Shown: one piece after another, positions 1 to 64,000 of the stretch | Layout: each line of letters opens with the position of its first letter | Position numbering within the stretch: position 1 is the stretch's first letter | NCBI GenBank assembly: GCA_001823065.1 | Contig: MHTJ01000003.1 | Location: 181,460-245,459, forward strand | Length of the DNA stretch: 64,000 bases | Reading direction: 5' to 3' | Origin: Candidatus Vogelbacteria bacterium RIFOXYD1_FULL_44_32 | GTDB lineage: Bacteria; Patescibacteriota; Minisyncoccia; Phycocordibacterales; XYD1-FULL-46-19 | Notes under the pieces: generated by a model | The model's input: only the letters and a program-made list of their open reading frames with translations | What the model was told of the DNA's origin: nothing | Databases searched by the model: none | Translations under genes and position numbers: made by a program

Positions 1-419
1 TGGCAGGTGCAGTGGGGTTGGCTTTGGCTTTGACTATCTGTCAGACCACGGCGACTAATGAGAATAAACGATTGTCGGCCCTAAGAGATTTATTTATTAG
101 ACAAGCCCAGCGCGATTTACCGGGTATTATTTTCCACGGGACCTTGGTTGACCGTTTGCCTAATAATATCAATTTTACTTTGCCGGGGGTGGAGGCCGAG
201 TGGGTGGTGTTGTGGCTCGACAGTCAAAATATTGAAGCGTCCACGGGGAGTGCTTGTGCCAACAACTTTGCCAATGACAATCATATCTTAACCGCTTTAT
301 ATGGGGTGAAAGCGCCTAGCGAGGGTTCGGTCCGGTTATCTTTCGGCCGAGAAACTACCACTAAAGATATTATTAAAATCATTGCGGTTTTGAAAGAAAT
401 ACCTAGATCTAACGTGTAA
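1..419 (+). CDS. Cysteine desulfurase (class V aminotransferase), C-terminal fragment running in from the upstream window edge
   Basis: The translation ...STGSACANNFANDNHILTALYGV...EGSVRLSFGRETTTKDIIKI matches the conserved C-terminus of IscS/NifS (SSGSAC...SIRFSLGRFTTEEEI). The reading frame is open to the window start. Confidence 0.7.
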   Translation, partial: AGAVGLALALTICQTTATNENKRLSALRDLFIRQAQRDLPGIIFHGTLVDRLPNNINFTLPGVEAEWVVLWLDSQNIEASTGSACANNFANDNHILTALYGVKAPSEGSVRLSFGRETTTKDIIKIIAVLKEIPRSNV

Positions 420-441
420 TATAATAGGGAACTTGGGCGCG

Positions 442-450
442 TGCTATAAT
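442..450 (+). promoter_or_regulatory. Extended -10 promoter element (TGcTATAAT) upstream of the SOD gene
   Basis: TATAAT at 445-450 is preceded by TG at 442-443, about 28 nt before the ATG at 478. No clear -35. Confidence 0.35.
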
Positions 451-477
451 GGGACAAATTATTAGTTCTAACCTCAA

Positions 478-1101
478 TTGGCTATGCACAAATTACCACC
501 ATTGCCTTATGATTATTCGGATTTGTCTCCTTATATAGATGAAGAGACAATGCGTTTACATCATGACAAACATCACCAAGCTTATATTGATAAGCTAAAC
601 GGGGCGCTGGAAAAATATCCAGACTGGGCCGAAAAGGCCGTGGCGGATCTGCTTGGTGATTTAGAGGCTGTACCAGCTGAAATTAAAATGGCGGTGCGTA
701 ACCATGGGGGCGGGCATTTTAATCATTCCTTTTTCTGGGAGATAATGCGCCCCGGCCGAACTGACAATGTCCCGGAGGGTGAGCTTTTATTTAAGCTAAA
801 CGAAGTTTTCGGTGATTTACTTTCCTTTAAGGAAAAATTTACCACGGCGGCCTTGGGGCAGTTTGGCTCGGGTTGGGTCTGGTTGGTCCAAAATGGGCAA
901 GGTGAGCTGGCCATCAGCACGACCGCCAATCAGGACTCTCCACTGGAACTAGGGCAGAAGCCCATTATTGGGTGTGATGTCTGGGAGCATGCCTATTATT
1001 TGAAATACCAAAATCGGCGGGCTGAGTATGTCGATAATTTTTTTGCGGTTATAAATTGGAGTGTGGCCGATGCCAATTTTAAACATGCGAAACTGGGGTA
1101 A
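478..1101 (+). CDS. Fe/Mn superoxide dismutase
   Basis: Contains HHDKHHQAYIDKLN, the metal ligands and the DVWEHAYYLKYQNRRAEYV signature. 207 aa is typical. Confidence 0.9.
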   Translation: MAMHKLPPLPYDYSDLSPYIDEETMRLHHDKHHQAYIDKLNGALEKYPDWAEKAVADLLGDLEAVPAEIKMAVRNHGGGHFNHSFFWEIMRPGRTDNVPEGELLFKLNEVFGDLLSFKEKFTTAALGQFGSGWVWLVQNGQGELAISTTANQDSPLELGQKPIIGCDVWEHAYYLKYQNRRAEYVDNFFAVINWSVADANFKHAKLG

Positions 1102-1137
1102 TTTGCGAGGCGGTAAATTAAAAGATATTATTATGAG

Positions 1138-1950
1138 ATGGATATTGAAGAACTAAACAAAAGTCAGATAATTTTACTCACTCTTTTGGTGAGCTTTATT
1201 ACTTCAATTGCCACTGGGATTGTGACCGTGACACTAATGGACCAAGCGCCAGAGGGAGTGACCCGCACTATTACGCAAGTGGTAGAACGAACGGTCGAAT
1301 CGGTCAAACCAGGAGATACTCAAGTCGCGACGGTGATAAAAGAGGTGCCAGTGATTGTGACTGAAGAAGAATTAGTTTTAAAAGCGATCAATATTGCCTC
1401 GCCCGCGGTTGCTACCCTTTCTACTTCTCCCCTTAAAAAATATGAAGGAGTGAGCCAAGTTGGGACCGCCTTTTTAATTGAGGGTAAAAATCGTTTTATC
1501 ACTAGCGGTCGGTTGGTCCTTCCTAAAGTTGTTTATCAAATTCAGCTAGAAAATGGCACTTCCGCTAAGGTGATGATGACCGCCAAAAGTCTCGATGGGC
1601 AAGTGGCTATACTTGATGTCATTGCTGAAGACAGTCTGGCTTTTACGACCGCGACTAAAGAGATTAAACATTTAGTTTTTTCGGATAGCGCAATCTCGAT
1701 TGGCCAATCAGTCATCGGTATTGGCGCCAGCGCTGATGTCAACCACAATGTGGCGATGGGGATTGTATCTAATTTGTCGGGCCAAGCTTCCAGTACCACG
1801 ACGATGATTGTCACCAATGCTTCGGCGGTTAATAATATTGGGGGGCCGTTGATTGATATCCGGGGGAAAATTATTGGTCTAAATGCTGGGGCGGGGGAAG
1901 CAATTAGTAAAAAAAGCATCTTGGCTTTGATTGACGAGCTAAATAAATAG
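1138..1950 (+). CDS. Membrane-anchored trypsin-like (HtrA/S1-like) domain protein, probably a catalytically inactive pseudo-protease
   Basis: N-terminal TM helix. The S1 fold motifs are recognisable (GTAFLIEGKNRFITSGRLV, NNIGGPLIDIRGKIIGLNAG), but the His position reads R (TSGRLV versus TNAHVV) and GNSGGP reads NNIGGP, so Ser is replaced by Ile. Confidence 0.5.
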   Translation: MDIEELNKSQIILLTLLVSFITSIATGIVTVTLMDQAPEGVTRTITQVVERTVESVKPGDTQVATVIKEVPVIVTEEELVLKAINIASPAVATLSTSPLKKYEGVSQVGTAFLIEGKNRFITSGRLVLPKVVYQIQLENGTSAKVMMTAKSLDGQVAILDVIAEDSLAFTTATKEIKHLVFSDSAISIGQSVIGIGASADVNHNVAMGIVSNLSGQASSTTTMIVTNASAVNNIGGPLIDIRGKIIGLNAGAGEAISKKSILALIDELNK

Positions 1951-2009
1951 TTGTAGAATATAATTGGAGTTGGTTTCAAACTCCAAATTCTAATTTTAAT
2001 TTCCAAACC

Positions 2010-4691
2010 ATGCCTCCTTTTCAAAAATTTACATCTAAAGCCCGAGAAGTTATCCGCAAGGCTCATGAGCTGGCCATTGAGCGGGGTCAAAACCATGTCA
2101 GCCCGACTCATTTGTTGGCGGCTTTACTGTTGCAGGAAGACAGCACCACGGTTTCGATTATTGAAAAGCTTGAGGTAGATAGTCTGATGCTGACCGACTA
2201 TATTTTAGACCTAATGGAAACCCCCGAGGGGGCGACCGTGGCCTCGCCCTCCTATCAGATTTATCTAACCCCAGAATTGGTCCGCATTTTTGATTCCGCT
2301 TCCAAGGTTGCTGATAGTTTAAGTGATGAATTTGTTTCGACCGAGCATTTACTTATATCACTACTTGATGTTTCGAGTGATGCCCGCGATATTTTAAATC
2401 GGTTTAAGGTTACCAAAGAGGTGGTGCTAAAGGTGGTCGAGGAACTGCGGGCCGGGGTGGTGAAGGATATTGACCAGCCCAAGAAAAATAAAGCGGTTGA
2501 AAAATTTACTCGTAATCTAACTGATTTAGCGCGGGCCGATAAGCTGGACCCAGTCATCGGTCGTGACCAGGAAATTCGACGGATTATGGAAATACTTTCG
2601 CGCCGGACTAAAAATAATCCGATCTTGATTGGCGAAGCGGGCACTGGTAAAACCGCGATTGCCGAAGGGCTGGCGGTCCGGATTGCTAAAGGCGATGTGC
2701 CGGAGTCACTAAAGGATAAAGAAATTGCTTCTCTGGATTTAGGCTTGCTAATTGCTGGGACTAAATATCGGGGCGAGTTTGAGGAACGATTAAAAAATTT
2801 GATTAAGGAGATTGAACGGGCCGAAGGACGGATTATTTTATTTATTGATGAAATGCATACATTGGTCGGCGCCGGTAGTGCCGAAGGGGCCATCGACGCT
2901 TCTAATATGCTAAAGCCGGCGCTGGCGCGGGGTGAATTGCGGGTGATCGGGGCCACCACACTGAAAGAATATCAAAAACATATTGAAAAGGATCAGGCCC
3001 TGACTCGGCGGTTTCAACCAATTCACGTCGAGGAGCCCACCGTGGAAGACGCGACAGCTATTTTGCGGGGCTTGAAGGACCGTTATGAAATCCATCATGG
3101 GGTACATATTACTGACGATGCTATTATATCCGCGGTCAATTTATCTTCACGTTATATTACCGATCGTTTTTTACCCGACAAAGCCATCGACTTGATCGAT
3201 GAAGCGGCGTCGGCCCTTCGGCTACAGTTAGAAAATAAACCGGCCGCGCTGGAAGACGCCGAGCGTAAAATTATGCGTCTGGAAGTTGAAAAAGAAGCGA
3301 TGAAAAAAGAAGTCGAGATCAATGACGACTCGACCGCTAAAACGCGGATTAAGGATATTGAGCAAGAAATTGGCAATTTGAAAGAAAAAACCTCGGAGCT
3401 GGAATTGCGCTGGAAAAATGAGAAGGAAATAATCGGCGAAGTGCGCGCTGACAAAGAAAAACTAGAGGGACTACGGCTCGAGGCCCAACAGGCCGAAATT
3501 CATGCCGAATTGACCAGAGCAGCCGAAATACGCTATGGCGAGATTCCGGTGCTAGAAAAGGAGATTAAGACCAAAGAAGCCAAATTAAAACGGTTGCAAA
3601 GCCAGCGGCGGATTTTAAAGGAAGAAGTGACCGAGGAAGAGATTGCCCGAGTGGTCGCCCGTTGGACGGGTATACCAGTGGTCCGCATGCTTGAAGAAGA
3701 AGCGGATAAATTGGCGCGGATGGAGGATGGACTAAAAGGTAAAGTGCGGGGCCAAGACGATGCGATTGAGAAAATTTCGGCCGCGGTCCGCCGGAGCCGG
3801 GCGGGTATTTCTGACCCCGACCGACCGATTGGTTCGTTTATTTTCCTTGGGCCAACCGGTGTCGGTAAGACCGAGCTCGCGAAAAAATTGGCGGAATTTA
3901 TGTTTAATGATGAAAAATCTTTAATCAGAGTGGATATGTCGGAATATATGGAAAAATATTCCGTGTCTAAAATGATTGGCGCCGCGCCGGGCTATGTCGG
4001 CTACGATGAGGGTGGGGCGCTCACTGAGCTGGTGCGCCATCGACCATATTCAGTTTTACTCTTTGATGAGATTGAGAAAGCTCATCCGGAGGTGTTTAAT
4101 ATATTATTGCAAGTTCTCGATAATGGCCGATTGACCGACTCGAAAGGACGGGTAGTGAATTTCAAAAATACCGTTATCATCTTGACTTCCAATTTGGGTA
4201 GTCAGTTTATGAACCGGTTTCAAAAGATTGGTTTTGGGACTGGTGGCGAAGAAGCGCAGTTTAGCGAAGTTAAAGAAAAAGTCATGGATACAGTTAAAGA
4301 AAGCTTCAAGCCGGAATTTTTGAATCGCCTCGATGATATTATTATTTTCAACCCGCTAAACGCCGAAGTAATACGCGATATTGTATCGATTCAACTAGAT
4401 ATCGTGCGTAAACGGCTTTTATTGAAAGGAATTAAGCTAGAAATTTCGGATGAGGTAGTTTCCTATTTAGCGAAGGAGGGATTTAATCCCGAGTATGGGG
4501 CCCGACCGCTAAAACGGCTGATTCAAAACCGCATTCTCAATAAAGTGGCGGAGTTTATTATTTCGCGGCGAGTGGAAAATGGGGGGATTGTGAAAGTCTC
4601 CATTCGCGACAACGAACCAGTCATTGAACTCAAAAAAAGCTATAGTGTGCGTGGTGGCAAGAAGACCAATGAGTACACGCAGACGGTGTAG
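2010..4691 (+). CDS. clpB: ClpB chaperone (AAA+ disaggregase)
   Basis: 893 aa. It has the Clp N-domain repeats, a D1 Walker A GEAGTGKTAIAEGLA, a long coiled-coil middle domain, a D2 Walker A GPTGVGKTELAK and the sensor-2 motif GARPLKR. Confidence 0.92.
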   Translation: MPPFQKFTSKAREVIRKAHELAIERGQNHVSPTHLLAALLLQEDSTTVSIIEKLEVDSLMLTDYILDLMETPEGATVASPSYQIYLTPELVRIFDSASKVADSLSDEFVSTEHLLISLLDVSSDARDILNRFKVTKEVVLKVVEELRAGVVKDIDQPKKNKAVEKFTRNLTDLARADKLDPVIGRDQEIRRIMEILSRRTKNNPILIGEAGTGKTAIAEGLAVRIAKGDVPESLKDKEIASLDLGLLIAGTKYRGEFEERLKNLIKEIERAEGRIILFIDEMHTLVGAGSAEGAIDASNMLKPALARGELRVIGATTLKEYQKHIEKDQALTRRFQPIHVEEPTVEDATAILRGLKDRYEIHHGVHITDDAIISAVNLSSRYITDRFLPDKAIDLIDEAASALRLQLENKPAALEDAERKIMRLEVEKEAMKKEVEINDDSTAKTRIKDIEQEIGNLKEKTSELELRWKNEKEIIGEVRADKEKLEGLRLEAQQAEIHAELTRAAEIRYGEIPVLEKEIKTKEAKLKRLQSQRRILKEEVTEEEIARVVARWTGIPVVRMLEEEADKLARMEDGLKGKVRGQDDAIEKISAAVRRSRAGISDPDRPIGSFIFLGPTGVGKTELAKKLAEFMFNDEKSLIRVDMSEYMEKYSVSKMIGAAPGYVGYDEGGALTELVRHRPYSVLLFDEIEKAHPEVFNILLQVLDNGRLTDSKGRVVNFKNTVIILTSNLGSQFMNRFQKIGFGTGGEEAQFSEVKEKVMDTVKESFKPEFLNRLDDIIIFNPLNAEVIRDIVSIQLDIVRKRLLLKGIKLEISDEVVSYLAKEGFNPEYGARPLKRLIQNRILNKVAEFIISRRVENGGIVKVSIRDNEPVIELKKSYSVRGGKKTNEYTQTV

Positions 4692-4716
4692 GGAATGAAT
4701 AATTTAGTTATGAGTC

Positions 4717-4753
4717 AAAAACCCCCGCGAGCCTAGGCTCGCGGGGGTTTTTG
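4717..4753 (+). terminator. Rho-independent terminator after clpB
   Basis: Perfect 12-bp stem CCCCCGCGAGCC/GGCTCGCGGGGG followed by TTTTT. Confidence 0.85.
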
Positions 4754-4793
4754 ACTCAGGACCATTTTTTGTGTAATAATACTCTTGTTTAAT

Positions 4794-4876
4794 GCGTCGG
4801 TGGTGGAGTGGTCAATCACAACAGACTGTAAATCTGTCGCCTTACGGCTACGCAGGTTCGAATCCTGCCCGGCGCA
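4794..4876 (+). tRNA. tRNA-Tyr (anticodon GUA), long variable arm
   Basis: Hand-folded. Acceptor GCGTCGG/CCGGCGC with discriminator A. Anticodon loop CUGUAAA. T-arm CAGGTTCGAATCCTG. 83 nt, no encoded CCA. Confidence 0.85.
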
Positions 4877-4903
4877 CAAAAAATCCCCGTTAGGGGATTT
4901 TGT

Positions 4904-5033
4904 GCGCCGGGAGCAAAGCACCTGCGTGCTTTGCGTCAGGATTCGAAAGACTTTTCGTTATCAAATATTTGCTAAGAATATTTGGTCGAAAAGTACTCGC
5001 CCCCGTAGGGGGAGAATCCTGCCCGGCGCACCA
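4904..5033 (+). ncRNA. tRNA-adjacent structured element E1 (candidate tRNA-mimic RNA ending in CCA)
   Basis: The 5' end GCGCCGG pairs with the 3' end CCGGCGC-A-CCA. The 3' terminal 17 nt copy the tRNA-Tyr 3' end. Internal 9-bp hairpin GCAAAGCAC-CTGC-GTGCTTTGC. Helix CTTTTCG/CGAAAAG. Conserved CGCCCCCGTAGGGGGAGA. It is homologous to E2 at 57844-57963, with compensatory changes in both helices. Confidence 0.5.
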
Positions 5034-5061
5034 ATGATACTTTATGTGTTATTATAAATAA

Positions 5062-5832
5062 ATGAAGAAAATAGTAAAAAGAAGAAAAATACTAATTCTC
5101 GGGTTAGGTATTATCCTTTTCGGATTATTGCTAGGGTACCGATTTATTTCCAGAGAAACCATTCCTTTGTCTATATATAAGGGTGAGTTTGGAGACTCCC
5201 GAGACAATCCTCAAGGGATAAGAAAAGTTCAAGGTAAATACATAAATTTGGATTCTAAAAACAAGCTATACAAAAGCAAGGATTTAGGAATATCAATCAT
5301 TGTCCCAGCAGATTATACTGATTCAACATCTGCAAATGATGATAACTCTGCATACTATGAGCGCCCTAATGGCGATTTTGCTTACACAACTTATAGACTG
5401 TTTCGTCCTTTAGAAAGTCAGAAAGATCAAAATGAGCTTTTATTTGTCTACCAAGGCATCAACATCTATAAAGCGGCTGTTAGGGAAGATAAAAACACAT
5501 TAGCATTGATTCAGAGTGGGGATAATTTTTATGATATTAATAATTCAATGTGGAGTCCTGAAAGACAAAAAATTAATAGTTATCTTAAACAGACAAATTA
5601 CAAAGTCTCATTAGTTAATATTGGAAATAAAAAATTTATTAAAGTAAGCTATGGCTTGTCTTACTGTTATGAAGGACCTTGCCCAGATGAAAACATCCAC
5701 TTCTATACGCTTAATAATAGGGGTGATATTTATTATGATATTAGTTATACGTCCTTCGAGACAAATACACCATGGCTTGTGCAAAAAGCAGAATATGAAA
5801 AAATCATTAAAAGTATTAAAATAATCGATTAG
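5062..5832 (+). CDS. Hypothetical protein with N-terminal signal anchor, AT-rich
   Basis: 256 aa ORF with an N-terminal hydrophobic helix. GC is clearly lower than the flanking genes. It lies immediately after tRNA-Tyr and E1. Confidence 0.55.
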   Translation: MKKIVKRRKILILGLGIILFGLLLGYRFISRETIPLSIYKGEFGDSRDNPQGIRKVQGKYINLDSKNKLYKSKDLGISIIVPADYTDSTSANDDNSAYYERPNGDFAYTTYRLFRPLESQKDQNELLFVYQGINIYKAAVREDKNTLALIQSGDNFYDINNSMWSPERQKINSYLKQTNYKVSLVNIGNKKFIKVSYGLSYCYEGPCPDENIHFYTLNNRGDIYYDISYTSFETNTPWLVQKAEYEKIIKSIKIID

Positions 5833-5906
5833 TATAATTTCAAGGCAGAGTCTTCCTTTTTGTAGCTCTCTATGCTACAGTATTCCGGTACCTAATTTAG
5901 ATATCT

Positions 5907-6062
5907 ATGTCCCAAAATAACCTAATCAAACTAAGCAATAAGGAAACTGGTGAATCTTACTGGACTCGCAAAAACAAGAAAAAGGTGGAGCGGAAAATTG
6001 AGGTCAAAAAATACAGCAAAAAGCTCAAAAAGCACGTCAAATTCACGGAGTCGAAGAAGTAA
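5907..6062 (+). CDS. rpmG: 50S ribosomal protein L33 (non-zinc form), 51 aa. Missing from the ORF track because it is under 60 aa.
   Basis: Manual translation MSQNNLIKLSNKETGESYWTRKNKKKVERKIEVKKYSKKLKKHVKFTESKK matches the L33 pattern (Y.T.KN....R.E.KKY......H..F.E.K). The overlapping 71-aa ORF at 5950..6165 is in another frame and runs across a tRNA. Confidence 0.7.
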   Translation: MSQNNLIKLSNKETGESYWTRKNKKKVERKIEVKKYSKKLKKHVKFTESKK

Positions 6063-6093
6063 AAAACAACCCCAAACAGGGGTTGTTTTTTAC
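6061..6093. terminator. Bidirectional terminator hairpin between rpmG (+) and tRNA-Trp (-)
   Basis: AAAAAACAACCCC-aaaca-GGGGTTGTTTTTT. Confidence 0.75.
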
Positions 6094-6094
6094 T

Positions 6095-6169
6095 TGGCGG
6101 GCCCACGAGGACTCGAACCTCGAACTACGGTTTTGGAGACCGGCGTTTTACCATTGAAACTATAGGCCC
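6095..6169 (-). tRNA. tRNA-Trp (anticodon CCA), CCA encoded
   Basis: The reverse complement reads GGGCCTATAGTTTCAATGGTAAAACGCCGGTCTCCAAAACCGTAGTTCGAGGTTCGAGTCCTCGTGGGCCCGCCA. Anticodon loop CUCCAAA. T-arm CGAGGTTCGAGTCCTCG. Confidence 0.85.
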
Positions 6170-6220
6170 ATATCTTAAAATCTCAATCAACCAATTCTAG
6201 CATTTACGATAAGGTGTCGT

Positions 6221-7186
6221 CTATTGTGACAAAAACTTCCGCACCAACGGATAGGATTGTTCTGGTTCAGTAATCCACCTGATACGATTGTCGCGTTTGA
6301 ACCAGCTCATTTGCCGTTTGGCATATTGGCGGATAGCCTGCTCGAGTTCCGCGAGCATGGTGTCTTTAGAAAATCTGCCATCTAAATATTGGCTGATATA
6401 GCGATATTCGAGGCCAAGCGCTTCTAATCGGGCGGAAGTAATACCAGCATCCTTTAAATTTTTGACTTCCTCAATTAGCCCCACTTTGACCCGCGCGAGA
6501 AGTCGATTGTGAATTTTTTTGAATAATTCGGGTTGGGGCACATAAATACCGATTTGGAGTAGGTCGTAAGGAGAGTTTATTTCTAGTGGTGGGACTTTAC
6601 CGAGGGCTTTGGCGATCTCAATTGCTCTAATCAAGCGGGGGCGGTTTTGGTCATCAATATTACTGGCGCGGTCGGGGTCAATCGTGCGCAAAAGTTCGAC
6701 TAGATCGATAGTGGGGTAGGTGTCTAGCTCTAAACGCAGAGTTTCGTCGGGGGGGACTTCAGGGAGTTTTAAATCATCAACCACTGCCTGAATATAAAAA
6801 CCAGTGCCACCAGCGAGGATGGGCAATTTGCCTTGTTCACTGATATTACCGATAGCTGAGGTCGCCAAACTCTTGAAATCAGCCACCGTAAAAGTATCGG
6901 CTAGGTCGGCCACATCTAACAGGTGATGCATTACCCCACGCATTTCGTCTTCGGTGACTTTGCCGGCGCCGATATCGAGCCCACGATAAACCTGGCGCGA
7001 ATCGGCCGAAATAACTTCACCTGCAAATTCCACCGCCAAGTCAACGGCGAGGGCCGATTTACCCGAGGCCGTGGGGCCAAGGATGACTAGAAGTTTATCT
7101 TTTTTATTATTAGTAGAATCCACGCTAATACGATATACGAAAAACCAGCGCGTCGCCAGCCTGCCTCCGAATTGTTCGGTTGACAA
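6221..7186 (-). CDS. miaA: tRNA dimethylallyltransferase MiaA
   Basis: LLVILGPTASGKSALAVDLA P-loop, ISADSRQVYRGLDIGAGKVT and the overall MiaA architecture. The true start is probably internal to the listed ORF, since the N-terminal 25 aa look non-native. Confidence 0.9.
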   Translation of the reverse strand: MSTEQFGGRLATRWFFVYRISVDSTNNKKDKLLVILGPTASGKSALAVDLAVEFAGEVISADSRQVYRGLDIGAGKVTEDEMRGVMHHLLDVADLADTFTVADFKSLATSAIGNISEQGKLPILAGGTGFYIQAVVDDLKLPEVPPDETLRLELDTYPTIDLVELLRTIDPDRASNIDDQNRPRLIRAIEIAKALGKVPPLEINSPYDLLQIGIYVPQPELFKKIHNRLLARVKVGLIEEVKNLKDAGITSARLEALGLEYRYISQYLDGRFSKDTMLAELEQAIRQYAKRQMSWFKRDNRIRWITEPEQSYPLVRKFLSQ

Positions 7187-7224
7187 GCTGGCGACGCACT
7201 GGTTGAAAGGGAAAGACTAGCTCT

Positions 7225-7530
7225 CTAATACCCCAAGACGGCCCGGCATTCAATATCTGAAATCTCCGGCCAGAAGTGGATTAAAAAAGTCTGCTGGTAA
7301 CAGGTAGTGTGCAGAACATATTTGGCCACTACATGGCCGTCATCCTCGATGAAGGTCTGGAGGTTGTCGCGCCAAATCTTTCTGGCACTCGAATAGGGCT
7401 TTCTGCGCCGGGGTTCAGGGACCACTTCACCTATTTGGACACTTTCCACTTTGTCCAAACTGGCTATGTACCGGACTTTTTTCCTAAACATCCGGTATAC
7501 TTTGGCATTTTGTCTCGTTGCGGTGGCCAT
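7225..7530 (-). CDS. Hypothetical basic protein (101 aa) with a strong RBS
   Basis: AAGGAGGG lies 6 nt upstream of the ATG. Intact ORF between tRNA-Leu and miaA. No family recognised. Confidence 0.5.
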   Translation of the reverse strand: MATATRQNAKVYRMFRKKVRYIASLDKVESVQIGEVVPEPRRRKPYSSARKIWRDNLQTFIEDDGHVVAKYVLHTTCYQQTFLIHFWPEISDIECRAVLGY

Positions 7531-7584
7531 AAACCCTCCTTCTGCTTGGGTTTGTTACACTGCGGTTTAAGGACCAAGGGTCTG

Positions 7585-7666
7585 TGCCGGAGGGGAGACT
7601 TGAACTCCCATGTCTTGCGACACACGATTTTGAGTCGTGCGTGTATACCAATTCCACCACTCCGGC
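7585..7666 (-). tRNA. tRNA-Leu (anticodon CAA), long variable arm
   Basis: The reverse complement reads GCCGGAGTGGTGGAATTGGTATACACGCACGACTCAAAATCGTGTGTCGCAAGACATGGGAGTTCAAGTCTCCCCTCCGGCA. Anticodon loop CUCAAAA. The six-frame ORFs 7484..7675 and 7309..7686 are spurious overlaps. Confidence 0.8.
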
Positions 7667-7726
7667 AGATAACATTGCCAGTTTAGCAATTTTCTAGCCA
7701 AAATCAAATATGATATAATACAAAAT

Positions 7727-8692
7727 ATGGATGACGAGAAAATAGCCGAAGAAGATAAACTTCTCTACAATCATTCTATTTTTTGGATTGAAATAGATAA
7801 AATAAAACCAAATCCGTATCAACCCCGTCGGGATTTTGATGAGGACCAGCTTCGGAGTTTGGCTGACTCTATCCGCCAATATGGCGTGCTCCAGCCCCTT
7901 GTGGTAACCCGTAAGGAAATAGAGCGAGAGGAAGGTGGTCTCTATACGGAATATGAACTGATTGCGGGGGAACGTCGCCTCAGGGCTTCAAAGATTGCCG
8001 GTTTATTTCAGGTGCCAGCGATTATTCGCACCGGTACCCAAACCGACAAAATGAAATTGGAGTTGGCGATTATTGAAAACCTGCAACGAGAAGATTTAAA
8101 TCCAGTTGACCGAGCCGAGGCGTTTATGAAGCTCGCTAAAGAATTTAATTTAAAGCATACCGAAATTGCCAAGAAAGTGGGGATGAGCCGAGAATATGTG
8201 GCTAACTCGGTGCGCATTCTTGGTCTACCCCAGGAAATGCTTGATGCCCTAACTGGGAAAAAAATAACCGAGGGGCATACTCGACCACTACTCATGTTGA
8301 CCGATCGACCGGCCGAACAAACTACTTTATTTCTCGATATTATGACTCGTCGCTTGACCGTGCGTGAGGCCGAGCAAGCAGCTCGGAGGGTGGCGGTGGA
8401 AAAAGTGCGTAAGCCCGGGACGATGACCGACCCGCAGGTGGTAGCTATGGAGGAAAGATTGTCTAATAAATTTGGAGCAAAAGTCCGTCTTGAAAAAAAG
8501 GAGCAAGGGGGCCGGCTCACTATTTCTTTTTTTGCACCGGAGGATTTGGGAAAAATTCTAGCCCTAATTGAGGGGGAAGTAGATGAGGACAATATGACGA
8601 CGGCAGAACCGACCATACCAGAAATTACTGCCCCAGTGGATGATTCCACCGCTGACGATGAGCTGTATTCAATCCATAATTTTTCACTTTAA
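7727..8692 (+). CDS. parB: ParB/Spo0J-family partition protein
   Basis: ParB N-terminal box GVLQPLVV...YELIAGERRLRA. HTH KHTEIAKKVGMSREYVANSVRILGLP. Acidic C-terminal tail. Confidence 0.85.
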   Translation: MDDEKIAEEDKLLYNHSIFWIEIDKIKPNPYQPRRDFDEDQLRSLADSIRQYGVLQPLVVTRKEIEREEGGLYTEYELIAGERRLRASKIAGLFQVPAIIRTGTQTDKMKLELAIIENLQREDLNPVDRAEAFMKLAKEFNLKHTEIAKKVGMSREYVANSVRILGLPQEMLDALTGKKITEGHTRPLLMLTDRPAEQTTLFLDIMTRRLTVREAEQAARRVAVEKVRKPGTMTDPQVVAMEERLSNKFGAKVRLEKKEQGGRLTISFFAPEDLGKILALIEGEVDEDNMTTAEPTIPEITAPVDDSTADDELYSIHNFSL

Positions 8693-8696
8693 GCAG

Positions 8697-8742
8697 AAAA
8701 CCCCTCCCCCGGCTCGCTACGCGAGCCGGGGGAGGGTTTTTG
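8697..8742. terminator. Bidirectional terminator between parB (+) and rel (-)
   Basis: AAAACCCCTCCCCCGGCTCGC-tac-GCGAGCCGGGGGAGGGTTTTTGG. Confidence 0.85.
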
Positions 8743-8744
8743 GT

Positions 8745-10196
8745 TTATTTCTGCAAAAACTGTCGGATATGTCTTTTAGCCATGGTGGTTTTGGCGAAGT
8801 CTAACCATTTTAAACTTGGTTTGGCGATCTTTTTTACCTCAATTTCTACAACATCCTTATTATTTATAATAGTGTCCAAACTGGAAAATTTACCATTAAT
8901 ACGCGAGCCAGCCGCGTGATTGCCAATATCTGAGTGAATAGCGTAGGCAAAGTCGATGACAGTGGCGCCAACTGGCAACTCGATCACATCACCTTTGGGG
9001 GTAAAGGTAAAAATTTGGTCGTGGAAGAAATCAGTTTTTAAGGTGGTTAAAAATTCCTCTGACCCTTGGGTATTTTTTTGCCACTCAATCAAATTTTTTA
9101 TCCAATCAATTTTAGTATTCATTCTGCCCCCTTCCTTGGGCTTGCCAGTTTCGCTATAGACGATATGTGAAGCAATACCATATTGGGCTTCCTCGTGCAT
9201 GGCCGTGGTGCGGATCTGCACCTCCACAATTTGACCGTCAGGGGTAAAAATATCGGTATGGATACTCTGATAGCCATTGGGTTTTTCGTGAGCAATATAG
9301 TCGTTTAAGCGCCCGGGAACCGGTCGGTATAAACCATGGATAATACCCAGGGTTTGATAGCAGATAGGCACCGTGTCCACAATAATCCGGAGGGCGAGGA
9401 TATCGTAAATCCGATCAATATCCATATTATTTTTTTGCAGTTTTTTGTATAGTCCGTACAAATATTTAATTCGATAGTCAATTTGAAAATTAATAATATT
9501 ATGTTCCACTAGAGTTTTTTGAATAGTGCGTGACAATTTTTCAATTCGTTTCAAAGATTCTTTCCCTTTGGTTTTACGAAGTTTTGCAACTCTTTCATAA
9601 GCGCTAGGGTAGACAAAAGGAAAGCTGGCATCTTCTAATGTGCCTTTGAGGCGCCAAATACCAAGTCGATTGGCGATGGGTGCGTAGATATCGATAGTCT
9701 CCCGAGCTATCCGCTCTCGTTTGTCGGGGCGGACATATTGCAGGGTGCGCACATTGTGCAGGCGGTCGGCCAGCTTGATAATAATCACGCGAATATCTTC
9801 AGCGGCAGCCACAAACAATTTGCGGAGACTTTCGGCGTGGCGCTCGATCCCGCGATATTTTATTTTACCCAATTTGGTTACGCCTTCGACTAAAAACAAA
9901 ATATTAGCGCCAAATTTGGCTTGGATTTCTTCGGCCGTGACTGCGGTGTCCTCAATAGTGTCGTGAAGGAGAGAGGCGACTATCATTTCGGAGCTGGCTT
10001 TCATTTCCGCGAGGATTTTTGCCACTTCAAATGGGTGGGTCACATATGGTTCACCGGAAAAGCGGGTTTGACCCTCGTGGGCTTTGGTGGCAAAAATTAG
10101 GGCATCTGAAATAAGTTTTTTATCATCATCGGTTACTTTTTCCATCAAAGAAAAAATCTCCTTGGGGTCAAGTTGTTTAGTAAAAAAGCCGAACAT
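8745..10196 (-). CDS. rel: Bifunctional (p)ppGpp synthetase/hydrolase, short RelA/SpoT homologue (HD + synthetase + TGS; no ACT region)
   Basis: HD motif HDTIEDT. Synthetase region RIKYLYGLYKKL...YDILALRIIV. TGS FTPKGDVIELPVGATVIDFAYAIHSDIGN. 483 aa. Confidence 0.88.
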   Translation of the reverse strand: MFGFFTKQLDPKEIFSLMEKVTDDDKKLISDALIFATKAHEGQTRFSGEPYVTHPFEVAKILAEMKASSEMIVASLLHDTIEDTAVTAEEIQAKFGANILFLVEGVTKLGKIKYRGIERHAESLRKLFVAAAEDIRVIIIKLADRLHNVRTLQYVRPDKRERIARETIDIYAPIANRLGIWRLKGTLEDASFPFVYPSAYERVAKLRKTKGKESLKRIEKLSRTIQKTLVEHNIINFQIDYRIKYLYGLYKKLQKNNMDIDRIYDILALRIIVDTVPICYQTLGIIHGLYRPVPGRLNDYIAHEKPNGYQSIHTDIFTPDGQIVEVQIRTTAMHEEAQYGIASHIVYSETGKPKEGGRMNTKIDWIKNLIEWQKNTQGSEEFLTTLKTDFFHDQIFTFTPKGDVIELPVGATVIDFAYAIHSDIGNHAAGSRINGKFSSLDTIINNKDVVEIEVKKIAKPSLKWLDFAKTTMAKRHIRQFLQK

Positions 10197-10249
10197 TCCT
10201 ATATGTTAGCAGACGGGTAGCTAAAATAAAAATGCCCATTTGGGCATTT

Positions 10250-12442
10250 TTAGTTATCATTTTTATCTAATTTTTGGAGATTATGATTTGGACAAGTCTT
10301 GTCTGAGCAACGCTCGGGAATGGTCTTGGTCCCAGCCATCATCAGGTGCGGGCAGGGGCCGGTTTCGCGAGCATAGCCACAAATTGCGCCAGTCGGTTTA
10401 GATTTAACAATATGTTTACAATCGGGATAATTGGAACAACCGTAGAAGAGACCAAAGCGCCCGCGTTTTTCCACCATCGTCCCTTTTTTACATAAGGGGC
10501 AACCGACCCCCGTGTCACCGGGTTTCTCGGCATTGGGGTCTTGTTCAATATGTTTACACTTGGGGTAGCTACTGCAGGAAATAAATTTACCAAACCTTCC
10601 CTCGCGCTCAACCAGGTTGGCCTTACCACATTTGGGGCATATTCGGCCAGTGTCTTTTGGCCCGGCTTGCACTTTACCTTCCATTGTGCGAGCCCCATTA
10701 CAAGCAGGGAAATTATTACAACTGTAAAATTTACCACCCTTGCCCAGCTTGATAATCATTGGTTTGTCACAAAGAGGGCATTTAATATCTTGGGGGGCTT
10801 CACCGAGGTTGCTAATTTTCTCAATATTCTTTTTAGACTTGATTGCTTTTGTAAATGGGCCATAAAAATCCTGCATGGTTTTAGTGTAAGACCTTTTACC
10901 GCTGGCAATCTCATCAAGCTCATCTTCCATCTCGGCGGTAAAAGTGTCGCTCACATAATCGGCAAAATGTTCGGTGATAAAGTCGGACACCAAGACGCCA
11001 ATGTCGGTTGGCTTGAGCGAGCGGGCCTCTTTCTCGACATAACCACGGTCAATAATCGTTTTAATCGTTGGAGCGTAAGTACTAGGCCGACCAATACCCC
11101 TTTTTTCTAATTCTTTCACTAGACCAGCTTCGGAATAGCGTGGTGGTGGTAAAGTGGTTTTACCCTCGCTATTGATAGAAATTAACTCCAATTTTTCGTT
11201 CGCTTTTAATTTAGGTAAATCGACATCCTCACCGCGTGCGCGGGGGTCGGCCAAGAGCCAGCCAGAATAGAGAACTTGAGAACCATTGGCCAAAAAATCT
11301 GGCACTGATTTATCGGCACAGACGGCGGTGACCTTGGTGCGTAAAATATTGGCGGGGGCCATTTGGCTCGCGACTGTCCTTTCCCAAATCAATTTGTACA
11401 ATCTTTTTTCCTGGTCACTAAACCCCGCTGATTTGGTGGTAACGTGGGTGGGACGGATGGCTTCGTGGGCTTCCTGGGCGTTTTTAGATTTCTTGCTGTA
11501 AATATTAGCGGAAAAATGTTCAGCGCCAAATTCGCGACTGACGATAGATTTGATTTCTGCCTGGGCTTGTTGCGAGAGGTTGGTACTGTCGGTCCGCATA
11601 TAGGTGATGAAACCTTTTTCATAAAGTTTTTGAGCGAGGCGCATGGTCACACTTGGCGAGTAGCCGAGTCGGCTAGAGGCTGTCTGTTGTAAAGTGGAAG
11701 TAGTAAAAGGGGCGCGCGGGTTTCTCTTTGCTTCAGTCTCGCTAATATCTTTTATTTTCCAAGCTTCCTGTTTAGCTTTTTTGGTAATAGTATTGGCCTC
11801 GGCTTCAGTTTTGGGTTCTAGACTGCAGGTAAAGGGAATACTGGTACCACTGGCCGTTTTCATTTCGGCGGTGATAACCCAAAATTGCTCAGGGATAAAC
11901 GCTTCAATTTCTTTTTCCCGTTCCACTAGGATGCGGAGCGCGGGTGATTGGACTCGGCCAGCGGACAAACCATAGCGGAGTTTAGTCCAAATTAGGCCAG
12001 ACAAATCATAGCCAAAAAGCCGGTCAAGCACTCGGCGAGCTTCTTGGGCCTGGCGCAAATCATCATCTATTTGACGGGGATGTTTGATTGCTTCTTGCAC
12101 TGCTTCGGGCGTGATTTCGTGAAAGACAATTCGCTTTGGTTTTTTGAGGCCCAACGCTTCTTTAATATGCCAAGCAATGGCTTCACCTTCGCGGTCGGGG
12201 TCAGTGGCAAGGACTACCTCTTCGGCTTTTTTGGCGAGGGATTTTAGATCAGCGACCACTTTATATTTATCTTTCGAAATTTCGTAGCGGGGAATAAAAC
12301 CACCTTCGATATCGATGGCGTTTTTGTTGGATTTTGGTAAATCACGGATATGACCAACCGAGGCGCGTACAGTGTAGGCACCGTCTAAATATTTAGAAAT
12401 AGTTTTAGCTTTAGCGGGTGATTCAACAATCAGTAATTTCAT
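10250..12442 (-). CDS. topA: DNA topoisomerase I with C-terminal zinc ribbons
   Basis: Toprim start MKLLIVESPAKAKTISKYLG...VGHIRDLP. Active-site region and repeated C4 ribbons at the C-terminus. The terminator hairpin AAAAATGCCCATTTGGGCATTTTT at 10231-10254 follows the stop. Confidence 0.95.
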   Translation of the reverse strand: MKLLIVESPAKAKTISKYLDGAYTVRASVGHIRDLPKSNKNAIDIEGGFIPRYEISKDKYKVVADLKSLAKKAEEVVLATDPDREGEAIAWHIKEALGLKKPKRIVFHEITPEAVQEAIKHPRQIDDDLRQAQEARRVLDRLFGYDLSGLIWTKLRYGLSAGRVQSPALRILVEREKEIEAFIPEQFWVITAEMKTASGTSIPFTCSLEPKTEAEANTITKKAKQEAWKIKDISETEAKRNPRAPFTTSTLQQTASSRLGYSPSVTMRLAQKLYEKGFITYMRTDSTNLSQQAQAEIKSIVSREFGAEHFSANIYSKKSKNAQEAHEAIRPTHVTTKSAGFSDQEKRLYKLIWERTVASQMAPANILRTKVTAVCADKSVPDFLANGSQVLYSGWLLADPRARGEDVDLPKLKANEKLELISINSEGKTTLPPPRYSEAGLVKELEKRGIGRPSTYAPTIKTIIDRGYVEKEARSLKPTDIGVLVSDFITEHFADYVSDTFTAEMEDELDEIASGKRSYTKTMQDFYGPFTKAIKSKKNIEKISNLGEAPQDIKCPLCDKPMIIKLGKGGKFYSCNNFPACNGARTMEGKVQAGPKDTGRICPKCGKANLVEREGRFGKFISCSSYPKCKHIEQDPNAEKPGDTGVGCPLCKKGTMVEKRGRFGLFYGCSNYPDCKHIVKSKPTGAICGYARETGPCPHLMMAGTKTIPERCSDKTCPNHNLQKLDKNDN

Positions 12443-12509
12443 GTTTCGTTACTTTACCATAAATAAGGAGTAATAAGTAGTAACAGAAGTTGGCCAACTT
12501 AGCAACCGA

Positions 12510-13379
12510 TTATCTGGTTAATCTAAATTCACCGCCAGTTTCTTCAATTAAACCTTTTATTTCTAACAGGGATAGTGCCATACTGGCTTCCGTAGCCGAA
12601 AGTTTGGCTTCGATAATAATATCTTCGCGGGCTAGAGGTTCGGTCATTAATAATTCGTAAATTAGTTTTTCGGTTGGTGAAAAATTGGTAGTGACACTGG
12701 GGGCTTCGCTCGGCGTGATGCGTTTTATTTCGAGCGCGTCTAAAATATCCTCGCTGGTAGTCACCGGGCGAGCGCCGTCTTTTAATAGATTTAAAGTACC
12801 GGTTGAGCCATCGTTGAATATGGGGCCAGGTACAACTAAGACCTCGCGGTTGTAGTCGAGAGCTAGCCGAGCGGTGATTAGGGTACCAGACTTGGCGGTG
12901 GCCTCGACAATAAGCGTGGCTGGGCTCATACCCGCCATTAGGCGGTTTCTTTGGGGAAAACTATAAGGAGTAGCTCGAAAGTCACACTCAAATTCAGACA
13001 AAAGACAACCACCACTGGCGACAATTTTTTCTGCTAGGCCACGATTGGATGGAGGATAAAGCACTTCGGGGCCGAGGCCCGACCCGGGTACCGCGATTGT
13101 CGGCAAACCAGCTTCCAGGGCCGCTTGGTGAGCGATACTGTCTATCCCGAGAGCAAGCCCCGAGACAATAGCGACTGGGTAGCTGGCGAGGCCGTGAATA
13201 AGTTCCCGGCAAGCGTCCTTACCGTAGTGGGAATATTTGCGTGAGCCAACAACGGAAAAATAAATATATTTTTCTGGGTCAGGTAAATTGCCGACAATAT
13301 AAAGTTTGTTGGGACCGTCAGGAATTTCGGCCAGAAGGGGTGGCCAATTTTTTTTAGCCAATGATTTTATTTCATACAT
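12510..13379 (-). CDS. dprA: DNA processing protein DprA (Smf)
   Basis: Rossmann-like DprA core VVGSRKYSHYG...SGLALGIDSIAHQAALEAGLPTIAVPGSGL, plus a C-terminal winged-helix-like tail. Confidence 0.85.
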   Translation of the reverse strand: MYEIKSLAKKNWPPLLAEIPDGPNKLYIVGNLPDPEKYIYFSVVGSRKYSHYGKDACRELIHGLASYPVAIVSGLALGIDSIAHQAALEAGLPTIAVPGSGLGPEVLYPPSNRGLAEKIVASGGCLLSEFECDFRATPYSFPQRNRLMAGMSPATLIVEATAKSGTLITARLALDYNREVLVVPGPIFNDGSTGTLNLLKDGARPVTTSEDILDALEIKRITPSEAPSVTTNFSPTEKLIYELLMTEPLAREDIIIEAKLSATEASMALSLLEIKGLIEETGGEFRLTR

Positions 13380-13442
13380 TATTTATCTATTGTACCAAAA
13401 GATTATTTAATGTATGAATATTTAGAGAAAGGAGGGCTCAAT

Positions 13443-13643
13443 ATGCCAAGACGACCATTGGTCAAGCCCCAGTCGAGACGAGACTTGCAACTCTTTGACC
13501 GCGAAGCGAAAGGAATAAAAACAGTGGTCACCAAGGACAGCCAGGCGGATATTTTTCGTCTCCATGATTACCCCTTGGCCAAACTGGCGGTGGACGATGA
13601 GCTGGTAGGGGAGAAAAACCTACTAAATCAACAACAAGGCTGA
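13443..13643 (+). CDS. Small hypothetical protein (66 aa)
   Basis: AAAGGAGGG RBS before the ATG at 13443. Followed by a hairpin and T-run at about 13690-13735. Confidence 0.4.
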   Translation: MPRRPLVKPQSRRDLQLFDREAKGIKTVVTKDSQADIFRLHDYPLAKLAVDDELVGEKNLLNQQQG

Positions 13644-13764
13644 GTAAATACTCAAGCCCTTGGGACAAGTTTTGATGGCGATGGTGGTGGAGCCGGAAGC
13701 GCCCAGTGGTGCTTTCGGCTTTGTTTTTTTAGTCGTTTTTGCTATTCTATAGCTAACAAAACAT

Positions 13765-15033
13765 ATGCTTGATATAAAATTTATCCGGGAAAACAAGGAT
13801 CTAGTGCAAGATGGTGCTCGCAAAAAACGAGTAGATATAAATATTGAAGAAATAATTACTTTAGACGACAGACGCCTAGTGCTTTTGCGAGAAGTTGAGG
13901 ATAAGCGAAGCCAACAAAACGAGGCTAGCACCAAAATAACTAGTACCACTGATGTGGTAGTGCGTGAGCAACTAATTGGTGAAATGAAGGCTGTTAAGAC
14001 ATCTATGCAAATTAAGGAAGAGGAATTAAAAGGAGTTATTAAGGAGTGGCAAATGTTAATGTTGCGAGTACCTAATATACCTGACATGTCGGTGCCAGCT
14101 GGCGAGAGTGAGGAAAATAATGTTACCGCTAAAGAGTGGGGACAAAAGCCCCAGTTTGATTTTGAACCGAAAGATCATGTCGAGCTAATGGTTAAAAATG
14201 GGATGGTTGATTTTGAGCGGGGGGTCAAGGCCCATGGTTTTCGTGGCTATTTTTTAAAAGGAGACGGTGCTCGCTTGTCTTGGGCAATATGGAATTTTGC
14301 GCGAGAGTTTTTTGAAGCCAAAAATTTTGAACCATTTATTGCGCCAGCCATATTAAAGAAAGAACATTTTTTTGGTACCGGTCATTTACCTGGTGATGCT
14401 GAAGATTTGTTTAAAACGCAGGACGATGACTATTTGTCTGGGACAGCGGAGGTGGCTATGATGGCTTATCATGCTGATGAAATATTAAAAAAGGAAGAAT
14501 TACCTAAACGTTACTTGGCTTTTTCTCCCTGTTATCGGCGTGAAGCCGGTAGTCATGGTAAAGATACTCGGGGCCTGATTAGGGTTCATGAGTTTTATAA
14601 GCTTGAACAGTTAGTATTATGTGAAGCTAGTCATGAAATGTCGGTGGCTATTCATGAAGAATTAACTAGAAATAATGAGGAATTTATCGAAGCATTAGGC
14701 CTACCTTACCGGCGGCTAACGATTTGTACTGGTGACCTAAAGGGGGCACATGTAAAATCATATGACACGGAATTATGGGTGCCATTGGAAAATAAATATC
14801 GTGAGATTGCTAGTTCTTCTTATTACCACGATTTTCAAACCAGGAGGTTTAATACTCGTTATGATGACAATGGCCAAAAGCGTTATGTGCATTCTCTTAA
14901 TGCTACCGCTATACCAACGCCAAGAATTCTTGTTTCTCTGGTTGAAAATTATCAGCAGGCCGATGGTTCAATAAAAGTACCACTAGCTTTGCAGCCTTAT
15001 GTCGGTCAAGAAATTATCCGTTCGAATAAATAA
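13765..15033 (+). CDS. serS: Seryl-tRNA synthetase
   Basis: MLDIKFIRENKDLV start, N-terminal coiled coil, class II motifs (FRRE-like YRREAGSHGKDTRGLIRVHEF), 422 aa. Confidence 0.95.
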   Translation: MLDIKFIRENKDLVQDGARKKRVDINIEEIITLDDRRLVLLREVEDKRSQQNEASTKITSTTDVVVREQLIGEMKAVKTSMQIKEEELKGVIKEWQMLMLRVPNIPDMSVPAGESEENNVTAKEWGQKPQFDFEPKDHVELMVKNGMVDFERGVKAHGFRGYFLKGDGARLSWAIWNFAREFFEAKNFEPFIAPAILKKEHFFGTGHLPGDAEDLFKTQDDDYLSGTAEVAMMAYHADEILKKEELPKRYLAFSPCYRREAGSHGKDTRGLIRVHEFYKLEQLVLCEASHEMSVAIHEELTRNNEEFIEALGLPYRRLTICTGDLKGAHVKSYDTELWVPLENKYREIASSSYYHDFQTRRFNTRYDDNGQKRYVHSLNATAIPTPRILVSLVENYQQADGSIKVPLALQPYVGQEIIRSNK

Positions 15034-15910
15034 AGAGCCAGCGCAGAAACCCGCCCCTCACGCGCGGGACGATTTGCGACGGCAAAAAGTGGCCGCGACT
15101 CGTCGGGCTCGTCGGGTGCGGGGCAAGATTTTGGCTGGCTTTCTGATTCTGTCTATCGCCGCGCTGGTGTGGCTTATGAGGCACCCTAGTCTACAAATCA
15201 AAGAGATAATAATAACTGGCAACCAAAAAGTTGAGACTACTGACATTAGGCGGGCGGTCGAAGCCAATTTAACTGGGAGCTATTTTTATATTTTCCCCAA
15301 AAATAATTTTTTACTTTATCCGCAAGCGGAAATTAGACGGCAGATTTCCCGGATATCGGGCTATATTTATGATGCCGATATTGGGGTGAGTAATTTTCAT
15401 ACTTTAAATATAAAAATTTCCGAACGGCAGGCTAAATATATTTGGTGTGGTGACTCAGCTTCAACTTCTAGTTGCTATTTGGCGGATCAAACCGGCTTGA
15501 TATTTTCCTCCGCCCCGGGGATTTCTAAGAACATTATGTTTACTATTTATAGCCCATTGCCTACCAATCCCCAAGGGAAAAAACCGCTGACGACCGCTGG
15601 CTTTGCTAAGTTAGACGAAGCCGTGGGAGCACTGCCGGCGATTTTAGATTTTGTTGGGCTCAAGCGCTCGGATGTGGGGGCGGTGCGAGTGTCGGGAGAC
15701 AATGACTATTTCTTTATTATTGAAGATATTGCTAGTCGTGGACCCGAAGAGTGGGAATTACGTTTTAAAGCCGAAAGCCAGTTGTCGGCGATTGCCTCCT
15801 ATTTAAAAGCTTTGTGGCAGTCGGCTGAGTTTCAGGCTGAGCGGTCCAACTCGGCTTTAGATTATGTTGATTTGCGATTTGGTAAAAAGGTTTACTATAA
15901 ATTTGATTAG
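14999..15910 (+). CDS. FtsQ/DivIB-like cell-division protein (TM + POTRA)
   Basis: Basic N-terminus, one TM (ILAGFLILSIAALVWLM), then a POTRA-like LQIKEIIITGNQKVETTDIRRAV. It sits in the serS to amidase cell-wall context. The start may be downstream of the listed one. Confidence 0.55.
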   Translation: MSVKKLSVRINKEPAQKPAPHARDDLRRQKVAATRRARRVRGKILAGFLILSIAALVWLMRHPSLQIKEIIITGNQKVETTDIRRAVEANLTGSYFYIFPKNNFLLYPQAEIRRQISRISGYIYDADIGVSNFHTLNIKISERQAKYIWCGDSASTSSCYLADQTGLIFSSAPGISKNIMFTIYSPLPTNPQGKKPLTTAGFAKLDEAVGALPAILDFVGLKRSDVGAVRVSGDNDYFFIIEDIASRGPEEWELRFKAESQLSAIASYLKALWQSAEFQAERSNSALDYVDLRFGKKVYYKFD

Positions 15911-15913
15911 TTT

Positions 15914-16852
15914 ATGTTTGGTTACTTCGCCACGGCCGGCAAAATTTTAGCAACCACTGTGGTTGTGTTTTTGGTCGCATTGGCTTGGCAACCAAGAGAA
16001 TTACCTGATACAGCCGAAATAAAATTAGCGTCAACAAATACTGTGCCAGTCGTGGCTGAAAAGGTGTCCTCTGAATATTCGGTGTTGGTTGAACCAATCA
16101 CGATTCTTTTAGTACCTGGGCATGACTTGTATTCAAGTGGGGCGGAATTTAAAGGGGTGAAAGAAGAAACCTTGACGAGGCAACTAGCGGAAAAAATTGA
16201 CGACTTGCTGACTACTGATGGGCGGTTTCAGGTGATACGGGTGAGAGATTATAATAGTGGTGAATATACCGAGGAGTTTGCTGTCTATTTTTCTGGGGCG
16301 GAAACTCAAATTAAACGTTTTCGTCAAACGGCCCGAGAGACGATGAAAAATTTGTTGGGCACCGGGAAAATTGAAAAAATAAACAATGGTATAGAACACA
16401 ACTATGCCAGAGATGATGTGTCGTTTCGTCTTTATGGTCTAAACAAGTGGGGTAATGACCATGAGGTAGATTTATCACTACATTTACATTTCAACGATTA
16501 TCCCCGTAAAAATTTAGGTTCGCCGGGTAAATACAAAGGTTTTGCGATGTATATTCCCGAAAGGCAATTGGCTAATGGGGCTACTAGCCGGGCCCTAGCG
16601 GAAGATATTTATGATCGTTTGCAGTGGGTGAGTGCGACTAGTACTTTTCCGTTAGAAGCGGAGACTATTATTGAAACTCAAGATTTGATTGCCACTGGCT
16701 CTTATAATTCGCAAACCCAACCGGCGATGCTGGTGGAATATGGTTATATTTATGAACCAAGAATATATTTGGATAATAAAAGAATGCAGACACTCGATGT
16801 TTTAGCTGAGGCCACCTATCGGGGGATTGTGCGGTATTTTTTTGGGCGGTAG
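15914..16852 (+). CDS. N-acetylmuramoyl-L-alanine amidase (Amidase_3-like)
   Basis: N-terminal TM. LLVPGHDLYSSGAEF and DLSLHLHFND resemble the metal-binding motifs of the AmiC/CwlD family. Confidence 0.55.
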   Translation: MFGYFATAGKILATTVVVFLVALAWQPRELPDTAEIKLASTNTVPVVAEKVSSEYSVLVEPITILLVPGHDLYSSGAEFKGVKEETLTRQLAEKIDDLLTTDGRFQVIRVRDYNSGEYTEEFAVYFSGAETQIKRFRQTARETMKNLLGTGKIEKINNGIEHNYARDDVSFRLYGLNKWGNDHEVDLSLHLHFNDYPRKNLGSPGKYKGFAMYIPERQLANGATSRALAEDIYDRLQWVSATSTFPLEAETIIETQDLIATGSYNSQTQPAMLVEYGYIYEPRIYLDNKRMQTLDVLAEATYRGIVRYFFGR

Positions 16853-16863
16853 TTTAAATATAA

Positions 16864-16907
16864 AAAGAAAGCTCCGGTTCGCGTTTACGCGAACCGGAGC
16901 CAAAACC
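16864..16907. terminator. Bidirectional terminator between the amidase gene (+) and a GC-rich ORF (-)
   Basis: AAAGCTCCGGTTCGCG-ttta-CGCGAACCGGAGC flanked by A/T runs. Confidence 0.75.
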
Positions 16908-16920
16908 AGTCGGGTGAGAA

Positions 16921-17358
16921 TCAATTTCGCCGGGCCACATCGTTAGCCAGGTGCTCGGCGTAGTCGATGAAAGATTGTGCTACCCACATCAGGTAGTAAG
17001 TCCTAATGGCTCGGCAGACGCCCATCAGGTGCTTCCACCCCAGCTCCCAGGAAGCCCCAATTTCCTTGGGCTCAATAGGGAAAGTCTTTTCCGGAAAAAG
17101 GGGATTGTCGCCAACAGCAACGAGCAGCTGGTTCCTTTCCGGAACATACATAATGTGAGTGTAGTACCGGTCTCGACGGATGTCGGCGGGGAAAATCCGA
17201 TATCCATCCATATCATTGACCACGACCGGCATGGCAAGAGCAAAGCCATTGTTGGCACGCATGGCTTCGTGCTCGGGTGTGATATGTTCTGTCTCCTCCG
17301 GTTGGATGGTGAAGCTTTTCACGTCCACCAAAAGGTTTGGTCTCCCGTCAATAAACAT
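16921..17358 (-). CDS. Hypothetical protein, GC-rich orphan (145 aa)
   Basis: GGGAGGAAAAAGG RBS before the ATG. About 53% GC, above the local average. No family recognised. Confidence 0.5.
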   Translation of the reverse strand: MFIDGRPNLLVDVKSFTIQPEETEHITPEHEAMRANNGFALAMPVVVNDMDGYRIFPADIRRDRYYTHIMYVPERNQLLVAVGDNPLFPEKTFPIEPKEIGASWELGWKHLMGVCRAIRTYYLMWVAQSFIDYAEHLANDVARRN

Positions 17359-17467
17359 CCTTTTTCCTCCCGTGTTGTTGATTCACTCTGAGTACTATTA
17401 TATCACAGGTCCCGTAAAAGTCAAACGCAACCTGGCAAATATCGCAATTTTCCGTTAAGCTTTACCG

Positions 17468-18526
17468 ATGTCAGCTAATTTTTGGCAAAACTTACCCAAA
17501 CCAATATTTACCCTCGCCCCCATGGCCGATGTCACTGACGCGGCTTTTCGGCAGATTATCGCTAAATATAGTCGACCTTACGGTCCCCATATTTTTTATA
17601 CCGAATTTGTCTCGGCTGATGGGCTAATGCATCCAGCTGGTCGAGCCAAACTTTTACGCGAGCTTTACTTTACGCCCGCCGAGCAACCGATCGTGGCCCA
17701 ACTTTTTACATCTAAACCAGCCAAAATGCGCGAAGCAGCCGCCTATGTGGCTGAACTTGGTTTTGCCGGAGTGGATATTAATATGGGTTGCCCAGACGAA
17801 GGAATAGAAAAACAAGGTTGTGGTGCCAGTCTCATTAAACACCCGGAACTCGCCCAAGAACTGATTTTGGCCGCCAAAGATGGGGCTGGTGACCTGCCAG
17901 TGTCGGTCAAAACGCGTATTGGCTACAACAAAGTAGAATTGGAAACCTGGGCGGCGGCACTTTTAGCAACCAAACCCGCTTCAATTACTTTTCACTGGCG
18001 CACCCGTAAGGAAATGTCTAAAGTGGGAGCGCATTGGGAACTAGCGGAAATTCCGGTCCAAATGGCCACAGGTTCGGGGGTGTTAATTTTAGGCAATGGC
18101 GATGTTGCTGATTTGGCCGACGCCCGCGCCAAAGTGGCACAGTCTGGTGTCGATGGCGTGATGATAGGCCGGGCCATCTACGGTAACCCATGGTTGTTTG
18201 CCGAAACTATACCAACCACAACGGAAAAATTGCAGGTTTTAGTTGAACACACTAAACTATTTTCTGATTTATTTTTGGCGGGCGAAACCAATGAAAAATT
18301 ATTTAATAGTCTAAATCAATCCTCCGGATTGATCGACCGAACAGACTCTGAAAGAAAGTCTGTTTTAGGTCATACCAAAAGTTTTGCCATGATGAAAAAA
18401 CATTTCAAGGCCTACGTTGATGGTTTTGCTGGAGCTTCGGAATTGCGGGCCAAATTAATGCTTCAGGACTCGGCGACGGGAGTGGCCGAGGTGGTCAAAC
18501 ATTTTTTGACAGATTTTGTCGGTTAA
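17468..18526 (+). CDS. tRNA-dihydrouridine synthase
   Basis: FTLAPMADVTDAAFRQI, the FMN-binding TIM barrel motifs (DINMGCP, catalytic Cys region), 352 aa. Confidence 0.9.
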   Translation: MSANFWQNLPKPIFTLAPMADVTDAAFRQIIAKYSRPYGPHIFYTEFVSADGLMHPAGRAKLLRELYFTPAEQPIVAQLFTSKPAKMREAAAYVAELGFAGVDINMGCPDEGIEKQGCGASLIKHPELAQELILAAKDGAGDLPVSVKTRIGYNKVELETWAAALLATKPASITFHWRTRKEMSKVGAHWELAEIPVQMATGSGVLILGNGDVADLADARAKVAQSGVDGVMIGRAIYGNPWLFAETIPTTTEKLQVLVEHTKLFSDLFLAGETNEKLFNSLNQSSGLIDRTDSERKSVLGHTKSFAMMKKHFKAYVDGFAGASELRAKLMLQDSATGVAEVVKHFLTDFVG

Positions 18527-18587
18527 GAAACAAATTAGATCGCTCTGATTGTGGCTTTAATGACAGTCGGGGCAGTATATATTACAA

Positions 18588-18983
18588 TTGAAGTTAATGA
18601 ATTGGCTGACCTTAGCCCCCCAGTATTTTTATTGGCACTATACTAAAGGTGCAAAGGATTTTATTGCTGTCTGGAGTAATTTGCTTTGGTTTGAATTTCA
18701 CTTTTTTTCCGTACCCATAATGGTAAGAACACTTTTTGTCCCTTTTCGCCGTTTAGGCGAAAGTTATCCCAAATTTGCCAATATCTGGGAGTATTTTTCG
18801 GCCTTCATTGTCAATACCCTAATGCGGCTGGTGGGGGCGGTCCTGCGGTTTGTTATCATTATTATTGGTCTGGTAACTTGGATTTTATTGTTTTCACTTG
18901 GTCTGCTGGCTTTTCTGATTTGGTTAATTTTACCAGCATTACTGGTATTTATGTTTATTAAGGGGGTTTATTATCTCACCTAG
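18588..18983 (+). CDS. Small polytopic membrane protein, hypothetical
   Basis: Three or four predicted hydrophobic helices. Lies immediately upstream of the membrane AAA+ protein. Confidence 0.45.
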   Translation: MKLMNWLTLAPQYFYWHYTKGAKDFIAVWSNLLWFEFHFFSVPIMVRTLFVPFRRLGESYPKFANIWEYFSAFIVNTLMRLVGAVLRFVIIIIGLVTWILLFSLGLLAFLIWLILPALLVFMFIKGVYYLT

Positions 18984-18987
18984 CTTT

Positions 18988-21447
18988 ATGGCTCACCCCC
19001 TCCGTCACATAGTCGTCGGCACTGAATTTTATCCGGCCTATCATCTGGAAAGTCTTTTTTCGCACCATCGGCGCCATCAGATTTTGAGGATTTTTACTAC
19101 TGTCACAACCATCCTAATCATCGTGGCGATTTTGCAATTTTTTCTAGCCTCTTTGTCACTACTGCCGACTGACCATTTCTTTATTTCTTGGTTGGCGGAA
19201 AAAGTTTTGGCTCTAATATTTATTTTTTTACCCTTAGCTACCGCCCTCTATTGTCTCGAAGCCTTTTTTCGCTCGTATTTTATGACGGAAGAAAAAAGAG
19301 TAGGTCAAACTTCACCTTTTGTTTATGAAGTTGGTCACATTTTATATACAGCCAAGAGTGAAGATATTTTGACCGCTTTCTTGTCAGCCATCTATGGTCG
19401 GAGGATTATGCTTAGACTAGGTCTGGGGCCGGCCGAGATTAAAAGTCTAATTATTGGTCGGGCTCTAACCAAAAGTGATTTACCAGTAGGCACGGCCGGG
19501 CCTCTAACCCTGGTTGAGCTGACTCAATATCTTTGGTCAACCAATAAAGATTTTTCCGATTTACTGTTTACGGCTGGAGTGCAGGCCACTGACCTAGTTG
19601 GGGCCAGTGCTTGGGTGGAGCGGGATCTAGAGGAAGAAAAGGAGGCAGAGTGTTGGTGGCGCCGGGATAAACTTGAAGCCATACCCAGTCTTGGCCGTGA
19701 TATGGCCTATGGTACAGTCTACACTCTAAAGCGCTATGGCGCGGAAATGAAGGTGCCAGCTAGTCTTATCCGCTTTGCGGCCACTCTGCGCCAAAAAGAA
19801 GTTAAACAACTAGAGACTACTTTACAGCGGGGGCGTGAGACCAATGCTCTGCTAGTGGGGGAGACGCATGAGGCCGCTTTAGAAACTTTACGGCAGTTGG
19901 CTAGTCGGATTAAGGCTGGCGTGGTTGGCCACGAGCTTGAACATCGGCGGGTTTTTGTTTTTGATACAGCTCTTTTTCTGTCTAGTTTTAAAAATAAAAG
20001 TGAAATGGAGTTGGAATTTCAAAAGGCCATGACCGAAGCGGTGCAAGCCGGCAACTTGATTTTAGTTCTAAACTCGCTGGAAACTTTACTTCATGGTTTT
20101 GAATCTATGGGCAGTGAGGCCGTGGCTTTGCTAGAGCCCTACTTAAAATCTTCTCGGCTCCAAATTGTGGGCATAGTTGAAAACGCTGTTTTTCAGCAGG
20201 CGATCGGGCCCGGGAGCGTCTTGTCTTCTTTATTTGAAAAAATTGTAGTCGCTAATCCGGAGCCGGCTGATTTGGTTTGGCTGTTGGAGCGAGCGGCAGG
20301 CCAGGCGGAAGTTGAACATAGTTTGTTTTTCACTTATCAATCACTGGTGACGATGATTGAGAGTGCCGTCCAATATTACAGTGGTGATAATATTTTAGAT
20401 AAAGCGCTTGATATTTTAACGGAAGTGTCTATTGCCCTAGCTAAAGCCGGTAAAACTGTGGTGAGTAAGGCCGATATTTTAGAGTTTGTCGGTAAAAAAA
20501 CCAATATCCCCCTCGGTGTAATTTCGCCTGAGGAAAAAACTAAGTTGTTGGATTTGGAAAAGATTTTACACGAGCGGGTTATTGGCCAAGACGAGGCGGT
20601 AAGAGCGGTAGCCGAAAGTTTACGACGGGCCCGCGCCGCCACAACCAATCCTAGCCGGCCCCTCGGGACCTTTCTTTTTCTTGGCCCGACTGGGGTGGGC
20701 AAAACCGAAACAGCCAAGGCCCTGGCCGCTGTATTTTTTAATGATGAAAATAAAATGTTGCGACTAGATATGTCCGAATATCAAGGGACCGAGGCCCTAG
20801 GGGCATTGGTCGGCTCCTTTGCCTCCGGCAAAGCGGGCTTGCTTTCCACGATGTTGCGGGAAAAACCTTATGCGGTATTACTTTTAGATGAATTTGAAAA
20901 AGCCTCAGCCGAAGTGCGTAATTTATTTTTGCAAATTCTCGACGAGGGGCGGTTTGCCGATGGGAGTGGTAAGCCAGTCAATGCCCGTAATACTATTATT
21001 GTGGCCACTTCTAATGCTGGCGCCGATTATATCTGGGAGAAAATAAGTGGCGGTGAAAGTACTGCTTCGATTAAAACTGAACTCATAGATCGGTTGGTCA
21101 AAGCGGGGACCTATACGCCAGAGCTTCTAAACCGCTTTGATGCCGTGGTGGTTTTTCATCCGTTGGTGGGCGAAAATTTGCAACAGGTGGCCGGTCTGAT
21201 GCTCGGCAAGCTGGCCGAGCGTCTGGCCAAGCAGGGGCTTAAACTTATCGTTACGCCCGAGCTATCTTTATATGTGGCTCAAAACGGGGCTGATCCAAAA
21301 TTTGGGGCCCGGCCAATGAATCGTTTTATTCAAGACAAAATTGAAGCGGTGATAGCGGAGGCAATTATTCGTGACAGCTTAGGGGCGGGGACCACCATTA
21401 CCATTACTGGTTTTGCGACTGGAAAATTGGTAGTGGCTAGGGTCTAA
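18988..21447 (+). CDS. Membrane-anchored Clp/Hsp100-like AAA+ ATPase with a degenerate D1 and an intact D2
   Basis: N-terminal TM helices. The D1-like region has lost Walker A (LLVGETHEAALETL instead of GEPGVGKTA). D2 is canonical: GPTGVGKTETAKALA, LLLDEFEKA, sensor-2 GARPMNR. Confidence 0.75.
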   Translation: MAHPLRHIVVGTEFYPAYHLESLFSHHRRHQILRIFTTVTTILIIVAILQFFLASLSLLPTDHFFISWLAEKVLALIFIFLPLATALYCLEAFFRSYFMTEEKRVGQTSPFVYEVGHILYTAKSEDILTAFLSAIYGRRIMLRLGLGPAEIKSLIIGRALTKSDLPVGTAGPLTLVELTQYLWSTNKDFSDLLFTAGVQATDLVGASAWVERDLEEEKEAECWWRRDKLEAIPSLGRDMAYGTVYTLKRYGAEMKVPASLIRFAATLRQKEVKQLETTLQRGRETNALLVGETHEAALETLRQLASRIKAGVVGHELEHRRVFVFDTALFLSSFKNKSEMELEFQKAMTEAVQAGNLILVLNSLETLLHGFESMGSEAVALLEPYLKSSRLQIVGIVENAVFQQAIGPGSVLSSLFEKIVVANPEPADLVWLLERAAGQAEVEHSLFFTYQSLVTMIESAVQYYSGDNILDKALDILTEVSIALAKAGKTVVSKADILEFVGKKTNIPLGVISPEEKTKLLDLEKILHERVIGQDEAVRAVAESLRRARAATTNPSRPLGTFLFLGPTGVGKTETAKALAAVFFNDENKMLRLDMSEYQGTEALGALVGSFASGKAGLLSTMLREKPYAVLLLDEFEKASAEVRNLFLQILDEGRFADGSGKPVNARNTIIVATSNAGADYIWEKISGGESTASIKTELIDRLVKAGTYTPELLNRFDAVVVFHPLVGENLQQVAGLMLGKLAERLAKQGLKLIVTPELSLYVAQNGADPKFGARPMNRFIQDKIEAVIAEAIIRDSLGAGTTITITGFATGKLVVARV

Positions 21448-21510
21448 GCTCTAAAAAAATACAAAATAAGCTGTTTTTCGGCATAGCTAAAAACTGCTAT
21501 ACTACAGTCG

Positions 21511-22557
21511 ATGTCGCACGAAGTTCTCTATCGTAAATATCGTCCCCACACTTTTGCCGAAGTCGCGGGGCAGGAGCATATTGTCTCGGCGCTCGAAAAC
21601 CAAGTTAAAACTGGCAATTTTGGGCATGCCTATCTTTTTTATGGCAGTCGGGGTACTGGCAAGACCTCGGTGGCGCGGATTTTTGCCCGGGCGCTCGGTT
21701 GTACCGATAAAGACCTATACGAAATAGACGCCGCTTCCAACAATGGAATCGATGATGTCCGTGAGCTTCGTGATGGGGTACGGACTTTGCCTTTTGAGTC
21801 ACCGCTTAAGGTTTATCTCATCGACGAGGTTCATATGCTGTCCAAGCCCGCTTTCAATGCTTTGCTAAAAACGCTAGAAGAGCCACCGGCCCATGTGGTG
21901 TTTATTTTAGCGACCACCGAATTGCACAAAGTGCCCGACACTATTATTTCCCGTTGTCAGATGCAGACTTTTTATCGCCCGTCGTCAGAGGTACTGGCGG
22001 ATGTAGTCAAAAAAATCACTAAAAAAGAAGGATCAAAGATAGATACCGAGGGGGCGCGACTGGTGGCTTTTTTAGGTGATGGTTCTTTTCGGGATACGCT
22101 TGGGGTTTTACAAAAAGTTTTGGCGGGAACAGGGGAGGGCGAGATTACAGTTGAAATTGTTGCCAATATTACTGGCGTGCCCGAAGTCAGCCAGATTCAC
22201 AGTTTTTTGTTGGCGCTTTTAGATGCACGGGCGGCTGAAGCGCTCGAGATTTTGGAAAAGATTGCGACTCACAATCGTGATATTAAAATCTTTAGTCGGC
22301 GCGTGTTAGACGAGCTACGTCTCGCCATGCTGATTAAATATGCGCCGGAGATGAGAAAAGAGATTGAGCAAATTGCTGATAAAGAACGACTAGCTTTTTT
22401 TACCCAATTGGCCACGCACCCTAACTCGACCAAAATCTCGGCCGTACTCAAAGAACTACTTGAAAGTCACGATTTAATTGGTACAACTTCTTTAGCCCAA
22501 ATTCCGCTGGAGCTCGCGGTGGTGAGTATCACTGAAAAACTAAAGCATGCGCAATAA
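21511..22557 (+). CDS. dnaX: DNA polymerase III subunit gamma/tau, short form
   Basis: FAEVAGQEHIV...GHAYLFYGSRGTGKTSVARIFARALGC, DEVHMLS, SRC motif TIISRCQ. 348 aa. Confidence 0.85.
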   Translation: MSHEVLYRKYRPHTFAEVAGQEHIVSALENQVKTGNFGHAYLFYGSRGTGKTSVARIFARALGCTDKDLYEIDAASNNGIDDVRELRDGVRTLPFESPLKVYLIDEVHMLSKPAFNALLKTLEEPPAHVVFILATTELHKVPDTIISRCQMQTFYRPSSEVLADVVKKITKKEGSKIDTEGARLVAFLGDGSFRDTLGVLQKVLAGTGEGEITVEIVANITGVPEVSQIHSFLLALLDARAAEALEILEKIATHNRDIKIFSRRVLDELRLAMLIKYAPEMRKEIEQIADKERLAFFTQLATHPNSTKISAVLKELLESHDLIGTTSLAQIPLELAVVSITEKLKHAQ

Positions 22558-22987
22558 TTTACTAATTCTGGTGGTGGTTATTATTTTGGTCGCCATTTGG
22601 TGGTTTAGTTTACGGGCTCCAACGGCCGATAAAGAAATAGTCAGTCTAGGTAAAGTTAATATTCCCGTGGAAGTAAGTCGGACACCCACCGAGTGGGGCC
22701 AAGGTTTGTCGGGGCGGAAGTCACTACCGGCTGGCGAGGGGATGCTCTTTGTTTTTCCGGCCCCCGCAATTCAAGAATTTTGGATGCCCGATATGCATTT
22801 CCCGCTGGATATTGTCTGGATTACTGGTGGCCAGGTGGTGGGGATAGAGGCCAATGTCAGCAATGATTTTGACCCCCAGCACCCCAAGTATTACCACTCG
22901 CCCGTGCCGGTGGAATATGTGCTTGAGTTGAACGCGGGGTTTATGGCCAAAAATGGGCTGAAGGTAGGGACAGAAGTAAAAATTTAA
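22547..22987 (+). CDS. DUF192 family protein (COG1430-like)
   Basis: Signal/TM start and the conserved DMHFPLDIVWI motif. Confidence 0.55.
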   Translation: MRNNLLILVVVIILVAIWWFSLRAPTADKEIVSLGKVNIPVEVSRTPTEWGQGLSGRKSLPAGEGMLFVFPAPAIQEFWMPDMHFPLDIVWITGGQVVGIEANVSNDFDPQHPKYYHSPVPVEYVLELNAGFMAKNGLKVGTEVKI

Positions 22988-23046
22988 ATTTGTAATTTGC
23001 CCCGTTAGATTGCGTTAAGCCCTTAAATATTGCAGAATATCGATAT

Positions 23047-23117
23047 TGCCGGATCGTCTAAAGGTAGGACATGAGCCTTTGAAGCTCAGTATCTTGGTTC
23101 GATTCCAAGTCCGGCAG
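23047..23117 (+). tRNA. tRNA-Gln (anticodon UUG)
   Basis: U1:A72 acceptor (TGCCGGA/TCCGGCA, discriminator G). Anticodon loop CUUUGAA. T-arm TTGGTTCGATTCCAA. Confidence 0.8.
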
Positions 23118-23140
23118 CTAGGAGTTTTTTGTAAAAAACG

Positions 23141-23262
23141 ACGAGACTGTCCGGCTTGGAATCGAACAGGAGTGGGGTCGGGAGAACATATGGTCTCCCG
23201 TGGAGGAAGGATTGGGAAAACCGAGGGTTTCCCAGGGGTGAGATATCCAAGTCCGGTAGCCA
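23141..23262 (+). ncRNA. Diverged tRNA-adjacent structured element E3 (same family as E1/E2), ending ...TCCAAGTCCGGTAG-CCA
   Basis: The 5' part GTCCGGCTTGGAATCGAAC is the reverse complement of the tRNA-Gln 3' end. The 3' part copies the tRNA-Gln 3' end plus CCA. Internal GTCGGGAG... and GGGAAACC/GGTTTCCC-AGGGG-GAGA-ATCC resemble the E1/E2 core. Confidence 0.3.
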
Positions 23263-23279
23263 ACTCGCGCTAGCACAAA

Positions 23280-23630
23280 ATGCTTAGCTTAAATACAATC
23301 ATGAAAAATAATTATGGTTTACCAAAAACAGAATTGCAAAAAATCTTTGAAAGAGACAAGGTTTGTGTCTACTGTAAAAAGAAAATGCTTGGACACATTT
23401 CAGATAACCCTCGTAGCGATTGGTATACTATTGAGCATTTAAATTATTTGCCACCATGGAATAACCCAAGCACCGTTACTATTTGTTGTTGGGGTTGTAA
23501 CTCTAGTCGTGGAAATAAAAAGATTAGGGATTGGTTTAAAACCCCTTATTGTTTAGATAAAAATATTAATGAAAAAACCGTATCAAAGTTTGTGTATAGA
23601 TATATATCAGATGTTGAGGATAGGAAATAA
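23280..23630 (+). CDS. HNH endonuclease, AT-rich
   Basis: CVYCKKKM...TIEHL...ICCWGCNSSRGNK gives the CxxC...H...N...CxxC HNH pattern. About 33% GC. Confidence 0.6.
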   Translation: MLSLNTIMKNNYGLPKTELQKIFERDKVCVYCKKKMLGHISDNPRSDWYTIEHLNYLPPWNNPSTVTICCWGCNSSRGNKKIRDWFKTPYCLDKNINEKTVSKFVYRYISDVEDRK

Positions 23631-23833
23631 GGAGACGATCGAAGACAACAAAATAATGATGAAATTATTAGCTTTTACACTTAGAAAGAGTCATTCCGAG
23701 GAGGGTCAAAATGGTAGAATTAGAATAGCTAAAAAATCTTTGTGGGGTAAGGTATAAAAATATCCGAATCCGATGAGGCCAGCCAACGCGAGCCAGGTTT
23801 AACCCCAAAAATCATCGCAATCTATATTAATTC

Positions 23834-24763
23834 ATGTCGACACACAAAACTACAGTAGATGAGAAGGTCGTGTTAGATTTTCTACAAGAGAATTTTTCTA
23901 ATCAAATTTCTAATTTTGAAGTTATTGTTGGTGGCGAGGGTTCGCAAGCTTATAGCTTCAATGTATTGGCAGACCAATACGTCATTAGAATAAATAAACA
24001 TTGGACCCGAGGATTTAAAAAAGACGAGTATGCTTTTACTCATTTTGTCTCACCTTCACTACCTATTCCAAAAGTAATAAAAATTGGAAAAATCAATGAA
24101 AATCTGCGTTTTTGCATATCACAAAAAGTAGGGGGAAAAATTTTAAATGAATTTTCTAGTGGAGAACTAGTCCCGCTATTACCCCAATTGTTTCAGGTTT
24201 TGGACACCATCCATACTATAGATATAAGCCAAACAACAGGCTACGGAAAATGGGATGCCGAAGGAGTGGGAGAAAAAACAAGTTGGAAGGAATATATTTT
24301 GAGTGTTGATACTTTTGCAAAGGGTGAGGATGGCAAGCCGAGTCTGTTTGAAACGACTTTTCTGGAAAAAGATTTTTGGGATAAAACTTATACTAGACTT
24401 GCCGACTTGGTAAAATATTGTCCTAAAGAAAGATTTTTAGTCCATGGTGATTATGGCTTTAATAATGTTTTGTCGGATGGCAATAAAATCACCGGAGTAA
24501 TTGATTGGGAAGGTTCGATATATGGGGATTTTCTTTTTGATATAGCTTGGCTCAGTTTCTGGTCTTACAATCTAGATTATCAGAACTTGTATTTGGAATA
24601 CTCAAAAAATAAAGGGGTTGAGATTCAAAATTTTAATGAACGGATGCTTTGCTACAAGTTGCATATTGGCCTAGGGAGCTGTAGTTTCTTTGCATATTCG
24701 GGCCAGGAGGAAAAGTACAGAAAAGCCAAGGATGCTATAGAAAAATTGTTGAATTTGAATTAG
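23834..24763 (+). CDS. Aminoglycoside phosphotransferase, hygromycin-B 4-O-kinase (APH(4)/Hph)-like
   Basis: Block-by-block similarity to E. coli Hph as I recall it: GEGSQAYSF/GEESRAFSF, YVIRIN/YVLRVN, FKKDEYAFTHFVSPSLPIPKV/FYKDRYVYRHFASAALPIPEV, CISQKVGG/CISRRAQG, FLVHGDYGFNNVLSDGNKITGVIDWEGSIYGD/HLVHADFGSNNVLTDNGRITAVIDWSEAMFGD. Confidence 0.8.
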   Translation: MSTHKTTVDEKVVLDFLQENFSNQISNFEVIVGGEGSQAYSFNVLADQYVIRINKHWTRGFKKDEYAFTHFVSPSLPIPKVIKIGKINENLRFCISQKVGGKILNEFSSGELVPLLPQLFQVLDTIHTIDISQTTGYGKWDAEGVGEKTSWKEYILSVDTFAKGEDGKPSLFETTFLEKDFWDKTYTRLADLVKYCPKERFLVHGDYGFNNVLSDGNKITGVIDWEGSIYGDFLFDIAWLSFWSYNLDYQNLYLEYSKNKGVEIQNFNERMLCYKLHIGLGSCSFFAYSGQEEKYRKAKDAIEKLLNLN

Positions 24764-24792
24764 TCTAAATAATATTAAATAAATTAAACCTT

Positions 24793-25317
24793 ATGATCAC
24801 CCCCGAACAAGAAGCGTGGATAAATACTCTGTCCGACCGGACTATTTCTATTTTCCCATATGACCCAAAAGCAGAAGAGCTGTTTAAGGTGGTTAGCGAT
24901 AAAATACACGATCTGTTAGGGGAAGATGTGCTAGTAGAACATAGTGGTTCCACTATTTTCGGTATTGCCGGCCAAGATGAAATAGATGTCGCGGTGGTGG
25001 CGTCTAAGGCCCAATTTGCCGACTATATTCCCAAACTTGAAACGATATTTGGTCCAGTGCGCTCAAGCTACCCCGACCGGGCACGATTTGAGGTGAAAGA
25101 GGCTGGCAAGAAAATAGATTTGAAAATTGTTGATGTGGACCACCCCAACTACAGAGAGGGAAAAATTTTTGAAGACTATCTCAAGACCCACCCCGCCGAC
25201 CTTGAATACTACAAAGTTTTCAAAGAGGAGTCCGATGGTCTCACCTTAAAAGAATATTACCGCCGAAAAATCGAATTTACTAATGAAATATTAGCTAAGG
25301 CGGGAGTTCAGATTTAA
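24793..25317 (+). CDS. GrpB-family nucleotidyltransferase-fold protein
   Basis: VEHSGSTIFGIAGQDEIDVAVV matches the GrpB (COG2320) hGSTxxxGxxxxxxIDI motif. 174 aa. Confidence 0.55.
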   Translation: MITPEQEAWINTLSDRTISIFPYDPKAEELFKVVSDKIHDLLGEDVLVEHSGSTIFGIAGQDEIDVAVVASKAQFADYIPKLETIFGPVRSSYPDRARFEVKEAGKKIDLKIVDVDHPNYREGKIFEDYLKTHPADLEYYKVFKEESDGLTLKEYYRRKIEFTNEILAKAGVQI

Positions 25318-25409
25318 TTTGTTTTTTATATTTTTTCTCGACATTTTTATAAATAGTTTTACAATACAACCAGAGCTCTGATACTTGGGCAAAAGTAAAG
25401 GAGGATGTC

Positions 25410-25631
25410 GTGGGCAGATATAAGAAAATTGTGGTGGATGCAGCGGCGCGGATGCAGGCCCAGCTAACGGAAATGCTGGGTGACTTAAACCGCTGGTTTA
25501 CGGGGATTGCGGTCGGTCACGACCCCAATCCGCACGAAATGGTCATGCACTACATCCACAGTGGCGGAGCCGAGGATTTTGCTCGGCGCCACGAAAATGA
25601 CTTCCTGGTGGAAGTCGAAGAGGAGGAATGA
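25410..25631 (+). CDS. Hypothetical protein (73 aa), GC-rich, GTG start
   Basis: AAGGAGG lies 9 nt upstream of the GTG. Followed by a strong terminator. Confidence 0.4.
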   Translation: MGRYKKIVVDAAARMQAQLTEMLGDLNRWFTGIAVGHDPNPHEMVMHYIHSGGAEDFARRHENDFLVEVEEEE

Positions 25632-25641
25632 ATTTGGGTTA

Positions 25642-25682
25642 CCTGAGCGCCGCCCCCGGCGGCGCTCAGGTTTCTTTTTTCT
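25642..25682 (+). terminator. Rho-independent terminator
   Basis: CCTGAGCGCCGCC-cccg-GCGGCGCTCAGG followed by TTTCTTTTTT. Confidence 0.8.
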
Positions 25683-25740
25683 TAATTTTCTGGTTTAATC
25701 TTGGCAGAAAAAGCGCTGTGGCGCGGAAAGGAGAGCAGGT

Positions 25741-26158
25741 TATGTTTTGGTATTTATTATTTGGGTGGGTGTTGCCGGATACCTACGTCATGGACCGATG
25801 TTTGGAAGGTGTCTCGCATTTTGCTTATCTTCTTGACTGGGCTAAGGACCAGCGGTTTATCCTCAATCGTGAGGATATTAGAGCGGCTAAAGACTGGATG
25901 CGCTGGGAGAAGAGGGCAGTGGAGCGAGGGTATATTCCAGTGGCAGCGGAAAATTATCATGACCACCTGGAAGAACATGGTTACTGTCTCCTAGAGTTTG
26001 ACGGTCCCATAGAACCGCAAACCTATGCCCTTCCATTTTGGAACACTCATCGGCTGTGGGAGAGTAAACCGTGTTTGTATCCGGGAGTGGCTACGGGAGA
26101 GCCCTTTTCTCGAGAAACTGCCCAACAAGGGGCTGAGTTTTCAGTGCCAAAGCGGTAG
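25741..26158 (+). CDS. Hypothetical protein (139 aa), GC-rich
   Basis: GGAAAGGAGAG RBS before the ATG at 25741. The listed longer ORF would start inside the upstream terminator. Confidence 0.45.
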
Positions 26159-26171
26159 ATAGGCTAATAGT

Positions 26172-26208
26172 GGGGGCGGGGTGCGCGAAGCGCGCCCCGC
26201 CCCTTTTT
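26172..26208 (+). terminator. Rho-independent terminator
   Basis: GGGGGCGGGGTGCGCG-aa-GCGCGCCCCGCCCC followed by TTTTT. Confidence 0.85.
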
Positions 26209-26456
26209 ACAAAATACATCTGTTGATAAGCCAAGTAGGCAAAAATAATAAGGGGTATATAATTTTAAATATGAATTCAAACGAATTATTTGAAGATTCT
26301 GCCGTCGCGGTTTTAGAGCAAGAAAGAGGTATTGAATTTGCTCTGGCGGAAATGGAATCAACCCTCGAACACCCTCGGTCCCAGCATAGCCATGTGTGGG
26401 ATAGGCTGGTGGAGCAAGCTATGAATGAGCTAATGAGTGGTAAATAATTTTAAAAA

Positions 26457-26768
26457 ATGTCGACTTTTCTAGCGGATATTCCCCAACTAATTAAGGAACT
26501 AGGCTTTACTTCTCTTCCTAATGACAAACAAGCGGATTATTTGTCACGACTGGAGGAAATAATTTCTAGCCGGATCAACGTCGCGGTGCTCGAACGTTTG
26601 TCGGAAGAAGGTCATACCTATTTTATTTCCTTGGTCGAACAGGGTCGAGACGACGATGCTCTCGCTTATGTGCAAAATCAAATTTCAGATTTAACAGACT
26701 TGGTCAAACAAGTGACCAAGCAGGCCATTGAAGATTTTCTTTTTTTACGAAAGAAAGAGCAAAGCTAG
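26457..26768 (+). CDS. Hypothetical protein (103 aa)
   Basis: Intact ORF, no recognised family. Confidence 0.4.
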   Translation: MSTFLADIPQLIKELGFTSLPNDKQADYLSRLEEIISSRINVAVLERLSEEGHTYFISLVEQGRDDDALAYVQNQISDLTDLVKQVTKQAIEDFLFLRKKEQS

Positions 26769-26801
26769 GCAATTTGTAATAAAACTAATATTAGGCCATC
26801 T

Positions 26802-27665
26802 ATGACCGCCGATTTTGTGGTAATTCTTTTTTATAAATTTGTTGATATCGCTAAACCCGAGGAACTTTTGGCTAGTCAGCGAGCTTTGGCCGGAAGCTTG
26901 GGTCTAACCGGGCGGGCCCTTATCGCCGAGGAGGGGATCAATGCTACTTTTGAGGGTACGCGCGAAGCCGTGGAAAAATATAAGACAGCGATGCGCCAGG
27001 ACCCACGTTTTGCTGATATCAAATATAAGGAAAGTGTGGGCACTGGCCAAGCCTTTCCTAAATTAAAAATCAAAGTCCGACCAGAGATTGTTACTTTGGG
27101 TGCGGGTCGGTTTAAGGTGGCCGAAGAAACTGCCACCAATCTTTCCGCTACTGAACTAGAGCGTTGGTATGAAGCTGGAGAGGATTTTGTCGTCCTTGAT
27201 CTACGTAATAGCTATGAACTAGCGTCTGGACAATTTGACCAGACGGTTGACCCAGAGCTGGTCAATTTTCGTGACTTAGGTGGCAAACTGCCGGAATTAG
27301 AAAATCTGAAAAACAAAAAAGTGGTGACAGTGTGTACTGGTGGTATTCGTTGTGAAAAAGCTACTTGTCTGCTTAAGCGAGAAGGATTTAAAAATATTTA
27401 TCAGTTGCAAGACGGCATTCATACTTATATGGCCCAATTCCCCAATCGACATTTTAAGGGGACATTGTTTGTGTTTGATAATCGGATGACCACTGACGTG
27501 GTAGCTTTGCCAGCCAAAGAAATTATTGGACGCTGTTTGTATTGTGCTGGTCAAACCGAAAATTATGCCTGTGACGACTCGGTGCGACCATCGCGTAAAA
27601 TATTATGTTGTGTTGATTGTTTTGAGGACAGAAAAGATATCCTGCGGGCAAGTGTGGCGGTCTAA
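26802..27665 (+). CDS. Rhodanese-domain protein of the UPF0176/YceA (TrhO, tRNA U34 hydroxylase) family
   Basis: N-terminal YceA-like region. Rhodanese active-site loop CTGGIRCEK. C-terminal Cys cluster. Confidence 0.7.
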   Translation: MTADFVVILFYKFVDIAKPEELLASQRALAGSLGLTGRALIAEEGINATFEGTREAVEKYKTAMRQDPRFADIKYKESVGTGQAFPKLKIKVRPEIVTLGAGRFKVAEETATNLSATELERWYEAGEDFVVLDLRNSYELASGQFDQTVDPELVNFRDLGGKLPELENLKNKKVVTVCTGGIRCEKATCLLKREGFKNIYQLQDGIHTYMAQFPNRHFKGTLFVFDNRMTTDVVALPAKEIIGRCLYCAGQTENYACDDSVRPSRKILCCVDCFEDRKDILRASVAV

Positions 27666-27746
27666 GTTGGTCCCAGAATAGACTTTTTTGGGCTTGTGGG
27701 GTAGTAATATGGCTAGAATAGATGTTCAACCACAGGAGTTTGACTG

Positions 27747-28661
27747 ATGAAAGTTATTGTTGAATCAGCGGGTGGGCATACTCACCCAATCCCAAAAGGG
27801 ACAGATGAACTAATCAAGGCCCTACTCATCGAGTGTGGGTTTGCCGAGACATCGGAATGGATTGTGGTTCACGGCCCCGTGGTCAAAGGTAAGGCATCAA
27901 TGCCAGCCATCAAGGTCCTAGATCTGGACAGTGGACATAGTTCGATTCGTCTGCGGACCAAACCAGGCAACAACACCACCGCTCGGATTTGCTATCTTCG
28001 TCCACCTACAGGGTCAGGTATTTTACTGGAGGATTTGTATGACAAAATCAAGGGTAGGAATGGTTTTGTTTTGCCGCCATTAGTTACTTCGGCTGTGAAG
28101 AACCGCAGTAATTTGGTGACAAAGGAATCAAGCCAAGCCAACTCCGCTGAGCTGGCTAAGTTTTTGAGTAACCAGGTTTGTCTTCACGGGTTGCTTTCTA
28201 CTTTGTGGCCCGACGGCTACCTTGAAGATAAACTCCAAGTCGATGAGATCCGTAGTGCTATCGGCATTGCCTCCGGTCTGGAGCTTTCGTGGGCCCAACT
28301 GGTACAAGCAAGTAAGAAGCTCATTGACTTAGACTTTATAGCCAAGGTGCCAAAGTCAGGAGGAAAGGAGGTTCGGCTTGGTGTGGTGGGCAAAAAGTTG
28401 CTAGACGGCGCCGGCGAGATACAAAAGATAGTCAAGGTCGAACCCAGACCGGTTGTTTTGGCAAGCCCAGATCCATCTCCTGCTAAAGAGGATGCCAAAG
28501 TGGATCTGACGGCCGAACAAATGATGCTGGTCGAAATAAGTGGGCTGGAAAAAAAGCTTTCCCTGATTGAGGCCGAGAAAGAGGCCCTAGAGGAGAAGGC
28601 CAGGCCTGATCGCGAGCGACTCGAAAAGCTTCAGCGTGCTCTGGCGGTGCTTCGAGGTTAA
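27747..28661 (+). CDS. Hypothetical protein with C-terminal coiled coil, GC-rich
   Basis: AGGAG RBS. 304 aa. No family recognised. Confidence 0.5.
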   Translation: MKVIVESAGGHTHPIPKGTDELIKALLIECGFAETSEWIVVHGPVVKGKASMPAIKVLDLDSGHSSIRLRTKPGNNTTARICYLRPPTGSGILLEDLYDKIKGRNGFVLPPLVTSAVKNRSNLVTKESSQANSAELAKFLSNQVCLHGLLSTLWPDGYLEDKLQVDEIRSAIGIASGLELSWAQLVQASKKLIDLDFIAKVPKSGGKEVRLGVVGKKLLDGAGEIQKIVKVEPRPVVLASPDPSPAKEDAKVDLTAEQMMLVEISGLEKKLSLIEAEKEALEEKARPDRERLEKLQRALAVLRG

Positions 28662-28737
28662 TTATAACCGTGTAGGTCCCTTTGGGGTCTACGCGGTATT
28701 TTTGTGGCTAAACAAAATTTAAAAGTCGGTGTAGAAT

Positions 28738-28890
28738 AAACCAGTCCGCCCGTCTATCCTCGAGGCAGAGCCTCGGCGTATTGAGCGGACGGCAACAGGG
28801 CTGGTTTTTTGGAAGAGGAAGCGGCTCCGCCACTTCGTTTGTTAGTGCCTTACATTCCCGCCGCAAGCGGACCGGGTATTACGGCACACC
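28738..28890 (+). repeat. Intergenic hairpin/repeat element, copy A (shares ends and an internal motif with copy B at 55956-56030)
   Basis: AAACCAGTCCGCCCGTC...GGACGG...GGGCTGGTTTTTTGGAA, plus downstream CCGCAAGCGGACCGGGTATTACGG. Copy B reads AAACCAGTCTGTCCGTC...CGCCAGCGGACGGGGTATTACGCGGACAGC...GGGGCTGGTTTTTTGGAA. Confidence 0.55.
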
Positions 28891-28899
28891 AATAAAGAA

Positions 28900-29262
28900 A
28901 TGAAAAAAAATTTTAATGAAAAAATAGTTGGTCTTAGTATTCCAGATAGTGATATAAAAGGTTGGATGCAGGAATTACGGCAGTCTAAATTGACCCAAGC
29001 AGAAATTGATGATTTTCTGGCAAATTTAAATTTAACCTATGCGAACAAGCTTATGACTAGGGCCACTAAAGTAGAAAATGAGTTAAAAGGTTCGGTTGAA
29101 TATTTAGAGGATAAATATGGCCATCAAATTACTCCCGAAGCTGAGGATTGTTTAAGACAAATGATTGATAAAATGCTTTCCGATCATGAAAATAAAATAA
29201 ATATCGACAGGGGTGAAGAACTAAAACTCGAAGATGGTGATTATGAGCACGAACGGGGTTAA
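28900..29262 (+). CDS. Hypothetical protein (120 aa)
   Basis: Intact AT-rich ORF. Confidence 0.4.
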   Translation: MKKNFNEKIVGLSIPDSDIKGWMQELRQSKLTQAEIDDFLANLNLTYANKLMTRATKVENELKGSVEYLEDKYGHQITPEAEDCLRQMIDKMLSDHENKINIDRGEELKLEDGDYEHERG

Positions 29263-29350
29263 AGTTTGCGAGTAATAAATTGTCGTTATATACTCGTGGT
29301 AGGCATTTGGTCCAGGTGAAAAACTGTGCCCAAGCGGTGGAGGTACTAGA

Positions 29351-29614
29351 ATGCGTAGCCAACACGGTGTTTGCCGAAAATGTTTATGTACTCTAACCAG
29401 AACAAACTCCAACTACAAGGGGAGACGCAATGGTTTTTGTTTGGGGTGTCACGCAATTCACCAAGTCTTGTTGAAAGAGAAAAAGCAGAGTGTTAACAGT
29501 AACACTGCTAACCAGTCGGCGAAGGAAGGGCTAAACCGCCCCATGCCGGCCTTTTTTCGGGATATGGATTGGGATTTGTCCCTGAAGTATCCCGATTTCG
29601 GGGAGAAAAAATAG
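29351..29614 (+). CDS. Small zinc-ribbon protein (CRKC...GFCLGC)
   Basis: GGAGG RBS. Cys pattern CRKC-x17-GFCLGCHA. A paralogue follows. Confidence 0.45.
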   Translation: MRSQHGVCRKCLCTLTRTNSNYKGRRNGFCLGCHAIHQVLLKEKKQSVNSNTANQSAKEGLNRPMPAFFRDMDWDLSLKYPDFGEKK

Positions 29615-29620
29615 AACACT

Positions 29621-29660
29621 AAAGACCCGGGCGCGCGAAGCGCGCCCGGGTCTTCCTTGC
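29621..29660 (+). terminator. Hairpin terminator (weak T-run)
   Basis: AAAGACCCGGGCGCGCG-aa-GCGCGCCCGGGTCTT. It has the same GCGCGAAGCGCGC core as the terminator at 26172. Confidence 0.5.
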
Positions 29661-29706
29661 TATTTCAGCTGGAAACAGCTAAAACATATTTAGAAAGGAG
29701 GACAAG

Positions 29707-30072
29707 ATGTATGCAAAGCACCTTTGGTCAAGGGTTTGGCATCGCTACTTACCATATTTTCGTTGCCGAAAATGTCGGCGGTCATTATTTGGTTTAAGGC
29801 GAGATGCCAGTCCACGCTATTATGGCTATTGTGGTTATTGCTTTGCCGCGCGGTGTGAGGAATCATGCCTTCGTTGTTTAAAATCTCTGCACCAAAAAAA
29901 TACGGGGCGTCTAGGGCTATGTGCAGACTGTTTTATTTCGGAAATGGAACAAGGTCGCCTGGGTTTATATCTAACAAACCCAAGCGTCGAAGCGGACAGT
30001 ACTATGACTCCCTGGGATGAGTATGAACTGGAACGCGAGCTTGAGGAAGGGGAAGATGATGACGATTTTTAA
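29707..30072 (+). CDS. Zinc-ribbon protein with an acidic tail, paralogue of the preceding gene
   Basis: CRKC-x19-GYCGYCFA aligns with CRKC-x17-GFCLGCHA. Additional CxxC pairs. The C-terminal end reads EEGEDDDDF. Confidence 0.45.
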   Translation: MYAKHLWSRVWHRYLPYFRCRKCRRSLFGLRRDASPRYYGYCGYCFAARCEESCLRCLKSLHQKNTGRLGLCADCFISEMEQGRLGLYLTNPSVEADSTMTPWDEYELERELEEGEDDDDF

Positions 30073-30105
30073 TACCTGGTCGCTGGTCGACCAGGTATTA
30101 ATTTT
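30071..30105 (+). terminator. Terminator hairpin
   Basis: ATACCTGGTCG-ctg-GTCGACCAGGTAT followed by TAATTTTTA. Confidence 0.65.
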
Positions 30106-30110
30106 TATAA

Positions 30111-30143
30111 GAAAAAACCCACCATTAGGTGGGTTTTTTCTTT
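30111..30143. terminator. Bidirectional terminator
   Basis: AAAAAACCCACC-atta-GGTGGGTTTTTTC. Confidence 0.8.
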
Positions 30144-30145
30144 AA

Positions 30146-30373
30146 TTATTTAATACTACAGGATTTACAGCGACAGCCAGTGAGGGAGTAGATAGCCGAG
30201 AGGCCAACTAAAATATAGACAATGGCTTCAACTGTTGACCAACGACTAAATAGCCGTTCGACGACATTCCAGTTGCTACCTAAAAGCATTCCCAGACCAT
30301 AAAGACCCCAGTTAATAGCACCAATGATGACCAAAATCCAGGCCACACCAGCGGCGGAACATTTTTTGTGCAC
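30146..30373 (-). CDS. DUF378 family small membrane protein
   Basis: GAINWGLYGL motif and two TM helices. 75 aa. Confidence 0.65.
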   Translation of the reverse strand: MHKKCSAAGVAWILVIIGAINWGLYGLGMLLGSNWNVVERLFSRWSTVEAIVYILVGLSAIYSLTGCRCKSCSIK

Positions 30374-30473
30374 GTTTTTGAAAGGTTGAAATAATAAATA
30401 ATCGACCTTTTCTAACTATATGCTATATTATACTTTCGTTATTATTATTAGCGAAATAAGTTTTACACATCAT

Positions 30474-31178
30474 ATGTCAAAATCTATAGTTATGACGATA
30501 GTTATTCTAATTGTGATTATTTTGGGCGGTATCTGGTTTGCTTCTAAAGCCAAGACCCCTAGTATTATTGATAATACAGATAATGCCACTTCTACGACTG
30601 ATACATTGGTTAGTACTATGCCAGCTGACGGCAGTTATGAGCTAATCGCGAGTGCCACAAAAGTGGAATGGACTGGCACCAAATCCTTGATTGCCGATTA
30701 TAAAGATGTGGGCACAATTGGCCTCAAGGAGGGATCTTTTGCAGTGGCCGAGGGGAAAATTACCACTGGCAAAATTGTTTTTGATATGAAAACAATTGCT
30801 GGCGAGGAAACTTCAAACAAAGTAATGCCAATTGCTAATCTAGGTAAACATCTCCAATCGGCTGATTTTTTTGATGTGGTAAAATTTCCCACAGCGACCT
30901 TTAATTTAACTAGGGCCGAGGTGGTGGGGGGCTCAAATGGGGGCACTTTTATCTTTACCGGCGATTTGGAGTTGAAAGGGGTAAAAAATGAGGTCCAGTT
31001 TCCTGTAAAATTTAGCCAAAATCTGTCTGGCCAGACTCTTATGACTGGTGAATTTGAAATTGACCGCACTAAGTGGGACATAAAATACGGCTCAACTAAG
31101 TTTTTTCAGGATTTAGGGGATAATGTGATTGCGGATGAGGTAAATGTCAAGTTTGAAGCCACGGCGGAGGTAAAATAG
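30474..31178 (+). CDS. YceI-like periplasmic/lipid-binding domain protein
   Basis: Signal anchor, then a YceI-like beta-barrel segment (TKVEWTGTKS...FTGDLELKGVKNEVQFPVKF). The start was chosen at the ATG 54 nt inside the listed ORF. Confidence 0.6.
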   Translation: MSKSIVMTIVILIVIILGGIWFASKAKTPSIIDNTDNATSTTDTLVSTMPADGSYELIASATKVEWTGTKSLIADYKDVGTIGLKEGSFAVAEGKITTGKIVFDMKTIAGEETSNKVMPIANLGKHLQSADFFDVVKFPTATFNLTRAEVVGGSNGGTFIFTGDLELKGVKNEVQFPVKFSQNLSGQTLMTGEFEIDRTKWDIKYGSTKFFQDLGDNVIADEVNVKFEATAEVK

Positions 31179-31231
31179 GTTTAGTTTCTTTATCCACAAC
31201 GAGATTAGATGGTTTGTGCTAATATTAGAGT

Positions 31232-31561
31232 ATGCAAGATGTTGTTAATTCTCCGCTCTTTGTTATTATATCGGGCTTTGCTGATATTATTATTGTTGTC
31301 ATTTTTATTGCTGTCCTGATTTATGTGCTCCGCATTGTGCATAATCTGCAGGTTATTAGTAAAATTGCCAAGGACGAAACGGAAAAAATAGTCAAGGATG
31401 TTGAGAAAGCTCGTGATGATATTAAAGACGGTGTTGATATGACGAAAAAGCAAATTGGTGTTTTGGTCAGTGGTTTGGCGGCTCAAAAAATGATAAAATT
31501 TTTTATGAGTGCTAGTCGTCCAACTAAATCTGGTACCAAAAAAACTAATCGCCAGAAGTAG
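31232..31561 (+). CDS. Small membrane protein, hypothetical
   Basis: One TM helix plus a charged tail. Confidence 0.4.
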   Translation: MQDVVNSPLFVIISGFADIIIVVIFIAVLIYVLRIVHNLQVISKIAKDETEKIVKDVEKARDDIKDGVDMTKKQIGVLVSGLAAQKMIKFFMSASRPTKSGTKKTNRQK

Positions 31562-31600
31562 AATTAAGTTTAATTATTGTAAATTAACCCAATAACTTAT

Positions 31601-32017
31601 ATGGCAGAGAAGAAAATTTCCGCAAAAAATAGCTCAAATTTAGGTGCTGGCATTGCGATGGGGGTGGGTTTGGTGGCGGCCGCCGCCGGAGGCTATTTCC
31701 TCTATGGTCCACAAGGTAAGGCAAATCGTAAAAAAGTTAAGGCCTGGGGTATAAAAGCGCGGGGCGAGGTTTTGCACGAATTAGAAAAAATGAAAGACGT
31801 GTCGGCCGACAAGTATAATGAGACAGTGGAGAAAGTGATGGCCAAATACGGCAAGGTCAAAGGGGTGAGTGTCGAAGAAGTAGTTGAGCTTGGTGGTGAG
31901 CTTAAGCGCTATTGGAAGAAGATATCGGCCGATTTAAAAAAACAAACCGGCGCGGTGAAAAAAAAGAGCAATACTGTCCGTAAACTTGTCGCCAAAAAAA
32001 TTGCTCCTAAAAATTAA
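31601..32017 (+). CDS. Hypothetical lysine-rich protein with an N-terminal hydrophobic segment
   Basis: Intact ORF. Followed by (TAAT)x4 and a terminator hairpin. Confidence 0.45.
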   Translation: MAEKKISAKNSSNLGAGIAMGVGLVAAAAGGYFLYGPQGKANRKKVKAWGIKARGEVLHELEKMKDVSADKYNETVEKVMAKYGKVKGVSVEEVVELGGELKRYWKKISADLKKQTGAVKKKSNTVRKLVAKKIAPKN

Positions 32018-32039
32018 TTAATTAATTAATTTTCGCTCG

Positions 32040-32072
32040 CCCCACCCCACTTCGTGGGGTGGGGCTTTGGTT
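32040..32072 (+). terminator. Terminator hairpin
   Basis: GCCCCACCCCAC-ttc-GTGGGGTGGGGC followed by TTTGGTT. Confidence 0.65.
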
Positions 32073-32074
32073 AA

Positions 32075-32614
32075 ATGCTAAAAACTATTGATACTAGCCT
32101 TACTAATATAATTATCAATCTTCGCAGTAGCTGGCTGACGGATTTTTTCCTTGGTGCCACCTATTTGGGTAATCCCTGGCCTCTGGCTGTTATTTTAGTT
32201 GTTACCGTCTTACTTTTTTGGCAGGGGGGTAAAAAACGGGCTGGAATTGCAATTTTTCTAGGCACCAGCTTGGCGGTTTCACTTCAATATTTATTGAAGG
32301 TACTAATTGTAAGGGCTAGACCCGATAGTTTGGGTTCATTGATAGAGGTGACTGGCTATTCTTTTCCCAGTGGCCATGCCGCAGTCACTACCACTTTTTT
32401 TCTTCTGGCTGGCTTCTGTCTTTCAACTCTTAAACCACTTAAAAAATATCGTGGGTATATTTATGGCTGTGCATTTTTTCTAGCAATTACTATATCCTTG
32501 TCTCGGGTGTATTTAGGGGCTCATTGGCCATCGGATATTTTCGCTGGTTTTATTATTGGTTTAGCGGTCTGGCAATTTATTATCTGGCTTTTTTATCGGA
32601 GTAAGCTAAAATAA
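32075..32614 (+). CDS. PAP2-family phosphatase (undecaprenyl-diphosphatase/PgpB-like)
   Basis: PAP2 motifs SFPSGHAAVTTTFF and SRVYLGAHWPSDI. Multi-TM. Confidence 0.85.
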   Translation: MLKTIDTSLTNIIINLRSSWLTDFFLGATYLGNPWPLAVILVVTVLLFWQGGKKRAGIAIFLGTSLAVSLQYLLKVLIVRARPDSLGSLIEVTGYSFPSGHAAVTTTFFLLAGFCLSTLKPLKKYRGYIYGCAFFLAITISLSRVYLGAHWPSDIFAGFIIGLAVWQFIIWLFYRSKLK

Positions 32615-32621
32615 AATAATA

Positions 32622-33485
32622 ATGGATAATACACCTAGTAACCGTTTTTTGCGTCAGTTAGTTCATGAGTATCGAGGAGATAGAGTTGGTCTATATTCAG
32701 CTGCGTCTGCCTATTATGCGATTTTTTCTTTAGCCCCAATTATTGTCATTATCTCATTTATTTATACGTTTATTTTAGGCGAAACCAAAGCTAATTATAT
32801 TGGTCTAAATACGGCCTATCAATTTTTTGGTGCCAACGGGGTTCAGTTTTATACTAGCGCCACCGAGGCTCCCTTAAGTGGGACCTTGGGACTGATTGCG
32901 ATTTTGGCTTTAGGCCTTTTTATTTATGGTATTAGTCGGTTGTTTTCCAGTATTCATTCTAGTTTTGCAGATATTTTTAATTTTGCCATTGCCGGTGAAT
33001 CAGTTGTGGCGAGAACAGTCAAAAAGCACCTGTGGGTGGTCCTATATCTGAGTTTTTTATTGCTATTTATTCTAATTCTAGCCCTTAGCAATATTATGGT
33101 TAGTCTATTTGGAAATATTATTACGGCCGTATTTTTAATAAATTTAACCGGGGTTAAAGTGGTGTCTAGTAATTTTATTGCTACCCTTTTAGGGGCCACT
33201 TTCTGTTTAGCTATTATCTATCGGGTTGTTTCCGACCAAAAAATTGCCTGGCGCAGTGCTTTTATTGGCGGTGTGGCTGGGGCGAGCTTATTTACTATCA
33301 TCACGACTTTTTTTGGTCTGTTTGTATCTCATAGTGTGGTCATACCACTTTATGGCGCTGGGAGCTTTTTAGTGGCTTTAGTTTTATGGATTTATTATTC
33401 TGTACAGACCATGTTTTTAGGGGCGGAAGTGGCCAAAGTCTACCAATGCCGTTATCCGCGTCACCGGCAAAAGGTTTGTTTGTAG
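32622..33485 (+). CDS. YihY/BrkB-family membrane protein
   Basis: AASAYYAIFSLAPIIVI and a six-TM topology typical of YihY. Confidence 0.7.
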   Translation: MDNTPSNRFLRQLVHEYRGDRVGLYSAASAYYAIFSLAPIIVIISFIYTFILGETKANYIGLNTAYQFFGANGVQFYTSATEAPLSGTLGLIAILALGLFIYGISRLFSSIHSSFADIFNFAIAGESVVARTVKKHLWVVLYLSFLLLFILILALSNIMVSLFGNIITAVFLINLTGVKVVSSNFIATLLGATFCLAIIYRVVSDQKIAWRSAFIGGVAGASLFTIITTFFGLFVSHSVVIPLYGAGSFLVALVLWIYYSVQTMFLGAEVAKVYQCRYPRHRQKVCL

Positions 33486-33525
33486 GTTTGGGTAGCCACC
33501 GCTACTTTATGCTATAATTCTGATT

Positions 33526-34602
33526 ATGAATAATGAACTAATAAAAAGCCACAGTCTCCAACTATATTTTTTTGGATTATTGTTTATTTTAGCTACTTTT
33601 TTGGCTACCATGGTTTTATGGCCGTTTTTTAATAGTATTGCGATTGCTTTTGTTTTGGCAATAGTTTTTAAGCCAGTCTGTCGTTATTTTGAGGATGGAT
33701 TAAATTTCAAAAAAAGTTGGGCGTCAATCATTACGATAATAATTGTCATGATGGCGATTATATTGCCTTTGTCACTACTATTTAATCAGATTTTAAACGA
33801 AGCGCGTGGTGTATCTACCTACCTAGTAAGTACTAATTCTACGTCATATATTATTGATCTGGCTAATCAGGTGGAGGATTATATTGGTAAATTTGTACCG
33901 GGTTATGAATTGGATATTGAAATTTACGCCAAAAATATTTCTTCAGGAATTTTAAAAACGGCTTTACAAAATTGGAGCATAATTACCTCTGGTACCTTAT
34001 CGGTATTACGAGGGTTGTTGTCGTTTATGATTTCAATTGTTACTCTCTTTTTCATTTTTCGTGATGGCTCGGTTTTGCGAAAAAATATAATTCGTTATAG
34101 TCCGTTATCGGAGGATTTGGACCGGAAGATTATGACCAAACTTGAGGATACAATTTCCTCAGTCATTCGGGGGTCCTTTGCTATAGCGCTTATTCAGGGT
34201 ATTTTGGCTGGGATTGGGGTCTTAGCTTTTGGAGTGCCAAATCCAGCCCTGTGGGGGGTAGCCGCCTCCATTGGGGCCCTGATCCCAGGTGTGGGAACAG
34301 CTATAGTCATGATCCCAGCTACAATCTATTTATTTTTAACTGCTAATTTATTTTCCGCCATTGGGCTACTGGTTTGGAGTGTGGTGGTGGTGGGATTGAT
34401 AGATAATTTACTTCGACCATATTTTTATTCTAAAGGGATACATATTCACCCGGTGCTTATATTTTTGTCAGTCCTAGGTGGTATTTCGGCTTTTGGGCCT
34501 TTAGGATTTATTTTTGGGCCGTTGGCATTGTCCCTCTTTTTTACTTTGTTAGAAACTCATCACTCTTTTGTGTCTGATGAGGGTCTGCCAAAAAAGGTTT
34601 AA
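33526..34602 (+). CDS. AI-2E family transporter (UPF0118/PerM)
   Basis: Eight-TM architecture with the conserved C-terminal LRPYFYSKGIHIHPVLIFLSVLGGISAFGPLGFIFGP. Confidence 0.8.
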   Translation: MNNELIKSHSLQLYFFGLLFILATFLATMVLWPFFNSIAIAFVLAIVFKPVCRYFEDGLNFKKSWASIITIIIVMMAIILPLSLLFNQILNEARGVSTYLVSTNSTSYIIDLANQVEDYIGKFVPGYELDIEIYAKNISSGILKTALQNWSIITSGTLSVLRGLLSFMISIVTLFFIFRDGSVLRKNIIRYSPLSEDLDRKIMTKLEDTISSVIRGSFAIALIQGILAGIGVLAFGVPNPALWGVAASIGALIPGVGTAIVMIPATIYLFLTANLFSAIGLLVWSVVVVGLIDNLLRPYFYSKGIHIHPVLIFLSVLGGISAFGPLGFIFGPLALSLFFTLLETHHSFVSDEGLPKKV

Positions 34603-34608
34603 TGTAAT

Positions 34609-35355
34609 ATGAAAAAAATTATTTTATTTTTCGTTATATTACTCGTTGCAATTAGTTTTGTTTACTGGTTTCTAATTAAGGATTGGTTAACTATTGATAG
34701 AGTGCCCGAGACTAAACCGGTATTGTTAAATTTCTCTTTTGATTCTGGGGCTCGTCAATTTGTGGCGGAGGGCCAGGGTTTGTCAGCTGTGGAGGTCAAA
34801 GCCATTCCGACTGGCTCTGGGCTAACAGAGAAGGATCATCTAGCCTTGGGTGAAATGACTATTATTAATGAGGCTGAAAAGCAGACCTGGAATATGGCGG
34901 TACCAAAATACCCAATCTCAGTGTCAGAAATATACGCCGTTGGTTTTGATGAACAGGGTAATAAATTAGAACGGATTGCCTTGTCTATTTTAGGAGCGAC
35001 CGATATTTATGATGCATTGTGGAAGCAGATACCGTTTCAAGAAATTGTTTTAAAAGTTGGTCAAGTCCAAAATTTAGAGTCGATTGCCGTCAAATTGCTC
35101 GATGTTCCGGAGGATAATCGTTGTCCGGTTGGGGTCGAGTGTATCCAAGCTGGACGGATCACGGCTGACCTGGAAATAAATATTAATGGTCGAACAAGTC
35201 TAATCAGTCTAAAAAGTGATGAGGGGGAAAGACGGGTGGGTGGCGACTATTTTCTAAATATTACTAAAGTTGAACCCGAGGCCATTGAGGGCCAGACGAT
35301 TGACAGCACTGATTACAAAATTACATTTTACCTGACTAAAACTCTCAATCAATAG
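34609..35355 (+). CDS. Hypothetical secreted/anchored protein
   Basis: N-terminal TM. No family recognised. Confidence 0.45.
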   Translation: MKKIILFFVILLVAISFVYWFLIKDWLTIDRVPETKPVLLNFSFDSGARQFVAEGQGLSAVEVKAIPTGSGLTEKDHLALGEMTIINEAEKQTWNMAVPKYPISVSEIYAVGFDEQGNKLERIALSILGATDIYDALWKQIPFQEIVLKVGQVQNLESIAVKLLDVPEDNRCPVGVECIQAGRITADLEININGRTSLISLKSDEGERRVGGDYFLNITKVEPEAIEGQTIDSTDYKITFYLTKTLNQ

Positions 35356-35359
35356 AGAT

Positions 35360-35398
35360 AAAAATCCCCCCGCCGGCATAGCTGGCGGGGGGATTTTT
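35360..35398 (+). terminator. Rho-independent terminator
   Basis: AAAAATCCCCCCGCCGGC-ata-GCTGGCGGGGGGATTTTT. Confidence 0.85.
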
Positions 35399-35414
35399 GC
35401 TATACTATATCACT

Positions 35415-37043
35415 ATGACACAAGACGAGGCCTTTGAGCTTCTTACGATGGGGCACAATGTTTTTCTCACCGGGCCGGCGGGCGCTGGTAAAACTCACTT
35501 GATTAGACGTTACCGCGATTGGCTGGAACAAAAAAATATTCCCGTTGCCCTCACGGCGTCTACTGGTATTGCCGCGACCCATATTGGTGGTGTCACTATT
35601 CACTCGTGGTCTGGCTTGGGAGTGAAAGAAGGTTTATCGGCCTATGATTTGGAAAGTTTAAGCGAAAAAAAATATTTAAGCGACCGGATCCGTGGTACGT
35701 CGGTTTTAATTTTAGATGAAATTTCTATGCTCTCGTCTCGGCAGTTTTCGGCCCTAGACGATATTTGTCGGGCTTTCCGAGCGGTTGATCTGCCTTTTGG
35801 TGGGTTGCAATTAGTGGTAGCGGGAGATTTTTTCCAATTACCACCAATCCAAAGTTATTCGCGTCAGCCCAATTTTGCTTTTGAATCTGAGAGTTGGAAG
35901 AATGGGCGGATCAAGCCCTGCTACTTGGAGGGGCAGTTTCGTCATACTGGTGATGGCTTGTCCCAAATTTTGGCGGATATTAGAGATAATACGGTTAATA
36001 AAAATACTAAGAATATTTTATTATCACGTCTAAACAAAAAACCGGCTGGTGGTATATTACCAGTTCGTCTTTTTACCCACAACGAGGACGTTGATGCTAT
36101 CAACAATAATGAGTTGAGTAAGTTAGCTGGCCCAACCAAAATATACGAAATGACTGGGCGGGGCGCCAAAAAACTGCGGGAGGCCTTAGCCCGGTCAATT
36201 TTAGCACCAGAAAGACTAGCCTTAAAACCTGATGCCAAAATAATATTTGTCCGTAATAATTTTGAAGCTGGTTTTGTCAACGGTACCTTAGGTGTGGTCA
36301 TTGGTTTTGACCGCACTGGTTGGCCAATAGTGAGATTGGCTAATAATAAAAAAATTGTTGTCTCCCCTGAGACCTGGCGAGTAGAGGACGAAGGTAAAGT
36401 CAAAGCTGAAGTAAACCAATTGCCCCTACGCTTGGCCTGGGCGATAACTATCCATAAAAGCCAGGGGATGAGTCTCGATGCGGTCGAGATTGATTTATCT
36501 AAGGCTTTTGTGCCTGGTATGGGCTATGTGGCCTTGTCGCGGGCTCGTCGGCTGGAGGGCCTAAATTTACTGGGTTTCAATGAGATGGCCCTTCAGGTGG
36601 AAGAACGAATTCAACTCGCTGAAACAAAAATTAAAGATATGTCTGCTCGTTTTACTACGGGGCTAAAAAATATTATTCAGACAGACAAGGAAAAATTAGT
36701 CCAAAAGTTTATTGCAGAAGCAAAAAAAGACGGACCCAAAAAACCACTTTCAACCTATGAAGAAACCAAAAAATTAATCGACGCCGGTCTAACTCTCGCG
36801 GATATGGCCAAACAACGGCAGTTGACCGAAGAAACTATTATCAGCCATTTGGAAAAATTAGTAGAGAATATTCCTAGTCTAGCTATATCTCAGCTTAAAC
36901 CGGCTCCTAATCGGATGCAAAAAATAAAGGAGGCGTTTAAAAAAACTGGTAACTATAAGTTGGCTGATGTAAAAAAGATTTTACCAGCTAGTTTTAGTTT
37001 TAAGGAAATACGATTGGGCCGATTGTTTTTACATGACCAGTAA
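35415..37043 (+). CDS. SF1B DNA helicase, Pif1/RecD family, with a C-terminal helix-rich extension
   Basis: Walker A FLTGPAGAGKTHLI. Walker B ILDEISML. Motifs QLPPI and AITIHKSQGMSLD. Confidence 0.8.
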   Translation: MTQDEAFELLTMGHNVFLTGPAGAGKTHLIRRYRDWLEQKNIPVALTASTGIAATHIGGVTIHSWSGLGVKEGLSAYDLESLSEKKYLSDRIRGTSVLILDEISMLSSRQFSALDDICRAFRAVDLPFGGLQLVVAGDFFQLPPIQSYSRQPNFAFESESWKNGRIKPCYLEGQFRHTGDGLSQILADIRDNTVNKNTKNILLSRLNKKPAGGILPVRLFTHNEDVDAINNNELSKLAGPTKIYEMTGRGAKKLREALARSILAPERLALKPDAKIIFVRNNFEAGFVNGTLGVVIGFDRTGWPIVRLANNKKIVVSPETWRVEDEGKVKAEVNQLPLRLAWAITIHKSQGMSLDAVEIDLSKAFVPGMGYVALSRARRLEGLNLLGFNEMALQVEERIQLAETKIKDMSARFTTGLKNIIQTDKEKLVQKFIAEAKKDGPKKPLSTYEETKKLIDAGLTLADMAKQRQLTEETIISHLEKLVENIPSLAISQLKPAPNRMQKIKEAFKKTGNYKLADVKKILPASFSFKEIRLGRLFLHDQ

Positions 37044-37107
37044 TTCTTTGTTGCCAGATTAGCTAGTACCAAATATAATAGATGAATTAACTGATATTTA
37101 GATTTTA

Positions 37108-38004
37108 ATGCTCAAGAAAAAAGAAGCGGAGTTATTGTTTAAAATTATTTGCCTGGGGCTCATAATAATTACTTTAGTTTTTTCTAGTCTCGCTTACTAT
37201 CAGACAAACCAAAAATTTAGAGCGGTTAAACTCGCTAGTGCAAAAATCGAGACCAGTCTAAAACAGGAAATAAATGATTTACGTGAGATAGTGACGGCGC
37301 TAACCAATGGTAATGAACAGTTGGCCCAAAATTTAGAAGCCGAAAGGATAAAAAGAGAGGAATCGGAAATTACTACTCAGGCCTCCAATAAAAAGCTGGC
37401 AGAAATTTCAGCCGGTCTCGATGCCTCGGATATCACCAGATTGATTAGTGAATGGAACCCGCGGGTGGTCAAGCTTGAATGTGTGGTTGAATTTGCAGAT
37501 AAAACTACTAAAAAATCCACAGCTTCGGGTGTAGTAAATGTTTCTGATGCAGTGACTAAAATTTATACCAGCAAACATGTGGTAGAGGAAAAAGGGGTAT
37601 TAGCCAAAGATTGTCGGGTTGTTTCTTCTGATGTCACCACCAAATTTGCTACGAGTAATATTACTATTGATGCCAATATTGATTTGGCTTATTTAAATTT
37701 TACTAAAATCCTTGACCTACCAGGTGGGGTCAGTTTACCGGTAAAGAAATGTGCCCAGAAACCAATATTGGGCGACCAGGTGGTAATATTGGGTTATCCA
37801 AGTGTCGGCTCAACCAACGGGGTGACCGCGACCGAGGGCATAATTTCTGGTTTTGACAAAGAATATTATATTACTTCAGCCAAGATCGAACGAGGCAACT
37901 CGGGCGGAGCAGCTATTTTGGTTAAAAATAATTGTTTGTTAGGGTTACCAACCTTGGTGGTGGCGGGACAAATTGAGTCTCTGGCTCGTATCCTTGCGCT
38001 GTAA
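37108..38004 (+). CDS. Membrane-anchored trypsin-like serine protease (S1 family) with an intact triad
   Basis: TM, then coiled coil. His in TSKHVV, Asp in IDLAYL, Ser in ERGNSGGAAIL. Confidence 0.6.
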   Translation: MLKKKEAELLFKIICLGLIIITLVFSSLAYYQTNQKFRAVKLASAKIETSLKQEINDLREIVTALTNGNEQLAQNLEAERIKREESEITTQASNKKLAEISAGLDASDITRLISEWNPRVVKLECVVEFADKTTKKSTASGVVNVSDAVTKIYTSKHVVEEKGVLAKDCRVVSSDVTTKFATSNITIDANIDLAYLNFTKILDLPGGVSLPVKKCAQKPILGDQVVILGYPSVGSTNGVTATEGIISGFDKEYYITSAKIERGNSGGAAILVKNNCLLGLPTLVVAGQIESLARILAL

Positions 38005-38067
38005 TTTATAGCTTGTTATTTGGTAAATATTTTGCTTAGTGTTAGGGTATGGGTGTAGTTTTTACAT

Positions 38068-38910
38068 ATGGCTCAAGATAAATATTCAGCTGTCTGGGTG
38101 TCACACTCCTCAATGGGGGATTTTCTAAAATGCCCGCGGGCCTATTTTCTTCATAATGTCTATAAGGATCCAAAGACGGGACATAAAATAAGTATAGTTA
38201 ATCCGGCTTTGTCCTTAGGCTCAGCCGTCCATGAAGTGGTGGAAGGTTTACTAGATTGGCCAGCCAAAGCCAGGGCCACCCAACCTCTGTTTGAAAATTT
38301 TAATCTCGCCTGGGTTAAAGTGGCCGGTAAAAAGGGCGGATTTGAAAGTTTAGATGAAGAGGAAAAATATAAAACTCGTGGTCGTAAAATGATTGAGAGA
38401 GTAATGGCCCACCCGGGACCGCTTTTAAATAAAGCAATTAAATTGCCGGAACATGAAAATGGGATGCCACCAAATTTTTATTTATCCGAAGAGGAAAACA
38501 TCATTTTGTGTGGCAAAATTGATTGGCTAGAATATTTACCAGCCACAGACAGTCTACATGTAATAGACTTTAAAACTGGTAAAAATGAAGAAAGCGAAGA
38601 TTCGCTTCAGTTGCCAATTTACCTTTTACTTTTAAATAATTTACAAAAAAGAAAAGTAACCAAGGCTAGCTATTGGTATTTAGAAACGGATGATGATTTG
38701 AAGTCGGTTTTGTTGCCGGACTCGACCGAGGCATATGAAAAAGTTTTTGATGTCGCTATACAGGTCAAGAGGGCCAGAGAAAGCAATGATTTTGAATGTC
38801 GCCACGGTGGTTGTTTTCATTGTAAACCGTTTGAAAAAATTCTAGCCGGTGAGGCAACATATTTAGGTATAGGTGGTTATGGTCAAGATATTTATTATGT
38901 AAAAAAATAG
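38068..38910 (+). CDS. PD-(D/E)xK nuclease with four Cys (Cas4/RecB-nuclease-like, PDDEXK_1)
   Basis: CPRAYFL N-terminal Cys. GKIDWLEY...HVIDFKTGK catalytic core. QLPIYLLLL (QxxxY). C-terminal CRHGGCFHC. Confidence 0.6.
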   Translation: MAQDKYSAVWVSHSSMGDFLKCPRAYFLHNVYKDPKTGHKISIVNPALSLGSAVHEVVEGLLDWPAKARATQPLFENFNLAWVKVAGKKGGFESLDEEEKYKTRGRKMIERVMAHPGPLLNKAIKLPEHENGMPPNFYLSEEENIILCGKIDWLEYLPATDSLHVIDFKTGKNEESEDSLQLPIYLLLLNNLQKRKVTKASYWYLETDDDLKSVLLPDSTEAYEKVFDVAIQVKRARESNDFECRHGGCFHCKPFEKILAGEATYLGIGGYGQDIYYVKK

Positions 38911-38968
38911 CCGTCGACGCTAGGGGGATTCGTCGACGGCTACTAGCAGGCAATAGGGAGCCCTGCTA
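38909..38968 (+). terminator. Two consecutive hairpins after the nuclease gene (no clear T-run)
   Basis: GCCGTCGACG-ctagggggatt-CGTCGACGGC, then TAGCAGGC-aatagggag-CCCTGCTA. Confidence 0.4.
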
Positions 38969-39124
38969 ATCTAGGGTGAAGTCCGGCTTGAGCCCAGAGA
39001 ACAAGGAGCTAGGCTCCTCGGGGCTACTGTAGGAATCCGTCCCTCACTGAAAAAATATTACCGTATAATTTATTAATTGTCAAATAATTTTTTCTTGATA
39101 AATTTTGCACTAGATTGTGACTTT

Positions 39125-40318
39125 ATGACTAAAAAACCAATACAATTTAAGACCGAAATAAAAGGTAATAGGTTGGCGCGGGCCGGTGTTATTTCTACAC
39201 CTCATGGGGAAATTGCTACTCCAGCCTTTGTGGTGGTGGGGACCAAAGCCACGGTCAAGGCCCTTGCTCCCGAACAGGTGCGTGATTTGGGTGCCCAAAC
39301 TACTCTTTGCAATACCTATCACTTATACCTCCAGCCGGGGGACCATTTGGTGGCCGAGGCGGGTGGTCTGCATAAGTTTATGAATTGGGATAAGCCGATG
39401 TTTACTGATTCGGGTGGGTTCCAAGTGTTTTCGCTTGGCGCGGCCTTTGGCGAGGGTGGAGTGACAAAATTTGCCAAAGAGGGGACGCAAAATGCCCAGA
39501 CCATGGTCGCCGAGGAGGGGGCGAAGCTAGCTCAAGTTGACGACGACGGCGTGACTTTTAAATCTCATATTGATGGTAGTAAACATCGCTTGACACCCGA
39601 AAAATCAATAGCGATTCAGCACAATTTGGGGGCAGATATTATTTTTGCTTTTGACGAATGTACTTCACCACAAGCCGATTATGATTATCAAAAAAAAGCA
39701 ATGGAGCGAACCCATGTTTGGGCCCTAAGATCGCTCAATTATCATGAGCAATCGGGCAAAGCTGGTACTCAAGGTTTGTTTGGGATTGTTCAAGGTGGTA
39801 AACATCGTGACTTGCGCGAAGAGTCGGCGCGGGTGATTGGCAGTATGGAGGGCCTGGCTGGTTTTGGGATTGGTGGATCATTTAGTAAAGACGATTTGGG
39901 TGAGGCTCTTGGTTGGGTAAATAATATTTTACCGGAAGATAAGCCACGGCACCTTTTGGGAATTGGCGAACCAGAGGATTTATTTATTGGTGTTGAAAAT
40001 GGCATTGATACCTTTGACTGTGTGGCGCCGACCCGTATGGCGCGCAATGGTACCCTGTACACCAAGACTGGCAAAATAAATATTTTTAATACTCAGTATA
40101 AAAATGATTTTACACCGATTGATAGTGGTTGTGGTTGTTACACTTGCCAAAATTACAGTCGAGCATACCTCTCACATCTTTTCCGCGCCAAAGAAATGAT
40201 GGCTGGGACTTTGGCCTCGATTCATAATTTATATTTTATAGTTAACCTGGTGTCAGCGATTAGATCATCGCTAGTTGCTGGTACTTATGAGCAGCTTAAA
40301 AAGGAGTATTTAGGGTAA
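39125..40318 (+). CDS. tgt: Queuine tRNA-ribosyltransferase
   Basis: FMTDSGGFQVFSLG, LLGIGEPEDL, zinc site CGCYTCQNYSRAYLSHL. The start was chosen at MTKKPIQF, 48 nt inside the listed ORF. Confidence 0.9.
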   Translation: MTKKPIQFKTEIKGNRLARAGVISTPHGEIATPAFVVVGTKATVKALAPEQVRDLGAQTTLCNTYHLYLQPGDHLVAEAGGLHKFMNWDKPMFTDSGGFQVFSLGAAFGEGGVTKFAKEGTQNAQTMVAEEGAKLAQVDDDGVTFKSHIDGSKHRLTPEKSIAIQHNLGADIIFAFDECTSPQADYDYQKKAMERTHVWALRSLNYHEQSGKAGTQGLFGIVQGGKHRDLREESARVIGSMEGLAGFGIGGSFSKDDLGEALGWVNNILPEDKPRHLLGIGEPEDLFIGVENGIDTFDCVAPTRMARNGTLYTKTGKINIFNTQYKNDFTPIDSGCGCYTCQNYSRAYLSHLFRAKEMMAGTLASIHNLYFIVNLVSAIRSSLVAGTYEQLKKEYLG

Positions 40319-40380
40319 CTTTGTTTTTATAGATGGCATCTGTTAATCTTGTTTAAGTCTTGAACAATGGAGGATAAATT

Positions 40381-40683
40381 ATGAGTGAGGATATGTCGCA
40401 TGGGGAAAGACAGCAATTTCTACAAAGGGAGCTGGAAGCAGGAGCGGTCGTTACTCTTGGTGACATCAAAACAGGAGTTCAGGAACTTATCTGTGCCATC
40501 GAGAACAACAATCGGCCAAGCTACAACCCGACTAGGATGCAAATGATGTGGTATCTGCTGGCTAAACTGCGAGCGCCACACCTTTTGCAACCACTGCACC
40601 AGAAGTGGTTTCTACCCGAAGGTGGTAGTCCCACCTTCCGACCAGTTGGCTATGAAGTAGCGGAGGTGAAGCGAGTTAGCTAG
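40381..40683 (+). CDS. Hypothetical protein (100 aa), GC-rich
   Basis: TGGAGG RBS. No family recognised. Confidence 0.45.
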   Translation: MSEDMSHGERQQFLQRELEAGAVVTLGDIKTGVQELICAIENNNRPSYNPTRMQMMWYLLAKLRAPHLLQPLHQKWFLPEGGSPTFRPVGYEVAEVKRVS

Positions 40684-40776
40684 ATTGTGATTTGTTAAGC
40701 GCCATAATGTCCGGGTGCGCTAAGCGCGTCTGGACATTTTCATTTTACCCTTGTTTTTGCTACATTTACTGCACCA

Positions 40777-42801
40777 ATGAGTGTATTTAACCTAAAAACT
40801 GAATATACCCCCAAGGGTGACCAGTCCGTGGCTATCGTTAGTTTGGTCAAGGGTTTAAACCAAGGTTTGCGCCATCAGACGCTTTTAGGTGTGACTGGTT
40901 CGGGTAAAACTTTTACCGCCGCCAATGTCATCGCCCAATTTGGCAAGCCGACTTTGGTCATTGCCCACAATAAAACCTTGGCCGCCCAGCTGGCGCAAGA
41001 GTATCGCGATATTTTTCCCGATCACGCGGTGCATTATTTTGTCTCCTACTACGACTACTACCAGCCCGAGGCCTATATGCCGATTACCGATACCTACATT
41101 GAAAAAGACGCAGCTATCAATGAGGAAATCGAGCGTTTGCGCCACGCCTCTACTCAGGCGCTACTCACGAGGCAAGATGTGATTATTGTCGCGTCGGTGT
41201 CTTGTATTTATGGCTTGGGGAGCCCAGCTGAATACCAAAAAGAACATTTGCGGGTGCAGGTGGGTGAAAAAATATCGCGCGAAGGTTTTATGAAGCAACT
41301 TATTGGTCGGCATTTTGAGCGAACCAATGCCGACCTCACCTCGGGTACTTTTCGGGCGGTGGGCAACTCGATTGAAATAATGCCCGCTTCAGCTAAAGAT
41401 ATTTACAATATTAAAATTGTCGGGGGTGAGATTGCGGAAATATTAGAACTAGATGCGGTCACGCGCGCCGTGCGCAGTACTCCCGCCGACTTTTATCTTT
41501 TTCCCGCTAAACATTTTATTACCAACGAAGACGAAAGAAAACGGGCCATCCAAAGTATTTCGCTGGAGCTAGAGAACCAGCTGAAAAAGTTGGCCAAGGA
41601 GGGGAAAAATTTAGAGGCGGAAAGATTAAAGAGGCGTACCCGCTACGATATGTCGATGATTGCCGAAGTTGGCTATTGCAATGGAATCGAAAACTATTCA
41701 CGCCACTTGTCAGGGCGGGAGGCGGGCCTGCCACCAGACACCTTGCTCGCTTATTTTCCGCATAAGCCAGATGGCACCCCCGACTTTCTCACTATCATCG
41801 ACGAGTCGCATGTTAGTGTCTCGCAGATTGGCGGTATGTATGCTGGTGACCAAAGTCGGAAAAAAACTTTGGTGGAATACGGTTTTCGCTTGCCTAGTGC
41901 CCTTGATAACCGACCGCTCAAGTTTGCCGAATTTGAAGAGCGCGTGGGTCAGGTTATCTATACTACCGCCACGCCGGGTAGCTATGAGTTAGAACACAGC
42001 GCGCCACCGGCTGGAAAAATTGTAGAACAAATCATTCGTCCGACTGGCCTTGTTGACCCAGTGTTGGAAGTAAAACCAGTTATTGAAAAAGGTAAGTATG
42101 GTGGGCAGATAAAAGATTTTATTGAGCAAGCTCAAAAAGAAATCGGTCGAGGTTATCGGGCGATTGCCACCACCCTAACCAAGAAAATGGCCGAGGACCT
42201 TAGTGACTACCTAAAAAAAGAGGGGATCAAGGCCGAATATTTACACAGCGAAGTTAAAACTTTAGAGCGGATTCAAATTTTAACGAACTTCCGTAAGGGA
42301 GTGTTTGATGTGTTGGTGGGGGTGAACTTGTTGCGCGAGGGCCTAGACCTACCCGAAGTTTCTTTTATTGGGATTTTGGACGCTGACAAAGAAGGTTTTT
42401 TGCGGTCGGATACGGCCCTTATCCAGACTATTGGTCGGGCCGCCAGAAACAGCGATGGGCGTGTCACCTTGTATGCCGACATTGTGACTGGTTCGATGAA
42501 GCGAGCGATGGAAGAAACCGAGCGCCGGCGAGTTATTCAGCTCTCTTACAACAAAAAACATAATATTACCCCGACGACGATTAAGAAAAATATTAGTGAT
42601 ATTACCGAGAGTCTAATGTCCGAGCGCGACAAAACGGTCAAGCGCCTAGTGGCGCTCGACCGCTCCACCGTGGGTACTAGTGCCAAGGCCCTAAAACAGC
42701 TAATTAAAGACAAAGAACGCCAAATGTCCGAAGCTGTCAAAACCCTCGACTTTGAAACCGCGGCGATTTTGCGGGATGAGATTAAGGGGTTGACGAAATA
42801 A
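40777..42801 (+). CDS. uvrB: Excinuclease ABC subunit B
   Basis: Walker A GVTGSGKTFT. Beta-hairpin region YYDYYQPEAY. Helicase motifs. C-terminal UVR domain AAILRDEIKGL. Confidence 0.95.
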   Translation: MSVFNLKTEYTPKGDQSVAIVSLVKGLNQGLRHQTLLGVTGSGKTFTAANVIAQFGKPTLVIAHNKTLAAQLAQEYRDIFPDHAVHYFVSYYDYYQPEAYMPITDTYIEKDAAINEEIERLRHASTQALLTRQDVIIVASVSCIYGLGSPAEYQKEHLRVQVGEKISREGFMKQLIGRHFERTNADLTSGTFRAVGNSIEIMPASAKDIYNIKIVGGEIAEILELDAVTRAVRSTPADFYLFPAKHFITNEDERKRAIQSISLELENQLKKLAKEGKNLEAERLKRRTRYDMSMIAEVGYCNGIENYSRHLSGREAGLPPDTLLAYFPHKPDGTPDFLTIIDESHVSVSQIGGMYAGDQSRKKTLVEYGFRLPSALDNRPLKFAEFEERVGQVIYTTATPGSYELEHSAPPAGKIVEQIIRPTGLVDPVLEVKPVIEKGKYGGQIKDFIEQAQKEIGRGYRAIATTLTKKMAEDLSDYLKKEGIKAEYLHSEVKTLERIQILTNFRKGVFDVLVGVNLLREGLDLPEVSFIGILDADKEGFLRSDTALIQTIGRAARNSDGRVTLYADIVTGSMKRAMEETERRRVIQLSYNKKHNITPTTIKKNISDITESLMSERDKTVKRLVALDRSTVGTSAKALKQLIKDKERQMSEAVKTLDFETAAILRDEIKGLTK

Positions 42802-42896
42802 ATATTTTTATGTTATAATTAAATTAGTAAAGTGTAATTAGTCTGACGGTGTATTGTCAGGAGAGAGAGTGTCTTGAACCTTGAAAGGGTAAAGCT

Positions 42897-43592
42897 ATGG
42901 AAAATCAAACCCGTGACCAGAAGTTCGCACATCTTTTCGAGTTGTGTGAGAAACTGAAGAAGCAGGTGATTTATGGTAGGAATATTGACGAGGTTATTGG
43001 TGATCTGCAAACCACCATTGATAATCCTCAAGCTTCAACGACATCGCGTTGGCGCATCGCTGAGGATGGCCTCATTCACTTCTCACTCACTTCCACTGGC
43101 GAAACCGGCGCACAGTGGGCCGACTGGTTTACGGTTAACAAGTTTGCAGTTGGTAGCGAGTTTGGGTCTAGATACATACTCCGCTCAGCTTCTTTCAAAC
43201 CGAGCCAGGTCGGAACGGTCTACAAGATTGCTGTTCTACCCGGTAATCTCTTTGAGAAAAAGAGAGACTGGACTAGTATCTCAAATGTTCGCGCTGAGGC
43301 CGATCGTCAGGGTTTAAAGCATGGGGAGGAGATGAATGCTGAAATCGCTTGTCTCCTTCGGCGGGAGTTTGCCAATAAAGAGCTTGAGGCCATGGGACTG
43401 TTTTGGGTTGTGTGTCTACATGAACCCATCGCCGACGGCCATGGGTTTCTGAGCTTGCTCGGTCCTGGTTGTTATTCGGGCGGTCGCTGGTTTTCCGCGT
43501 TCCGTTGCGGGCCAGATGACGTTTTTCCCACCAAATATCACTTTGCCACCTTGGTCTCTGTAATATCACCTCCGATGGTAGAGCAGACCTGA
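42897..43592 (+). CDS. Hypothetical protein (231 aa), GC-rich, between uvrB and uvrA
   Basis: Intact ORF. The overlapping minus-strand ORF (43273..43695) is Arg-rich junk. Confidence 0.5.
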   Translation: MENQTRDQKFAHLFELCEKLKKQVIYGRNIDEVIGDLQTTIDNPQASTTSRWRIAEDGLIHFSLTSTGETGAQWADWFTVNKFAVGSEFGSRYILRSASFKPSQVGTVYKIAVLPGNLFEKKRDWTSISNVRAEADRQGLKHGEEMNAEIACLLRREFANKELEAMGLFWVVCLHEPIADGHGFLSLLGPGCYSGGRWFSAFRCGPDDVFPTKYHFATLVSVISPPMVEQT

Positions 43593-43606
43593 CCATTCGG
43601 GTTATT

Positions 43607-43648
43607 GCGCTCCTGGTTCTGAAACCAGGGCGCTTTTTATTTTTTCCA
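43607..43648 (+). terminator. Rho-independent terminator
   Basis: GCGCTCCTGGTT-ctgaa-ACCAGGGCGC followed by TTTTTATTTTTT. Confidence 0.8.
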
Positions 43649-43690
43649 AAGTCGGTTAAGTGTGGTATACTCCTACTACCCCATAAGGCC

Positions 43691-43757
43691 CACACACTAG
43701 GTTTGGCATTGTCGAGCTATGCTAGACAATTTTGTCTGATACCAAACCTAGTGTGCG
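43691..43757. promoter_or_regulatory. Nested palindrome upstream of uvrA (candidate operator, possibly an SOS-type box)
   Basis: Outer 16-bp inverted repeat CACACTAGGTTTGG...CCAAACCTAGTGTG. Inner near-palindrome TTGTCGAGCTATGCTAGACAA. It lies 20-85 nt before the uvrA start. Confidence 0.35.
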
Positions 43758-43775
43758 GGCAGGGGATTTTGATGT

Positions 43776-46442
43776 ATGTCAGAACAGAAAAAAATAAAAA
43801 TAAAAGGGGCGCGCACGCATAACCTGAAAAATATTGACCTAGAAATACCCCGCGACCAAATGGTGGTTTTTACTGGTCTCTCTGGTTCGGGCAAATCAAG
43901 CCTTGCTTTTGATACTATTTTTGCCGAGGGACAGCGCCGGTATGTAGAGTCGCTGTCTTCCTATGCTCGGCAGTTTCTGCGCCAAATGCAAAAGCCCGAT
44001 GTGGACGAGATCACGGGCCTTTCGCCTGCTATTTCTATTGACCAAAAGTCACGCTCGCAAAACCCGCGCTCAACCGTGGCGACTATTACCGAAATTTACG
44101 ACTATTTGCGCGTTTTGTACGCCCGCGTGGGCAAGCCTCATTGTTTGGTCTGTGGTTTACCGATTGAAAAGCTAACCCATGATGAAATAGTTCAGCTGGC
44201 GCTTGATAAAGTTAAAAAGATTTTAAAAACCCGCCGTTCACATGAAGAACTGGGCGGGCAGGAAATTTTAAGTTTACAGATATATGCTCCTCTCGTGCGT
44301 GGGCGCAAGGGCGAGTATTACCAAATGCTCTATGACCTAATAGACAAGGGTTATGGTGAAGTGCTGATCGACGGCCACCGCTACAACTTACGCGAGCGGA
44401 TTGAGCTGGGGCGGATGAAAAAGCATGATATAGATGTTCTGACCGACGAAATAGATTTGATTGATTTTAAACCTGTTCCCAAAACAAAAAACCTAAAAAG
44501 CAAGGTTGATGAAGCGGTTTATGACAATGCCTATGGTCGTCTCACGGAGGCCATAGAACGCGCCCTAAAAGAAGCCGACGGTTTGGTGCGGATTGTGATT
44601 GCTTCGCCCAAAGTTAAAAAGGGGGTACTGGAAAGCGCGGTGGAACAAAATATCTTGTCCGCCAAGTTTGCTTGCCCGCGCGATGGCTTTTCTTTTCCCG
44701 AAGTGGAACCTCGCTTGTTTTCTTTCAACTCGCCCTATGGCGCCTGTCCCGAGTGCCACGGCTTGGGCACCAAACATTTGTACAGTGAAAAAGCTTGCCC
44801 CGTTTGTAACGGTGCGCGCCTGCGCCAAGAAGCGCTGCATGTTTTGTTGACCACTAAAAATGGTTTGTCTAAAAATATTGTGCAGTTTACGGCGATGTCC
44901 ATACGCGACACGCATGATTTCGTCGCTGATTTAAGCCTAACGGCTAATGAGCAAAAAATTGCCGAAATGGTTTTGCGTGAAATCGAGGCCCGCATTAAAT
45001 TTTTGCTTGATGTCGGCTTAGACTATATTTCACTCGACCGGCGCGCCAACACCCTCTCGGGCGGCGAGGCCCAGCGGATTCGCCTCGCGTCCCAGCTGGG
45101 CTCGCGTTTGGTGGGCACCCTGTATGTTTTAGACGAGCCGACTATTGGTCTGCATAGTCGGGACAATGACCGACTAATTAAAACTTTGCTCAACCTGCGC
45201 GACTTGGGCAACACAATTATTGTCGTGGAACACGACGAGGACACGATTTATGCCTCGGACTATTTGGTGGACATTGGCCCCGGTGCGGGGGTGCATGGGG
45301 GCAATATTGTGGTGGCTGGAGAAACCGAAAAACTACTAACAGCCAAGAAAAATGATTTTGGATCGCTCACTGTCGACTATTTACGTGGTGAAAAAGAAGT
45401 CACCGTGCCAGACAGTAGACGCACCGCCCAAAAAGGGGTGATCCGGATTAGAAATGGCAATATTTTTAATATCAAAAACCTAAATGTTGATATTCCACTC
45501 GGTAAGCTGGTGGCGATTACTGGCGTATCAGGATCGGGCAAGTCGTCTTTTGTGTATGAGATTTTGCACAAAAACTTGCAGGCGCGGTTTGAGCGGAAAT
45601 ATCGCTCCAATGAAATACACAACTGTGGTGAATTTGCTGGTACGGAATATATTGGGCGGGAAATATTGATCGACCAATCGCCGATTGGGCGTACCCCACG
45701 CTCTAACCCCGCCACCTACACCGGCGCCTTTACTTGGATTCGCGATGTTTTTGCTTCTACCGACTATGCCCGCTTGCGGGGGTGGAAGCCGGGCCGGTTT
45801 TCTTTCAATGTTAAAGGTGGTCGCTGTGAAGCTTGCCAAGGCAATGGCCTCATTGCGGTGGAAATGCATTTTTTGCCGACCGTGTATGTGACCTGTGATG
45901 TTTGCAATGGAACTCGCTTTGAAAAAGAAACTTTGGAAGCCAAATATAAAGGCAAGAGTATTACCGATGTTTTGCAGATGACTATTGAAGAGGCTTTAGA
46001 ATTTTTCCAAGACCTACCAGCGATTGCTGACCGGCTAAAAACTTTAAATGAAGTGGGGTTGGGCTATCTCAAACTGGGACAGTCAGCCACCACTTTGTCA
46101 GGGGGCGAGGCTCAGCGAGTAAAAATATCATCCGAGCTGTACCGGCCGTTTATTCACAAATCGATTTATATTTTAGACGAGCCAACAGTGGGTCTACACT
46201 ATGAAGATGTTAAAAATTTAGTGGAGATTTTGCACAAGCTGGTAGAAAGGGGAAATACCGTGGTGGTGATTGAGCACAATTTGGATGTAGTGAAAAATGC
46301 CGATTATGTTATCGATATGGGTCCGGAAGGGGGCGATGGCGGGGGACAGATTGTCGCCAAAGGTACGCCAGAAGAGATTGCCAATACCGATACCCACACC
46401 GGAAAATATTTGCGGAAATTACTTCGTCGGAGAAAAAAATAA
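43776..46442 (+). CDS. uvrA: Excinuclease ABC subunit A
   Basis: Two ABC modules ([14 protein letters not shown] and [13 protein letters not shown]). Signature LSGGEAQR twice. Zinc-finger Cys pairs. Confidence 0.95.
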
Positions 46443-46476
46443 AAAAAGAGTCCCTAGACGCAAGGTCTAGGGACGG
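46442..46476 (+). terminator. Hairpin after uvrA
   Basis: GTCCCTAGAC-gcaag-GTCTAGGGAC, preceded by an A-run. Confidence 0.5.
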
Positions 46477-46500
46477 GTAGGAGATTCAAATCAGAATGCA

Positions 46501-46643
46501 ACGGGGGCAGGGCTTGGTTCAAAAATTGGATGGAGCGGATGGCTTCAACGTTCATATATGGCGAGACACGGGAGTCTCATTGCCTTTCCTGTTGAAGTAA
46601 CAACCTTTATGCGGATACCAAGCCCTTGGCCCCCGCAAACTCT
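46501..46643. ncRNA. Structured intergenic region (candidate small RNA or leader) between uvrA and uvrC
   Basis: 16-bp imperfect inverted repeat GGGGGCAGGGCTTGGT...ACCAAGCCCTTGGCCCCC enclosing about 100 nt. Inside are the helices CTTCAAC/GTTGAAG and GAGAC-acggga-GTCTC. Confidence 0.3.
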
Positions 46644-46763
46644 TCTCCTATGCAGAATTGTAGCCTCTGCTCTTAATGCATTCAGACCGATTTCTCCTCC
46701 CATCAATACTACACAGCTATTTGAATTTAGTCAAGTTTTTTGTAAATATAGTACAATCTACCT

Positions 46764-47978
46764 ATGATTTTGGCTGATTTAAAACAATTTAATCTTCCCG
46801 ATGAGCCGGGGGTGTATTTTTTCAAGCGGGGAAAGAAAACGACCTATATTGGCAAGGCGACTTCACTGCGCGACCGAGTGCGGAGCTATTTTAGCTGCGA
46901 CCTCGCCACTACCAGAGGCGTTGCTATCTTAAATATGGTGGCCGAGTCTGATGGCTTAGAATTTAAAACTACCAATTCGGTGTTAGAGGCGCTGATTTTG
47001 GAAGCAGCGCTCATTCGCAACTTGAAGCCCAAATATAATACGCTCCAAAAAGACGACAAGAGCTACTGGTATGTGGTGGTGACCAAAGAAAAGTGGCCCC
47101 GCGTGCTTATGGTGCGGGAAAAAGATTTGGCGACCGCCATTGAACCCGAAAATATTAAACAGTATTTCGGGCCCTTTCCCAATGCGAGTGAATTGAAGGA
47201 GGCCCTAAAAATAATTCGCAAAATCATTCCGTGGCGCGATAAATGTGAACCCGAAATTGGCAAACCTTGCTTCAATGCCCAACTTGGTTTGTGCCCCGGG
47301 GTATGTGCTGGCACTATTTCTCACCGCGATTATTTAAAAAATATCCGGCATTTTACGCTCTTTTTTTCCGGTAAAACTGAAGTCTTAATAAAAGCATTGG
47401 AAAAGGAAATGGCGGGGGAAGCCAAAAAGAAAAATTTTGAGCAAGCGGGCAAAATTCGCAATCAAATTTTTGCCCTCACTCATATCAATGATATGGCGAT
47501 GATTAAGGAAAACCGCCAGACCCGCGGGGTACGGATTGAAGCCTATGATATTGCCCATTTGGCGGGCAAGGAAACTATTGGTGTGATGACGGTAATCTTG
47601 GGTGGTACTCCGGAAAAGGGGGCTTACCGCAAGTTTATTATTAAGGGGGCGGGGAGTAAGGTGGTCAATGATACTTTGAACCTAAAAGAGCTTTTAGAGC
47701 GCCGCCTAGCCCATAGCGAGTGGCCCCTGCCGGTGTTGTTTGTTATTGATGGGGGCAAGGCCCAGCTAAATGTCGCCAAAAAAGTGCTGGCAGAAGCTGG
47801 TTACCAAATACCTGTTGTGGCAGTAACTAAAGATGAGCACCATCGACCAAAAGAAATTATCGGTGACAATATATCAGCCCGTGATTTTGAAACGGACATA
47901 CTGCTTGCTAATGCCGAGGCCCACCGTTTTGCGATTGCTTTTCACCGCCGGCGCCTCGGCCGTCTTTACCGATCATAG
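46764..47978 (+). CDS. uvrC: Excinuclease ABC subunit C, compact form (GIY-YIG plus RNase-H-like endonuclease half; no UVR/HhH tail)
   Basis: GIY-YIG PGVYFF...YIGKATSLRDRV. Cys motif KPCFNAQLGLCPGVCAG. C-terminal VIDGGKAQLN. 404 aa. Confidence 0.8.
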   Translation: MILADLKQFNLPDEPGVYFFKRGKKTTYIGKATSLRDRVRSYFSCDLATTRGVAILNMVAESDGLEFKTTNSVLEALILEAALIRNLKPKYNTLQKDDKSYWYVVVTKEKWPRVLMVREKDLATAIEPENIKQYFGPFPNASELKEALKIIRKIIPWRDKCEPEIGKPCFNAQLGLCPGVCAGTISHRDYLKNIRHFTLFFSGKTEVLIKALEKEMAGEAKKKNFEQAGKIRNQIFALTHINDMAMIKENRQTRGVRIEAYDIAHLAGKETIGVMTVILGGTPEKGAYRKFIIKGAGSKVVNDTLNLKELLERRLAHSEWPLPVLFVIDGGKAQLNVAKKVLAEAGYQIPVVAVTKDEHHRPKEIIGDNISARDFETDILLANAEAHRFAIAFHRRRLGRLYRS

Positions 47979-48071
47979 TCTTGGTGTCGGGCGGGCTTCC
48001 CCGCCTTCGCTAAAGCTGCGGCGGGGATTACGCTAAAGACAAGTTGGGCTAATAACGATATAATTTAGTCA

Positions 48072-49565
48072 ATGCAAACTGAAGTTGATAGTCTAAAAGC
48101 TATCGCATCTCGGCGTTTTATCTTTGCCCGTTGGTTTTTTCTGTTCGCCGGTATTTTATTTGTTGGTTATCGAGAGGTGGTAGTTGGTAATGCAGAAATT
48201 TTTAGTAACTCAGCCACTGGGCCCATTGTGGGGTTGTTGTTTATGGTGGCGATGCTAAACATTTTATACCTGCTATTTTCCAATATTGCCAGTAAAAAAT
48301 CCTCCTATTTCTTATCTACTATATTAAATATTGGCCAGTTGGGGCTAGATTTTTTACTCGTGGCCTTTTTGGTGGCGGTTTTTCCTAATGCCAGTCCATT
48401 TATTGGCCTTTTATTTATTTTACCAACCATTGAAGCTATTTTACTTTTTGATTCGGCGATCGCCCTAGTTATTTCACTTCTAGGGGCGGGAGTACTCTGG
48501 GGCTGGTCATATTTACCAGCCAGTGAAATTAAGTTACTAAGTGGGTTATTTAGTTTACCAGTTTTTGGAATGTCCGACTTGATGAGGGAATATAGTATTT
48601 ATACCGCGGGGCTAATTATATTATTTGTCGTCTTTTGGTCGTATTTCACAGATTTAATTAGAATTAGGCAGGTCAATCGTAGTTTAGACCATAAATTAGA
48701 AGACATTCCTGTCCTTAGCACAAGACAGACTCAAACCGAATGGGCACGGGGCTTTGGGCGAAAAATGGAAGAAAATTCGCGTCTCCTGCGGTCCAAAGAA
48801 ATCGAGCTGACTCTAGCTAAAGAACAACTGGAAACACTAGAAAATGCCAAATCAGAATTTATTTCCGTTACCACTCATGAGCTACGGACCCCACTGTCGG
48901 CCATCAAATGGACTTTTAATATGATAATGTCCGAGCAACTGGGGCCGATAAATACCGAACAGAAAGAATTTTTAAGCAAAGGTTATCAAAGTACTCTAAA
49001 GATGATTGGGATTGTCAATAATTTGGTTCATATTGACCATGCCACGGCCAAAAAAGAGGATTATAGTTTTGTCGCGACCGATATCGTGAGTTTAATCGAT
49101 AATGCGATTGCTGAATTTTCCAATCAAGCAATAAGTAAAAAAATAAATTTATCTTTTAGTAAGATGGTAACTAATTTACCTCTCATTGAGATTGATAAAA
49201 ATAAAATTAGTATGGTGATGGAAAATTTGATTGATAATGCCATTAAATATACACCAAAAGAGGGGAAAATTACGGTGACGGTCACCGATAGTCGTCTAAA
49301 TTCGGCGCAACCAGCGCTGGAAATTTCTGTTATCGACAATGGGGTGGGTATACCAAAAGACGAGCAGGAGAAAATATTCCACAAGTTTTTTCGGGCCTCC
49401 AATGCTCGGTTGGCCGAGCCAGATGGCAGTGGGATTGGTCTCTATATTGCCAAAGATATTGTAGACCGACATTTTGGTTCGATGTGGTTTAAGAGTGAGG
49501 AGGGTAAGGGTACGGCATTTCATATTGTTTTACCAGTGCATCAGTTAAATAAAAATGTGGTATGA
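48072..49565 (+). CDS. Membrane sensor histidine kinase
   Basis: Six to seven TM helices. H-box ISVTTHELRTPLSAIKW. HATPase N, G1 and G2 boxes (NLIDNAIKYT, DNGVGIP, GSGIGLYIAK). Confidence 0.85.
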   Translation: MQTEVDSLKAIASRRFIFARWFFLFAGILFVGYREVVVGNAEIFSNSATGPIVGLLFMVAMLNILYLLFSNIASKKSSYFLSTILNIGQLGLDFLLVAFLVAVFPNASPFIGLLFILPTIEAILLFDSAIALVISLLGAGVLWGWSYLPASEIKLLSGLFSLPVFGMSDLMREYSIYTAGLIILFVVFWSYFTDLIRIRQVNRSLDHKLEDIPVLSTRQTQTEWARGFGRKMEENSRLLRSKEIELTLAKEQLETLENAKSEFISVTTHELRTPLSAIKWTFNMIMSEQLGPINTEQKEFLSKGYQSTLKMIGIVNNLVHIDHATAKKEDYSFVATDIVSLIDNAIAEFSNQAISKKINLSFSKMVTNLPLIEIDKNKISMVMENLIDNAIKYTPKEGKITVTVTDSRLNSAQPALEISVIDNGVGIPKDEQEKIFHKFFRASNARLAEPDGSGIGLYIAKDIVDRHFGSMWFKSEEGKGTAFHIVLPVHQLNKNVV

Positions 49566-49670
49566 TTAGTCTATTATTGGAGTTGCCAAGAATACACCGA
49601 CGGTTCACCGCGGTGATGAATTGGCGAGAATGAAATAGCCATTGGCGGAGCCAATTTTTTAACCAAAAAA

Positions 49671-49746
49671 GTTTGCCCCGCTGCCTCGCCCCAATCCCCG
49701 CGGCAAAGCCGACGGGGATTGGGGCGAGGACAAACTTTATTGTTTA
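49671..49746 (+). terminator. Very long GC hairpin with T-run between the histidine kinase and receiver genes
   Basis: GTTTG...CCTCGCCCCAATCCCCG-CGGCaaaGCCGa-CGGGGATTGGGGCGAGG-aCAAAC followed by TTTATTGTTT. There is a 17-bp perfect core. A separate hairpin GCCATTGGC-gga-GCCAAT plus TTTTTT lies at 49638-49660. Confidence 0.6.
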
Positions 49747-49757
49747 ATATGTAATAT

Positions 49758-50129
49758 ATGAGTGACAATACCAATAAAAAAATACTAATTGTCGAAGATG
49801 ATGAATTTTTGCGTTCGCTGACGGCTAAAAGACTGGAAAAGGAAAATTATCAGATAGTGATCGCGGCGGACGGTGAGCAGGCCTTGACGACCCTATCCGC
49901 TGACCAGCCGGACTTGGTTCTTTTGGATTTACTTTTACCTGGTACCAATGGGTTTCAGGTTTTAGAAAAAATGAATAAAAAAATGCCGGTGGTAGTTTTC
50001 TCCAACCTTGGTCAAAAAGAAGATATTGAAAAGGCCAAAGGTCTTGGCGCCGACGATTTCCTAATTAAGGCCAATTTTACGCTTGACGATGTGGTGGCCA
50101 AGGTCAATTCCTATCTTAAAAAGACTTAA
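49758..50129 (+). CDS. Stand-alone response regulator receiver (CheY-like)
   Basis: KILIVEDDEF, phospho-acceptor LVLLDLLLP, T and K motifs. 123 aa with no output domain. Confidence 0.85.
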   Translation: MSDNTNKKILIVEDDEFLRSLTAKRLEKENYQIVIAADGEQALTTLSADQPDLVLLDLLLPGTNGFQVLEKMNKKMPVVVFSNLGQKEDIEKAKGLGADDFLIKANFTLDDVVAKVNSYLKKT

Positions 50130-50140
50130 ATTTAGACAAA

Positions 50141-51118
50141 ATGAAAACTCGGGTCGCAGTTATAAGGGGTGGCAAAGGGGCCGAATACGAGGTCTCGCTT
50201 AAAAGTGGCGCGAGCGTGCTCTCCGCTTTGCCCGAAGATAATTACCAACCAGTCGATGTCCTTATTACTCGTGATGGGCAGTGGCATGCCGGTGGCCTAC
50301 CCATTCGTCCCCAAGATCTTAGTAGATTTGCTGATGTGGCTTTTATTGCTCTACACGGTGAATATGGTGAAGACGGCACGATCCAAAAAATATTAGACGA
50401 CCTAAATTTTTCTTATACTGGTTCTGGTCACATTGCTTCGGCTTTGGGTATGGACAAGGTGGCTTCCAAAAAAATATTTGCTGAGGCCGGAATAAAAGTA
50501 CCCTATGGTTTACTACTCTCCCGGGCGGAAATAACGGAAGCGGCCAAAAACATTTTTAATAAAATACCACCACCTTGGGTGATAAAGCCCAATGATAAGG
50601 GTTCTTCGGTCGGGCTATATTTTGCGCGAACTTTTGCCGAGCTGGCCGGAGCTATCGACCAAGCTTTTCGCGAGGCCGACTCGGTCTTGGTCGAAGAATA
50701 TATTCGGGGGCGTGAAGCCACTTGTGGGGTCATTGACGATTTTCGACGTGAAAAATTTTATGCGCTTTTGCCTATTGAGATAGTGCACCCCGCCACTTGT
50801 CCAGTTTGGAATTACCAAGATAAATATTCTGGTGCAACTCAGGAATTGTGTCCGGGGCGTTTTTCTGATGAGGAGAGCCAAGAAATCCAAAAGTCCGCTA
50901 GACTAATTCACGAAGTACTGGCTTTGAGACACTATTCCCGTAGTGATTTTATTATTTCACCTCGCGGGGTCTATGCGCTAGAGGTCAACACCTTGCCCGG
51001 GCTGACTCCAGAATCACTTTTACCCAAGTCTATTTCGGCGGTGGGTTGCGATTATGGCCATTTTTTAGACCACTTGGTTACCCTTGCGCTCTCTGATAGA
51101 AAGGGTATGATGGCATAA
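50141..51118 (+). CDS. ddl: D-alanine--D-alanine ligase
   Basis: KTRVAVIRGGKGAEYEVSLKSG N-domain, ATP-grasp motifs, C-terminal EVNTLPGLT. Confidence 0.9.
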   Translation: MKTRVAVIRGGKGAEYEVSLKSGASVLSALPEDNYQPVDVLITRDGQWHAGGLPIRPQDLSRFADVAFIALHGEYGEDGTIQKILDDLNFSYTGSGHIASALGMDKVASKKIFAEAGIKVPYGLLLSRAEITEAAKNIFNKIPPPWVIKPNDKGSSVGLYFARTFAELAGAIDQAFREADSVLVEEYIRGREATCGVIDDFRREKFYALLPIEIVHPATCPVWNYQDKYSGATQELCPGRFSDEESQEIQKSARLIHEVLALRHYSRSDFIISPRGVYALEVNTLPGLTPESLLPKSISAVGCDYGHFLDHLVTLALSDRKGMMA

Positions 51119-51137
51119 TCATTTTAACTATATACCA

Positions 51138-51443
51138 ATGAAAGCCACTACTAAAAATATAATTATTTATGCGGTTTTGGTTCTTATTATTGCCAGTAGT
51201 TCTACTTATGTGTGGTGGAGGGCGAGGGTCCAACCCGATCAGGTGTTGGCGCGGATTGAGGCCAAATTGGTAACTTTTGAGCAAGAAATAGCTGTCTGTA
51301 AGAAGGAAACAGAGGTAAAAAAACTAGAAAAATGTAGTGACCGGATGAAGGAAATTTCCACAGAGCTTGATAATTTCCAAACTGATTTGACTGGGATTAA
51401 GACAAAAAAAGAAACAGCCAGCACGACAGATAAAATTAAATAA
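51138..51443 (+). CDS. Small anchored coiled-coil protein, hypothetical
   Basis: TM plus coiled coil. Followed by a terminator. Confidence 0.4.
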   Translation: MKATTKNIIIYAVLVLIIASSSTYVWWRARVQPDQVLARIEAKLVTFEQEIAVCKKETEVKKLEKCSDRMKEISTELDNFQTDLTGIKTKKETASTTDKIK

Positions 51444-51446
51444 CCC

Positions 51447-51479
51447 AAAAAAACCGGCTTCGGCCGGTTTTTTTGGGTT
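51447..51479. terminator. Bidirectional terminator
   Basis: AAAAAAACCGGC-ttcg-GCCGGTTTTTTTGGG. Confidence 0.85.
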
Positions 51480-51481
51480 TG

Positions 51482-51553
51482 TGCTCTCGGCCGGAGTCGA
51501 ACCGGCATTACCAGCTTCGGAGGCCAGCGTTCTATCCATTAAACTACGAGGGC
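51482..51553 (-). tRNA. tRNA-Arg (anticodon CCG)
   Basis: The reverse complement reads GCCCTCGTAGTTTAATGGATAGAACGCTGGCCTCCGAAGCTGGTAATGCCGGTTCGACTCCGGCCGAGAGCA. Anticodon loop CUCCGAA. T-arm GCCGGTTCGACTCCGGC. One C:A mismatch and two G:U pairs in the stems. Confidence 0.7.
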
Positions 51554-51568
51554 AAATAGTATTGTTTA

Positions 51569-52345
51569 CTAATTATTAGGTAAATTTTTAAAATCTCCGC
51601 TAGTCAGAATATAAATCAAGAGAATAAAACATACAATAGAAACAATTATTAAACTTATAATCCCTACATTAATTGATAGAATAATTAATAATAATAGATA
51701 AATTATTTGGGTAAATTGTGACCATTTTTTTCTTTTTACAATGCCTATTATTGTTATGATCGAAATAATTAACGAAAATATAATACTAACGAAAATCAAT
51801 AACGGATATAATTCGATACCATATCTAAAACTATAAGTCATCATCGATAAAGCCATAATTAATGAAAATATAAAAAACCAGACATCTAAAACTAAAATTG
51901 CTTTAGCCCCTTTAGGTATGCCGGCATAGGTGGGTATATTTTCACCTATTTTTTCTGCTGTAAATAAACCCCAAAGTAGACATATTAAAGAAATTAATAC
52001 AGAGAATCCGATAAATGGCCAAACAACAAAAATAGCAAGAAATCCACCGCCAAACTCACTAGAGTTAATAATCAATATTGAGAGGAAAGATCCTACAAAA
52101 GACAACCAACAAAACACCATGGAAAGTTTATAGGATAATTTATCAAATTGGATATCAGAAAATAATGCCAGGGAGTATATAATTGTAAAAAAAATCAATA
52201 ATGCCAGGGGAATATTTATATTTGGATTTTCCAGCCACCTCGGTACTGGCTGGGAATGTCCAATAATCTCATAAATAATAGACAAGATAAGTAAAACAGC
52301 AACCAAAAGATAATTAAACAAAAAATTTATTTTACTTTTTAACAT
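51569..52345 (-). CDS. Polytopic membrane protein, very AT-rich (about 28% GC), hypothetical
   Basis: Seven to eight hydrophobic helices. The start was moved to the internal Met (MLKSKINF...), because the listed N-terminus overlaps tRNA-Ala. Confidence 0.55.
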   Translation of the reverse strand: MLKSKINFLFNYLLVAVLLILSIIYEIIGHSQPVPRWLENPNINIPLALLIFFTIIYSLALFSDIQFDKLSYKLSMVFCWLSFVGSFLSILIINSSEFGGGFLAIFVVWPFIGFSVLISLICLLWGLFTAEKIGENIPTYAGIPKGAKAILVLDVWFFIFSLIMALSMMTYSFRYGIELYPLLIFVSIIFSLIISIITIIGIVKRKKWSQFTQIIYLLLLIILSINVGIISLIIVSIVCFILLIYILTSGDFKNLPNN

Positions 52346-52362
52346 ATTTTTTATGTTTCTCT

Positions 52363-52438
52363 TGGTGGACCCTATCGGATTCGAACCGATGACCTCCTCA
52401 TTGCAAATGAGGCGCTCTACCAACTAAGCTAAGGGCCC
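52363..52438 (-). tRNA. tRNA-Ala (anticodon UGC), CCA encoded
   Basis: The reverse complement reads GGGCCCTTAGCTTAGTTGGTAGAGCGCCTCATTTGCAATGAGGAGGTCATCGGTTCGAATCCGATAGGGTCCACCA. Confidence 0.85.
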
Positions 52439-52478
52439 AATTTAATTATAAACCTTTATAATACATCATTTTTAATAC

Positions 52479-52618
52479 CTGGCGCCTCATTTGGCAAATG
52501 AGTGTCACAAGTATTTTTCTGCTGAAAAATCTCGCGACCCCACCTCGCGCCGTCGCGCTCCGGTCTTGCACTTGGGTCCCACCCCAAGCTCACTCTACCA
52601 ACTAAGCTAAGGGCCCAA
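52479..52618 (-). pseudogene. tRNA-derived fragment/pseudo-tRNA upstream of tRNA-Ala(UGC)
   Basis: 52593-52618 is an exact 26-nt copy of the tRNA 5' end (acceptor plus D-arm), followed by an anticodon-arm-like hairpin TTGGG-GTGGGAC-CCCAA. There is no T-arm or 3' acceptor. The internal helix GATTTTTC/GAAAAATAC resembles the E1/E2 core helix. Confidence 0.4.
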
Positions 52619-52683
52619 CTTTTAACCTACACATATTAGCAATCTCGTATTGAAAAATCAATCCTGTTTGGTAGAATTGGGAT

Positions 52684-52998
52684 ATGAAAATATTTAAAGA
52701 ATTTAAAGAGTTTGCTACACGGGGGAACGTGGTGGACCTAGCTATTGGTGTCGTGATTGGCGCTTCGTTTAGCTCTATTACCAATTCTTTGGTGACTGAT
52801 ATTATTAACCCACTACTTGGTTTAGTTACCAACAAAGTAGACCTATCTGAACAGGCGATTGTCTTGCAACAAGCGGGAGCTAGTTCTACCCCCGTCATCT
52901 TGGGCTATGGCAACTTTTTGAGCAATGTTTTAAATTTTTTGATCATTTCTTTCGTTTTATTTTTGGTGATAAAACGGGTTAACAAATTGGCTAAGTAG
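52684..52998 (+). CDS. mscL: Large-conductance mechanosensitive channel
   Basis: MKIFKEFKEFATRGNVVDLAIGVVIGASF... is collinear with E. coli MscL. 104 aa. Confidence 0.9.
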   Translation: MKIFKEFKEFATRGNVVDLAIGVVIGASFSSITNSLVTDIINPLLGLVTNKVDLSEQAIVLQQAGASSTPVILGYGNFLSNVLNFLIISFVLFLVIKRVNKLAK

Positions 52999-53059
52999 TT
53001 GGTTGGGGATATTGTGCCTATTTACAAATAGCTAGATATATATTACTATCTTGGCTGGC

Positions 53060-53315
53060 GTTGATTTGGTCTTGTTTTGTTCCCGCACCGCGGGGGAAGG
53101 ATTTATATGGAGGTTGATATAAGCTCGGAGGGTGGTCAGATGGCTCAACCAGATCTCTCTGGCCACCAAAAAAGTACTCTGGCCTGGCTATTTCACCAGG
53201 TCACAGGTCAATTGGTGGGGCGTCTACATTCAGAGGTCCCACCCCCAGCAGATTGACGACAACTCATATGAGCTGTCGGCAAAAAGCCCCGGACACCCGG
53301 GGCTTTTCTTTTTTC
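53060..53315 (+). ncRNA. Candidate structured RNA or riboswitch-like leader with its own terminator, between mscL and the ABC exporter operon
   Basis: At least four hairpins: GGTGGTCAGA...TCTGGCCACC, GGTCAAT..GTGGGG/CCCCAC..ATTGAC, CGACAACTCATATGAGCTGTCG, and the terminator AAAAAGCCCCGG-acac-CCGGGGCTTTTCTTTTTTC. The overlapping 80-aa ORF is unconvincing. Confidence 0.3.
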
Positions 53316-53407
53316 AATATTTTAGCTATACTCATTTGGTTACTATTTCGATAGTTATTCTCCTCGGGTTTTAGGTCGCCGTTGGTGCGATTATATTCAT
53401 TATTTAA

Positions 53408-54190
53408 ATGAAATTATTTTTTTCTGTTGTTAAATTCAATTGGTTAAAAATCCTTGCTTATCCATTTGAAATAATTGCTTTTTTTGCTTGCCGACTTATT
53501 GCCTTGGGCATGTTGGCTTTGTTTTGGTATGCCTTTGCTCAAAGCACTGGTGGGACCATGGATTTTAAACCACTAGTGGCTTATTTTTTGGTTGCGGCGG
53601 CTATAAAGGATCTTACTTTTTCCACCGATTTTAAGTTTGGCCGTTATATTCAAAAAATAATTATGCAGGGTGAAATAAGTAATTATTTTATTAAACCAGT
53701 TAAAACCGTTCCATTTTTATTTTTTTCCTATGCTGGCGAAAATGGTATGGGTATAGTTTATGCTTTTATATCTCTTACTATTGGCTTAGTGGTTTTGCCG
53801 CCAGCTAGTTGGGTTAATATTTTAGCTTTTATAATATTTCTTTTTATTGCTCTTTTTGTATCGGTGGCCTTCAATACTTTAATTGGCATTATTAGTTTTC
53901 ATTCCACCGAGGGGTCGGGTTTTCGCAACGCAATTAATCATGTCATTAAAATACTATCGGGAGCAATTATACCCCTGACTTTGTTTCCGATTGGTATAAG
54001 GGAAATTATTTTACTTTTGCCATTTCCGGCACTAGTGTTTACCCCAGCCTATGTTTTGCAAAATAATTTGAGTGGTGGAGAAATGTTCTTTACTTTTAGT
54101 GTGTCGCTTGGCTGGGCTATTGTTTTGTTTTTCTTGACTCATTATTTATGGCGTTATTCTGTAAAAAAATATGAAGGAGTTGGTATCTAA
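53408..54190 (+). CDS. ABC-2 family transporter permease
   Basis: Six TM. The operon is shared with a second permease and an ABC ATPase, with overlapping start/stop. Confidence 0.6.
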   Translation: MKLFFSVVKFNWLKILAYPFEIIAFFACRLIALGMLALFWYAFAQSTGGTMDFKPLVAYFLVAAAIKDLTFSTDFKFGRYIQKIIMQGEISNYFIKPVKTVPFLFFSYAGENGMGIVYAFISLTIGLVVLPPASWVNILAFIIFLFIALFVSVAFNTLIGIISFHSTEGSGFRNAINHVIKILSGAIIPLTLFPIGIREIILLLPFPALVFTPAYVLQNNLSGGEMFFTFSVSLGWAIVLFFLTHYLWRYSVKKYEGVGI

Positions 54191-54983
54191 AATTAAAATG
54201 CGTTTGAATATTTTGCGAGTGAATACTGTTAATACCTTTCAGGGTGAGACGGCCTATTTTGGTAATAATTGGGGCAATATTTTATCCACTTTTTTATATA
54301 CCGTGGTGCAAATTTTATTTGTGCAGGTGCTTTATTCACAAATAAACACTTTTGCGGGCTATGATAAAAATCAAATGTATTTCCTACTGTTTGTCAGCCA
54401 GTTAGGTTTTTATACCAATTGGACCTGGGGTGAAGTAAATCACCGGTTATTAATTGAAGATGTGCGGAGGGGAATTTTGGATTTTTTGTTGGTGTTGCCG
54501 GTACCATCTCTCTGGTATGTCACATTTAGAAAAATTCCCTTATTGACCATAGCCAGAGATGCTCTACCAAACCTGGTTTTACTGGCCTGGCTCATAAATT
54601 GGGCGCACCTACCCTTAGTGGTAGGTAATGTCGTGCTGGCTGTGCTCATTTTTATCTTAGGTATAATAGCTTGGGAAAGTTTTTGTTTTCTACTTTTACT
54701 GCCAGTGTTTTGGCATGGTGAATCTAAGCAAATATATTCCTTGTGCTATGTGCTTCGGGATAATGAAAATGTACCATGGGAAGGCTATCGGCCAGTTTTT
54801 CAGTTTACATTTTCAGTGATTGTTCCGACCTTATTCATGGCTATGATTCCAGTTTCAGTAGCTCTGGGTAAGGTTGATGGTTGGCCGATGTTTAGTCTGG
54901 CGGTTGCTGTGGCTACGGTTTTTGTCATTTTGAAAAAAATATTTTGGAAAATTGCTCTTAAAAATTATACCTCGGCTTCTTAA
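54171..54983 (+). CDS. ABC-2 family transporter permease (second subunit)
   Basis: Six TM. Translationally coupled to the neighbouring genes. Confidence 0.6.
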   Translation: MKELVSKIKMRLNILRVNTVNTFQGETAYFGNNWGNILSTFLYTVVQILFVQVLYSQINTFAGYDKNQMYFLLFVSQLGFYTNWTWGEVNHRLLIEDVRRGILDFLLVLPVPSLWYVTFRKIPLLTIARDALPNLVLLAWLINWAHLPLVVGNVVLAVLIFILGIIAWESFCFLLLLPVFWHGESKQIYSLCYVLRDNENVPWEGYRPVFQFTFSVIVPTLFMAMIPVSVALGKVDGWPMFSLAVAVATVFVILKKIFWKIALKNYTSAS

Positions 54984-54992
54984 TCAAAAAAT

Positions 54993-55955
54993 ATGAAAAA
55001 TATAATTTCTGTTAAAAATCTCGGTAAGGATTTTAAAATTAGACAAAACAAAAATGTTATTACCGGCCTCTGGCGACCAGATTTTCGCATCGTTTCAGCC
55101 GTGGCGGATATTTCCTTTAGTGTAAATGGGGGTGAGAGTTTAGCTATCTTGGGCCCAAATGGGGCTGGCAAAACTACCACTATTAAAGCTTTAACTGGAC
55201 TTATTTATCCCACGCGGGGCGAGGTAAGTGTACTGGGTTTTTTACCCTTTGATCGTAACCCGGAATTTTTACAACAAATTGGACTGCTGATGGGCAATAA
55301 GGCTGGTCTAAATTGGGACCTGACTGCTAACCAAAGTTTTTATTTATTACGCGAAATATATCACCTCGAGCCAGCCAGCTGTGAAGCTAGGGTAAATGAG
55401 TTGGCTGAATTGATGTCGGTCAAACATGTTTTAGATGTGCCAGTGCGAAAACTATCACTAGGGGAGAGGATGAAATTAGAATTGATCGGGGCAATTATTC
55501 ACAGCCCACGCATCCTTTTCTTAGATGAACCAACAATTGGCCTAGACATTGTGGCCAAGAAAAAAATTCGTCACTTCCTGCGGGAAATACAGGCTCGTTA
55601 TAAGGTGACAATAATTTTAACCAGTCACGATATGGCCGATGTGGAAAAGGTTTGTGACCGGGTTATTGTTATAAATAAAGGTAATAAAATATATGATGGC
55701 TTGGTGGAGCAACTAGTCGACGACCACAATGAGGAAAAAATGGTTAAATTTTATTTTGAAACCACACCGACTATTTTGCCAGAAATATTGCAGGCGGAAC
55801 TTATTACCACAAGTGATGATGGGGTAGTATTTAAGGTAAAAACCAATCAAATGCCCCAACTCATATCACAAATAACTACCGCCTGGCCAGTTTTAGATAT
55901 TGATATATATGCCACTCCACTAGAGGATATCATCGAAAGCTTGTTCAGAAAATAA
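54993..55955 (+). CDS. ABC transporter ATP-binding protein
   Basis: Walker A GPNGAGKTTT. Signature LSLGERMKL. Walker [14 protein letters not shown]-loop TSHDM. Confidence 0.88.
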   Translation: MKNIISVKNLGKDFKIRQNKNVITGLWRPDFRIVSAVADISFSVNGGESLAILGPNGAGKTTTIKALTGLIYPTRGEVSVLGFLPFDRNPEFLQQIGLLMGNKAGLNWDLTANQSFYLLREIYHLEPASCEARVNELAELMSVKHVLDVPVRKLSLGERMKLELIGAIIHSPRILFLDEPTIGLDIVAKKKIRHFLREIQARYKVTIILTSHDMADVEKVCDRVIVINKGNKIYDGLVEQLVDDHNEEKMVKFYFETTPTILPEILQAELITTSDDGVVFKVKTNQMPQLISQITTAWPVLDIDIYATPLEDIIESLFRK

Positions 55956-56030
55956 ACCAGTCTGTCCGTCGATTCCTCGCCGCCAGCGGACGGGGTATTA
56001 CGCGGACAGCATCGGGGCTGGTTTTTTGGA
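55956..56030. repeat. Intergenic hairpin/repeat element, copy B (convergent-gene terminator region)
   Basis: See copy A at 28738. Ends AAACCAGTC.../...GGGGCTGGTTTTTTGGAA. It contains GCGGACGGGGTATTACGCGG. Confidence 0.55.
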
Positions 56031-56038
56031 ATAGGCTT

Positions 56039-56596
56039 TTACTTGTCTAATAATTTCAGCCTAGGTTTGTATAATTCCCTTAATCTCTTTAAACCGCGAT
56101 GCATTTGCACGGCGATGGCATTTTTGGATTGGCCGGTAAGTAGTGATATCTCGGCAAGGGATAAATCTTGGACATAACGCATGCGAATAACCTTTTGATA
56201 AGTTTTTGGCAAATGATTGATTAATACTACCGCCGCTTTGCCGTCTAAAATATTAAATAACTTCTCCGAGTCCTCACCACCTGGTTCAAATCCCTTGTCT
56301 AATAAGTCGTCCAGAGAGCTGGTTTTATGTTTGCGATATTCGTCAACAATTAGGTTATTTAGCACATGGTATAAAAAGGCCTTCATCATATCAATCTTAC
56401 CCTCGCGGACAAAGTAAGCCCATGTTTTGAGAAAGGTGTCTTGCACCAGCTCCTCGCTGATTTGCCGGTTGTGAACCTTGAAATAGGCATAATTATTTAG
56501 ACCTCTCCCAAAATCCTTATGAGCGGTAGTTAGTAAGGCACTTAGGCGATTATTTTCTTGAGGAGTCATATAGATATGGCCGAGTGAGGGCATCAA
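56039..56596 (-). CDS. ECF-type RNA polymerase sigma factor
   Basis: Region 2 LVQDTFLKTWAYF...DEYRKHK. Region 4 HTH LSLAEISLLTGQSKNAIAVQMHRGLKRLREL. Confidence 0.8.
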   Translation of the reverse strand: MMPSLGHIYMTPQENNRLSALLTTAHKDFGRGLNNYAYFKVHNRQISEELVQDTFLKTWAYFVREGKIDMMKAFLYHVLNNLIVDEYRKHKTSSLDDLLDKGFEPGGEDSEKLFNILDGKAAVVLINHLPKTYQKVIRMRYVQDLSLAEISLLTGQSKNAIAVQMHRGLKRLRELYKPRLKLLDK

Positions 56597-56793
56597 ATAT
56601 TACACTTATATTACAGCTGTCATTAATATCTAGATTTACGGCTTTAAAATTGAAGTTTAGAGCTAACCGGCTATTACCGCGATATTACAGGGCGCTTAGG
56701 GGTAGAAGAAGTAATACTAGACTTTTAGTATAGCATGTTGTCAAACAAACTAAAAGGGCGAAATATTATTGGTTATCTAGCGTCAGTATAATT

Positions 56794-57369
56794 ATGGAAA
56801 CACCCAAGCAAAAAAACAGAACGGAACTCTTTGGCGCCGAGCTTATTCAGCACGTGTGGCGAGACAGCTGGGGCTATATTAAAACAATTGTCGATGTTTT
56901 ACGCGAGCCGGTGCTTATTTTAGACAAAAATTTTTGCGTCATTGCTGCCAATGATCCCTTTTATCGGACTTTTCAGGTGGAAATTAAAGATACAGAAAAT
57001 AAAATTGTCTATGATTTGGGCAATGGGCAGTGGAATATTCCCGCCCTTCGAAAATTATTGGAAGATATTTTACCCAAGAACACTTTTTTCAAGGGTTTTG
57101 AGGTGGACCATGATTTTCCGATTATTGGTCGTAAAATAATGATTTTAAATGCCCGCCAAATTTATTTTAATGACGACCGAACCACCGAGCTTTATCCCCC
57201 AATTATACTTCTAGCTATTGAGGATATAACCGAGATGATGGCGGTAGCCGAGGTTTTGGCCACGCACACGCAGGAATTGGAAACAAAATTTACCACGCAA
57301 ACCCTTAAGTTTGAGTTGCAGGTTAATAAACTTAAAGAAGAAATAGCTGATTTCAAAAAAAACAGGTAA
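56794..57369 (+). CDS. PAS-like domain protein with a C-terminal coiled coil (no output domain)
   Basis: VLILDKNFCVIAANDPFYRTF...GRKIMILNARQI has the PAS fold pattern. It is divergent from the ECF sigma gene. Confidence 0.45.
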   Translation: METPKQKNRTELFGAELIQHVWRDSWGYIKTIVDVLREPVLILDKNFCVIAANDPFYRTFQVEIKDTENKIVYDLGNGQWNIPALRKLLEDILPKNTFFKGFEVDHDFPIIGRKIMILNARQIYFNDDRTTELYPPIILLAIEDITEMMAVAEVLATHTQELETKFTTQTLKFELQVNKLKEEIADFKKNR

Positions 57370-57409
57370 AAACCTAACCAAGTTGGATTAATAAACTAAC
57401 AAAACTAAT

Positions 57410-57682
57410 ATGGGAATAATTCTTTGGATTGTCTTTGGCGCTCTGGTAGGCTGGGTGGCATCAATTATTATGAAAACTAATGCTAAACAGGGGATCTTGT
57501 TAAATATTTTAGTTGGTATTGTGGGGGCTGTTATCGGCGGTTGGTTAATGAGCTTTTTTGGGGGTAGTGAAATAATTGGATTTAACTTTTATAGCTTTGT
57601 TGTGTCACTGATTGGCGCAGTTATTCTAATCGCCGGTTATAAATTTATTACTGGTAGTATGCCAAAAGAGATAGGGATGTAA
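57410..57682 (+). CDS. GlsB/YeaQ/YmgE family small membrane protein
   Basis: MGIILWIVFGALVGWVASIIM... is the family signature. 90 aa. Confidence 0.75.
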   Translation: MGIILWIVFGALVGWVASIIMKTNAKQGILLNILVGIVGAVIGGWLMSFFGGSEIIGFNFYSFVVSLIGAVILIAGYKFITGSMPKEIGM

Positions 57683-57771
57683 TCAAATATTTGTTTGAGC
57701 GTCAACATATATGGGCTAGACTTGCCCCAACAGTTTTCTTACCAAATAGTTAAACTACTAAGTTGGTAATC

Positions 57772-57803
57772 AAAAAACACCGCCTAAGCCCGGTGTTTTT
57801 TGG
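57772..57803 (+). terminator. Rho-independent terminator
   Basis: AAAAAACACCGCC-taag-CCCGGTGTTTTTTGG. Confidence 0.8.
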
Positions 57804-57843
57804 TGGAAGAAACTCTTTTTATTTCTTCCGAGCCAATGTTGTT

Positions 57844-57963
57844 TGGTGGACCCACGGGGAGTCTCCCCCTACGGGGGCGGGTACTTTTCCGTCTCATTTC
57901 ATTCGACAAGGAAAAGTCTTTCGACTTCCCGACGTGAGTGAAGCAGTTCACTCACTTGGGCCC
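57844..57963 (-). ncRNA. tRNA-adjacent structured element E2 (homologue of E1), ending ...CCCCGTGGGTCCA-CCA with a G3:U70 acceptor
   Basis: The reverse complement reads GGGCCCA-AGTGAGTGAA-CTGC-TTCACTCAC-GTCGGGAAGTCGAAAGACTTTTCC-...-GGAAAAGTACCCGCCCCCGTAGGGGGAGACTCCCCGTGGGTCCACCA. The ends are copied from, and complementary to, the adjacent tRNA-Ala(GGC). Confidence 0.5.
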
Positions 57964-58005
57964 ACCCTACAAAAATGGCTCACCGAAAGATCGGTTAGCT
58001 CATTT

Positions 58006-58076
58006 TTGTAAGTGTGGACCCACGGGGAGTCGAACCCCGGACTCGTCCATGCCATGGACGCGTGTTACCACTATAC
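58006..58076 (-). tRNA. tRNA-Ala (anticodon GGC), G3:U70 present
   Basis: The reverse complement reads GGGCCCATAGTATAGTGGTAACACGCGTCCATGGCATGGACGAGTCCGGGGTTCGACTCCCCGTGGGTCCA. Anticodon loop AUGGCAU. Confidence 0.8.
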
Positions 58077-58255
58077 TATGGGCCCTAAAACACCCCTGAT
58101 TTCATTGGGGTGTTCGGGCAAACATTTGGTTACAAATGTTTTAGCCCTAAAACTCCCAGATATACTAAACGCTGTTCGGGCGATCATCTGCAAGGGCAGA
58201 TGATTTAGCCTAAAACATCATTGTTTGAAAAAATAACACATTTCTGTTACATTTC
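58069..58255. repeat. Three tandem roughly 62-nt hairpin units beginning (T)TAGCC(C)TAAAAC, abutting the tRNA-Ala(GGC) 5' end
   Basis: Units at about 58071, 58132 and 58196. Each has the CTAAAAC junction (the first is the tRNA 5' end GGGCCC+TAAAAC). The first two carry GTTCGGGC plus a long hairpin (GGGCAAACATTTG-gtta-CAAATGTTTTAGCCC, and GGCGATCATCTGC-aagg-GCAGATGATTTAGCC). Confidence 0.45.
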
Positions 58256-58260
58256 AAAGC

Positions 58261-58476
58261 ATGTTTAAAGACTTTCTCATGCGTAAGATGCTCAAAAGCC
58301 AAGGGGTACCCGAGGCGCAGATAGACCAGGCTTTATTGATGATCAACAAAAACCCCGATTTATTTAAAAAAATTGCCGACGAAATTCAAATTAAAACTAG
58401 TGCCGGTGGAGACAAGATGGCGGTAACTATGGAGGTAATGAAGAAATACGAGAGTGAACTGAAAGCAATAAAATAA
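58261..58476 (+). CDS. Small hypothetical protein (71 aa)
   Basis: Intact ORF just upstream of ychF. Confidence 0.4.
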   Translation: MFKDFLMRKMLKSQGVPEAQIDQALLMINKNPDLFKKIADEIQIKTSAGGDKMAVTMEVMKKYESELKAIK

Positions 58477-58480
58477 TATT

Positions 58481-59584
58481 ATGGGCTTATCAATCGGCAT
58501 TGTGGGACTACCAAACGTGGGAAAATCCACGCTTTTTAATGCGCTGACTAAAAAAAGTGTGCCAGCCGAAAACTACCCTTTTTGTACTATCGATCCGTCG
58601 GTCGGCATTGTCCAAGTGCCAGACGAGCGACTCTGGAAATTGTCCGAGCTTTCTAAATCGGCCAAGACTATTCCGGCAGCGGTAGAATTTACCGATATCG
58701 CCGGCTTGGTGAAAGGGGCCTCGGAGGGTGAGGGGCTGGGCAACCAGTTTTTGTCGCATATTCGCGAAGTCGATGCAATTGCCCAAGTAGTGCGGGTGTT
58801 TCCCGCCCGAGGCGGGTCCGCCTCGGGCGGAGAGGATGTCATTCATATCTATGGCGATATTAATCCAATGCGTGACGTAGAAATAATAAATCTTGAACTT
58901 ATTCTCGCCGATATGCAGTCGGTAACCAAAAGACGCGCCAATATTTTGCGTGATGTAAAAAGGGGGGACAAAGCCGCGGCCATAGAAGATGGTATTTTAG
59001 CCAAGGTGGAAGTTGAACTGGAAGCGGGAAGACTAGCTTCTACTGTCGCCTTAGATGAAGCGGAAAAAGAAATTTTAAAAAGTATGCATTTACTTTCCGC
59101 GAAACCAATATTATATGTTTTAAACAAAAAAAGCGGAGCGAAGCTTGCCGACACTACCGAACTTATGAAATATATTACCGCTTCGGGAGCGCAATTTGTG
59201 GAAGTGGACGCTGGTATTGAAAACGAGTTGTCGGCCCTGTCCGATGAAGATAAAGGGGTATTTCGGGCAGAATATGACGCTAAAGACGATGGAGTCAATG
59301 ACCTAATCCGCCAAAGCTATAAGTTGCTGGGCCTGATGACCTATTTCACCACCGGCACCGACGAGACCAGGGGCTGGACCGTGAAAGTGGGGGCCACGGG
59401 GCCCGAGGCCGGCATGGCTATTCATACCGATTTTAAAGAAAAGTTTATTCGCGCGGAGGTGGTGGCCTATGACAAGCTAATCGAGGCTGGTTCCTACGCC
59501 ACCGCCCGCGAAAAAGGCTGGGTGCGCACCGAAGGAAAAGAGTATATAGTAAAGGATGGAGATGTAATAGAGTTTAAAATATAA
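58481..59584 (+). CDS. ychF: Ribosome-binding ATPase YchF
   Basis: GIVGLPNVGKSTLFNALT G1. TGS-like C-terminal domain YFTTGTDETRGWT...GDVIEFKI. 367 aa. Confidence 0.9.
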   Translation: MGLSIGIVGLPNVGKSTLFNALTKKSVPAENYPFCTIDPSVGIVQVPDERLWKLSELSKSAKTIPAAVEFTDIAGLVKGASEGEGLGNQFLSHIREVDAIAQVVRVFPARGGSASGGEDVIHIYGDINPMRDVEIINLELILADMQSVTKRRANILRDVKRGDKAAAIEDGILAKVEVELEAGRLASTVALDEAEKEILKSMHLLSAKPILYVLNKKSGAKLADTTELMKYITASGAQFVEVDAGIENELSALSDEDKGVFRAEYDAKDDGVNDLIRQSYKLLGLMTYFTTGTDETRGWTVKVGATGPEAGMAIHTDFKEKFIRAEVVAYDKLIEAGSYATAREKGWVRTEGKEYIVKDGDVIEFKI

Positions 59585-59590
59585 TTTAAC

Positions 59591-60181
59591 ATGTATAAAA
59601 ATAAAATACTGGTGATATTTTCTATAATAGTATTAATAATTGTTGTACTTGGTGGTTACCTTTATACGAGCACATTACAACAATTAGTCTTTGATAACCC
59701 AGAGAATATTACGGAAGTTAAGACAGAATTTTGGGGTGATAATTATTATGGGAAAAGTGAAACATTTATAAATCCTGAATGGAAAACCTATCAAAACGAT
59801 CAATATCACTTTAAATTTGACTACCCTATACTAGGTCAGCATAAAATTAAACCCACTCTTTCAGAGAACGACCTTAGGTTTGAGCTTATACCTTTTAATT
59901 CGTCTCTAAGAGTAAGTAAGGTGGGAAAAGTAGACATAGACGACTATGTTCGTTCTAATAGTTGGGACGAAACGAGCTTCAATAAAGTTACATTTAAAGG
60001 AATTGAAGCATATGAAGGTGTTGATGGTGGTATGGACAGCTCATATATTATTGTTTTTATAAAAGATGACTATTTATACAAATTTAGTTTTACTGGTATA
60101 GGAACAACGATTGAAGAGTTAAAATCTGAGCTTAACCCTGAGCACAAGCGAATATTATCAACGTTTGAGTTTATTAACTAA
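59591..60181 (+). CDS. Hypothetical anchored protein, AT-rich
   Basis: N-terminal TM. No family recognised. Confidence 0.45.
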   Translation: MYKNKILVIFSIIVLIIVVLGGYLYTSTLQQLVFDNPENITEVKTEFWGDNYYGKSETFINPEWKTYQNDQYHFKFDYPILGQHKIKPTLSENDLRFELIPFNSSLRVSKVGKVDIDDYVRSNSWDETSFNKVTFKGIEAYEGVDGGMDSSYIIVFIKDDYLYKFSFTGIGTTIEELKSELNPEHKRILSTFEFIN

Positions 60182-60719
60182 ATATCTTATGCAAACAAAA
60201 TCAATTTTGAAGTGGGTGTTGATCGGATCAATTGTGGTTGTTTTGAACCTGTTTTTCAATTTTGCGATTGATACTGTCTATAATGCGCCGGAGTACGACA
60301 AGTTTTGTGTGGTTAAACAGGTTACTATTCAGCCGGACACCGAAGCAAAATGTGTCGCCGAGGGTGGGGCGTGGACCGCTAATACGGAAAAGCCGGTAAA
60401 TGCCAGCACGCCGGTGATGAAGGGTTGGTGTGATACCAATTTTACCTGTGGTAAAGAGTTTAATGAGGCAAACAGTGTCTACAACCGCAATGTGTTTATT
60501 GCTTTGGTGGTGCTAGGGCTACTGTCATTAGGGGTTGGGCTGTTTGTCACTGCTACCGGCAGTGCGGTGTCACTCGGGCTTTCTCTAGGTGGTCTCTTGT
60601 CTTTCATTATTGCCTCGATCCGCTACTGGTCGGATATGGACGAATACTTGCGGGTAATAGTGCTGGGTATTGCTCTCGTGCTTTTGATTGGGGTGGGGAT
60701 TAAGAAGTTTAAAGAATAA
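60165..60719 (+). CDS. Hypothetical membrane protein (N- and C-terminal TM segments)
   Basis: Intact ORF, Cys-containing central region. Confidence 0.45.
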   Translation: MSLLTKYLMQTKSILKWVLIGSIVVVLNLFFNFAIDTVYNAPEYDKFCVVKQVTIQPDTEAKCVAEGGAWTANTEKPVNASTPVMKGWCDTNFTCGKEFNEANSVYNRNVFIALVVLGLLSLGVGLFVTATGSAVSLGLSLGGLLSFIIASIRYWSDMDEYLRVIVLGIALVLLIGVGIKKFKE

Positions 60720-60725
60720 AAATAA

Positions 60726-60762
60726 ATGCAAAACCGCCCGCACCGTAAGGTGCGGGCGGTTT
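60726..60762 (+). terminator. Rho-independent terminator
   Basis: AAAACCGCCCGCACC-gtaa-GGTGCGGGCGGTTTTGCTTTTT. Confidence 0.85.
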
Positions 60763-60808
60763 TGCTTTTTCAGACTAATGTTGTATAGTAAACGACATCA
60801 AATCTCCT

Positions 60809-63727
60809 ATGAAGTCCTACGATCATAAAAAAATCGAAAAGAAGTGGCAGAAGGATTGGGCTAAGTCTGGTTTGTACGAAACCAAAGATAATTCTAAAAA
60901 ACCAAAGTTTTATTGTTTAGACATGTTCCCTTACCCGTCGGGTGAAGGGCTCCATGTTGGTCACCCCAAGGGCTATATTGCCACCGATATTTATAGTCGG
61001 TATATGCGGATGAAGGGTTTTAATGTTTTACACCCGATGGGTTGGGACGCTTTTGGACTACCGGCCGAAAATTATGCCATCAAAAACAAAGTTCACCCGA
61101 AAATTTCGACCGCTAAAAATATCAAGCACTACAAACAGCAACTAGAAATGCTGGGTCTGTCTTACGACTGGACCAGGGAAATAGACACCACCGACCCTGC
61201 TTACTATCGGTGGACGCAGTGGATTTTCTTGCAGATGTTTAAGCAGGGTTTGGCCTATGAGTCCTATGAGCCGATCAACTGGTGCCCATCGTGCCAGACG
61301 GGCCTCGCCAACGAAGACCTAGAAGACGGCAAGTGCGAACGCTGTGGCTCGGAAATAGAGAAGAAACCTATGCGCCAATGGGTGCTAAAGATTACCGACT
61401 ACGCTGATCGACTTTTAAATGATTTAAGTACGACCGACTACGACCGACCAAAGATTATTGACAAAACAAACCCTCCTATCAAAGGATCGCCTTTTGTTGA
61501 AAGAAATGTTGCTCATGCTATTGTTTTTGATCCTAAAAATAAAAAATATCTCATTATTAGAAACAAAAAACACGGCTGGGACACGTTGGTGATTGGTGGT
61601 ATTGAAAAAGGAGAAACTGCTGAAGAAACCGCTCGGCGGGAAGTAAGGGAAGAAACTGGCTACACCGATCTTGAATTTAAAAAAATATTGGGGGGTGAAA
61701 CCGAAGCTCACTATTACGCTAAACACAAAGGTGAAAACCGGATTGCTTTTGCTACGGCTGTTTATTTTGAATTAAAAAGTAATAAACGGGTGCCGATCGC
61801 CGACGGTGAAGACGCGGCCGATGAAGTGCTGTGGATTGAGGAAAAAGATTTCGTGCCGGGGAAAATGATTAACGCTGAACTGCCGGTCTGGCTCGCGCGA
61901 CTCAAAAATCCAAAACTAGGCTGGCCTAAACCGCTGCTCGAGTGGCCCGAATCAATTAAAGAAGCCCAGCGCAATTGGATTGGCCGAAGTGAAGGTCTGC
62001 TTTTTACTGCCCCAGTTAAAGATACTGACATTAAAATCCAAACATTCAGTGCTCACTTTGAAGCATTTTATGCCGATACTTTTGTAGTTATCGCACCTGA
62101 CCATCCGTTGTTACCCCAACTGGTAGCCGGTACTGCAAATGAAAAAGAGGTTCTAAAATTTTCCCAAGATTTAGTTAAAAAAAGAATCAAGGAAGGTTTT
62201 AATGCCAACAAAGAGCCGGAGGGTATATTTACTGGTCGCTATATTGTGGACCCAATCGGTAACGGTGATCTACCAATTTGGGTGGCCAATTTTGCCATTG
62301 CTGACTATGGCACCGGCATAGTAAAGGCCTCTTGTCACGATGAACGCGATTTTGCTTTTGCTAAAAAATATAATATTAAAATGAAGCCAGTGTTGTTTCC
62401 GGCTGATCCAGCCGAGAAGGCGAAGGTGAAAAATCTGGAAGTTTGTTATTTTGATATGAAAAATGGTCTATTGGCCGAACCAGCCGAATTTGCGGGTAAA
62501 AAAGCGGGAGATATTAGAGCTGATATTGCCAATTTTGCGGTTAAAAAAGGTCTGGCCGTTAAAAAAGTGAGCTATAAACTGCGCGACTGGGTCTTCTCTC
62601 GCCAGCGCTATTGGGGTGAGCCTATCCCACTCATTCATTGCGAGAAATGCGGCGTGGTCGCGGTACCAGAAAAAGATTTGCCAGTGGAACTACCCAAAGT
62701 AAAAAGCTATGCACCGACCGGTACAGGGGAGTCGCCGCTAGCCGATATTAAAAGTTGGGTCAATACGAAGTGCCCCACCTGTAAAGGCCCAGCGAAGCGC
62801 GAAACCAACACTATGCCCCAATGGGCAGGCTCGTCTTGGTATTATTTGCGCTACATGGATCCTAAAAATAAGAAAGCTTTAGTGGATTCAACCAAAGAAA
62901 AATATTGGTCACCAGTTGACCTCTATGTCGGCGGGACCGAACACGCCACTCGTCACCTTATTTACGCCCGCTTTTGGCATAAGTTTTTAAATGATATTAA
63001 AGTGGTTTCCACCAATGAACCTTTTAAGCGCTTTGGCAAAAGTCTGGGCCTCGTTTTAGGTGAAGATGGCCGCAAAATGAGCAAGCGCTGGGGTAATGTC
63101 GTAAACCCCGACGAGGTGGTAGCGACCTACGGTGCCGACACGATGCGCTTGTACGAAATGTTTATGGGTCCGTTTGACCAAGAAATAGCGTGGAATACTC
63201 AAAGCATGATTGGCTCGCGGCGTTTTTTGGAGAAAGTTTGGAAACTGAGTGAAAAAGTAGGCAAGAAAACTACTCCAGAGATAGCGGTTGATTTGCATCG
63301 GACGGTCAAAAAAGTGGGCGAGGATATTGAAAGCTTTAATTTTAACACTGCTGTTTCCAGCTTGATGATTTTGGCTAATAGTCTAGAGAAATGTGAGACT
63401 ATTGCCCGAGCCGATTTTGAGGCTTTAATTAAGCTTTTAGCCCCTTTTTCACCCCATATAGCCGAGGAATTGTGGTCTGGTAAAGGTTCGGTGCATAACG
63501 CGCCTTGGCCAATATATGACGAGGCCAAAACAATATCAGCCATGGTCACGATTATTATTCAAGTGAATGGCAAAGTGAGGGGGAATATTAATGTCAAAAT
63601 GGGTACAGTTGAGACCACAGTGGTAGAAGAAGCGATGTCTTGTGCTAGTGTCGCCATGCATATTTCTGGTAAGGAAATAAAAAAGACTATCTTTATCCCC
63701 AATAAGTTGGTTAATTTTGTGGTGTAA
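60809..63727 (+). CDS. leuS: Leucyl-tRNA synthetase carrying an inserted Nudix hydrolase domain (roughly aa 207-377; nt 61427-61940)
   Basis: HIGH motif (HVGHP). KMSKS motif (KMSKRWGN). CP1 editing motifs (TGIVKASCHDERD). Anticodon-binding and C-terminal domains present. Between LLNDL and EWPESIKEAQRNWIGRSEG, which are contiguous in E. coli LeuRS, lies a full Nudix fold with the box GGIEKGETAEETARREVREETGY. Confidence 0.9.
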   Translation: MKSYDHKKIEKKWQKDWAKSGLYETKDNSKKPKFYCLDMFPYPSGEGLHVGHPKGYIATDIYSRYMRMKGFNVLHPMGWDAFGLPAENYAIKNKVHPKISTAKNIKHYKQQLEMLGLSYDWTREIDTTDPAYYRWTQWIFLQMFKQGLAYESYEPINWCPSCQTGLANEDLEDGKCERCGSEIEKKPMRQWVLKITDYADRLLNDLSTTDYDRPKIIDKTNPPIKGSPFVERNVAHAIVFDPKNKKYLIIRNKKHGWDTLVIGGIEKGETAEETARREVREETGYTDLEFKKILGGETEAHYYAKHKGENRIAFATAVYFELKSNKRVPIADGEDAADEVLWIEEKDFVPGKMINAELPVWLARLKNPKLGWPKPLLEWPESIKEAQRNWIGRSEGLLFTAPVKDTDIKIQTFSAHFEAFYADTFVVIAPDHPLLPQLVAGTANEKEVLKFSQDLVKKRIKEGFNANKEPEGIFTGRYIVDPIGNGDLPIWVANFAIADYGTGIVKASCHDERDFAFAKKYNIKMKPVLFPADPAEKAKVKNLEVCYFDMKNGLLAEPAEFAGKKAGDIRADIANFAVKKGLAVKKVSYKLRDWVFSRQRYWGEPIPLIHCEKCGVVAVPEKDLPVELPKVKSYAPTGTGESPLADIKSWVNTKCPTCKGPAKRETNTMPQWAGSSWYYLRYMDPKNKKALVDSTKEKYWSPVDLYVGGTEHATRHLIYARFWHKFLNDIKVVSTNEPFKRFGKSLGLVLGEDGRKMSKRWGNVVNPDEVVATYGADTMRLYEMFMGPFDQEIAWNTQSMIGSRRFLEKVWKLSEKVGKKTTPEIAVDLHRTVKKVGEDIESFNFNTAVSSLMILANSLEKCETIARADFEALIKLLAPFSPHIAEELWSGKGSVHNAPWPIYDEAKTISAMVTIIIQVNGKVRGNINVKMGTVETTVVEEAMSCASVAMHISGKEIKKTIFIPNKLVNFVV

Positions 63728-63730
63728 TGT

Positions 63731-63758
63731 TTGCATATTGACATAAATTAGATATAAT
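63731..63758 (+). promoter_or_regulatory. Sigma-70-like promoter (TTGCAT-16 nt-TATAAT)
   Basis: -35 TTGCAT at 63731-63736. -10 TATAAT at 63753-63758, about 25 nt upstream of the next ATG. Confidence 0.45.
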
Positions 63759-63783
63759 GGTAGTAATTAATAAACAAAATTTT

Positions 63784-63999
63784 ATGAAAAAAACCCAGGA
63801 AGTAATTACTTTTAAACCAAAAGATATCACTAAGCGTCTTTTGACGGTTCTGTCCGAACGGGCCCAGGATGTTATCACCAAACGATACGGCTTGGGTAAA
63901 AACTCGACCTGCCTTACCTTGGAAGCGATTGGTTCCGAATATGGTATTACCCGTGAGCGGGTTCGTCAGATTGAAAACTTTTCTATCAATGCCATCAAG
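63784..63999 (+). CDS. Protein beginning with a sigma-70 region-4-like HTH (partial; continues past the window end)
   Basis: LSERAQDVITKRYGLGKNSTCLTLEAIGSEYGITRERVRQIE closely matches sigma-70 region 4.2 (RFGL...TLEEVG..FGVTRERIRQIE). Confidence 0.45.
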   Translation, partial: MKKTQEVITFKPKDITKRLLTVLSERAQDVITKRYGLGKNSTCLTLEAIGSEYGITRERVRQIENFSINAIK

Positions 64000-64000
64000 A

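Follow-up and report, generated by a model that had tools for sequence, protein, structure and literature searches.

The locus around tRNA-Ala(UGC) raises the question of what a truncated copy of a tRNA gene represents when it lies upstream of an intact one, and whether it has any connection with the AT-rich membrane-protein gene found on the other side of that tRNA. In the window, i.e. the whole stretch of 64,000 nucleotides analysed, the intact tRNA-Ala(UGC), with its CCA encoded, occupies 52363..52438 on the minus strand (ARAGORN; 73.8 bits with the Rfam tRNA model). The same strand carries tRNA-Arg(CCG), devoid of an encoded CCA, at 51481..51553 (ARAGORN and Rfam), after which a bidirectional terminator hairpin is found (51442-51479). 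The initial annotation had reported an exact 26-nt copy of the tRNA-Ala 5' end upstream of the gene, lacking a T-arm and a 3' acceptor strand, and both points were confirmed: TTGGGCCCTTAGCTTAGTTGGTAGAG occurs exactly twice on the minus strand, at 52415-52440 and 52593-52618 (0 occurrences expected by chance), fragment and tRNA are 154 nt apart, and both missing parts are indeed absent over 52440-52620. ARAGORN called only tRNA-Ala 52363-52438 in its default, lowered-threshold (-ps, -ps80) and intron modes, and the Rfam tRNA model yielded no second tRNA at the fragment at E<=10. The upstream fragment comes from tRNA-Ala but is no functional tRNA. To this extent the view that it is a tRNA-derived pseudogene was justified, but the decay that a pseudogene implies was not, as a conserved and intact cassette is lodged inside it.

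The fragment in fact reproduces part of tRNA-Ala (positions 1-24, then 27-43), and this cassette interrupts the truncated copy; the whole is referred to as E4. Read on the minus strand, it starts with the displaced 5' end of tRNA-Ala (52593..52618; positions -2 to 24, comprising a 2-nt leader, the acceptor 5' strand and the D-arm), which is the exact 26-nt direct repeat of 52415-52440 and stops 61 nt before the anchor. It is followed by a hairpin, Hx (52571..52588, CTTGGG-GTGGGA-CCCAAG), and by a core (52502..52573) made of a kink-turn-like hairpin, a GG linker and a 16-bp hairpin, a type of core termed type-B. The kink-turn-like hairpin (52542-52564) consists of a 3-bp stem (ACC/GGT), a 1-nt bulge (G), tandem G.A/A.G pairs (GA/GA) and a 4-bp stem closed by a GACG loop (GCGC-GACG-GCGC), and the 16-bp hairpin (52503-52539), GGUCGCGAGAUUUUUC-AGCA-GAAAAAUACUUGUGACC, contains a bulged A and an AGCA loop. 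These two hairpins, together with a location beside a same-strand tRNA with a partial duplicate of the tRNA end, are the features that place E4 in type-B. The helix GATTTTTC/GAAAAATAC is present at the fragment, as had been stated earlier. Downstream of the core, the tRNA copy resumes as an anticodon arm (52482..52502, CTCATTTG-CC-AAATGAG), whose 3' part, CAAATGAGGCGC (52482-52493), is antisense, without mismatch over its 12 nt, to positions 24-35 of the real tRNA, and an AT-rich spacer (52439..52483) then leads to the intact gene. Folding of E4 was better than that of shuffled sequence (z = -3.5). Hx had initially been taken for an anticodon arm with GGG at the anticodon position. This assignment fails in two ways: Hx is a conserved part of the cassette, found in many type-B elements regardless of the host tRNA, including beside tRNA-Asn and tRNA-Glu and at loci without a nearby tRNA, and the true arm copy lies elsewhere, after the cassette (52486-52502).

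Types A and B are families defined in this analysis, and part of the apparent core invariance is imposed by the search patterns, in which much of each core was fixed. The type-B core was found, usually beside tRNAs, in at least 120 metagenome stretches and three genome loci; among the matches listed, 49 had their nearest tRNA upstream, 14 had it downstream and 15 were flanked by tRNAs on both sides. Covariation was marked, with 132 double-change cells vs 42.6 in shuffles (0/500), and 97% of the helix cells were paired vs 36-54% when partners were slid. The central pair of the kink-turn-like stem displays all four pair types, and covariation affects all four of its upper pairs in the family alignment. 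On the tRNA-sense strand, and on that strand alone, two pairs are conserved as G.U. The type-B covariance model, of whose seed alignment E4 was itself a member, scored E4 at 89.2 bits over its full length on the sense strand (E = 5.6e-20) and at 28 bits on the antisense strand.

An equivalent of E4 was found at tRNA-Ala(UGC) of another organism (loci L162 and L176). The conserved block (52484..52616, minus strand, 133 nt) is 95% identical between the two, the spacers have diverged to a mostly mismatched alignment, and Hx of L176 carries a compensatory change (ATTGGG/CCCAAT). The proposal that E4 is a decayed family member is contradicted by this conservation between diverged flanks and by a core scoring 89 bits over the full family model. 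The 95% identity could also reflect independent insertions of one element lineage instead of purifying selection on an inherited locus. The same layout, with a partial copy of the tRNA 5' end (5'-type), exists at Asn, Ser and Glu tRNAs. For most of the other 5'-type members (Ala, Asn, Ser), 59-67 nt separate the end of this copy from the anchor; in E4 and in loci L145 and L238, the copy resumes past the core. A significant antisense arm (10-14 nt, 0/500 shuffles) was detected in five of nine 5'-type elements and is missing in the other four.

Three further elements reside in the window, where four of the seven tRNA genes thus bear a cassette. E1 (4878..5034, plus strand, 3' of tRNA-Tyr) and E2 (57843..58013, minus strand, 3' of tRNA-Ala(GGC)) have type-A cores and are the only two matches to the type-A pattern in the window; E3 (23119..23262, plus strand, 3' of tRNA-Gln) has a third core type and an arm antisense to the T-arm. 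All three end with a distal copy of the tRNA 3' end followed by CCA, yet encoded CCA was discarded as a hallmark of distal copies, being present in only 8/37 family members. What characterises the family is rather that one end of the host tRNA is partly duplicated and that, in many cases, an arm is antisense to the real tRNA. The type-A pattern, in which the GAAAGACUUUUC ... GAAAAGUAC helix and a 6-bp GUA-loop hairpin come after a T-loop-derived arm 3' of a tRNA, was not found in E4, which has no GUA hairpin and, unlike type-A elements, sits upstream of its tRNA. The resemblance formerly noted between the E4 helix and the E1/E2 core therefore holds for the bulged-A helix and not for the core, which is type-B; E4 is nonetheless related to E1 and E2, because this helix (GAYTTTTC/GAAAARTAC) is a signature common to both core types.

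Type-A cores were present in at least 119 genome stretches, almost exclusively of Patescibacteria. Among the matches listed, a tRNA ends within ~120 nt upstream of the element in 89 of 131 cases, and hosts are of every isotype. Covariation involved 337 cells vs 141 in shuffles (0/500), and on the tRNA strand there are more G.U than A.C pairs. The arms are complementary to the real tRNA over at least 6 of 7 acceptor pairs in 75/89 elements; distal copies are often decayed, the acceptor being exact in 27/89, and the contiguous tRNA is always intact. Differing subtypes occur at one tRNA in different genomes, and tandem arrays were also observed.

Taken together, these data make it likely that E4 (52484-52618, ~135 nt, minus strand) belongs, as an intact element, to a family of small structured cassettes that spans the phylum and resides inside partial tRNA duplications in Patescibacteria. 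According to this reading, a cassette of ~83 nt (TGAG, Hx, CAAG junction, type-B core) splits a copy of tRNA-Ala(UGC) between position 24 in the D-arm and position 27 in the anticodon stem. The truncated copy would have retained the ancestral promoter, with the complete functional tRNA ~45 nt downstream. A promoter-like TTGATT-17 nt-TAATAT (52633..52661, minus strand) does precede the displaced fragment, and we infer that it is the ancestral tRNA promoter from its alignment with the TTGCCT-17 nt-TATTAT boxes before the uninterrupted tRNA-Ala of the closest relative (L005), whose tRNA-Ala is identical in its 5' part and has no E4. The spacer holds a -10-like AAAAAT (52468-52473) and a TTGCCA (52492-52497) at 18-nt spacing, a candidate promoter of the intact tRNA in view of the matching TTGCCA-18-TAAAAT of L176. 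Such an arrangement may have arisen when a duplicative insertion hit the conserved D-arm box GGTAGAG, leaving one broken and one intact copy. Either a small circle bearing a piece of the tRNA and integrated in Campbell fashion, or a target-site duplication of very great length, could account for it, and the 3'-type elements E1-E3 look like the outcome of the same event at the conserved T-loop box.

Regarding operation, the ancestral tRNA promoter would produce the fragment and cassette as a structured RNA of the tRNA strand; this RNA would be made on its own or form a 178-nt leader of pre-tRNA-Ala, and RNase P would free it by cutting at tRNA position +1. The kink-turn-like motif and the invariant bulged-A hairpin would probably form a protein- or ligand-binding platform, and the 12-nt antisense arm could pair transiently with the nascent tRNA. 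Archaeal box C/D guide RNAs located in tRNA introns (e.g. that of pre-tRNA-Trp) likewise combine a kink-turn-type motif with a tRNA-complementary guide within a tRNA transcript, and E4 may be regarded as their analogue with its kink-turn-like motif and guide-like tRNA-complementary segment, although it has no C/D box consensus, a bacterial host and a 1-nt instead of a 3-nt bulge at the tandem G.A. Another analogy is offered by the tRNA-like domain of tmRNA, YrlA/Y RNA and mascRNA, parts of whose structure copy the tRNA acceptor and arms; 3'-type arms and the distal copy can similarly form an acceptor/T-stem mimic, sometimes CCA-ended. By this analogy, tRNA mimicry in the cassettes plausibly recruits RNase P, RNase Z or the CCA-adding enzyme. 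In contrast with these RNAs, each cassette mimics its neighbouring tRNA specifically and differs at every locus, no Rfam match to such families was found, and E4 lacks an acceptor 3' strand.

Several other explanations were weighed against the structured-cassette reading. The elements may be selfish DNA-level repeats of the MITE, REP or BOX kind, whose hairpins would serve mobilisation of single-stranded DNA by an enzyme acting in trans and whose RNA would be idle. Like REP/BIME, BOX, Correia and MITE-like sequences, the cassettes are short, non-coding, hairpin-rich, multi-copy and modular, can form tandem or nested arrays and differ in presence from one close relative to another. Their subtypes are scattered across tRNAs, the flanking direct repeats with an often decayed distal copy resemble target duplications, and G.T pairs are tolerated in single-stranded DNA hairpins too. 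On the other hand, they are tied to tRNA genes, always in the orientation of the tRNA transcript, with arms specific to the host tRNA, and their flanks are duplications of 18-40 nt (26 nt in E4, ~40 nt in L176) and not short target-site duplications. No terminal inverted repeats such as those of MITEs were noticed in E4 upon reading its sequence. Neither a linked transposase nor an HUH nuclease was found, and no recombinase, transposase or reverse transcriptase consistently adjoins the elements. An HNH-like ORF beside E3 was considered as mobilising enzyme and rejected, as tblastn of 1.6 Mb of fetched loci gave no homologue near other elements. Exact matches to the type-A or type-B pattern were absent from 2.9 million viral contigs, which also speaks against a phage origin. 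Near-identical copies across loci of one genome, as a recent burst would yield, were not seen except for tandem duplicates. Moreover, cores are conserved at phylum scale with nearly invariant junction and loop nucleotides over very diverse lineages, and decay of the distal repeat does not abolish the complementarity of the arms to the real tRNA, a sign of selection still acting at individual loci. We thus regard a purely selfish repeat as unlikely.

A more elaborate scheme, to which we give little credit, combines regulation with mobility: cores would be metabolite or protein sensors and antisense arms expression platforms, in a modular cassette that gates folding and maturation of individual tRNAs and spreads between tRNA genes by duplicative insertion at the conserved D-arm and T-loop boxes. 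The purely regulatory scheme, a riboswitch-like leader in which the core senses a ligand or protein and the antisense arm pairs with either the decoy copy or the nascent tRNA so as to gate tRNA-Ala folding and maturation, appears distinctly improbable. It would account for the helix junction, the invariant joining nucleotides and the variable distal stems, for tandem cores (as in tandem riboswitches) and for the placement of the antisense arm between two alternative sense partners, which belong to the element and to the real tRNA, respectively, in 3'- and 5'-type elements alike; in the 5'-type, sensor, switch and target also succeed each other in order of transcription. It is at odds with the four of nine 5'-type elements without an antisense arm and with the 3'-type, where transcription reaches the tRNA first and a terminator-like hairpin separates it from the element. 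To our knowledge, such a scheme has no precedent.

The idea that the fragment is a decaying tRNA pseudogene or an att scar, left as an eroding duplicate when a site-specific recombinase inserted a membrane-gene island at tRNA-Ala, is very improbable and can be considered largely refuted. Integrative elements are classically recognised by a partial duplicate of a tRNA next to the intact gene, and islands or prophages inserted by tyrosine integrases (attL/attR) share with the cassettes an intact tRNA, a direct repeat of part of it, preservation of the gene and insertion points at conserved tRNA features (the T-loop in the 3'-type, the D-arm in E4). The membrane ORF is moreover foreign in composition and missing from relatives, and the locus is rearranged in comparison with them. 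Nevertheless, the repeat is the 5' end of the tRNA (positions -2 to 24) and not the 3' end, which departs from the usual pattern, and it brackets only a 154-nt element, the ORF lying on the other side of the tRNA. At relevant positions within +/-500 nt, no repeat of at least 9 nt from the 3' part was found that could bound the ORF, and neither an integrase nor any other recombinase domain was listed among the genes called within +/-10 kb. Cassette repeats bracket only ~130-180 nt, and no single attP could serve them, as the same cores occur at tRNAs of every isotype. What they enclose is a conserved, covarying RNA-like structure with hundreds of relatives, and in the case of E4 a 95%-identical equivalent exists in another organism. 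The suggestion of a recombination scar for the membrane gene was consequently abandoned.

Finally, an interrupted tRNA, intron-containing or split, whose true exon 1 would be the upstream fragment and from which E4 and the proximal 5' copy would be removed, is barely conceivable: Patescibacteria abound in tRNA introns (PMC13011429) and CCA is found only on the distal 3' copies in E1-E3, but a contiguous canonical tRNA-Ala exists, introns leave exon sequence in single copy, the distal copies have often decayed next to an always intact contiguous tRNA and carry CCA in a minority of cases only, and no group I or II intron matched 52300-52750 at E<=10, the exon duplication, the intact tRNA and the decayed copies being the grounds for rejection. 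The group I introns described in Patescibacteria tRNA genes (PMC13011429) occupy the anticodon loop, are recognised by the Rfam group I models, exceed 200 nt and leave exons unduplicated. They share with the cassettes the phylum, the host genes and the status of structured RNA insertions overlooked by standard annotation, whereas E4 has no such group I match, sits outside the functional gene and has duplicated tRNA sequence at its flank. Their report (PMC13011429) was also the nearest one in a literature search that yielded no description of the tRNA-linked cassettes; the introns are a different thing.

Type-A and type-B cassettes are apparently undescribed. At gathering thresholds, a search of the whole window against Rfam 15 returned its seven tRNAs only, and E1, E2 and E4 gave chance-level matches at E<=10, the best being LOOT with 23.5 bits vs a threshold of 46.4. 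A LOOT identity for E1 was rejected, this weak match reflecting hairpin similarity only. With the window, these three elements and 20 related loci, gathering and permissive searches detected tRNAs, rRNAs and one unrelated LOOT RNA only. More than 240 occurrences of the two core patterns were counted among the matches listed, and those taxonomically labelled were almost all from Patescibacteria, which are known for their minimal genomes and their unusual RNA biology. Given these numbers and the four cassettes at the seven tRNAs of the window, cassettes are a major and apparently unannotated part of Patescibacteria tRNA loci. If mobile, they would represent a new kind of insertion, aimed at the two most conserved tRNA blocks and sparing the gene by end duplication; if functional RNAs, an unknown layer of tRNA processing or regulation, or an unknown ribonucleoprotein. 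They explain 'pseudo-tRNA' fragments and should be modelled by annotation pipelines, and they may add to contig breaks at tRNAs in CPR assemblies.

The presence of an AT-rich membrane gene between the two minus-strand tRNAs, as initially annotated, was confirmed by ARAGORN, Rfam and ORF composition. Public calls (ENA/JGI; NCBI A2571_02420) start this ORF at ATG 52345, giving 258 aa (51569..52345, minus strand); the claimed overlap of its N-terminus with tRNA-Ala holds for the maximal TTG-start ORF (51569-52423) only, and not for the public start. The product is polytopic and highly hydrophobic (GRAVY 1.29, ~7-8 hydrophobic spans). Its composition is extreme, GC (27.5%) and GC3 (23.9%) being the lowest among the 49 ORFs of the window (z = -3.3 and -2.7, respectively). 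Searches against Pfam (E<=1) and PHROG gave nothing, 5.8 billion clustered proteins returned the self-match only, and a single distant homologue (31% identity, E = 3e-9) emerged from 1.84 billion representative proteins. The 84-nt repeats surrounding this homologue have no counterpart in the window. The arrangement of tRNAs and membrane gene is not conserved, because contigs of the two closest relatives (85% identity at Ddl), from which the membrane gene is absent, stop inside tRNA-Ala or tRNA-Arg in opposite orientation and with other neighbours, and a relative at 64% lacks a tRNA at the corresponding site. The ORF is a real but orphan gene, a strain-specific accessory, and it looks foreign judging from its extreme composition, its single distant homologue and its absence from the two closest relatives. 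It is probably cargo unrelated to E4, wedged between two tRNAs in a rearrangement-prone segment that runs on the strand opposite to its neighbours. As it starts 17 nt past tRNA-Ala and ends 15 nt short of tRNA-Arg, it probably shares a transcript with both tRNAs, from which it would be expressed. The genes called within +/-10 kb include those for UvrA/B/C, a two-component system, Ddl, MscL, ABC-2 transporter components and a sigma factor, among others.

The source organism is a member of the CPR/Patescibacteria from the Rifle aquifer, and seven tRNAs were located in the window by ARAGORN and Rfam in concordance. Two of these, tRNA-Arg(CCG) (51481-51553, minus strand) and tRNA-Ala(UGC) (52363-52438, minus strand), bracket a membrane ORF of 258 aa (51569-52345, minus strand, from public annotations). 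Together with E4, the element upstream of tRNA-Ala (52484-52618, minus strand), they form a minus-strand island (51481-52640) inside a long run of plus-strand genes. The sign of the GC skew is reversed across this island, which fits the minus-strand orientation of its genes and possibly also an inversion or the insertion of a unit.

The 26-mer TTGGGCCCTTAGCTTAGTTGGTAGAG occurs exactly at 52415-52440 and at 52593-52618 (chance expectation 0), and no scanner called a second tRNA, relaxed and intron modes included; the pseudo-tRNA fragment proposed upstream of tRNA-Ala in the initial annotation was thereby confirmed. In minus-strand order, the upstream copy opens with tRNA positions -2 to 24 (a 2-nt leader, the 5' acceptor strand and the D-arm), followed by TGAG, the hairpin CTTGGG-GTGGGA-CCCAAG, TGCAAG and a GC-rich domain, then by ACTCATTTGCCAAATGAGGCGCC, an AT-rich 45-nt spacer and the complete tRNA. 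The piece past that domain carries a second copy of tRNA positions 27/28-36 (9 bases exact) and folds into an anticodon-arm-like hairpin. Given this order of parts, the upstream unit is a truncated tRNA-Ala copy (1-24 and 27-43) split by about 83 nt of inserted sequence. The 3' part of the anticodon-arm copy, CAAATGAGGCGC, is perfectly complementary over 12 nt to positions 24-35 of the real tRNA (0/500 shuffles), and folding stability of E4 exceeded that of shuffled sequence (z = -3.5). Upstream of the displaced fragment, a -35/-10 pair (TTGATT-17 nt-TAATAT, 52633-52661, minus strand) lines up with the TTGCCT-17 nt-TATTAT that precedes the uninterrupted tRNA in the closest relative, L005, so that the broken copy appears to retain the ancestral promoter. 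TTGCCA-18 nt-(A/T)AAAAT, conserved within the cassette end, could serve as a candidate promoter for the intact tRNA-Ala. A promoter-like site of MscL (TTGAAA-16 nt-TAGAAT, 52650-52677, plus strand, 10/12 matches) overlaps, back to back, the putative ancestral tRNA-Ala promoter (52633-52661, minus strand) that would now drive E4.

An equivalent of E4 was found in another organism (loci L162 and L176), whose tRNA-Ala T-stem differs in a compensated manner. The arrangement is the same: tRNA 5' copy, TGAG, hairpin, type-B core (the core of E4), ACTCATTTGCCAAATGAGGC, spacer and tRNA-Ala(UGC). The 5' copy there takes in 16 nt of leader, with a repeat of 36-40 nt. A 133-nt block is 95% identical between the window and this equivalent, its hairpin carrying a compensatory C-G to A-T change, and the flanking spacers have diverged to a mostly mismatched alignment. 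In L176 the same tRNA-Ala(UGC) also has a downstream element with another core type (3055-3215, plus strand) that terminates in the CCA-bearing distal 3' copy GAATCTCTTAGGGTCCACCA; the tRNA-Ala gene itself has no CCA. Elements lying upstream of a tRNA with a partial copy of its 5' end were also found at Asn, Ser and Glu tRNAs, where most copies stop 59-67 nt short of the anchor; in two loci (L145, L238) the tRNA copy resumes past the core. Significant antisense of 10-14 nt to the downstream tRNA was detected in 5/9 elements of this layout. Hairpins of the CTTGGG-GTGGGA-CCCAAG type accompany the core at Asn and Glu tRNAs and at loci without a nearby tRNA; this hairpin, previously taken for the tRNA-Ala anticodon arm, therefore belongs to the cassette.

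The type-B sequence GGGGTCGCGAGATTTTTCAG(C/T)AGAAAAATACTTGTGAC was met in three unrelated genomes (L016, L052, L075) during the survey of the family of E1 and E2, the window elements with a type-A core, and a metagenome scan with a 28-nt pattern yielded at least 120 stretches. Among the matches listed, 49 have a same-strand tRNA within about 200 nt upstream of the core, 15 have tRNAs on both sides and 14 have one downstream only; most of the remaining stretches are close to contig ends. Alignment of 67 distinct copies revealed a 3-bp stem whose central pair occurs in all four Watson-Crick types (AU 27, CG 27, UA 8, GC 3), a bulged G and tandem G.A/A.G, a 4-bp stem with a tetraloop showing covariation in 4/4 pairs and, in the 3' part, GG and a 16-bp hairpin with a bulged A and an AGCA loop, the invariance of which is partly imposed by the search pattern that fixed most of it. 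Paired cells reached 97.4% (36-54% with slid partners) and double-change cells 132, as against 42.6 in shuffles (0/500). Two conserved G.U pairs are confined to the tRNA-sense strand, and the covariance model scored E4 at 89.2 bits in sense and 28 bits in antisense; it detected no further type-B copy in the window. A bona fide LOOT RNA (RF03000, 82 bits; L151, 339-459, minus strand) lies about 1.9 kb from a type-B core on the same contig and appears unrelated to the cassettes. Group I introns occur in Patescibacteria tRNA genes (PMC13011429). Downstream of the type-B core in L185 and L234, tRNA-Asn genes are seemingly interrupted just past CCTGT in the anticodon loop, probably by the position-35/36 intron of that report; if so, cassette and intron would reside at one tRNA.

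Other window elements end in a tRNA 3'-end copy, downstream of tRNA-Tyr (E1), tRNA-Ala(GGC) (E2) and tRNA-Gln (E3, a third form). A genome scan for type A (GAAAGACTTTTC-N(10-40)-GAAAAGTAC) matched at least 119 stretches, nearly all of the matches listed being Patescibacteria MAGs, and among these matches 89/131 elements had a tRNA of some isotype ending within about 120 nt upstream. The order is tRNA, terminator-like hairpin, arm complementary to the acceptor 3' strand, conserved hairpin, arm complementary to the T-stem and T-loop, core, and distal copy of the tRNA 3' part. The core consists of a bulged-A helix with a variable extension and a 6-bp hairpin with a GUA loop; covariation was strong (337 cells, 141 in shuffles, 0/500), and G.U outnumbered A.C pairs in every helix on the tRNA strand. 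Complementarity of the arms is higher to the real tRNA than to the distal copy: at least 6/7 pairs are made by the acceptor arm in 75/89 elements, the T arm forms 9/9 pairs with the real tRNA in 53/89 and with the distal copy in 28/89, and only 27/89 have an exact distal copy of the acceptor. An encoded CCA on the distal copy, present in E1-E3, is a minority trait (8/37). E4 had been viewed as a possible decayed member of the E1/E2 family; the kinship holds, through the helix GAYUUUUC/GAAAARU(A)C common to types A and B, and the decay does not.

E3 (23119-23262, plus strand), with its third core type, has GAGTGGGGTCGGGAGA in common with GAGGTGGGGTCGCGAGA of the type-B core, and its distal 3' copy bears CCA and a G.U-compatible change. 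Directly past E3 and tRNA-Gln, a 116-aa ORF (23280-23630, plus strand) with a CxxC...H...CxxC-N pattern had weak PHROG hits (HNH endonuclease and endonuclease VII, E = 7e-5 to 4e-4), no significant Pfam match and, in the 1.6 Mb of loci fetched, no homologue close to another element. In L016 (1900-2700, minus strand), two tandem 56-nt units, each opening with the 5' 23 nt of tRNA-Arg(TCT), lie before that tRNA, and three tandem cores (B, A, A) separated by T-loop/T-stem fragments come after it. In L052 (3450-4105, minus strand), tRNA-Leu is followed by a fourth core type with a UC-AGCA-GA hairpin tip, a type A and a type B, all nested between T-loop halves.

Several comparisons argue that the cassettes may have been mobile historically. 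In L005 (85% Ddl identity) the 48 nt of tRNA-Ala present on the contig match the window exactly, and E4 is missing; the same tRNA carries different type-A subtypes in different genomes and one subtype occurs at different tRNAs; unlike cores form tandem arrays (L016, L052); and duplications reach beyond the tRNA end into leader or trailer. The sites of insertion fall at the two tRNA blocks that are most conserved, GGTAGAG (D-arm) and GTTCGA (T-loop). The geometry of E4 is what would be expected if a small circle bearing a tRNA fragment had integrated by a single crossover (Campbell-type); a very long target duplication would fit as well. No enzyme associated with the cassettes was identified. 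Other observations speak against a DNA repeat that is purely selfish: no genome was found with near-identical dispersed copies, junction and loop nucleotides are conserved phylum-wide, arms are still complementary to the real tRNA where the distal repeat has decayed, elements are invariably on the tRNA strand, and viral contigs gave no exact core-pattern match. We read E4 as a probable co-transcribed, tRNA-anchored structured RNA whose core is predicted to bind a protein or ligand, and which RNase P would release from pre-tRNA-Ala.

The nearest known systems, att-site tRNA fragments, multi-copy intergenic repeats, Patescibacteria tRNA group I introns (PMC13011429) and tRNA-like scaffolds, each differ from E4 in at least one tested defining feature, and types A and B matched none of 4227 Rfam 15 families. 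The cassettes are allied to tRNA-targeted insertions and structured repeat RNAs, with a real chance of being something categorically new. No description of such elements was found in the open literature covered by the search; an earlier one may exist in subscription-only papers.

The membrane ORF does lie between the two tRNAs as initially annotated; the overlap of its N-terminus with tRNA-Ala was not upheld, the public start being an ATG 17 nt past tRNA-Ala and the overlap arising only in the maximal TTG-start version. Its GC (27.5%) and GC3 (23.9%) are the minima of the window (GRAVY 1.29). It matched no Pfam or PHROG family and only itself in a 5.8-billion-cluster search, and 1.84 billion representatives yielded one distant homologue (31% identity over 181 aa) with the common motif SSEFGG...IF(V)VWP. 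This homologue, also AT-rich, is located on a short metagenome contig (L249) between 84-nt direct repeats (105-188 and 1347-1430; 95% identical, 1242 nt apart) which carry a hairpin and match nothing in Rfam, an arrangement that looks like a gene cassette. The membrane ORF is thus a real, rare accessory gene. Spacings of 17 nt from tRNA-Ala and 15 nt from tRNA-Arg, and the fact that the only terminator-like hairpin scored between these tRNAs is on the opposite strand, suggest a tRNA-punctuated transcript (tRNA-Ala, membrane ORF, tRNA-Arg). In the two closest relatives, genes beyond the conserved Ddl-coiled-coil pair differ from those of the window, and tRNA-Ala and tRNA-Arg are at contig ends on the opposite strand; with the skew-reversed island, these differences mark the locus as a rearrangement hotspot. 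No mechanistic link between the membrane ORF and E4 was found. Two other low-GC ORFs, one directly past E1 and tRNA-Tyr (5062-5832, plus strand, 32% GC) and one at 59591-60181 (plus strand, 31% GC), are likewise devoid of Pfam or PHROG matches, and AT-rich orphan genes seem to cluster near loci combining a tRNA and a cassette.

Follow-up and report, generated by a model that had tools for sequence, protein, structure and literature searches.

The window, that is, the whole stretch of 64,000 nucleotides that was analysed, derives from a member of the Parcubacteria/CPR, Candidatus Vogelbacteria bacterium RIFOXYD1_FULL_44_32, and its MscL protein is identical to one listed for that bacterium in public records. 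The element described here occupies positions 53021–53314, between the stop codon of mscL (52998) and the ATG of the first ABC-2 permease gene (53408). The MscL protein encoded upstream lacks the usual C-terminal helix, and on the 3' side of the element are located the genes of two ABC2_membrane_6 permeases and one ABC ATPase (Pfam). The G+C content of the element is 53–55%, compared with 30–42% in the flanking genes and 43.5% in the whole window. Several assemblies from ENA, JGI, and Logan contain this locus with 100% identity. Its features are the following:

52684–52998, plus strand: mscL, 104 aa (Pfam MscL, E = 1.4e-34, profile positions 1–97 of 123)
53021–53049, plus strand: sigma-70-type promoter, TTTACA, 17-nt spacer, TACTAT (9/12 in a consensus scan)
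53056–53106, plus strand: putative 5' leader with hairpin H1 (UCCCGC-ACC-GCGGGG, 53081–53095)
53107–53256, plus strand: 49-codon small ORF with a TGA stop, MEVDISSEGGQMAQPDLSGHQKSTLAWLFHQVTGQLVGRLHSEVPPPAD
53131–53167, 53180–53203 and 53214–53243, plus strand: hairpins inside the small ORF, obtained by folding
53257–53278, plus strand: 3'-UTR hairpin directly past the ORF stop codon, CGACAACUCA-UA-UGAGCUGUCG
53282–53314, plus strand: intrinsic terminator, AAAAGCCCCGG-ACAC-CCGGGGCUUUU followed by the U-run UUUUCUUUUUU (terminator scan)

A first-pass annotation of this DNA had described the region after mscL as a multi-hairpin segment with an intrinsic terminator, placed about 95 nt before the permease gene. 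This description was confirmed: five hairpins were located (53081–53095, 53131–53167, 53180–53203, 53214–53243, and 53257–53278), and the terminator, with a stem of 11 bp including seven G–C pairs, an ACAC loop and a U-run, lies at 53282–53314, 93–100 nt from the permease ATG (53408). The 80-aa ORF that had been taken as the only one in the region is accompanied, in another frame, by an ORF of 59 aa if read from a TTG or of 49 aa if read from the ATG at 53107. The near-consensus promoter TTTACA-17-TACTAT, as well as the 49-codon ORF, which a purine tract precedes, had been overlooked in that annotation.

In a pattern scan, TTKACA-N17-TAYWAT had a single site in the 64 kb, which is the promoter at 53021–53049, and transcription would start near 53056. 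The 3' arm of H1 continues into the purine tract GGGGGAAGGA (53092–53101), 5 nt upstream of the ATG at 53107. Additionally, the U-run at 53075–53081 can lengthen the H1 stem across AAGGA, and the pairing of this U-run with GGAAGGA is present in the fold. No terminator was found in the short stretch that separates the mscL stop (52998) from the promoter, so the one at 53282–53314 would also stop mscL transcripts. It is a bidirectional terminator in the lineage of the window only.

Shine–Dalgarno sites were found in 3 of 42 genes, against a background of 12%, and the genome appears to be largely leaderless. With few such sites and largely leaderless genes, a structured leader of 50 nt is atypical for an mRNA of this organism, and the purine tract is weak evidence, since Shine–Dalgarno sites are hardly used in the genome.

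Linkage of the element to mscL

The element was found directly 3' of mscL in the window and in the contigs L001, L014, L015, and L016. The MscL protein of L001 is 96% identical to that of the window, and so is its permease (96%), while the MscL identities to the window are 88% for L014 and 83% for L015 and L016. In the last three contigs, which contain two distinct sequences, the gene that follows the element is not an exporter gene but encodes a Transgly_assoc protein (GlsB/YmgE-type). A further contig, L017 (MscL 65%), ends after mscL, about 65 nt into the probable 5' end of the element. The comparisons of the element itself cover four distinct sequences, which represent only three independent lineages: the window, L001, and L014 together with L015.

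With the spacer counted in, the 29 nt of the promoter are identical in L001 and differ by one change in L015 and by four in L014, and the conservation of the spacer hints at regulation. The stem of H1 is the same in all four sequences while its loop varies (ACC, ACG, GCG, and GUG), and the 3' arm of the terminator with its U-tract, CCGGGGCTTTTCTTTT, is also the same in the four; the 5' arm varies yet pairs. Between the window and L001, promoter and leader are 89% identical, compared with 48–68% for the ORF outside its core, and the segment 53227–53281 shows 48% identity. The hairpin past the stop codon folds in each lineage, with sequences that are unrelated between lineages.

Relatives of the exporter operon with 63–72% identity were present in seven contigs (among them L002 and L007–L011), none of which has a structured element; in L002 and L007–L011 the operon starts no more than about 10 nt after the preceding gene. 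The element was likewise absent from the distant mscL loci L047, L048, and L051–L053, where the gaps after mscL measure 46–145 nt. A gap of 390 nt in L050 was considered as a further case and rejected, as it holds the frameshifted 3' end of mscL. Among the mscL loci compared, the element accompanies short MscL proteins only. Neither short-word BLAST nor an nhmmer profile detected a second copy within the window or among the approximately 50 loci examined, and paralogous copies or a mobile repeat were discarded on this basis.

Candidate -10 boxes are located between the terminator and the permease ATG (TATACT, 53327–53332, and TATATT, 53392–53397), and the Transgly_assoc context likewise has candidate -10 boxes past the terminator. 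In the window, a -10-like hexamer stands 4–10 nt before the ATG in 13 of 42 long ORFs (background 5.9%). Since a -10 box near the ATG is the usual arrangement in this genome, the exporter probably has a promoter of its own. The first-pass annotation had proposed a riboswitch or attenuator that controls the exporter. This proposal was not supported: the element stays with mscL when the downstream gene changes, relatives of the exporter are found without it, and, given this linkage to mscL and the candidate -10 boxes after the terminator, nothing remains to suggest a riboswitch or attenuator that serves the exporter specifically. On comparative sequence grounds, the unit was shown to be independent of the exporter.

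Coding signatures and RNA structure

The small ORF has a common ATG and a length of 49 (window), 44 (L001), 49 (L014), and 45 (L015) codons, and the start context UAUGGRGG is conserved in the four sequences. The TGA stop of the window shares its alignment columns with the TAA stops of L014 and L015, and the TAG of L001 stands one codon earlier; the stops stay aligned although the sequence immediately upstream diverges strongly. The distances between conserved anchors inside the ORF are 42/39/39/27 and 24/15/24 nt, with differences of 3, 9, and 12 nt, and we infer a chance of about 0.01–0.04 that all indels would be in frame if three or four independent events are assumed. The leader has three indels of 1 nt, one of 4 nt, and one of 3 nt, so that most are not multiples of three, and downstream of the ORF stop the largest indel is 7 nt. 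The reading frame is therefore preserved in start, stop, and indels by threes across the three lineages.

The codon usage of the ORF is similar to that of the host. With a codon log-odds model trained on the 42 long ORFs of the window, frame 0 of the four sequences scored +14.2, +10.1, +19.6, and +18.0 bits, compared with a mean of +17.3 ± 8.7 bits for 49-codon windows of real genes. Four of the five other frames were negative in all sequences, and one reverse frame was slightly positive (+1 to +5 bits) in L001, L014, and L015. Against stop-free shuffles, the frame 0 codon score reached P = 0.014, 0.044, and 0.002. Host-like codon periodicity was thus confined to frame 0. An RNAcode-like score, calculated as observed minus expected BLOSUM at the given codon-difference count, was positive in frame 0 only (z = 2.4, 1.0, 0.7, and 1.3), with the value of 2.4 for the window against L001 and values of 0.7–1.3 against L014 and L015. 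Additionally, three Leu codons are retained through CTN-to-TTG changes.

An open frame by itself is weak evidence, because a second frame of 80–86 codons is open in all four sequences too. This second frame contains the 80-aa ORF, whose conservation as a protein had been named in the first-pass annotation as a reason to abandon an RNA interpretation. Its start is not conserved, it reads through the terminator and it scores like out-of-frame sequence; the signatures of coding belong instead to the 49-codon ORF that overlaps it.

Other data argue against coding, or for a peptide under little constraint. The peptides of different lineages are 35–39% identical with MscL proteins 83–88% identical. 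When the ORF of the window is compared with that of L001, the three codon positions differ by 25, 14, and 34%, respectively, against 6, 2, and 36% in mscL, and, with positions 1 and 2 diverging far more than those of mscL, purifying selection on the peptide appears to be weak. No synonymous excess was found in the ORF. A column-shuffle test of amino-acid similarity was confounded by identity blocks and by the protein-guided alignment, and was not used as evidence.

No homologue of the peptide was found among 5.8 billion clustered proteins, and a search without word index of 1.84 billion representatives returned only the peptide itself and FG-GAP repeat proteins. The latter were rejected as homologues: the best phmmer value (E = 6.5e-11) was reached by summing the score over four to five repeats, the pairwise E per stretch is about 0.002, and the similarity amounts to a lone blade-like match of 26 residues. 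Pfam, NCBIfam, PHROGs, PADLOC, and PDB contained no match to the peptide.

The RNA of the element is strongly folded. The segment 53050–53315 (266 nt) reaches -112 kcal/mol, compared with -87 ± 5 kcal/mol for dinucleotide shuffles (z = -5.0; 0 of 200 as good), and the minus strand of the element has z = -3.9. The ORF segment alone has z = -2.9 in the window, -4.0 in L001, and -1.3, which is not significant, in L014. The hairpin at 53180–53203 is retained by a G–C to U–A double change together with G–U/G–C switches, and the changes that retain it lead to the replacements W>L, Q>K, and V>A in the peptide. A hairpin starting with GGUG persists at 53214–53243 with different partner sequences. The structure is accordingly conserved in part, as some hairpins persist in the relatives whereas the one at 53131–53167 has lost its 3' arm in L001. 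In the four sequences, the RNAalifold consensus fold keeps only three short hairpins and its covariation term is small (-3.5 kcal/mol). These RNA signals are read as those of an mRNA with selected local structure.

An Rfam scan, which the first-pass annotation had suggested, gave no family match to the element. At the gathering threshold, only tRNAs were detected in the window, and a permissive search of 52440–53420 and of L001, L014, L015, and L017 returned sub-threshold matches driven by the terminator, the best with 25.6 bits against a gathering value of 106. Several known RNAs were also considered and rejected. The motif ACCAGGUCA...AGCAG resembles domain IV of 4.5S RNA, but no SRP RNA match was obtained at E ≤ 10 and L001 does not retain the AGCAG side. 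For 6S RNA, tmRNA, and RNase P, both an Rfam match and a fitting architecture are absent. A type I toxin mRNA was discarded because the peptide is acidic and has no hydrophobic span, and no conserved antisense promoter–terminator unit was found. A split C-terminal domain of MscL was discarded as well, since no significant similarity was detected when the four elements were searched by tblastn with 120 MscL proteins, or with Pfam at E ≤ 10.

Searches in environmental sequences were performed with patterns. The pattern TCCCGCNNNGCGGGGGAAN{6,20}TATGG had 29 loci in a metagenome collection that apparently does not include the window's own sequence, all of them chance matches in unrelated, mostly high-G+C contigs. 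In viral contigs, the pattern of the ORF gave two chance matches only, both in one high-G+C phage, and the tRNA-like element gave no match. In the literature on CPR small RNAs, nothing relevant was found.

Interpretation of the element

The reading that we favour, with moderate confidence and on sequence evidence, is that the element is a small gene whose mRNA is structured and which is restricted to one lineage, a narrow Vogelbacteria-like group. It would be a self-contained unit of about 260 nt encoding a fast-evolving protein of 44–49 residues on a highly structured mRNA. From the promoter just past the mscL stop, a transcript starting near 53056 with a 50-nt leader would be produced, in which H1 and the upstream U-run can partly cover the GGAAGGA tract and may tune initiation. 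The ORF at 53107–53256 would be translated to an acidic peptide, with a predicted amphipathic helix (about residues 19–43) between an N-terminus predicted to be disordered and a proline-rich tail; in a single-sequence AlphaFold2 model, the helix residues 19–43 have pLDDT values of 94–96, and the peptide of the window carries a net charge close to -4 and lacks a hydrophobic span. The terminator would end the unit, and probably also read-through from mscL. The peptide may act by protein–protein or membrane-surface contact in an envelope or osmotic-stress setting, which is suggested solely by its neighbours, MscL and the GlsB/YmgE-type Transgly_assoc protein.

An independent sRNA had been offered by the first-pass annotation as an alternative. 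What stands of it is an independent unit, about 260 nt long, that has a promoter and a terminator to itself and is kept in relatives, but a small mRNA is likelier than a pure sRNA. As a rival, a clade-specific structured sRNA of this length (about 260 nt), transcribed from that promoter and either non-coding or of dual function, in which the ORF would be incidental or secondary, is possible, if unlikely. Such an RNA would work through its conserved single-stranded and hairpin segments. The fold of the unit (z = -5.0) and of the ORF segment in the window (-2.9) and L001 (-4.0) is consistent with it, and so are the constant stem of H1, the persistence of the hairpins at 53180–53203, 53214–53243, and after the stop codon, and a promoter and leader more conserved (89%) than most of the ORF (48–68%). 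The mRNAs of this genome, mostly leaderless and without Shine–Dalgarno sites, and the missing protein homologues of the peptide point in the same direction. However, in-frame indels, aligned stops, codon periodicity in frame 0, and the substitution scores favour translation. Moreover, the fold of the ORF segment is not significant in L014 (z = -1.3), the hairpin at 53131–53167 has no 3' arm in L001, the covariation term is only -3.5 kcal/mol over the four sequences, and an Rfam match is absent.

A bolder version joins both constraints. In it, the hairpins would be selected at an amino-acid cost, and the predicted helical peptide, co-occurring only with truncated MscL, would be encoded as well; the unit would then be a new dual-function RNA of the CPR or a detached accessory subunit of MscL, which we consider distinctly unlikely.

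A leader-peptide attenuator, in which translation of the ORF would set the formation of the terminator and with it the read-through to the downstream ABC-2 or Transgly_assoc gene, is an improbable explanation. In both contexts, promoter, short ORF, hairpins, and terminator are followed by a co-oriented gene 66–100 nt further on, so that a short ORF with apparent coding signatures lies upstream of an intrinsic terminator; the ORF looks translated and is poorly constrained in sequence. A candidate pairing joins GGGGC (53217–53221) with GCCCC of the terminator 5' arm, and in L001 sub-threshold Phe_leader matches were obtained (27 bits against a gathering value of 55, E about 0.6–0.8), which rest on the terminator. 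Nevertheless, anti-terminator pairing is not conserved across the lineages (RNAalifold), and the terminator 5' arm changes between them while no corresponding change is seen upstream of it. The genes that follow the element are not related to each other, candidate -10 boxes follow the terminator in both contexts, and exporter orthologues elsewhere have no leader. A run of regulatory codons is absent, and a separate stable hairpin stands between the ORF stop and the terminator.

We regard as very improbable that the element is a decaying remnant without function of its own, either a pseudogene fragment or a split-off C-terminal part of mscL. The short MscL (104 aa, Pfam positions 1–97 of 123), the restriction of the element to loci with short MscL proteins, and the quick evolution of the ORF would be expected of a remnant, but third codon positions are far less conserved than promoter, H1, and terminator 3' arm, and frame, start, and stop are kept in three lineages. 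In the tblastn search with 120 MscL proteins, nothing significant was found in the elements (best E = 0.003 in a database of 1.6 kb).

Finally, a riboswitch or another ligand-sensing cis-regulator of the ABC-2 exporter, for which the sole arguments are the place of the element before the exporter and its strong folding, is close to refuted, as Rfam is empty at gathering and E-value thresholds, the element is missing before the seven exporter-operon relatives and present before an unrelated gene in L014–L016, and the candidate aptamer region is only 48–68% identical even to L001, with hairpin arms deleted.

Relation to known systems

As a small gene, the unit would work most like an orphan small-protein gene on a monocistronic structured mRNA. 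With the orphan sORFs of fewer than 50 codons it shares its own promoter and terminator, a length of 44–49 codons, and a lineage-restricted, fast-evolving peptide, as well as a single predicted amphipathic helix and gene neighbours related to envelope or stress. It differs from them in that its peptide is acidic, and not hydrophobic as in most characterised membrane small proteins, in the apparent preference of the host for leaderless mRNAs without Shine–Dalgarno sites, and in matching no family.

The dual-function RNAs SgrS/SgrT, RNAIII/hld, and SR1/SR1P are similar in being short independent transcripts with a small ORF and, in our case, apparently compensated hairpins. No homology to them was detected with Rfam, and the covariation described here comes from three lineages only. 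On the other hand, bmrB-bmrCD of B. subtilis and the leaders of amino-acid operons resemble the element in the succession of promoter, ORF, hairpins, and terminator and, in the window, in the ABC genes that follow. In contrast to bmrB-bmrCD, the element is tied to mscL, its downstream gene is replaceable and has candidate promoters of its own, and no conserved anti-terminator was found in it.

The fourU and ROSE thermometers are comparable in that the U-run before H1 can pair with the GGAAGGA tract preceding the ATG. However, the core stem of H1 has six pairs (five G–C and one G–U) and is too stable for physiological melting, the use of Shine–Dalgarno sites in this host is doubtful, and no thermometer of Rfam matched.

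For annotation, these data indicate that a hairpin-rich island that ends in a terminator before a transporter should not be called a riboswitch for that reason, and that synteny and reading-frame tests should precede such calls. A tempting riboswitch call is corrected here, but no new class is opened: the unit falls among lineage-restricted small genes or small RNAs. The regulatory RNAs and small proteins of the CPR are almost uncharted, and CPR bacteria cannot yet be cultivated alone. With its near-consensus promoter and its conservation beside mscL in a Vogelbacteria-like clade, the unit offers a concrete candidate for a small protein or RNA linked to stress, and it supplies a defined candidate transcript and a testable tryptic peptide, STLAWLFHQVTGQLVGR.

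A tRNA-Ala-derived element next to the real tRNA-Ala

A structured element derived from tRNA-Ala was detected in the window and in two related contigs, L001 and L014; in the window it adjoins the real tRNA gene:

52441-52622, minus strand: tRNA-Ala-derived structured element (L001 269-445; L014 about 305-485)
52363-52438: real tRNA-Ala(UGC), directly downstream of the element

The first ~25 nt of the element match the acceptor and D arm of tRNA-Ala, and are followed by a G+C-rich insert of ~105 nt with three hairpins and then by a degenerate anticodon arm (CUCAUUUGCCAAAUGAG); the T arm and the 3' acceptor strand are lacking. Mean column identity was 89% among the window, L001 and L014, and the window and L001 versions were 92% identical over 177 nt, a conservation far above that of the mscL third codon positions (36% diverged between the same two sequences). 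The z-score of the fold was -4.1. The element had no match in Rfam and was unmatched in the viral contigs searched. It may represent a non-coding RNA candidate of greater interest than the post-mscL element (53021-53314).

Gene order and length of MscL

In L014 (486-562) and in L015 (2-102), another related contig, tRNA-Ala is located immediately upstream of mscL on the same strand, whereas in the window (52363-52683) the tRNA and its upstream element are inverted relative to this arrangement, and in L001 both are ~1.5 kb away. Because the placement of tRNA-Ala differs in this way between the window and L001 and the other two contigs, the upstream boundary of mscL is a predicted rearrangement breakpoint.

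The MscL of the window (52684-52998) has only 104 aa, stops just past TM2 and covers positions 1-97 of the 123 of the Pfam profile. Short MscL proteins (104-107 aa) were found in every contig bearing the post-mscL element, which was absent next to MscL relatives of 119-138 aa, a correlation with length that is confounded by phylogeny. The unrelated contig L050 (420-600) encodes a 102-aa MscL, and a typical MscL C-terminal sequence (…EERLLMEIRDLLRERN) goes on in the DNA downstream; this appears to be a full-length gene broken by a stop or frameshift.

Variable patch and spacer before the exporter

Window positions 53227-53300, comprising the 3' end of the 49-codon ORF of the post-mscL element, the hairpin that follows its stop codon and the loop of the terminator, showed only about 48% identity with L001 (2592-2665), against 90% in the ORF core and 96% in the adjacent 100-nt spacer (53308-53407, terminator to permease ATG). 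In the 53227-53300 segment, which is either hypervariable locally or recombined, the L001 version is nearer to that of L014.

At third codon positions the flanking genes have diverged by 15-36%, more than the spacer, and because of its conservation the spacer likely holds a promoter or leader belonging to the exporter operon itself, with two candidate -10 boxes:

53327-53332: TATACT
53392-53397: TATATT

Translation starts and an A+T-rich ORF

In 13 of the 42 long ORFs of the window, a hexamer resembling a -10 box, in many cases similar to TGnTATAAT, ends 4-10 nt ahead of the first ATG (background 5.9%); only three of the 42 have an SD-like motif (background 12%). Judged from these signals, the genome looks largely leaderless and devoid of Shine-Dalgarno sites; example starts are 7727, 21511, 33526, 35415, 46764 and 48072.

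One further ORF was recorded:

51569-52423, minus strand: membrane-protein ORF, 284 aa from TTG as listed

It is very A+T-rich (20-33% G+C), with a composition sharply unlike that of the neighbouring genes, and had no match in Pfam. As listed, it overlaps tRNA-Ala; public gene calls give a 258-aa version.

Follow-up and report, generated by a model that had tools for sequence, protein, structure and literature searches.

On our best reading, the main finding at this locus is E2, a member of a mobile family of structured, tRNA-end-copying elements, rather than the array of hairpin units upstream of the same tRNA gene. The locus lies in a window of 64,000 nucleotides (the whole stretch of DNA analysed here) from Candidatus Vogelbacteria bacterium RIFOXYD1_FULL_44_32, a tiny-genome bacterium of the Patescibacteria, and its tRNA-Ala(GGC) gene is flanked on both sides by small non-coding hairpin modules. 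Read along the minus strand, the features are a promoter-like site, unit A, unit B, tRNA-Ala(GGC), a hairpin termed P0, and E2, which confirms the order of repeats, tRNA, hairpin and E2 given in the original prediction. The region is 100% identical in an ENA scaffold (495 kb), a JGI contig and a Logan contig. Because three independent assemblies agree, the region is not an assembly artefact, and the tandem mis-join that had been raised as a possible source of the repeats is ruled out. The E family is apparently undescribed, large, Patescibacteria-wide and non-coding, with elements of about 120-170 nt; within the limited coverage of the literature that we searched, no earlier description of it was found.

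The tRNA-Ala(GGC) gene (58014..58085, minus strand, as for all features in this paragraph) carries a G3:U70 pair and is recognized both by ARAGORN and by the Rfam tRNA model (RF00005; 55.9 bits against a threshold of 29). It has no encoded CCA, and C followed by ACT comes after the gene. The 18-nt segment from T-loop position 57 to C74 (GACTCCCCGTGGGTCCAC; 58014..58031) constitutes the left copy, inside the functional tRNA, of a direct repeat termed X. P0, a long imperfect hairpin (57968..58010), separates the tRNA from E2 (57966..57844), which is not itself called as a tRNA. E2 opens with an anti-acceptor arm (GGTGGGCCCA; 57957..57966) that is antisense to the tRNA acceptor 3' strand plus ACC, continues with P2 ('hairpin A'; 57934..57955), a covarying 9-bp stem with the conserved loop CUGC, and then presents an anti-T arm (CGGGAAGTC; 57923..57931), whose pairing partner in P3 is the T-loop-3'/T-stem-3' portion of X. 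The conserved core (57864..57922) consists of GAAAG, P4 (ACUUUUCC/GGAAAAGU(A)C, with a variable tip), CCG, P5 (CCCCC-GUA-GGGGG) and a final A. It is followed by the right copy of X (57846..57863), which is the displaced native tRNA 3' end, and then by CA, and a CCA is encoded at the right end of E2 (57846..57844). This terminal repeat (57863..57846) is an exact copy of tRNA positions 58031..58014, with two matches found against 0.08 expected. P0 and E2 together form a 168-nt unit between exact 18-nt direct repeats of the T-loop-to-3' end of the tRNA, and the entire E2 element scores 122.3 bits with our covariance model (CM) R1. The original prediction correctly noted E2 as part of a hotspot, but it treated the element as a side remark and overlooked the copy of the tRNA 3' end that terminates it.

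A second family member, E1 (4878..5033, plus strand; 115.6 bits with CM R1), follows the tRNA-Tyr(GTA) gene at 4794-4877. Its P0 (4878-4901) precedes the arms and core (4902-5013), its right 18-nt repeat (5014-5031) equals tRNA-Tyr positions 4860-4877, and it too closes with an encoded CCA (5031-5033). E1 and E2 share one fold (z -7.0 for E1 and -5.5 for E2) and differ at every unconstrained position, and thus they are old copies. Only two of the seven tRNAs in the window carry a family element. A third candidate, E3, which stands behind tRNA-Gln, was rejected as a family member: the CM finds no match, and its fold is no better than those of shuffled sequences (z -0.35). E3 is alike in layout, with a core that is different or decayed.

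More than 110 elements were recovered from Patescibacteria genomes and metagenomes (11 genome loci and about 110 metagenome loci). A tRNA on the same strand lies within 350 nt upstream for 115 of the 139 nhmmer matches (about 83%), the occupied tRNAs span more than 30 anticodons, and orientation and distance relative to the tRNA are fixed. Each element is built in the same order, with P0, then arms antisense to X that are split by P2, then a three-way-junction core (P4, P5) and finally a copy of X; in every case, both the arms and the terminal copy correspond to the 3' segment of the adjacent tRNA. Across the family, the repeat begins just after GGTTC and ends at the tRNA end plus 0-8 nt, is mostly 14-26 nt long, and often runs on into genomic trailer DNA. 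A minority of tRNAs are occupied, with no preference for particular ones, and tRNA-Tyr is among those occupied in many genomes. Cores behind different tRNAs of a single genome can be near-identical (L125). Tandem arrays occur at six loci (L075, L089, L131, L151, L164 and L179), two arrays include cargo (an NYN-domain gene at L108 and a 203-aa ORF at L149), and one hybrid copy was formed by recombination between two elements. DNA has also been deleted by recombination between copies at L131 and L151. The 18-mer CGCCCCCGTAGGGGGAGA, tried as a family marker in a genome search, proved unsuitable, as 57 of its 68 genome matches belong to a GC-rich repeat that has no relation to the family and occurs in Proteobacteria and other non-Patescibacteria.

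Close relatives reveal what the locus looks like when the element is absent. In L195, whose YchF is 88% identical, the same tRNA-Ala is followed directly by CAAACA with neither P0 nor E2, and the junction GGGTCCAC followed by CAAACA is common to this empty site and to the right repeat of the window. At least two further orthologous pairs of empty and filled sites exist (tRNA-Pro, L164 versus L125; tRNA-Ser(act), L093 versus L158), and the metagenome-assembled genome with the empty tRNA-Ala site carries copies at tRNA-Tyr and tRNA-Ile (L027, L058). The relatives hold a varying mix of unit A, unit B, two types of tRNA-Ala(GGC) gene, D-loop hairpin insertions, and E2 present or absent, all of which fits the suggestion that this tRNA is a hotspot. 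We also considered, and rejected, the idea that the elements are retro-copies of mature tRNA ends, as E1, E2 and E3 end in CCA and their tRNAs do not. The trailer-extended repeats speak against such an origin, the L195 empty site shows that CCA is the plain native gene end, and tRNAs that carry an element encode CCA as rarely (13%) as those that do not (16%).

The fold is strongly supported by comparative data. In the four helices, 95.4% of alignment cells are paired compared to 75.5% in shuffles, double-change cells number 451 compared to 138, and slid controls are at most 50% paired. The pair R84-Y136, which is not imposed by the search pattern, is A-U in 59 elements, G-C in 26 and G-U in one, and is never broken. 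Within unconstrained helices, G.U exceeds A.C by 31:4 on the tRNA-sense strand (184:7 in a tRNA control), and Watson-Crick pairs account for 610 of 689 in P3. The anti-acceptor arms follow the upstream tRNA end, including 1-3 trailer bases: all seven positions pair with that end in 59% of elements, and 37% show such pairing with the downstream copy, compared to 6% in swapped controls. When the arms pair with X on the tRNA-sense strand, they reproduce the acceptor/T helix of the tRNA as a stem capped by the core. At E2, X, P0 and the anti-acceptor arm form one continuous hairpin of about 30 bp (z -7.75), and its predicted stability of -43.6 kcal/mol exceeds that of the cloverleaf (-32.5 kcal/mol). 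The P2 loop (CUGC) is complementary to the P5 loop (GUAG or GCAG), but CUUC loop variants are uncompensated, and a kissing interaction of the two is therefore not supported.

We consider the chances about even that E2 is a structured, non-autonomous integrative element with tRNA 3' ends as its targets, with the recombinase and the active nucleic acid being parts of the proposal that we infer. Such an element would integrate by site-specific recombination within X. The left X completes the working tRNA, and the right X is the displaced native end that still carries CCA. The order X-rest-X'-spacer-X after integration is the topology left behind by elements that integrate as a folded single strand with a stem imitating the duplex target, such as CTX-phage attP and integron attC. 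The core and P2 would then serve as a handle for a recombinase provided in trans, while the stem would specify the target, and the element would be lost through recombination between the two X copies. The folded molecule may be either single-stranded DNA or RNA. A bolder version, which we regard as doubtful, is that the E element is a self-targeting module that couples a protein-recruiting three-way junction to a literal target-duplex stem, such that target choice would be programmable by base-pairing. One core could then colonize any tRNA 3' end without a recombinase of its own, and the excised form would be a self-complementary dumbbell of about 150-170 nt (P0 - X:X' - core).

Several observations weigh against integration. 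No recombinase has been identified or linked to the element, and a single enzyme acting on more than 30 target sequences would be plausible only if it recognized the core or the conserved T-loop. We know of no mechanism that would rewrite both the repeat and the split antisense arms each time a new tRNA is colonized. Old copies such as E1 and E2, together with the occupation of tRNA-Tyr in many genomes, would also fit a vertically inherited functional RNA. The excess of G.U pairs and the conservation of nucleotides at the junctions are classic marks of an RNA. Only about 35% of copies preserve the full acceptor-mimic helix (P1), the empty sites could be mere deletions between repeats, and no free form of the element, whether circular or single-stranded, was seen.

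An alternative is that X-X'-X acts as an RNA switch controlling whether the upstream tRNA matures. More generally, E might be a host-useful small or cis-regulatory RNA tied to tRNA genes and transcribed with the tRNA or by read-through from it, a proposal that we judge to be rather unlikely. Its arms would pair with the tRNA 3' end or with the downstream copy in the manner of an attenuator, a protein or ligand bound at the three-way junction would set the fold and thereby tRNA maturation or stability, or tRNA enzymes such as RNase P, the CCA-adding enzyme or AlaRS would act on the minihelix mimic or be decoyed by it. Repeat identity would then be due to selection and gene conversion, and the empty sites to deletions. 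The folded strand is indeed the tRNA-sense strand (the 31:4 bias), covariation is strong and junction nucleotides are conserved, orientation and tRNA distance are fixed, the arm matches the upstream end better than the downstream copy (59% versus 37%), and the X-P0-X' hairpin can outcompete the cloverleaf (-43.6 versus -32.5 kcal/mol). Likewise, E1 and E2 are old paralogs that keep only their constrained parts, no mobility gene is linked to the family, and a strong terminator lies behind E2 and not behind the tRNA. However, P0 in many copies resembles an intrinsic terminator placed before E, with no room for a separate promoter, and routine transcription would harm the tRNA by locking its acceptor strand into a stable hairpin. 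A host RNA also accords poorly with the occupation of few tRNAs without preference, with clean presence or absence among close relatives and inside one genome, and with tandem and cargo arrays and trailer-extended repeats, which are hallmarks of DNA insertion.

Two further explanations for the E elements were weighed. It is improbable that they are inert scars, in the sense of att-proximal arms of larger integrase-bearing islands or prophages that entered tRNA T-loops and lost their interiors. Repeats of tRNA 3' segments, tandem accretion and small cargo islands do match classical tRNA-integrating elements (bioRxiv 10.1101/2020.12.28.424599). However, more than 110 copies retain the same architecture of about 120 nt and the same size, no full-length parent is found in 2.9 million viral contigs, in phage and plasmid collections or beside the copies, and decaying scars would keep neither compensatory changes in four helices nor a strand bias. 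Still less probable is a degenerate tandem tRNA duplicate, a pseudogene maintained by concerted evolution without mobility of its own, in which the D and anticodon arms have collapsed into one hairpin and the T-loop has gained an insert. The 5' arm of E2 does equal the 5' acceptor strand of the tRNA (GGGCCCA), T-stem 5' strand and UUCGA-like bases precede the core, and relatives carry tandem tRNA-Ala genes. In spite of this resemblance, independent decay cannot account for the recurrence of one P2 loop and one core at more than 30 unrelated tRNAs, near-identical cores behind different tRNAs of one genome (L125) speak against a duplicate, and the arms cover discriminator and trailer bases that are missing from the tRNA 5' strand.

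Searches for a partner, a parent or a known class returned little. Clustered ORFs within 4 kb of the cores are housekeeping genes only, with no recurrent neighbour, the 64-kb window has no tyrosine-recombinase motif, and a XerC/D-like gene stands near E in just three loci, in ordinary housekeeping synteny. Identity with a phage attP site was rejected, as no copy of E was found in IMG/VR (2.9 million viral contigs searched with three patterns, one of which gave four matches, all chance matches in coding sequence) or by blastn against phage and plasmid collections. With Rfam 15, only tRNAs exceed the gathering score in the window and in six other E-bearing loci, and relaxed Rfam searches place nothing over E. 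A tmRNA or two-piece tmRNA was likewise set aside: ARAGORN finds none, E2 has about 120 nt and no ORF, and the tmRNA_permuted model, at 20.1 bits, stays far below its threshold of 47, with a match that overlaps P0 and the 3' end of the tRNA but leaves out the E2 core. A group I intron or its remnant was also rejected, given the small size of E and the location of the tRNA introns published for Patescibacteria at 35/36.

Certain attributes of E can be recognized in well-studied systems. Some integrative islands and prophages, among them P4-like and other tyrosine-recombinase elements, use the 3' part of tRNA genes as their site of recombination, and Williams reportedly defined, in 2002, a T-loop sublocation class among tRNA-integrating elements. 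As in such islands and prophages, the direct repeat of E is a tRNA 3' segment starting in the T-loop, exact over 18 nt at E1 and E2, and its left copy restores the tRNA; tandem pile-up, presence/absence variation with empty sites in relatives, and small cargo genes in arrays are shared as well. The tycheposons of Prochlorococcus are tRNA-integrating elements of this kind (bioRxiv 10.1101/2020.12.28.424599). In contrast to these islands, which encode an integrase and usually an excisionase, E measures only about 150-170 nt and has neither an integrase nor any other ORF, and it adds antisense arms and a covarying three-way junction, with one core at more than 30 tRNAs.

Another parallel is offered by folded single-strand recombination sites, namely the CTX-phage attP(+) used by XerCD and the integron attC used by IntI. 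The CTX case needs no element-encoded recombinase, and the integron case involves arrays of units. Like these sites, E may have a strand-specific stem made of two inverted copies that mimic a duplex target, with extrahelical interruptions, and would show the order X - rest - X' - spacer - X after integration; its stem is X paired with its complement and shows a strand bias, signals that RNA folding would give equally. E departs from them in its target, a tRNA gene end in place of dif or attI, and in having a highly conserved, structured core as its spacer. Moreover, all of E is roughly as long as the recombination site alone, and any role of Xer or IntI is only putative.

Like MITEs, REP/BIME, RPE and Correia elements, E is short, non-coding, multi-copy, hairpin-forming and flanked by duplications. 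Unlike them, its pairing arms are target-specific, changing with the tRNA, and it occurs strictly at tRNA 3' ends in one orientation. The comparison with MITEs fails further in that no parent element or insertion sequence is known, and the duplication of about 18 nt varies in length at its right edge instead of reflecting a fixed transposase stagger. tRNA-like RNAs (the tmRNA domain, mascRNA and viral tRNA-like structures) also stack acceptor-like and T-stem-like helices end to end, E1 and E2 end in encoded ACCA, and E2 retains G3:U70. However, E has no T-loop or D-loop analogue and no tag reading frame, and only about one member in three retains an intact acceptor helix. The group I introns of Patescibacteria tRNA genes are structured non-coding insertions in the same phylum, located in the anticodon loop (35/36), self-splicing, gene-interrupting and mostly devoid of homing endonucleases (PMC13011429), whereas E lies behind an intact tRNA, is far smaller and is bounded by direct repeats.

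Patescibacteria have very small genomes with few recognized mobile elements, and yet one non-coding family occupies many of their tRNA ends. If mobile, E would be the smallest kind of tRNA-targeting integrative element so far and would carry a folded copy of its own target. Site choice through nucleic-acid structure rather than a dedicated integrase would then become testable, and the family would offer a handle on genome plasticity, because recombination between copies deletes DNA (L131, L151). If instead E is an RNA that acts on the adjacent tRNA, it would represent a new class of tRNA-linked regulator. Either way, the strong covariation makes the family a well-supported candidate for an Rfam-type entry. 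The tRNA 3'-end copies beside tRNA genes in these genomes are real features and not assembly errors, and E copies can break assemblies and confuse the annotation of tRNAs and att sites.

On the other side of the tRNA are two hairpin units, both on the minus strand. Unit A (63 nt; 58154..58216) reads GTTTTAGGC, TAA, a ATCATCTGC/GCAGATGAT hairpin and CGCCCGAACA plus a 19-nt tail, and unit B (62 nt; 58092..58153) reads GTTTTAGGGC, TAA, a AACATTTG/CAAATGTT hairpin and GCCCGAACA plus a small CCCC..GGGG hairpin; the leader GTTTTA (58091..58086) follows. Three tandem units had been proposed. The motif GTTTTAGG(G)C does recur three times, at spacings of 63 and 62 nt, but there are just two full units, the third copy being the leader joined to the first four bases of the tRNA. 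Both the shared tRNA 5' junction and the units with GTTCGGGC and a hairpin are real, and serial duplication of that junction is a fitting description, as A and B are diverged paralogs (42 of 65 positions identical) whose 9-bp stems are separated by two compensatory double changes. Such units would have arisen by tandem duplication of a segment spanning the leader/tRNA junction (GTTTTA joined to GGGC). The units have diverged too far for Tandem Repeats Finder to report the array. Within the tRNA leader, units A and B constitute a tandem duplication that is local, confined to this lineage and common to two close relatives: L195 has an ortholog of unit A with the same stem and a different loop, and L194 has one of unit B (57 of 62 identical). 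They may be processing or stability hairpins.

We find it highly improbable that these units belong to a dispersed REP/MITE-like family, as had been suggested, or to a CRISPR-like array. The palindromic units of about 62 nt do have conserved ends, and the GTTTTAG start superficially resembles some CRISPR repeats. However, GCCCGAACA (plus strand TGTTCGGGC) is found exactly twice in the 64-kb window, both times here, and the combined pattern TTTAGGSC-N15-40-GCCCGAAC has one match against zero expected. Apart from the orthologous locus, where relatives keep them, neither the rest of the window nor 1.37 Mb of related loci contains any unit, which leaves two units plus the tRNA junction and not the many dispersed intergenic copies of REP/BIME elements. 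The motif shared by the units spans only 9-10 nt, the units are 65% identical, and no CRISPR repeat family reaches threshold over them. Likewise, no cas genes are found among the ORFs listed within about 3 kb, which are ordinary (ABC transporter, sigma factor, YchF, LeuRS), with the domain scan covering the small ORF only.

The array had also been proposed as a leader of the small ORF/ychF operon, which is unlikely, as it lies upstream of the predicted promoter of that operon. It also lies downstream of a minus-strand promoter-like site, and its position therefore falls within the 5' leader of the tRNA. This candidate promoter for the tRNA-Ala transcript (58230..58257, minus strand; TTGAAA-16-TATTTT with a TG extension) is a consensus match only, and an equivalent TGnTATTTT or TGcTATATT precedes the units or the tRNA in relatives L194, L195 and L190. 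At the opposite end, a bidirectional terminator-like hairpin, AAAAAACACCG-GGCTTAG-GCGGTGTTTTTT (57771..57801), which was read from the sequence and is absent from the list of the consensus scan, closes both the tRNA/E2 unit and the convergent Transgly_assoc gene.

On the minus strand of the window, tRNA-Ala(GGC) (58085..58014) lies within a closely packed series of structured features. A promoter-like site (58257..58230) is followed by two hairpin units, A (58216..58154) and B (58153..58092), the leader GTTTTA, the tRNA itself, a long hairpin termed P0 (58010..57968), the non-coding element E2 (57966..57844) and a strong bidirectional terminator-like hairpin (~57801..57771). A small ORF and ychF run divergently from 58261 on the plus strand. 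The order of repeats, tRNA, hairpin and E2 in the original prediction is thus reproduced, and the region is 100% identical across three independent assemblies (ENA, JGI and Logan). The encoded YchF is 100% identical to the protein of Candidatus Vogelbacteria bacterium RIFOXYD1_FULL_44_32. One Logan contig (SRR4388699_31142, L007), corresponding to window 58039-64000, ends inside the tRNA-Ala gene beside the repeated and palindromic region, and elements of this type may fragment short-read assemblies.

The final 18 nt of E2 are an exact copy of the last 18 nt of tRNA-Ala(GGC), GACTCCCCGTGGGTCCAC, a sequence with two matches in the window versus 0.08 expected. The 5' part of E2 carries the complement of this repeat, split by a CUGC-loop hairpin into two pieces: GGTGGGCCCA is antisense to the 3' strand of the tRNA acceptor, CGGGAAGTC to the 3' half of the T-stem and T-loop. 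A BLAST comparison of this region with the whole window brought up another copy, E1, immediately 3' of tRNA-Tyr(GTA). E1 has in common with E2 the conserved blocks UCGAAAGACUUUUC ... GAAAAGUACYCGCCCCCGUAGGGGGAGA and again carries an exact 18-nt repeat, its ends matching tRNA-Tyr and not tRNA-Ala. Both copies share a predicted fold (z-scores against shuffles of -5.5 for E2 and -7.0 for E1) in which an acceptor-like helix (P1) and a T-like helix (P3) make up a long stem, with a hairpin (P2) at its side and a three-way junction (P4 and P5) as its cap. Rfam recognises only the tRNA at the E2 locus. With a covariance model built from 86 members of the family, E2 reaches 122 bits and E1 116 bits; the model detects no third copy in the window.

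An 18-mer of hairpin P5, used to scan one genome per species, gave 68 matches, of which 11 are true relatives with the GAAAAGUACC block upstream in each; from these genome matches, the sole source of taxonomy, every classified relative is a Patescibacteria MAG (Vogelbacteria, 'Saccharibacteria'-labelled or 'Patescibacteria group'). The other 57 were rejected as members and represent an unrelated GC-rich repeat. This palindromic sequence (containing CCCTCGCCCCCGTAGGGGGAGAGGGYTAGGGWGAGGGGG) is highly repeated, with at least 15 copies in one MAG, matches the 18-mer by chance, and occurs in the Micropepsaceae MAG SMAG_U11826 and other Proteobacteria (L013, L016, L023, L030, L032, L040 and others). 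When metagenomes were scanned with a pattern in which P5 was unconstrained, at least 118 loci matched, about 110 of them genuine among the matches listed. Family statistics all describe pattern-ascertained loci: among the matches listed for the pattern set, a same-strand tRNA lies less than 400 nt upstream of 95 of 134 cores (median 76 nt), and the associated tRNAs represent more than 30 anticodons. By HMM, a tRNA precedes 115 of the 139 testable matches. Each core is followed by a direct repeat of its cognate tRNA, mostly 14-26 nt long, running from just past the GGTTC of the T-loop to the gene end plus 0-8 nt. In related loci the covariance model picked up additional copies, more divergent ones, after other tRNAs; in non-Patescibacteria loci it had no match. 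The MAG SRP286056_co2_287 (L194, L011, L029, L063) is labelled Saccharibacteria, a label that looks doubtful given a syntenic locus and a YchF 89% identical to the window's Vogelbacteria protein.

Across the 86-sequence alignment, standard pairs fill 95.4% of cells, versus 75.5% when shuffled and no more than 50% with slid partners. Double changes occur in 451 cells versus 138 in shuffles, and compensatory changes are found at 19 of 25 pairs. Six invariant P4 pairs were imposed by the search pattern and are uninformative for covariation; the adjoining R/Y pair, left free in the pattern, is A-U in 59 sequences, G-C in 26, G-U in one and mismatched in none. Judged from these substitution patterns, the structure is under selection. 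Because internal G.U pairs outnumber A.C mismatches by 31:4 in helices free of tRNA-copy constraint (184:7 in tRNAs of the same loci, as a control), we infer that the tRNA-sense strand is the one that folds. P3 is almost always intact (Watson-Crick at 610 of 689 pairs); only 35-37% of elements preserve the full acceptor mimic that pairs with the downstream copy. In 59% of copies the anti-acceptor arm is fully complementary to the upstream tRNA 3' strand, discriminator and 1-3 trailer bases, and in 81% it matches at least 6 of 7 positions of the upstream tRNA end (6% in swapped controls). The tRNA 3' strand, P0 and arm are predicted to form one continuous hairpin (-36 kcal/mol at E1 and -44 kcal/mol at E2) that would be more stable than the cloverleaf (-32.5 kcal/mol).

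A second conserved module, 'core-2' (..GAAAAGGUGUACUGA-hairpin-GAAAWRYGUACUCRYGG), lies immediately 5' of tRNA 3'-end copies at loci downstream of tRNAs (L158, L149, L150, L185, L087, L080 and L116). At L158 it stands in place of core-1, with arms and P2 of the same kind around it, which suggests that cores are interchangeable on one common scaffold. A further candidate in the window, 'E3' (23119-23268, plus strand), follows tRNA-Gln(TTG) (23047-23118) with a layout like that of E: a short hairpin, a contiguous ~22-nt antisense of the tRNA 3' end, a different core of ~75 nt and a tRNA-end copy, TCCAAGTCCGGTAGCCA, with three mismatches to the 17-mer tested. E3 has no match to the E model and folds no better than shuffles. 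Accessory-looking genes follow it, namely an unannotated Cys-rich ORF (116 aa), an APH-family kinase and GrpB.

Insertion is documented by a related locus (L195) with flanking genes as in the window and a YchF 88% identical, where an identical tRNA-Ala(GGC) is followed directly by CAAACAGATT and no E2 is present. CAAACA stands directly after the tRNA there and after the right repeat of E2 in the window. Since these junctions match, P0 and E2 form a 168-nt unit, bounded by the 18-nt repeat, that is filled in one lineage and empty in the other, the native CCA being kept in the right copy. Recurrence of the P0 type with a CGAACGAAGUGAG loop likewise makes P0 part of the element. The MAG that is empty at tRNA-Ala holds family members at tRNA-Tyr and tRNA-Ile (L027, L058). 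In L190, a syntenic but more distant relative, the tRNA-Ala gene is occupied by an element whose right repeat has partly decayed. Orthologous empty and filled pairs also occur at tRNA-Pro (L164 versus L125) and tRNA-Ser(act) (L093 versus L158). Elsewhere there are tandem arrays, and a hybrid copy that would be explained by recombination between two elements. Some arrays include small cargo: a 1-kb segment with an NYN-domain gene between two tRNA 3'-end repeats, then an E element (L108), and a 203-aa ORF without a Pfam match between two E copies (L149). We found no recurrent protein gene beside E elements and no tyrosine-recombinase motif within the 64-kb window, and neither 2.9 million viral contigs nor phage and plasmid collections contained an E copy. 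In seven E-bearing metagenome loci (e.g. L154), a gene resembling a CCA-adding enzyme (tRNA nucleotidyltransferase), judged by reading the start of the product sequence, lies within a few hundred bases of E, a proximity that probably reflects synteny with the neighbouring tRNA.

E is a non-coding, structured, multi-copy element that inserts at tRNA 3' ends, where the segment from the T-loop to the end is duplicated; its internal arms are antisense to that segment, its folding is strand-specific, and it is polymorphic for gain and loss. For its mobility, we give about an even chance to integration by site-specific recombination within the repeat (X), with an enzyme supplied in trans from elsewhere. 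CTX-phage attP and integron attC recombine as folded single strands, by way of a stem that imitates the duplex target. A free E, as a dumbbell of ~150-170 nt, could act similarly, its stem of antisense arms (X') paired with X imitating and specifying the target, and its conserved core and P2 loop serving as a protein handle. The arrangement after integration, X - P0 - X' - core - X, is the one expected from such a single-strand route. Our confidence stops there because no enzyme was found, because retargeting of the arms to more than 30 tRNAs is unaccounted for, and because the folding signals are equally those of an RNA. These same signals fit a tRNA-linked RNA, in which arms that pair by turns with the 3' end of the tRNA itself and with its downstream copy would control tRNA maturation, or in which E would be a minihelix decoy; we consider this unlikely, yet the strongest of the rival readings. 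Covariation and a shared core fit poorly with inert scars of larger islands, which we regard as improbable, and with a decayed tandem tRNA copy, which seems very improbable.

The nearest known systems are tRNA-integrating tyrosine-recombinase elements, including tycheposons (bioRxiv 10.1101/2020.12.28.424599). In its repeat, tRNA restoration, tandem accretion and polymorphism E resembles them, but it lacks the encoded integrase that defines them and, unlike them, has a conserved folded target mimic. A strict MITE is ruled out by the target-specific arms, and we also rejected tmRNA or other tRNA-like RNAs and the published Patescibacteria tRNA intron (PMC13011429). Rfam 15 has no entry for E, and no earlier description was found in the literature searched, the coverage of which was incomplete. 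We class E among tRNA-end integrative elements, as a variant for which we found no prior description; that it is mechanistically new is unlikely, though the chance is a real one.

Upstream of the tRNA, units A and B each form a long hairpin, UGUUUUA-GGGC-UAA-[9 bp]-loop-[9 bp]-GCCC-GAACA, with mutually complementary conserved ends. The proposed duplication of the tRNA 5' junction fits these paralogues, which are 65% identical and keep stem pairing through two compensatory double substitutions. Unit A is present in L195 with an identical stem and a different loop, and unit B in L194 (57/62 identical); L190, more distant, has a leader of ~80 nt and neither unit. A dispersed REP-like family is not borne out, as neither the rest of the window nor 1.37 Mb of related loci holds another copy. 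The units are also unlikely to form a leader of the small ORF and ychF, a possibility raised earlier: they are situated upstream of the small ORF's predicted promoter-like site, which is on the opposite strand, and, being between a conserved extended -10-like TGnTATTTT and the tRNA, within the tRNA 5' leader. Their best description is a tandem duplication, specific to this lineage, of a stretch of leader with the RNase P junction in it. The units are arranged as Y - hairpin - Y' - tail - Y, which recalls E in miniature, a resemblance that may or may not be meaningful.

'Type 2' copies of tRNA-Ala(GGC), on the minus strand beside tRNA-Ala(GGC) in L195 (~1790-1900) and L197 (~1010-1100), have a D-loop interrupted by a GC-rich palindrome of ~36 nt (CCCGCCCG(C)AAC...GGGCGG). 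This insert has the 9-mer CGCCCGAAC in common with unit A, and could be another small hairpin insertion family targeting tRNA-Ala genes, or an unusual intron. CCA is encoded by only two of the seven tRNA genes in the window (tRNA-Trp and tRNA-Ala(TGC)), the other five having C and then non-CA bases, and by only ~15% of tRNA genes in related loci. Finally, precomputed Pfam annotation of the 972-aa leucyl-tRNA synthetase (60809-63727, plus strand) places a NUDIX-domain match between catalytic-domain matches, which suggests an inserted NUDIX domain.
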